A DNA stretch of 20,000 nucleotides, taken from NCBI GenBank assembly GCA_003614675.1, contig ML002233.1:45939-65938 (forward strand), in the 5' to 3' direction. Below, piece after piece: positions 1 through 20,000 of the stretch. The notes below the pieces were generated by a model. The model saw only the letters and a list, made by a program, of their open reading frames with translations, was not told where the DNA came from and made no database searches. Each line of letters starts with the position of its first letter. Position 1 is the first letter of the stretch. Both the position numbers and the translations under genes were made by a program. Origin of the DNA: Dimargaris cristalligena. Lineage: Eukaryota.

Positions 1-320
1 GCGTTTAGTTGAGAGCAGCTCATGTAGGCATGGTATATAAGCGTAACGGGGGCGGTAATGTCACCGAAATAGTCATGGACGAGCCAACCCGTAGTTCTAG
101 GATTTCTATAATATTACTATTTAACATACGAATACCATGATCAATATCTCCGCATTACGATATAACTACTTGGCGCCCATCCCAACCGATGGAACCGACC
201 AACTCCATCAATGAACAGCCCAAACCGTTACTCCGTTTAGCCTATACTCGCTGAAATGGTAGCGCAATTTGCCTTAGGGAGAGATTGGTTTGGGTGAAAT
301 TCAGCGTCGCGGTGTACTAA

Positions 321-342
321 ATATATATATATATATATATAT
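321..342. repeat. (AT)11 dinucleotide microsatellite
   Basis: Perfect AT repeat read directly at 321-342. Confidence 0.95.
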
Positions 343-1363
343 GGAAACATAGGTAATAAAATGGCGTTTAACCCGTAGACCCTAAATTAATAACCAGCTA
401 TCCCGCTATACGGTTGGATGAACCCATTCTCGGATAAATGGTGGCTTTAGTTTAGAAACGGGTGTTACGAAAGTCCACAGTGAGATACAAATTCCATGGA
501 GTAAACTGTAATGCTTGACTACCTCAGTTATTCGATTTACACTGTAGCCCTTCATTCTGGCCACTTCAATATATACGAATGCCAATAGTATTAACTAAGA
601 CTGACTGCCTACCAGAGAAGACTGTCGGTCTCTAATAGCGTTCTTTCCTTTTACATTAATATGCTAATAAACATCTTTGCCATTCAAAACAAATACAAAA
701 AGCAGTAAAAACGAGTAGACAAATATTATTCTTTTGAATTAATTAGCCAGAGTTGGCAGCACTTGTTCCCATTCATTAAGGACCAAAAAAGAAACGACGG
801 CTGGGTGGGCCCCATGGGTAGGGGATGTTGGCCGTTTTCTAAATTGCCTGTCTATTTTTAATGTCCGGCGAGAGAGGGAAGGGGATAAACCACTATACCC
901 CGGCCTCCTCTTCCTTCTGTTGGTAGCAAAACCAATATCCATACAGCCCCGTTTTATTCCAATTGAACCGATAAAGAGGGGCCCAGACTCCATAATATAC
1001 AATGATTAGTCTGTAGGAATCGGTCTCCCTTGTGCATATCGTTAATGGAAAAGAATTGTAAGCCCATCGGCGACCCAAACCGCGCGTGTCACTACTATAG
1101 GCGGGGTGCACGGGTACTACGGGACCGACGTGGCTACCTAACTTGCAAGTAGTTGTTATGGTGCATAAGAATAGAGCCCAGCTAGTATATTGGTTGCGCA
1201 GTCGTGTGGTTTGGCAAATCCCTCCATTTTTTAATAGTTTCTCAGAAGAAGACGCCCTAAAGGGCCCCATGCAAAGGGAGCCCCTGTTTTCCAAATAGGT
1301 TGGCAACAATTAGGGATATCCCCCCCCTTCCTCTCCTCCCTTAAAGCCCGCCGAATGGCGACG

Positions 1364-1371
1364 TATAAATA
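1364..1371 (+). promoter_or_regulatory. Candidate TATA box (TATAAATA) for the 1597-3363 gene/pseudogene
   Basis: Consensus TATAWAW about 230 nt upstream of ATG 1597, followed by pyrimidine-rich, 5'UTR-like sequence. Confidence 0.4.
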
Positions 1372-1596
1372 ACCTTGGTGCCGCATAGCCATTTTACTTT
1401 AAACATTTCGATACCCTACCCACTCTCTTTAGCTGTTTAATCTTTAGCCTTGACCCTATTTCTCCTTCGTGACTTTTACTATCACGATCGGACGACCTTT
1501 TATTTATATTTTTGGTAGCCTACTTGCTATTATTCTTTTGACCTAAAGTGTGCTAAGCCCTCCCCGCCACCTCTTCCCGACCACCATTCGACCAAC

Positions 1597-3363
1597 ATGG
1601 AAATCTCCATCAGCGTTTATACCATTGCCACCGGGCTTGTTCTTGCTTCGATTACCCGGGCGGCTTTATTCCAGGCAACCGATGGCGCTCGCGAGTCAAC
1701 TAGCACCGATTCGTACAAGTCTGGCTATACAATCCCTCCACCTGAATTGAGGGCCGCGGACTTTCCGACGAGTTTACTGGTTTTAAGAGGGCTTAATCTT
1801 GGTGAATATGAGGCTATCGAGATGGCATAATTAGGGTTCCAGGAGGTAAGTCTATAGCCATTAGTATTTATGGGCAGTTCTTCATTATCAACATACCGGT
1901 CCTGTTTAAAGATGCGTCTCTACTATTAGGAAACGGATGCTGTGTGTCTTATGTCCTCGAAGCAATACCTTTGGATAATGTCAGGGCGTGAGCGTTAAAC
2001 ATGTAAAAAGGGTCAACTTGTCGTGAATATAACATTCACCCCAAAATCAACCATATGTTTAATGGCCGATTATAGTACTCTTGTACATCCGCAGTCTAGC
2101 TCGCCCTCACTTAGTACTGCTTCCAACTCATTTGTACTGACTATGCACTTTGCTGTCCAATTTGCCATTGCGAATCATAAAACTTTCTAGTTGTTCGATG
2201 ACTGTGGGAGATACCTTAGAGAAGAGCCAAACACATATTTGGAACCTAAAGTCTGGCATAAACTAGCCCCGGTTTGGAATAAGCTAGTACCTTTAGACAC
2301 CTGGGATACATATCTTATGTATATTCAGGGTACTATGGCGGGAAAATACGAGACATCCATAAGGAAAGAAAATACTGTTGCCAAGTCAAATGAAGACACG
2401 TTGTGGTTGGCCAAAATTTACGAATAATTTTTGGTGGAAAATCTCGAGAATCAATTCGTTAAAGACAACGAGCGGCTGGCGATTGACTTGGCCCAACCTA
2501 GTCATAAAGAATGCCAAACCCTTTTTCCTTTCGTCGCCAATATCACTGAGGTTCAACTTTTTACACTGTGGGAAACCTTATTGCACGAAGGTGCACTGTC
2601 TTCCAATGAAAGCACATTGTTTGCCGGAGGTGTAGTGGACACTACAGTGTACAAACATAGACATAGCACTACCATGGCCCGTATGTCCCATCTGAGACTC
2701 CCCAAAATAACGCTTAACCAGTTGCTCCTTTCCAAAATACTACCGATTGCAGTGGTCCGGATTATCCAGACCGCATTATGGAACCTTGGCCGTCTATCAC
2801 AGCAAAACGTAGTTTACGGGTATTTTAAAAGGGTAATTAAGCATATCATCGAGTCTAAGGATACTGCCGCAGAAGCAGCACGTAGAGCTACCAATGCTCG
2901 TAGCCAGGCCTTCGCATATCTCGCGTTCGCGTATATTCGATCGGATAATACGGCGGTTGGTCAGATCAAGGCAATTTTCTATTCCACGACAATCCCCAGT
3001 AAACTTAGCGGGCCACTTACTATTGCCAAAACAAGTCTAGAGGCCGGGTTTCGACACCTGCATATTATCCGGGATGATTACTCAATGTGTGAATTTTGGC
3101 CATCATCCGTGTCGTCTTTGGGTAAAGCGTATTCCCCATTTCCTAAAAAGATAGCCTTGTCATTAACCAGGGAAGGAAACCCGATTCAACCAGTTCCATC
3201 TGCCTTGGTCACAAGTGAAATCCCGTCCAACGCCTTGTTGGATACCACGTACTTATGGAAGACTATCTCTAAATACAAATTCACGATCCTCCGCGCAAAA
3301 AACCAACCACTGGATCGTGGTGGATCAAAAAAACTAACGCGAGCACCCACTAAGTCAACTTAA
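1597..3363 (+). pseudogene. Pseudogene of a secreted protein (~500-570 aa) of unknown family, with a signal peptide and one intron (donor at 1846)
   Basis: ORFs 1597..1830, 2191..2427 and 2431..3363 share one frame. The N-terminus MEISISVYTIATGLVLASITRA is signal-peptide-like. A phase-0 donor CAG GAG|GTAAGT lies at 1846, five codons after the TAA at 1828. Phase-0 acceptors are available at 1911 (AAG), 1929 (TAG) and 2094 (CAG). In-frame stops: TAA 1828, TAG 1927, TAA 1996, TAG 2188, TAA 2425 (the ones at 1927 and 1996 count only for the shorter intron models). No frameshift. Confidence 0.7.
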
Positions 3364-4705
3364 CCTTATTTAAAACTGTGCCGACCAATTTAGTTGAAAA
3401 TGAATATATTATTTTAGAATCCCTTGCTAATGCTCTGCTTCGTAGCCCATTTTCGATATATACCAGCTGCTAATAAAATTCCGATTTTGGTACGCCTATT
3501 ATTATCAGGGAGTTGTTTTGGAATCCCTGAATGGAAGGAAGTGGATATTTGTAGAGAGTCTGCTATGTGTCCTCTCTTACTCGTAATCTTATTATTATAT
3601 TTTTAACCGATTCGGCAGTATCGTTATTAAATTAGTGTTTAGTTATTAATTGTACTAAAATTATCAGCCCGTCCACTTATTTATGGAAGGCTTCGAATAT
3701 ATTAAGGTACATTGACAGTTTACCTTCCATTTGGGAGAAACTAAGTGAAACTGGACTAGACTTTGAAGAATAGGCAATTGGCTAAACGGGTGCACTGTAA
3801 TTTAAGAATGATGGGCAATTTGTGTCCCGTACCTCTGCTTCGAAAACCCGTGGAAAATGACTCGATACTTTCTAAAGGGGATCTTGCAAGCTGTTCACCC
3901 CCCGGCCACCAGGCCACCTTGTGCCTCCCCCCTGGACAGTATTCACGATTTAGTTGAACGACTAAATACCACTGCACCCTGGGTGAAAACGTTCCCCCAA
4001 ATCTCAGATAAAATGGCCGTCATGGCCTTGTTGATAACCCCCAGACCCACATATTAACGTGATAAATGTTAATACCGTTGTACTCAGGTCGCAGTCAATG
4101 AAATCGACCCCCCACCTCCACATCCTAAACACTCTGTAAAGATAAAAGGTCCATTTCTCAACCCTGTCTGCCAAAGGATAAAGTAAGTTGGCATAGCAAA
4201 CGGCGATTCCCTTATTGTTGAAAACAAACCTAAAGCTGTATGCGTATACTACTATTATTATAGGGAGGGCAAAGGCATGCCCACTCCATCTAGTCAATCT
4301 GGGAGGGTTCCGCGATTACACTGTAGCCAGGCCAAAAAGACCTCATATGTCCATTTTCGCTATTCCTTCAAAGTATGCAGCCACCGAATTTGTTCGAATG
4401 AAAGAAATGGCAATCTAGACCTTTAATGTGAATAATTATACAGGCTAGTAAATAAAATAAAATAAAAACAAAACGCATACGAAACCGAAAACACATAATA
4501 AAAATAAATAAGACGTGGTCAATAATAGACCGGAGCCAACAAAATAAATAAACGAACAAATAAGAGCAAAGTGCCATTTAAACGGCATCATCATAAAAAC
4601 ATTGCGCCAAACTATAATGCTAGCCACATTATGTGGGCAATCACGGCACAATTGGGCGTTTATAATAAATCAAAAATCCATGGTAACCGCATATGGTATA
4701 TAGGC

Positions 4706-6619
4706 CTAGCCACTAAAGAGGCGGACGATATTGAAAGTAAGGCAAATGGACATGACCAAGCAACCGTATACGACCAGGGCCATGGATAGAAATTTGAGGA
4801 CGGTCATGGGGGCGCGTTGGTGGATCTTGTAGAAGAATAGGCCGGGCAAAATAAAGGATATCGTGGTAGAGCCCGTTGAACCGACAAATGAGAGCACCAG
4901 GTCCAGCTGGGATACCGACATCGCCACCAGATACGAGAAAAACAGAATACAGATGGTCACGGCGATGAACATGCGGCGCGACATGGCAGGGGGTACAATG
5001 TTACCGGTAGAGGCTAACGACAAGGGTCGGGACCGACCGGAGTGGCCTCCCCCTCCCACCCGCAGTCCATCTTCGTCGTCGTCCTGCAGGGCTGCATAGC
5101 CACTCTGTTGCGCCTGGAGGTATTCGGTGGGAGCGGTCTCCATCTGGCGCCTTTGGGCCACGTATAGGCTGCCGTTGGGTAATAGAGTAGAGCCGGCATC
5201 AATAGACACATCCCCCCCGCCTAGAATCGGATGCCGACCGTCTAGTATCGGTGAATTGGGATCACTGAGACTTTTGGGGCGTTGGAAACGGGGTAGCACG
5301 TAGCCACAAATAATCTTGTCCAGGCAGGCCCGGCAAGGGTGGCATTGTAGAGGGTAGGAGAGCAGCATGAGTACCCCAATAGCCACTTGGCCCAACGTAA
5401 CCAAGGGCCCGCTGTGGTACATGAGGATGATATTGGGCAATACGTCGTCGCCGAATTGGAGGTAGCCGAGAATGGCCACGATAAGGTAAGCCACGGTGGC
5501 TACGCTAATGGCCAAATGGATGGTACCTTTAATGTTACGGGGGGAGTTGTCCCGTAATTCGTTATACACACTAAAAATGTTCTGGTGGCAGGTGAATGCA
5601 AACACGAAAATGGGGAGGTTGGTGAAGAATTGCGGCGATAGTTTGATGAGGGAGACTCGGCCGGCGGGGACAGGGGTGCGGGCGGGGTCTAAGAAATTGA
5701 CCAGCACAATGACCACCAAGTACAACAAGGCTACTAGTGCTACCATGGAGGTATAACGCAGCGAGTCTAGCCTACGCAAAAAGGCGAGGGGCGTGAGTAA
5801 CAGAATGGCCAAGGTAATCCAGAAGCGACGGTCCGTCAGCAAAAGAAACAGGAACGAGGGGTCGGTTTTGGCGTACGTGACCACATTGAGAGGCTCGGGG
5901 ATGAATAGGGCACTCATGACCTGGGGCATCACTTCACCGAAGATAATGAGGTACGAGATGGACACCCCAAAGCACTTGATAGCGATGGCCAGGTCGAAGA
6001 AGAGCGAGGCACCCGGGTAGGTCAACTGGCTCACGGTAAAGAAGGAGGCATGTCGTCCTTCCACAAAGCGAGCGCAGTAGCCCAGGAAGAAGAGGCCCAG
6101 GGCCGAAGCAGCGGCGGAAAAGAGAATAATCCAGCTCCCGAGTAGCAAGCCTACCGAGGCCATGGCAGTAGGCATGGCCAGGATACCCGACCCTAAAATG
6201 GTGTTACATAAATTGACCACGCATGAAAAAACGGTAGCAGTGGGCTCCTGGCCGTCGACGGAGGGGCCGCTGGGTGAGCGCGGGGGGGACAGGGAGTCGG
6301 CCTCGTCGTAGTCGACGGACTCGGCCGATGAGCGGTGCAAATGGGGGGCCATTGGCCGGGAGGGAATCCCTATACCCTCCTCGGGGGGGTCGCCGCCACC
6401 AGTTGAGCCACCGCTCCCGGTATCGATGCGTCGCAGGGTAGTGTGTGAGTGGGAGTTCTTGAGGCGGGCCGAGGTACTAGATGCTACCGAGGTCACCGAA
6501 TGATTGGATTTGGTCCGGGTTACGCGGGGGGCCGACTCTACGGGCCGCGCGGGGGCATTTCCATCGGGTACTTGGTTTCGCAGGGGTGGCCCGGCCGTGG
6601 AAGGGGCCCTTGTTGACAT
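4706..6619 (-). CDS. AVT6: Vacuolar amino-acid transporter, AVT5/6/7 subfamily (Aa_trans/AAAP family), 637 aa, intronless CDS
   Basis: Family motifs NLCNTILGSGILAMP, FDLAIAIKCFGVSISYLII, IFVFAFTCHQN, SYPLQCHPCR and VGSTGSTTISFILPGLFF, with about 11 hydrophobic segments. It has a disordered Ser/Pro-rich N-terminus and a long late hydrophilic loop. The symbol is subfamily-level; orthology among AVT5/6/7 is not resolved. Confidence 0.93.
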   Translation of the reverse strand: MSTRAPSTAGPPLRNQVPDGNAPARPVESAPRVTRTKSNHSVTSVASSTSARLKNSHSHTTLRRIDTGSGGSTGGGDPPEEGIGIPSRPMAPHLHRSSAESVDYDEADSLSPPRSPSGPSVDGQEPTATVFSCVVNLCNTILGSGILAMPTAMASVGLLLGSWIILFSAAASALGLFFLGYCARFVEGRHASFFTVSQLTYPGASLFFDLAIAIKCFGVSISYLIIFGEVMPQVMSALFIPEPLNVVTYAKTDPSFLFLLLTDRRFWITLAILLLTPLAFLRRLDSLRYTSMVALVALLYLVVIVLVNFLDPARTPVPAGRVSLIKLSPQFFTNLPIFVFAFTCHQNIFSVYNELRDNSPRNIKGTIHLAISVATVAYLIVAILGYLQFGDDVLPNIILMYHSGPLVTLGQVAIGVLMLLSYPLQCHPCRACLDKIICGYVLPRFQRPKSLSDPNSPILDGRHPILGGGDVSIDAGSTLLPNGSLYVAQRRQMETAPTEYLQAQQSGYAALQDDDEDGLRVGGGGHSGRSRPLSLASTGNIVPPAMSRRMFIAVTICILFFSYLVAMSVSQLDLVLSFVGSTGSTTISFILPGLFFYKIHQRAPMTVLKFLSMALVVYGCLVMSICLTFNIVRLFSG

Positions 6620-7344
6620 TCTATTGAATAGTAGTAATAATAGAAATAGATTTTTAAATAAAAAAATAGAGCAGGAGTCGGAGAAACAGGGAATATCCGA
6701 ATATAGACTAAAGGAAAATGGTTAGGCAGTGGTGTACCTCTTTCTGGGGTGGAAGTAAACGCAGAACTGGGGACTTCTACCGTTGGCTATAGATAACAAG
6801 CCACACTTCAATAATAGTAATAATAATAAAATTAAATGTGGGCAGGCACTTGGATGAGAAAGGGAAGGACCAAAAGTGGATAAGGACTAAAGTCAAGGGC
6901 AGATGACCAACCGGTTAACGACGAAGACTGGAGTCGAGGCAAAAATAATAATAGCAGCAGTTGGTCGTCGTCTAACTCGGGCAATTTCAAGGTAGTAGGG
7001 GGAGAATGTGGAGAGAGTGGGAGAAGGAGGAAGTGAATGTGGTGGTGGTGGTGGGGATTCCTTCTCTCAGGCACAGCAAAGTGGCAGTCCCAGTGGGGAA
7101 AGGCTTGTCAAGTAAGTCAAGCAGAGGGAATTAAATCGAGGTTGTGTGGGTGGGGCGCAGCTCCGGGCGGGTCCAGATAGAGAGGGGATACGTTGATTTG
7201 TAGGTAAAGGTGGACTGAACTCGGGCTGCTAAAGAGCCCCGAGATAATTAAATAATGGCGTAAATATAATCGTTAAAGAAGCGAGAGAAAGAGAGGGAGG
7301 GAGAGAATATGAAATCAATTATCGGATAGTCAACCCGCCCTGTG

Positions 7345-7354
7345 TTATATATAA
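7345..7354 (-). promoter_or_regulatory. Candidate TATA box (TTATATATAA) of the transporter gene
   Basis: On the - strand it is followed by a CT-rich tract (~7280-7305) and then ATG-free sequence all the way to the start codon at 6619. Confidence 0.5.
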
Positions 7355-7747
7355 ATCTTTTCTCTAACGGCCTAGGTCAGCTTTATATTAGTTGGTGCAT
7401 AGAGGGATATTGTGAAGTATATGCGCATGTATGCTATAAATGCTATAAATTTTTTTATATGGAAAAAACTAGGATAGGTGCCTATAGTATCTGAGGATAT
7501 AGCAGCAGCAATAAAAGTTATTATATGTATATGGCGCGCTTTATAAGCGGGGAAAAGCGTAAAGGAGAAGGGGGGCACTCGGAATATATGGTTGGCCAAT
7601 ATGGGTGGTTAGTTATATATAGTAGGGACTTTTCCATCCCTCATTCTCTAAATGTCGGTCCAATCAAATTAGAGAGAAACCAGTAGTAGCTAGGTAGGTG
7701 AATGGGCAAATAACTAATGGAGAAAGAGTGATGGTGGATCCCCCCCT

Positions 7748-7779
7748 TCACCGCGCCAATTTTTTACATAGCGCGGTGA
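7748..7779. repeat. 9-bp perfect inverted repeat TCACCGCGC-N14-GCGCGGTGA
   Basis: Arms at 7748-7756 and 7771-7779, with an AT-rich spacer. Confidence 0.8.
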
Positions 7780-9666
7780 TTAAAAACGACCTTTAGCTGG
7801 TATTCCTGCATTCCGCAGAGTAATAAGGGCAGTTTCCCCAGCCTACTCCATAGTTTTTAGTCTAATGGCATCGATCATTCCAGTGGGGGCAGTGATATAT
7901 TAATTGCCAAAGGAAGCGGGGCGTATCTGGGCATTTTTATTAGGCCATCAACCCTGCCGAAATAGCGAAACAATTGGTTAGGCCAACTAAAAGCCAGGTA
8001 AAGACTCAACTAACCCGAAAAATGGCCAGGAAGTTGGGACCATTCCCTCTCCCCCGGCAATTTCATATTCACTTCTACCCCACCGACCAAGCTATATAAA
8101 CAATAGAGCGTCACATTGTTATTTTCCAGTCCTCACTAAAGGGCTCGGCTCGCTGGGACATCGATTAAGCTGTATGGAATTAACCATCTATAGTCCCATG
8201 ACAACAAGACCATGTGTAGTAGAGGTGGTGGGTGATGCGCCCAGCCTTGCGAAATTTAGCCAATCTGAGCCTATGGCTTTATCGGATTGAGCCTGTTCCA
8301 TATCTGTTGTGTTTTCGGAACTCTGCGCTATTAGGTCCAAAGAGATAGGCGGCTATTTATGACCCAGCTGACTTACCCATTAGCCGTATGAACCAGTCTG
8401 GGCTGGAGGTGCGCGTACAGCCCCATAACTATGCGGCCGACAACTACACTACCCTTTGGCCTTTATGGCGCCAATCTCTCTCGTTCGGCCACTAGCGTGT
8501 GGCGTCCGTTGGTCGGGGACACCCGTTCATGTATCATATTCCAACTTGACCCCTTCCACCACGACCCCCACACCTCTTTCTCTCTCTACCCTCTCCGCAA
8601 CCTTGGTCGGGCTGGGTAGAACCATAACCGAAAATAATATTAATATAGAGAAGGCCCTTTTAACCCATCCTCAGCGACTTCACTGGCTAATATCACCTAT
8701 ATACAGCAGAGCGTATACCCCGGGTGGCGTCGTTCGGGGAAGACGGTACGGCCTGGCCTAGATAGTGAAACCCTCGTCCATCGGTTGGACTGCAGGGCCC
8801 TTTATGGGTGGCGGAAAGTTAATTAAACAGCCGAGCATCCGAAACAGTGGACACGCGTTCCAGTGATACAAAGGGAAAAGGCCGGATAATTCTACGAAGT
8901 GGAGTCGAGTGTATGGGTGAGTGAGTGAAGGAGTAAGAGTGGTTAATGATTAATCGGGCTTCGTTACGCCAGCTAAATCGGCTCCAGAGCGAGCACTATC
9001 CTCCCCAATACGGGAAAATGGGCGGGGGAAGTAGCGGTGGATGTGGTGGATATGGGGAAGGGGGGCAACGCCACTGGGCTTGGTTACCCGAAAGCCCCCG
9101 CCCCTAATGGCCGGACCATATCGGTGGGTATTTTTCCCACAGCGACCACCCAATTTCGCGCTATTACTTGCTGGTTGATGAGATCGTATCCCCCATGTTC
9201 CTCCGCTTATCCTCACCTATGGTTTAACCCCAATCGGCCCTGCAAAGGGCGTATACACCGCTAAGTTCGGTTCAGCGGAACATGGAGATAATCAAATGAC
9301 GGTTAAGTTATCTAGGCCGCGGCAAATTGCTCATTCCTCCTCCCCTACATTCCACAGCTCGGCCTCTTCCTCCCTGGTAAATGGAAGCCAACGGCGATAA
9401 CAAGGGGAGACTGGCAAATTCTCCCCAATTCCCTAAACAGGCACACCACTGTCACACTCCAGGTTCCCAGTAGCCGATAACTCAGCCCCCATTCGCTTGA
9501 CTAATGATAGGCATGTCACAACAGTATCATCATTCGGTACCCGCGACCATGGCGGTACAACTGATCCTCCCCCCCGCCCATATTATAATTGAAATAAAGG
9601 TGAAACATGGATAAGCCGTAGATAGCGGCTATGCCCATTCTGGGTGAAGGAGGGCATACCATAAAA

Positions 9667-9751
9667 TGAAACGTCAACCACCTTGTCAACAGCTAATACG
9701 AGGGCATCTAGCCAAATTCGGGAGATTGTGGTTGGGGTAGTTGACGTTTCA
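9667..9751. repeat. 16-bp inverted repeat (1 mismatch) with a 53-nt spacer; each arm has a TGACGT core
   Basis: TGAAACGTCAACCACC (9667-9682) versus GGTAGTTGACGTTTCA (9736-9751); the outer 12 bp are perfect. Confidence 0.8.
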
Positions 9752-10400
9752 CCAACCCACCGGTATAGAGTGTGCTAGGTTAAAATTAATCCAGTGACTA
9801 AATCGGGGCACTTAATAATACCACAATCATACGGAAAAAGGGCGCGGAAATCCGGCGAGAGTGTTGTGTATATATGGGTGTGTGTATTGGGAGGGTCTGT
9901 TCACTGAATTTACCGGTGGGATTTACAGGCGTGCTACAACGGTTCGGGAGCCGAGTTTTTGTGGTTCGGAAGTATTTTCGGTATAGAAGAAAGTTTCCCC
10001 GTAGTCAAGGGACGGGTGCTGCAAGATCTACGATGGGATAGGCGTATGCCGGTTGTATGATGCTACCCCGTGACTACTGTGGGTGGCGGCTCCCTTGATT
10101 CTAGGTGTGGAGGAGAATACACGAACGATGTAGGCTCCGCTCATTTATGGACAATGCTGGCGAGGACTACATACCATTCGGCAGACCTCCATAGTAGTTA
10201 TAGTCCAAATACACACACACCTCTCCCAGTCGATTGGCCGCTCGTTGTCGTTACGTAAAGTGGGGCTATTCATTGCCGTGTAGCTGTATTAGGAAATGGG
10301 AAGGAAACTGCTCCGTAGCTTGTTCGATACGGGGATGTTTGGTAAGTCAATGAAACCCGCCAACCTCGTAAAATGCCAAGGGTGGGTGTATACTAGACCA

Positions 10401-10715
10401 TCATATATACCCCGTCCGAGATTCCCAGACTGTGTTATATCCCCTTGTACTTAAGGGTGGGCCTGGTCTTAAAGACTCCATGGCGGGAGGCATCACTTCT
10501 TTCCAGTCCAGTTGGGCTCAGATGACACTGATTAGGAATCTGTTTGCTCATTCCACCTCCCAGAGTATGTGGAATGTAGAGAGAGCCACCACATCTCTAC
10601 AGTGGTGGTATACTACGCCCCATGCCTGGGGTGAGGAAAGTATTGGCCATGAATGGATAGAATCGTATGACCACAAGTTCACACATGCCTTCTTTGCTTT
10701 AGGACAGACGAGGCA
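10401..10715 (-). mobile_element. Possible degenerate 3' fragment of a non-LTR retrotransposon ORF2 (L1/Tx1-like C-terminal region)
   Basis: The minus frame reads CLVCPKAKKACVNLWSY...W...W...ALSTFHILWEVE*ANRF...VI*AQLDWK. This recalls the 'ECPxAxxVW...lwxIWxeRNxxxF' pattern after the zf-RVT knuckle. Both internal stops are TGA (10548-10550, 10518-10520), consistent with CGA->TGA. Resemblance was judged by eye only. Confidence 0.33.
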
Positions 10716-11486
10716 GGTTATTATTAATCAATGAATGAATCAAGGGAAAACTATCTGTAAAAATGAGGTGACACGCACCTTCCAAACTACTCAAACCGAT
10801 TGGGAAATAGCCAGTGGTGCTCATCAGCCCGGTTGGTAAACGGACTATACCGCCCGTGTAGAGATGTATATAATCCAAAATAATCATATACGCATATTTA
10901 TATCAATGTGGGGAATCCCTGGAGTGGTTTTGAGGTATATTTTCCAAGCAAGATCAATTGGATAGCCGGCTGAGCTGAAGGGTGTTCCGGGCCACCTGCG
11001 ATAAGCGCCCGGTGGAATAGTACATTTTTTGAACGGCGGCTGAATTCACTGCACTATACTGCAGGTACCCATGACCAATTTCCCGTGGGCCGTAGGATGC
11101 AGACCTACATTTGCTTTGCCAAGTAACAACGGCAAGACAATGTGGGTTGACCCTTACTAGTCTAGATAGTGTGCGCGGGGAGTAAAAATCCTCATCCAGT
11201 CATATTGCATCCCTGGTCCCTGTTTAGGTGTTGGTGGTGTGATAAACACGGGAGAAGGGCCCATACTACTCTAATTGCCTAAATCCCCATGAAGGATATT
11301 ATTCATACGAACAAGCTAATTGATGCATGAGCCAGTAGTAGTCCCCTAGTAGGACTGGGGGCGTTGGTTGTGAAGTTAGCCGGGTTCCACTGAAGGGAAA
11401 TCCCCCTGAACTAATAGCTTCGAAACACATAACTTAGCCGATGCCACACCCTCTATTGCTCTCTATATATATTTCATGTATTTGTA

Positions 11487-11507
11487 TTCCGGGGGATATT
11501 ATCCCCG
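11487..11507. promoter_or_regulatory. Distal copy of the 21-nt element TTCCGGG-N7-ATCCCCG
   Basis: TTCCGGGGGATATTATCCCCG contains the perfect palindrome GGGGATA-T-TATCCCC and is 18/21 identical to 12204-12224. Confidence 0.5.
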
Positions 11508-12203
11508 CCATAGGGCTGGATGGGAAAAAGGGTCGTCATGGTGGGGTAGTAGGGCGCATGATCGGATTAGACGATTAAAACGCCCTTCATTGGTGTGCAG
11601 CCCTTAAAGGCACTACTATAGCCATCGGCATGAAAGGCGGAACTTTAATCAATGACCCCCCAGTAAAAAAAGACATTTTCCTGTAGATTAAAGTGGGTGG
11701 GGGACGAAACGAGACAAGATCAGTATTAGAAAGAGGAGGGGCCCAACTCGGCTTAATTAGACCGTTTCAAGGAACTCGCGTTTCACATGACGGCGGTGTG
11801 CCGAATGAATGAATGAATGAAACGAAAGGAAAGGGAAAGGGCAATATATACACATACATATATCTATATTGCACGGGATAAATCAAGAGGGAATGCTGGG
11901 TAATTAATTTTCCCCGCCTCTCTGCGGCCATGTTGGCGGGGCAAATGGACTCATTAGCGTGGCCTAAATGGTTGGCTGGCTCGTACGGCCTAGTGGTAAT
12001 AGACCAGAAGAAGATCGCGCGTTCTTTCCTCCCACCCAGGGCAGGGCAGGGGCCGCCGCTGTTTTTTTGGCCGGCTGACCAACCGCCCCTCAAACCCTCT
12101 GTAGTGCCTTTTCCCGCTGCCAAATCACCCTATCACTGCCACTCCTCCATTTCCGGTACTATGCACCCTATACTCCCGTGCTACCTATTCCTAGCGAGCC
12201 CTT

Positions 12204-12224
12204 TTCCGGGATATATAATCCCCG
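12204..12224 (+). promoter_or_regulatory. Metallothionein TATA box (TATATAA, 12212-12218) inside the proximal copy of the TTCCGGG-N7-ATCCCCG element
   Basis: TTCCGGGATATATAATCCCCG lies about 150 nt upstream of ATG 12365 and is followed by a strongly CT-rich leader (12290-12360). Confidence 0.65.
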
Positions 12225-12364
12225 GCCCTTCCCTTCCCAAATCACCTCGAACTCACTCATAGATACTCACGACTGCCCGCATTTGCCTGAACTTCCTTCT
12301 CCTCCTCCCCCTTCCTTACCTTACCCCACCCCCCCTCTTCTCTCCCCTCCCTCTCGTTCTCAAA

Positions 12365-12544
12365 ATGGCCAACCACCCCACTGCTTGCTCCTGCGGCGGC
12401 TCCTGCCAGGGCTGCTCCTGCGCCAGCGGCTGCTCGTGCTCCCGCGTCAACAACCAGTCCCAGGCCTGTCCCTGCGGTGAGACCTGCGGTTGCGGTTCCG
12501 CCTGCAGCTGTGGTAGCGACTGCTCGTGCAAGAGCTGCAAATAA
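12365..12544 (+). CDS. Metallothionein (probable Cu-thionein), 59 aa, 16 Cys: MANHPTACSCGGSCQGCSCASGCSCSRVNNQSQACPCGETCGCGSACSCGSDCSCKSCK
   Basis: Translated by hand; it is shorter than any ORF in the track. AAAATGG start context and TAA at 12542-12544. It has seven CxC motifs, no aromatic residues, is Gly/Ser-rich and has strongly C-ending codons. A TATA box and CT-rich leader lie upstream. Confidence 0.95.
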   Translation: MANHPTACSCGGSCQGCSCASGCSCSRVNNQSQACPCGETCGCGSACSCGSDCSCKSCK

Positions 12545-13473
12545 ATTATAAACCCCACCCATATCGCTGTCAGTCCGTCCGTTCGTTCGTCCATCCCTCC
12601 CTCCTTCACCGCCTTGCCAGTCTGATGACCAGAAGTCCTCTATGTTTCATCCATGGTGAATAATCATCCCCCTTCCACTTCCCCTTCTTCCACGTAAATC
12701 GTGGTCGACGATTCCATCCCGCTTGGACAAGTCATTGGGAGGGTGTGCTAGGCAGTGGCGTCGATTAAACATGTATATCTGATATTGCCGGGTCCGAGAT
12801 ACTCCCCCTTCTCTAACTTATAACCCACTTTTATCATACTACTACGATTTCTAAATACCCGGGGGTCTGTGGCCCTATTACATATATATGTATTACAATC
12901 CTGTCTATAGCCTTTACATATAGTATACATATATAAATTCATCTAGTTCCCGGCCTAATTCATCGTATGTGCATATGTAAAGGGAAGCAAGTCGTCTATA
13001 GCTAGTAAGTGATCTTGGAAGGATATAAGAGTACGTGTGCATGTGTGGGGCGGAAGAGGGTTAGGTTGAGTAGCAGCAGTTAATTGAGGTATTTCACCAG
13101 GTTTTTCATGACCGTCTGTACGAGCATCTTAGTCTGGTGCAGCACCTTACAATGTCCGAGTGCTCACCAGTACTTAGCCCGTTCATTATTTTGAGAGAAG
13201 AGGGCAGCAATTAAAACTAGTCCGGATAAATTGGTATGAGAAAACCGAGACCGTTAAGAACTTGTCGTAAAGGTACGTTAAATATTTATTCCGACGTTTC
13301 TAAAAATTAGGGATGGGAGAGAGACGGGGGAGAGAAACGGCGTAATCGCGTAGTCTTATACAGACCAACCCCCCCCCCCGGTATAGGGCAGGGTGGGTTG
13401 TCGAAAAGGCCAATTTGGCTGATACAGCCGGTACCTCCTTTCGCAAATAATACCCCACTCCTTGACCGTACCA

Positions 13474-14667
13474 TTAGTACACATTGTAAATAGGGAAATA
13501 GACACCGGGTTCGTGTTCCTGAAGTTCTTCGGATATGGTGTACTTGTAGCCCTTGCCGGGCAGTGGGGGCAGGTGGGTCTCGGAGAAGAGGGGTTTATCC
13601 AAAGCCTGGATAACTGCCGTTAAGTTGGCCGTCGGAGTCAGCTCAGTGGAAGCCGAAGTGGCCGTGACATCAGCAGCAGCAGCAGCAGTGGCGGCAGCGT
13701 CAGTATCCTGGGCAGGTGCGGCAATGGTTTCAGCGGTTGGCGCGGCGATCATCTGGGCCACATCGGTTTGGCTGTAAAGTGCGAGCCGGGGGTAGTTGCG
13801 GCGCACATCGCGTTGCCAGTAGTAGTTGTCGGAGACGGCGAAGGCCTTGGTTACTTTGGGTACGTACTTCTTCTGCGAGCTTAATAGGTATACCAAATTC
13901 CGGTACAGGTGGATAGGATGGAGTTGGGAGGGGGGGTGTCAGTTAGATTCCATGTTAAAACATTAAAATGGGTCCTTTTTGGTGGTGATAAATGGGGGAC
14001 AGTCGATCAGTTCAAGACAATTAATCAAGTTTACAGTTGGACAAAAAAATTCCCTCCAAGACACACTGGACTTAGGTTGTTTCGTTTTAAAAAATACATA
14101 CTATTTGGATAAAGTCGTAAATGCATAACTTACTCAGGAGACGGCTTGCGGTAGGTACCTGGGTTGAACATGGACTCGGCAGCATTGGGGTTCTTCAATA
14201 CAAAAGATAGGTTATTAAATATATCCAGGAACGAGGTAGGGCAAATATTAAATTAAAATTACGGTTAATGCCACAACTAAGAGTATCAGTAACAAGCCCG
14301 GTAAATTACGGGTACATGGTGCATTGGGTGGGGCACATTTCCAGTGATGGGGGGATAGCATTGTCAGTAGGGTGGCGGTTGGGGCAGAGTGCAATTTCGA
14401 CACCTGGGCCAACTATTGCAGCATTCGCTGGGGGGAGAAGAGGTGGTTGAGACTATCCCAATCGAAAGAACCACCGCGAGAGGTTAGGCGTGGCCCCGAT
14501 TAAATCATAAGTAGGGAGTAAACCGAAAGAATATGACGACCCAACTGCGCAACCAGGGATTCGTAGACAGGGTTTGCTTATTGAAGTCTAGTAATGTGAC
14601 GGTTGAAAAGCAATGCACTTACCACCACCAAGTATTTCTTCACGGTGTTCCAGAATTTGCTGCTCAT
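13474..14667 (-). CDS. NUZM: Mitochondrial complex I accessory subunit, NUZM / 21.3 kDa / NDUFA7(B14.5a)-like, 169 aa; exons 14667-14623, 14192-14134, 13879-13474
   Basis: Spliced product: MSSKFWNTVKKYLVV|NPNAAESMFNPGTYRKPSPD|SQKKYVPKVTKAFAVSDNYYWQRDVRRNYPRL...LPPLPG...YFPIYNVY*. This matches the fungal NUZM motifs YRxPxP, NxYWxRDxRRxYP and LPP. Exon lengths 45+59+406 = 510 nt, and the phases are consistent. Confidence 0.9.
13880..14133 (-). other. Intron 2 of the NUZM-like gene (254 nt, phase 2)
   Basis: GTAAGT donor at 14133, CTAAC branch site at 13946-13942, and TTAAG acceptor at 13880, which is the first AG after the branch site. Confidence 0.85.
14193..14622 (-). other. Intron 1 of the NUZM-like gene (430 nt, phase 0)
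   Basis: GTAAGT donor at 14622 and TTGAAG acceptor at 14193, preceded by about 85 nt with no other AG. Confidence 0.85.
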
Positions 14668-16677
14668 GATGATATAAGTGGGGTGATTATGGGCCGTAGG
14701 AAACTAAAATAGAGGGAAATAACGAACAATGGGGAGCTCTAATGAACCATGAATAAATAGAAGTGGGGGTGAGGAAGCAAGGCACTGGGAGGAAGTCGAC
14801 TGATCCACATGCCAGCATTCAATTCCCTTTCACAATCAAGGAGGACATCCCCAAACCTCTGCTCTATTCCCAGTGGGGGAGAGTTTCAATTTCGACAGTC
14901 TATATAGGCGATGGGACGATTATATGATGCCTATGGGATTTTTGGGATATTTCCATAAACAAACCAAGGCCAATATTTAAAGCTCAGTTTGTATTGCTGC
15001 AAAGTGCTGGATTGGGTGAGGTGAATTTTTATACTGATTTTTGTCATGTACGATCACTTCCATAAGTATTCATGTTGTTATTACATAAATATTGCTATCT
15101 CCCCCACGAAGTATTTTGCCATCACCTCTGAAACCATTGGTGAGAAGCAATCACCGATAATGAGACCAACCAGTGCGAAAAGCAGAGGATGTCAATGGCA
15201 AATGACCTTCTTAGCCGGTGATCGCGTGGACACTTTCAGCGATATTACGGCTAGTTTTGATGAGCGGTGCATCAAAGCCCGCCGGTTTTATTCTCTAAAA
15301 CGGGAAGCATAACCTCAGGTACGATACTGGACACAACTTTGAGCATGGCTCTGAGAGTCCATTTTCATCTATATTGTACGTTACAATTATTCGCTTCCGA
15401 GTATTTCTTCATCAAATTATTACATAAACCGTTTTCGAGTCGATCTTATAAAGTAGTCGTGTCTGTCCATTAATTATAAAAAGGAACCCGAAAGAATAAA
15501 GTCGTAAGTAGTCAAGGTTTCTCGATTCTGTCATATTTAATTCAAGTATGTCGATTTGTTCGAGTTCTTTATAAATAGTTTAATAATCGTTAAAAAATCA
15601 TGATGCCCCGCATATCCCATCACCCTTCTGTCTTTCCGAAAGTGACAGGGTCGCTACTATCGGATATGGCCTTGTCCCTGTTCACCCAGCCTATACTCCC
15701 GCAGGAATGGTGTGTTGTCACAAACTCTCCGCCCAGGCCTGATTATTCTCAACCCGAAAAGACCACTTTGAATCCTCCCGGGCGCCCGGGATATTGCTGT
15801 AAAAGTTCATAAAATTTTTCCCCTTTGAGATGAAATTGGAAAACAAAAATTGGGGGGATTGAGATAAAGGATACAGCCATGTCCACCAAACGGGAGATTT
15901 CGACTAACAAAAGTGTCCGTAATACGACTTATTTACTGCTATTGTGAGGTATATGGGCTCCGGTTTCTCGGGCTCGCCACTTAAGTATTATTTATCTTGT
16001 CACTAGCCATTAATGACCTATATAAACCCCCGGATAGTATCCTATATATATAGTTTTTAACTAAATATCCTACCGTTTACAGTTTTGGGTGCATGTGTCC
16101 CAGTTTTATAACAACTGAATAGGATCTTGGCAAGAAGAGAAATAGTTAACTTAAGCGCGGAATTATAACTAGCCGCTACTATTTTAGCCGGGATTGGCCT
16201 TCTCGATTTCACGGGCCATAGAAGCAGATACCTTGTCGATATATAATTGACACAACCCCAACCATCCCACGTGTTATATCCAGTTTAACTTGTGTGGCAG
16301 CAATACATTAGGCCAATAGCCACCAATATTAAGCAGAGCGATATTTTAATTGCAAAGCACATGCAAATAAATAAAATGGAGGGAGCAAAGCGTAATAAAT
16401 CATACCCTATAGTCGGGAACTTGGGGGCTGCTGCTTTATTAAATATTCCTAACAGTAAGAGCAATGGGACTGCGTATACTAGTTTATGGGATAGACACAG
16501 TGGGGAGGAACACTACTATGCCAGAGTACACCCGATATGAACAAATTATCTGCAAAAATCCTTTGCTCAAAGGTCCACAGTTACCCATTAGGACTAATAC
16601 TCCAGCCACCTGAATTTTAACCCGTTTGTTTCTGATAACAGAGGCATCATTTCAAGCCAGTCTTATTAATCAGTTCG

Positions 16678-17756
16678 GCTGTTTTGTGGGAACCACAATT
16701 GGCTTTTAGTGACAATACCATACTGCCTACCAAAGTGATACCCCAATTAATGAATGAATATTACTGTCCAGATGCAGCAACAAAAAACAGGGTAATGAAC
16801 CTAGTGAATTAGTTTTGCAGACTATGCCCCATAGGCTAAACAAATAAAAATACAAACTATAATAAAGATAAGTAGCTAAATATAAAAGCCTATAATTGTC
16901 TATTAGGCCCAGAAGACTCTGCCCCTACCCTTTCATGGCTGATTGAAAGGAAGGCTATGTTCCCTCCTATAGACTTGGAATGGTAAATTTCATTCCCAAA
17001 CTCAACTCCCTCTTTTGTTTTGCCACCTATTGGACCATCTAATCCATCCTAATCTGGATACCTTAGTGTCTATCCTTATTAGGCCTTATAGTACCATATT
17101 AACCTTCCTAAGGCCACCCCCAGTACTATGGGATCACCCTATGCTATATAACCTTTCCTCTTCCAGACTTTCCCTCTTTTCACTAATCACTCAAGTGCTA
17201 ATCCAAAGACTCCTCCAGTTATCATCAGAGTCTTCCAGACTCTAACAGCTGTCTGGTTAGCCTATTTTACCATACCCTAGCCTTAGTAGTATCCTTCCCC
17301 CAGGGCCTCCCTCTAGAGTTACCCCCACATATATATAACTGGGCCCTATTGGGACTGGTTAGACTCCCCAGCTTATTCTTACTCCCTAGTTTATCCTAAT
17401 AAACTCTATATATGCCTACCCCTCTTGTACTGACTAGTAAGTGTGCTCACTACATGTCCCTTACCTGTACCTGTATTTTGTAGCCTTTAGTAGTTAGTAC
17501 TGTGCCCCCTCACCTAATACTAGGGCCCACTTGACTAAGCCCAAGCCCCATCTACCATTAGAAGCCTATCCTTGGGACTCTTAATGGACTAAGAGTAGTT
17601 AACCTGGGTGACATATATGTATATATATATAATTAAAGAGCTGAATGAGAGCCAGGGTGCTGGTGTATAGTGGGTAGGCTGAGTGGAAAAGTGCAACCCC
17701 AATGTCTTGGGCTTAAAGCTGATATAAGTAGCACAGCTGATGGGAGAGATTGTACC
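16678..17756. other. CpG-free, TpA-rich block; probably a methylated and mutated repeat or transposon relic
   Basis: I found no CG dinucleotide between the CGs at 16676-16677 and 17757-17758, although C and G are both abundant. No recognisable protein. Confidence 0.65.
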
Positions 17757-19842
17757 CGGGTTGATAACAGACAACTAGGTGGTGGTAATAGCAGTCAATA
17801 AGGAAATAACACATCACAGGCTGAAGTGGCAGGGAATCAGGGTTTGAACCACCACATCGCATCCATTATTCTATGCTATATTCCACCCAACGAGGAGAAA
17901 AGCAAGTAATACAGTGTGCGTTCAATTCAAGAACTAAAGCGGATTAATGTGCTAAAACTTGGTAGCTAGAGGCTGATTATTTGGTGTTTTTATTTTAAAA
18001 TAGTAGGGGTAATGACTAAAGTTGTCAGAATACCTAGCCGTCCTCACCGAACCCCAATATCAATTGCTTCTTGACAGAGCAACAAATCAAGGACGGTAAG
18101 ATCATCGAATGAGCCCCAGTCATGAAACTGAGGCCCACTAACCTCCCTTTACGAACGGCAGGTTGTCATTCCTCAACCAACTTTAGTCAACGGCTGTAAA
18201 TTAATAATGGAGCAGCTTAGTTGTAGAAACTATTAACATGATCCTGTAAAGTACAGTCGATGCTGTTCAAGAAGGTGGCGGAGCGGCCTTAATTTATACT
18301 CAGTAGCCCTGTAAATGAGGTTTGCTATGGTGTTAGTGGGACTAATGATGGCGGTGAAAAAAAATATTGTATACTCCATGATCTAGGTGAGACTGATCAC
18401 CACCATACTGTAGCCATTGTTAGTGTGGGAATAGTGAGAGGGTAGTGGTCTCGTGGTAAAAAAAATGCTCCCAGCCATTACACCAGTATATTTTTTTACT
18501 ACCACTGAAATAACGGTTGAGGGCAAATGTAGGAGGCCTTTCTCTTCTAGGTGTATTGCTGTGACTTTAGTTATTAACAGCCTCCAAAAATATTGGTATA
18601 TTTTTGCCCCATTTTTAACATAGCCCCGATAAAAGAGGTGACAGAGTGGATCTTCGAATGAATTTGTCGGTGGGACGATGGATGTATCTTGGCCTTACAA
18701 ATGGCATGTTCAAAGAATAGAGAGTCATTCAATTTACTTTAGGGAACTATCACCATGTCTGTAGAATACTGGAACCATATGGCTCTACAGGCCTGCTATT
18801 CCAATCTAACGAAGTGTGTTTACTCCAGGGAACATTATAGTTGGTAACCATATCGAAACGTTATAAATGAGAATTAAGCTGTGAGTTTTAAAGCGATATG
18901 TAGCGGAATATATATAGGCGGAGTTATGTGGTAGTGATAGGAGCGCAAGTAATCTGAGGAGACGCCAATATGGTTAGTAAAACACCCTGTATATGTAACC
19001 GGTTCTGATTCTATCAGGTGCGGCTGCCATTGCCTGGTAGATGCGAGGTTCGCCTCTGTTAAATATAGGGGTCTTGAGATAGACCTGGTAAGGCGGGATG
19101 ATACCATGTTCGGTATGCCTTGGTCAACGATGACAAGGGCTACCAATTGTATGTAATCAGGGCTTTTAAATGGCCGGGAAGCTGGTTACGTTGGTCCCTG
19201 GCCATGCTGACCTCGGGGAAAGGGAGGGCCTGTCAGTATCAGCGGAATTACGCCCAGCCATAGGGTTAGAAATATCACCTATACTCCCTCTTTTTGCTGC
19301 ACGTGAGTTTTCTCTTCTCTTTTACCCATACCGCAGTGACCAAGCTACCCCCCCCCCTCATTATGTATCGAAATTGGTCAATAAATGCCCGTACAGGCAA
19401 TAAAGCTGAAAGAGGAATACACAATACGGTATATCGAATATGTGAATGAAGAGGCAGGAATGGCCAAAGGGATGTGGCTCCTTCGATAGCGGAATTCCCA
19501 CACCCTATTGATAGGACTAGGCAATGTTGGCGTCAAGATCCCAAAGATAGGCCAGCATTAATCCCATAGATTATTAGGCACAAACCCTCTGCAGTTATAA
19601 TATTGTTGTGGTCGGGCCTACCTAATCTTTAGTAGCATATCCCGGCCAAACTATTTTTAGTTTAGAAAAGATGAAGAACATCACCGAAGGTCAGTCTTCA
19701 TCTTCCCCACCCATTTATAGGCCACCTTTTCATTATTCATTATTCAATACTCCACATTCAATATTTTTAGTTATTATTCGTAGTTCAAAGATTTTTTAGT
19801 TATAGAAATCTGGGGCGTATCCCCAGCCTTTGCACCTCCAAA

Positions 19843-19882
19843 GCCACCAACATTGGCGGCCTTCATTATTTTATTATCTAGT
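19843..19882 (+). mobile_element. Candidate Helitron-like 3' terminus: GC-rich 18-nt hairpin, AT-rich spacer, CTAG|T
   Basis: GCCACCAA-CA-TTGGCGGC (19843-19860, one mismatch), a 17-nt T/A-rich spacer, then CTAG at 19878-19881 followed by T. Confidence 0.3.
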
Positions 19883-19912
19883 ACCATCATAGCACCAGTA
19901 AGTCACTATTTC

Positions 19913-19949
19913 ATTTTAAGAGAATACCCGTTGGGTATTCTCTTAAAAT
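19913..19949. repeat. Perfect 17-bp inverted repeat with a 3-nt loop
   Basis: ATTTTAAGAGAATACCC-GTT-GGGTATTCTCTTAAAAT. Confidence 0.92.
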
Positions 19950-20000
19950 AAAGACAAGCAGTTTTTACACCAGTATAGTTTACCATTAAGTTTTATTTCG

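Follow-up and report, generated by a model that had tools for sequence, protein, structure and literature searches.

The question raised by this locus is whether a short, cysteine-rich open reading frame in the genome of Dimargaris cristalligena, a fungus of the Kickxellomycota (Dimargaritales), is a gene, and what its product would do. The stretch analysed here, referred to as the window, comprises 20,000 nucleotides, and the frame lies at 12365-12544 on its forward strand, where the initial annotation had claimed a protein of 59 amino acids with 16 cysteines. Translation bears this out: the frame runs from ATG to TAA over 59 codons, and the predicted protein is MANHPTACSCGGSCQGCSCASGCSCSRVNNQSQACPCGETCGCGSACSCGSDCSCKSCK, followed by the stop. 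I consider it probable that this is a real, intronless and unannotated fungal gene encoding a cytosolic metallothionein with two metal-thiolate clusters, for which Cu(I) is the most likely metal. That the gene is transcribed, that its product binds metal, which metal it prefers and how many clusters it forms are inferred.

Metallothioneins are, following the Kagi/Fowler nomenclature, proteins of less than about 10 kDa that are rich in cysteines arranged as CxC, CxxC or CC, with few aromatic residues and few histidines. With 59 residues the predicted protein is of low molecular weight; 16 of these residues are cysteines, arranged in seven CxC pairs and two CxxC with not a single CC, and there is no Phe, Trp or Tyr and only one His. 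Cysteine makes up 27% of the protein, followed by serine (20%) and glycine (14%). The cysteines are located in two blocks, at residues 8, 10, 14, 17, 19, 23 and 25 in the N-terminal one, and at residues 35, 37, 41, 43, 47, 49, 53, 55 and 58 in the C-terminal one (Table 1). The latter is spaced as CxC-x3-CxC-x3-CxC-x3-CxC-x2-C, which amounts to four CxC pairs with a period of six residues and a terminal cysteine. The spacings of both blocks, the six-residue period and the cysteine-free linker are all correct in the initial annotation. An equally good description of the same protein is a series of seven CxC-x3 hexads, with a 'CQG' insertion once, the linker once, and a terminal cysteine. The N-terminus, M-A-N-H-P-T-A-C (12365-12388), is not hydrophobic, and the protein as a whole contains only two residues out of L, I, M, V and F, so that a signal peptide is not plausible; lacking a hydrophobic N-terminus, the protein should therefore be cytosolic.

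Table 1. Location of the features discussed in the text; positions refer to the window.
Feature	Position	Strand	Basis
Amino-acid transporter (Aa_trans), 637 aa, intronless	4706-6619	-	PF01490, E 8.7e-76; NCBI-annotated
TATA-like box, TATATAA in GATATATAATC; start codon 147 nt downstream	12212-12218	+	consensus match only
Core promoter plus presumed 5' leader, pyrimidine-rich and with no ATG	12219-12364	+	sequence read
Predicted CDS, metallothionein-like, 59 aa, 16 Cys	12365-12544 (including TAA stop)	+	single exon
N-terminal Cys block, residues 8-25, 7 Cys, CxC-x3-C-x2-CxC-x3-CxC	12386-12439	+	translation
Hydrophilic linker SRVNNQSQA without Cys, residues 26-34	12440-12466	+	translation
C-terminal Cys block, residues 35-58, 9 Cys	12467-12538	+	translation
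AATAAA hexamer over the stop codon, possible polyadenylation signal, in AAATAAATTATAAAC	12540-12545	+	consensus match only

A protein of this kind would be unfolded in its metal-free form. The thiolates of the two cysteine blocks would then bind soft metal ions, Cu(I) being the likeliest, and wrap around two separate clusters, one on the seven cysteines of the N-terminal block and the other on the nine cysteines of the C-terminal block, with the linker SRVNNQSQA keeping the two apart; in this way the metal may be buffered or detoxified. If the Cu5 bound per seven-cysteine unit in published fungal proteins is taken as a guide, the N-terminal block might hold about five Cu(I), and the C-terminal block somewhat more. 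From the single sequence, with no alignment as input, AlphaFold2 predicts no fold with confidence (mean pLDDT 50.1, pTM 0.24), which is expected of a metal-free thionein but does not discriminate between the explanations considered here.

Among the fungal metallothioneins that have been described, the short proteins of Neurospora and Agaricus (family 8) follow the pattern X2-CXC-X5-CXC-X3-CXC-X2-C-X3 in about 26 amino acids with seven cysteines (PMC4755600). Like the metallothioneins of Neurospora crassa and Agaricus bisporus, the predicted protein has all of its pairs as CxC, with spacers of glycine and serine and without aromatic residues; unlike the 26 amino acids and seven cysteines of family 8, it has 59 and 16, respectively. 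Written as a regular expression, the family 8 pattern does not match the protein, the closest stretch being CXC-X3-CXC-X3-CXC-X2-C at residues 41-58. The first spacer, X5 in family 8, is X3 in the C-terminal block and X6 with an extra cysteine in the N-terminal block, and this latter block also lacks the terminal cysteine of family 8. The initial annotation had likened the last seven cysteines to the Neurospora unit, and this holds only loosely. An alignment by eye to the sequence in Table 1 of PMC4755600 gives identity at 12 of 21 aligned positions, with one gap of two residues; the regular expression fails, with X3 rather than X5 as first spacer. With the same reference sequence, and again by eye, the N-terminal block has the hexapeptide SGCSCS and six out of seven cysteine positions in common.

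Larger metallothioneins composed of repeated Neurospora-like cysteine units with cysteine-free spacers are found in Cryptococcus neoformans (CnMT1 and CnMT2) and Tremella mesenterica (TmMT). These are Cu-thioneins that bind approximately Cu5 per seven-cysteine unit, and the modular genes in the Tremellales are often mis-annotated or missed (PMC4755600). The TmMT unit begins with CXC-X3-CXC, as does the C-terminal block of the predicted protein, but it has a second spacer of X4 with a proline doublet, both of which are missing here, and a regular expression of its full pattern, CXC-X3-CXC-X4-CXC-X2-C (CXCX3CSCPPGXCXCAXCP), fails on the protein. Furthermore, CnMT1, CnMT2 and TmMT are composed of 3, 5 and about 8 units (122, 183 and 257 aa), as opposed to two unequal blocks in 59 amino acids; TmMT has 10 exons as opposed to one; and all three proteins are from another phylum, the Basidiomycota. 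Whereas a modular Tremellales metallothionein has at least three seven-cysteine units, the protein from Dimargaris has two blocks, of seven and nine cysteines.

A similar size is seen in the two-domain metallothioneins of Agaricomycetes that arose by internal duplication, such as HcMT1 and HmMT1 (both 59 aa) and LbMT2a/b (58 aa; PMC12508003). The predicted protein belongs to the same size class (57-59 aa), and the origin proposed for it, internal tandem duplication of a short cysteine unit, is the same. However, the C-terminal heptaCys motif of these proteins, C-x4-C-x-C-x2,3-C-x-C-x4-C-x-C, is not found in it by regular expression, and the Agaricomycete genes carry small introns where the Dimargaris frame has none. 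The counts of 16 cysteines and seven CxC are those of Aspergillus nidulans CrdA, which has 16 cysteines and seven CxC clusters (PMC5447758); CrdA is 109 amino acids long with cysteines scattered along its full length, in contrast to the two blocks within 59 amino acids seen here. The primer used for the start of crdA in the same paper encodes, translated by hand, M-V-H-P-T-S-T-C, close to the M-A-N-H-P-T-A-C of the predicted protein, and an N-terminal motif in common with the family of CrdA and Candida albicans Crd2 is possible.

Tested as regular expressions, the motifs published for three fungal groups (Neurospora/Agaricus, TmMT unit, Agaricomycete heptaCys) thus all fail to fit the cysteine spacing, and in the open-access literature I found no fungal 7+9 layout with exactly this spacing, no metallothionein described for Dimargaris or the Zoopagomycota, and nothing specific to the Mucorales. 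The initial annotation had suggested that the 7+9 arrangement may be an undescribed architecture. As a claim of any weight this is not established, since modular designs built of seven-cysteine units with cysteine-free spacers (PMC4755600) and duplicated metallothioneins of 57-59 amino acids (PMC12508003) have been published. The design is not new; with its two blocks, the protein varies a modular plan that is already known.

The alignment to the Neurospora unit also bears on the metal. As part of the protein can be aligned to this unit, and as modular metallothioneins built of such units are Cu-thioneins, a Cu(I) thionein with two clusters is the favoured reading, and the 59-aa protein is a probable Cu-thionein. 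The main rival keeps the metallothionein and changes the metal: the nine-cysteine block could form an M(II)3-Cys9 cluster with Zn or Cd, alone or mixed, in the manner of the beta domain of animal metallothioneins, with a smaller cluster on the seven-cysteine block, or the protein could serve mainly as a thiol antioxidant. I hold this to be unlikely, although it is not without arguments. Nine cysteines are the number that forms the three-metal clusters of animal beta domains. A snail metallothionein takes up three Cd2+ ions per domain (PMC11500472), several of the two-domain Agaricomycete proteins protect yeast against Cd, Zn and Cu (Table 1 of PMC12508003), and deletion of CrdA, with the same counts of cysteines and CxC pairs, gave no metal-sensitivity phenotype in the tests reported, and its authors suggest an antioxidant role (PMC5447758). 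On the other hand, the combination of CxC throughout, glycine and serine spacers and alignability to the Neurospora unit is the signature of fungal Cu-thioneins in the literature considered (PMC4755600), and metal preference is not reliably predicted by any sequence rule.

All of this presupposes a functional gene. The frame could also be a chance or recent opening in a GC-rich stretch with 18-nt periodicity, with neither transcription nor translation, or it could be open only as the shadow of an antisense gene; I regard this as rather improbable. The 16-cysteine composition is far beyond chance. Cysteine accounts for 2.6% of the six-frame translation of the window, and among 259 stop-to-stop open reading frames of at least 40 amino acids in the six frames, the best other stretch of 59 amino acids has no more than 7 cysteines, compared with 16 in the frame. 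None of 20,000 mononucleotide shuffles of the frame's own bases yielded 16 cysteines, with a maximum of 9, and a purely compositional origin is therefore excluded. In a 25-aa sliding scan the frame remained the only metallothionein-like one in the window; the three others that were reported have five cysteines each.

The repetitive nature of the DNA is an argument for a frame without function, since part of the N-terminal block is a DNA tandem repeat: Tandem Repeats Finder calls an 18-nt period here (12393-12439, 2.8 copies, 81% matches), and in this block only. However, the nine-cysteine block is not called as a DNA repeat, and yet its protein sequence keeps a strict six-residue cysteine period. 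The serine within the CxC pairs is encoded by TCC, TCC and TCG in the N-terminal block, and by AGC or TCG, from both serine codon families, in the C-terminal block; such persistence of the cysteine and serine pattern while codons change is to be expected under selection on the protein. The glycine codons are split by half (12386-12538), as all four in the N-terminal half are GGC and all four in the C-terminal half are GGT. Each half would accordingly seem to derive from an 18-nt unit of its own, which speaks against a whole domain having been duplicated recently. Growth of the gene appears to have taken place within each half, through local copying of an 18-nt unit encoding CxC-x3.

The signals found all point to the forward strand. 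The 146 nt between the TATA-like box and the start codon are without ATG, with 78% pyrimidines overall and 86% in 12280-12364, and the start codon lies in the context CAAAATGGC, with A at -3 and G at +4. The leader of the annotated transporter is, on its coding strand, likewise pyrimidine-rich with A at -3. I scored the codon fit of all six frames against the synonymous usage of this transporter gene, and the cysteine frame came out best with +0.41 bits per codon; the other five frames scored -0.79, -0.50, -0.10, -0.07 and +0.24, the last of these containing two stops. Of the 59 codons, 42 end in C, and GC3 is 0.85 as compared to 0.69 in the transporter. Taken together, the TATA-like box, the ATG-free leader, the start context, the AATAAA hexamer and the codon fit look like those of a forward-strand gene. 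On intrinsic evidence of this kind, composition and motif make-up included, the metallothionein reading of the initial annotation is well supported.

The consensus HTHNNGCTGD represents Ace1-type sites, and TGCRCNC the animal-type MRE. No HTHNNGCTGD site is present in 11900-12364, the approximately 460 nt upstream of the frame (20 in the window vs. 14.9 expected), and one TGCRCNC heptamer is located upstream at 12162-12168 (13 in the window vs. 11.4 expected). The heptamer is no more frequent in the window than chance would have it, and I rejected both motifs as regulatory evidence; no site for a copper regulator was recognised upstream. A scan for sigma-70 promoters and terminators remained at chance, and is irrelevant to a eukaryote.

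Two open frames overlie the cysteine frame on the opposite strand, one of 101 amino acids rich in Ala and Gly (12257-12562), and one of 92 amino acids rich in Gln, Pro and Glu (12316-12594). That both are open is what a shadow of an antisense gene would require, but it is also to be expected, because no antisense stop can arise from codons such as TGC, GGC, TCC and GCC. Their codon fit is poor, with -0.50 bits per codon for the 101-aa frame, the second worst of six, and -0.07 for the 92-aa frame, against +0.41 for the cysteine frame, and neither product has a meaningful match in Pfam (best E-value 0.98). Moreover, the TATA-like box, the ATG-free leader and the start context serve the forward strand. 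Going by codon usage, the antisense frames look like shadows of the TGC, GGC, TCC and GCC codons.

What remains in favour of a non-functional frame is that no public gene model covers it and that the protein searches returned no homologue. The exact 59-aa sequence is absent from a collection of about 15 billion proteins in which the neighbouring transporter is present, and among 1.84 billion representatives a phmmer search turned up none that contains it; to judge from these collections, the gene has no public annotation. No family matched the protein at E-values up to 10 in either Pfam or NCBIfam, and it belongs to none of their metallothionein models above the curated cut-off, which carries little weight given the penalty that HMMER puts on such a composition. 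A word-indexed search of 5.8 billion clusters gave 17 candidates of near length, none at E <= 1; 53 longer candidates (105-2000 aa), none at E <= 10; and no candidate among shorter sequences, of 30-31 aa only. The sole phmmer match among the 1.84 billion representatives (E 1.8e-4) is false, being a repeat protein of 1787 amino acids without cysteine. The PDB contains several metallothioneins, but the three matches obtained there at E 0.5-1 are unrelated, two being alpha-galactosidase and one a capsid fusion. As the one match is free of cysteine and the PDB returned unrelated proteins only, the HMMER scoring would seem blind to this composition, and these blanks are weak evidence for an absence of relatives. 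The nearest neighbours in a protein language model are small unnamed cysteine-rich clusters, followed by metallothionein clusters (PF02068, 0.84; PF00131, 0.81; PF02067, 0.81); with scores below 0.9 this similarity is a lead only.

Genomic contigs were searched by pattern as well. Bacterial and archaeal genomes gave 600 pattern matches, none of which was confirmed, and metagenome contigs gave at least 597, of which one was confirmed, on a bacterial contig from soil (L001). It is a CxC peptide of 52 amino acids with 12 cysteines (6+6) around a cysteine-free linker (1281-1439, forward strand), preceded by a Shine-Dalgarno-like AAGGAG. An AraC/HTH_18 regulator is encoded directly upstream (506-1153, forward strand), and the exact peptide is, like the fungal one, absent from the collection of 15 billion proteins and unannotated. 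In BLASTP with compositional adjustment the two are 50% identical over 52 positions (31.2 bits), and they have a layout in common: a short N-terminus, a cysteine block, a cysteine-free linker of about 10 amino acids, and a second block with CGETCGCGS, which is in part a product of seeding the metagenome scan on CGETCGCG. The differences are that the one is bacterial, linked to a regulator and has 12 cysteines, and the other is fungal with 16. I treat the peptide as a parallel, since in low-complexity sequence convergence and kinship would be indistinguishable.

Small cysteine-rich proteins are common effectors of fungi, and Dimargaris is reported to be a mycoparasite; the frame could accordingly be read as a secreted, disulfide-rich effector or toxin-like mini-protein acting against the host mould, but this is highly improbable for a protein with only two L/I/M/V/F residues and no hydrophobic N-terminus, without a confident compact fold in AlphaFold2 (pLDDT 50.1), and with CxC pairs at every six residues, a poor geometry for disulfides that is typical of thiolate clusters.

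If expressed, the metallothionein favoured here would be a candidate from the Kickxellomycota/Zoopagomycota grade, and it is one more example of how genes this short and this biased in composition go unnoticed by gene callers and profile searches alike. A protein of two units could bridge the one-unit Neurospora type and the Tremellales proteins with 3 to 8 units, and bear on how modular Cu-thioneins arise. A more far-reaching interpretation would make the gene the founder of a metallothionein lineage in early-diverging (zygomycete-grade) fungi, with two unequal clusters doing different jobs and perhaps with an ancestry in common with the peptide on the soil contig; I consider this a long shot. 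It would possibly combine a Neurospora-like, seven-cysteine Cu(I) cluster with a nine-cysteine, beta-domain-like cluster for divalent metals, and in a haustorial mycoparasite it could aid survival of metal-based defence at the host interface, as do the Cryptococcus metallothioneins in macrophages. In practice the value is modest: the genome gains a gene model, and routine assays of metal binding gain a candidate.

By the present analysis, the remainder of the window is gene-poor. Ten stop-to-stop open reading frames of at least 100 amino acids, out of 15 listed, were scanned against Pfam, and the transporter is the only one with a match. It clusters with RKP39963.1 in the protein collection, and its sole cluster mate at 90% identity is a partial model of 391 amino acids, located on another contig, and would thus seem to stem from a second assembly or allele of the same organism. 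No direct or inverted repeats of 60 nt or longer were found in the window, and the presence of four open reading frames of exactly 103 amino acids is therefore coincidental. GC content is 39-47% in much of the window, vs. 53-55% around the transporter and the cysteine-rich gene. Microsatellites flank the latter on both sides, with about 4.8 copies of (GAAT) upstream at 11803-11821, and 9 copies of (GTCC) just past the stop codon, in the presumed 3' UTR, at 12569-12604.
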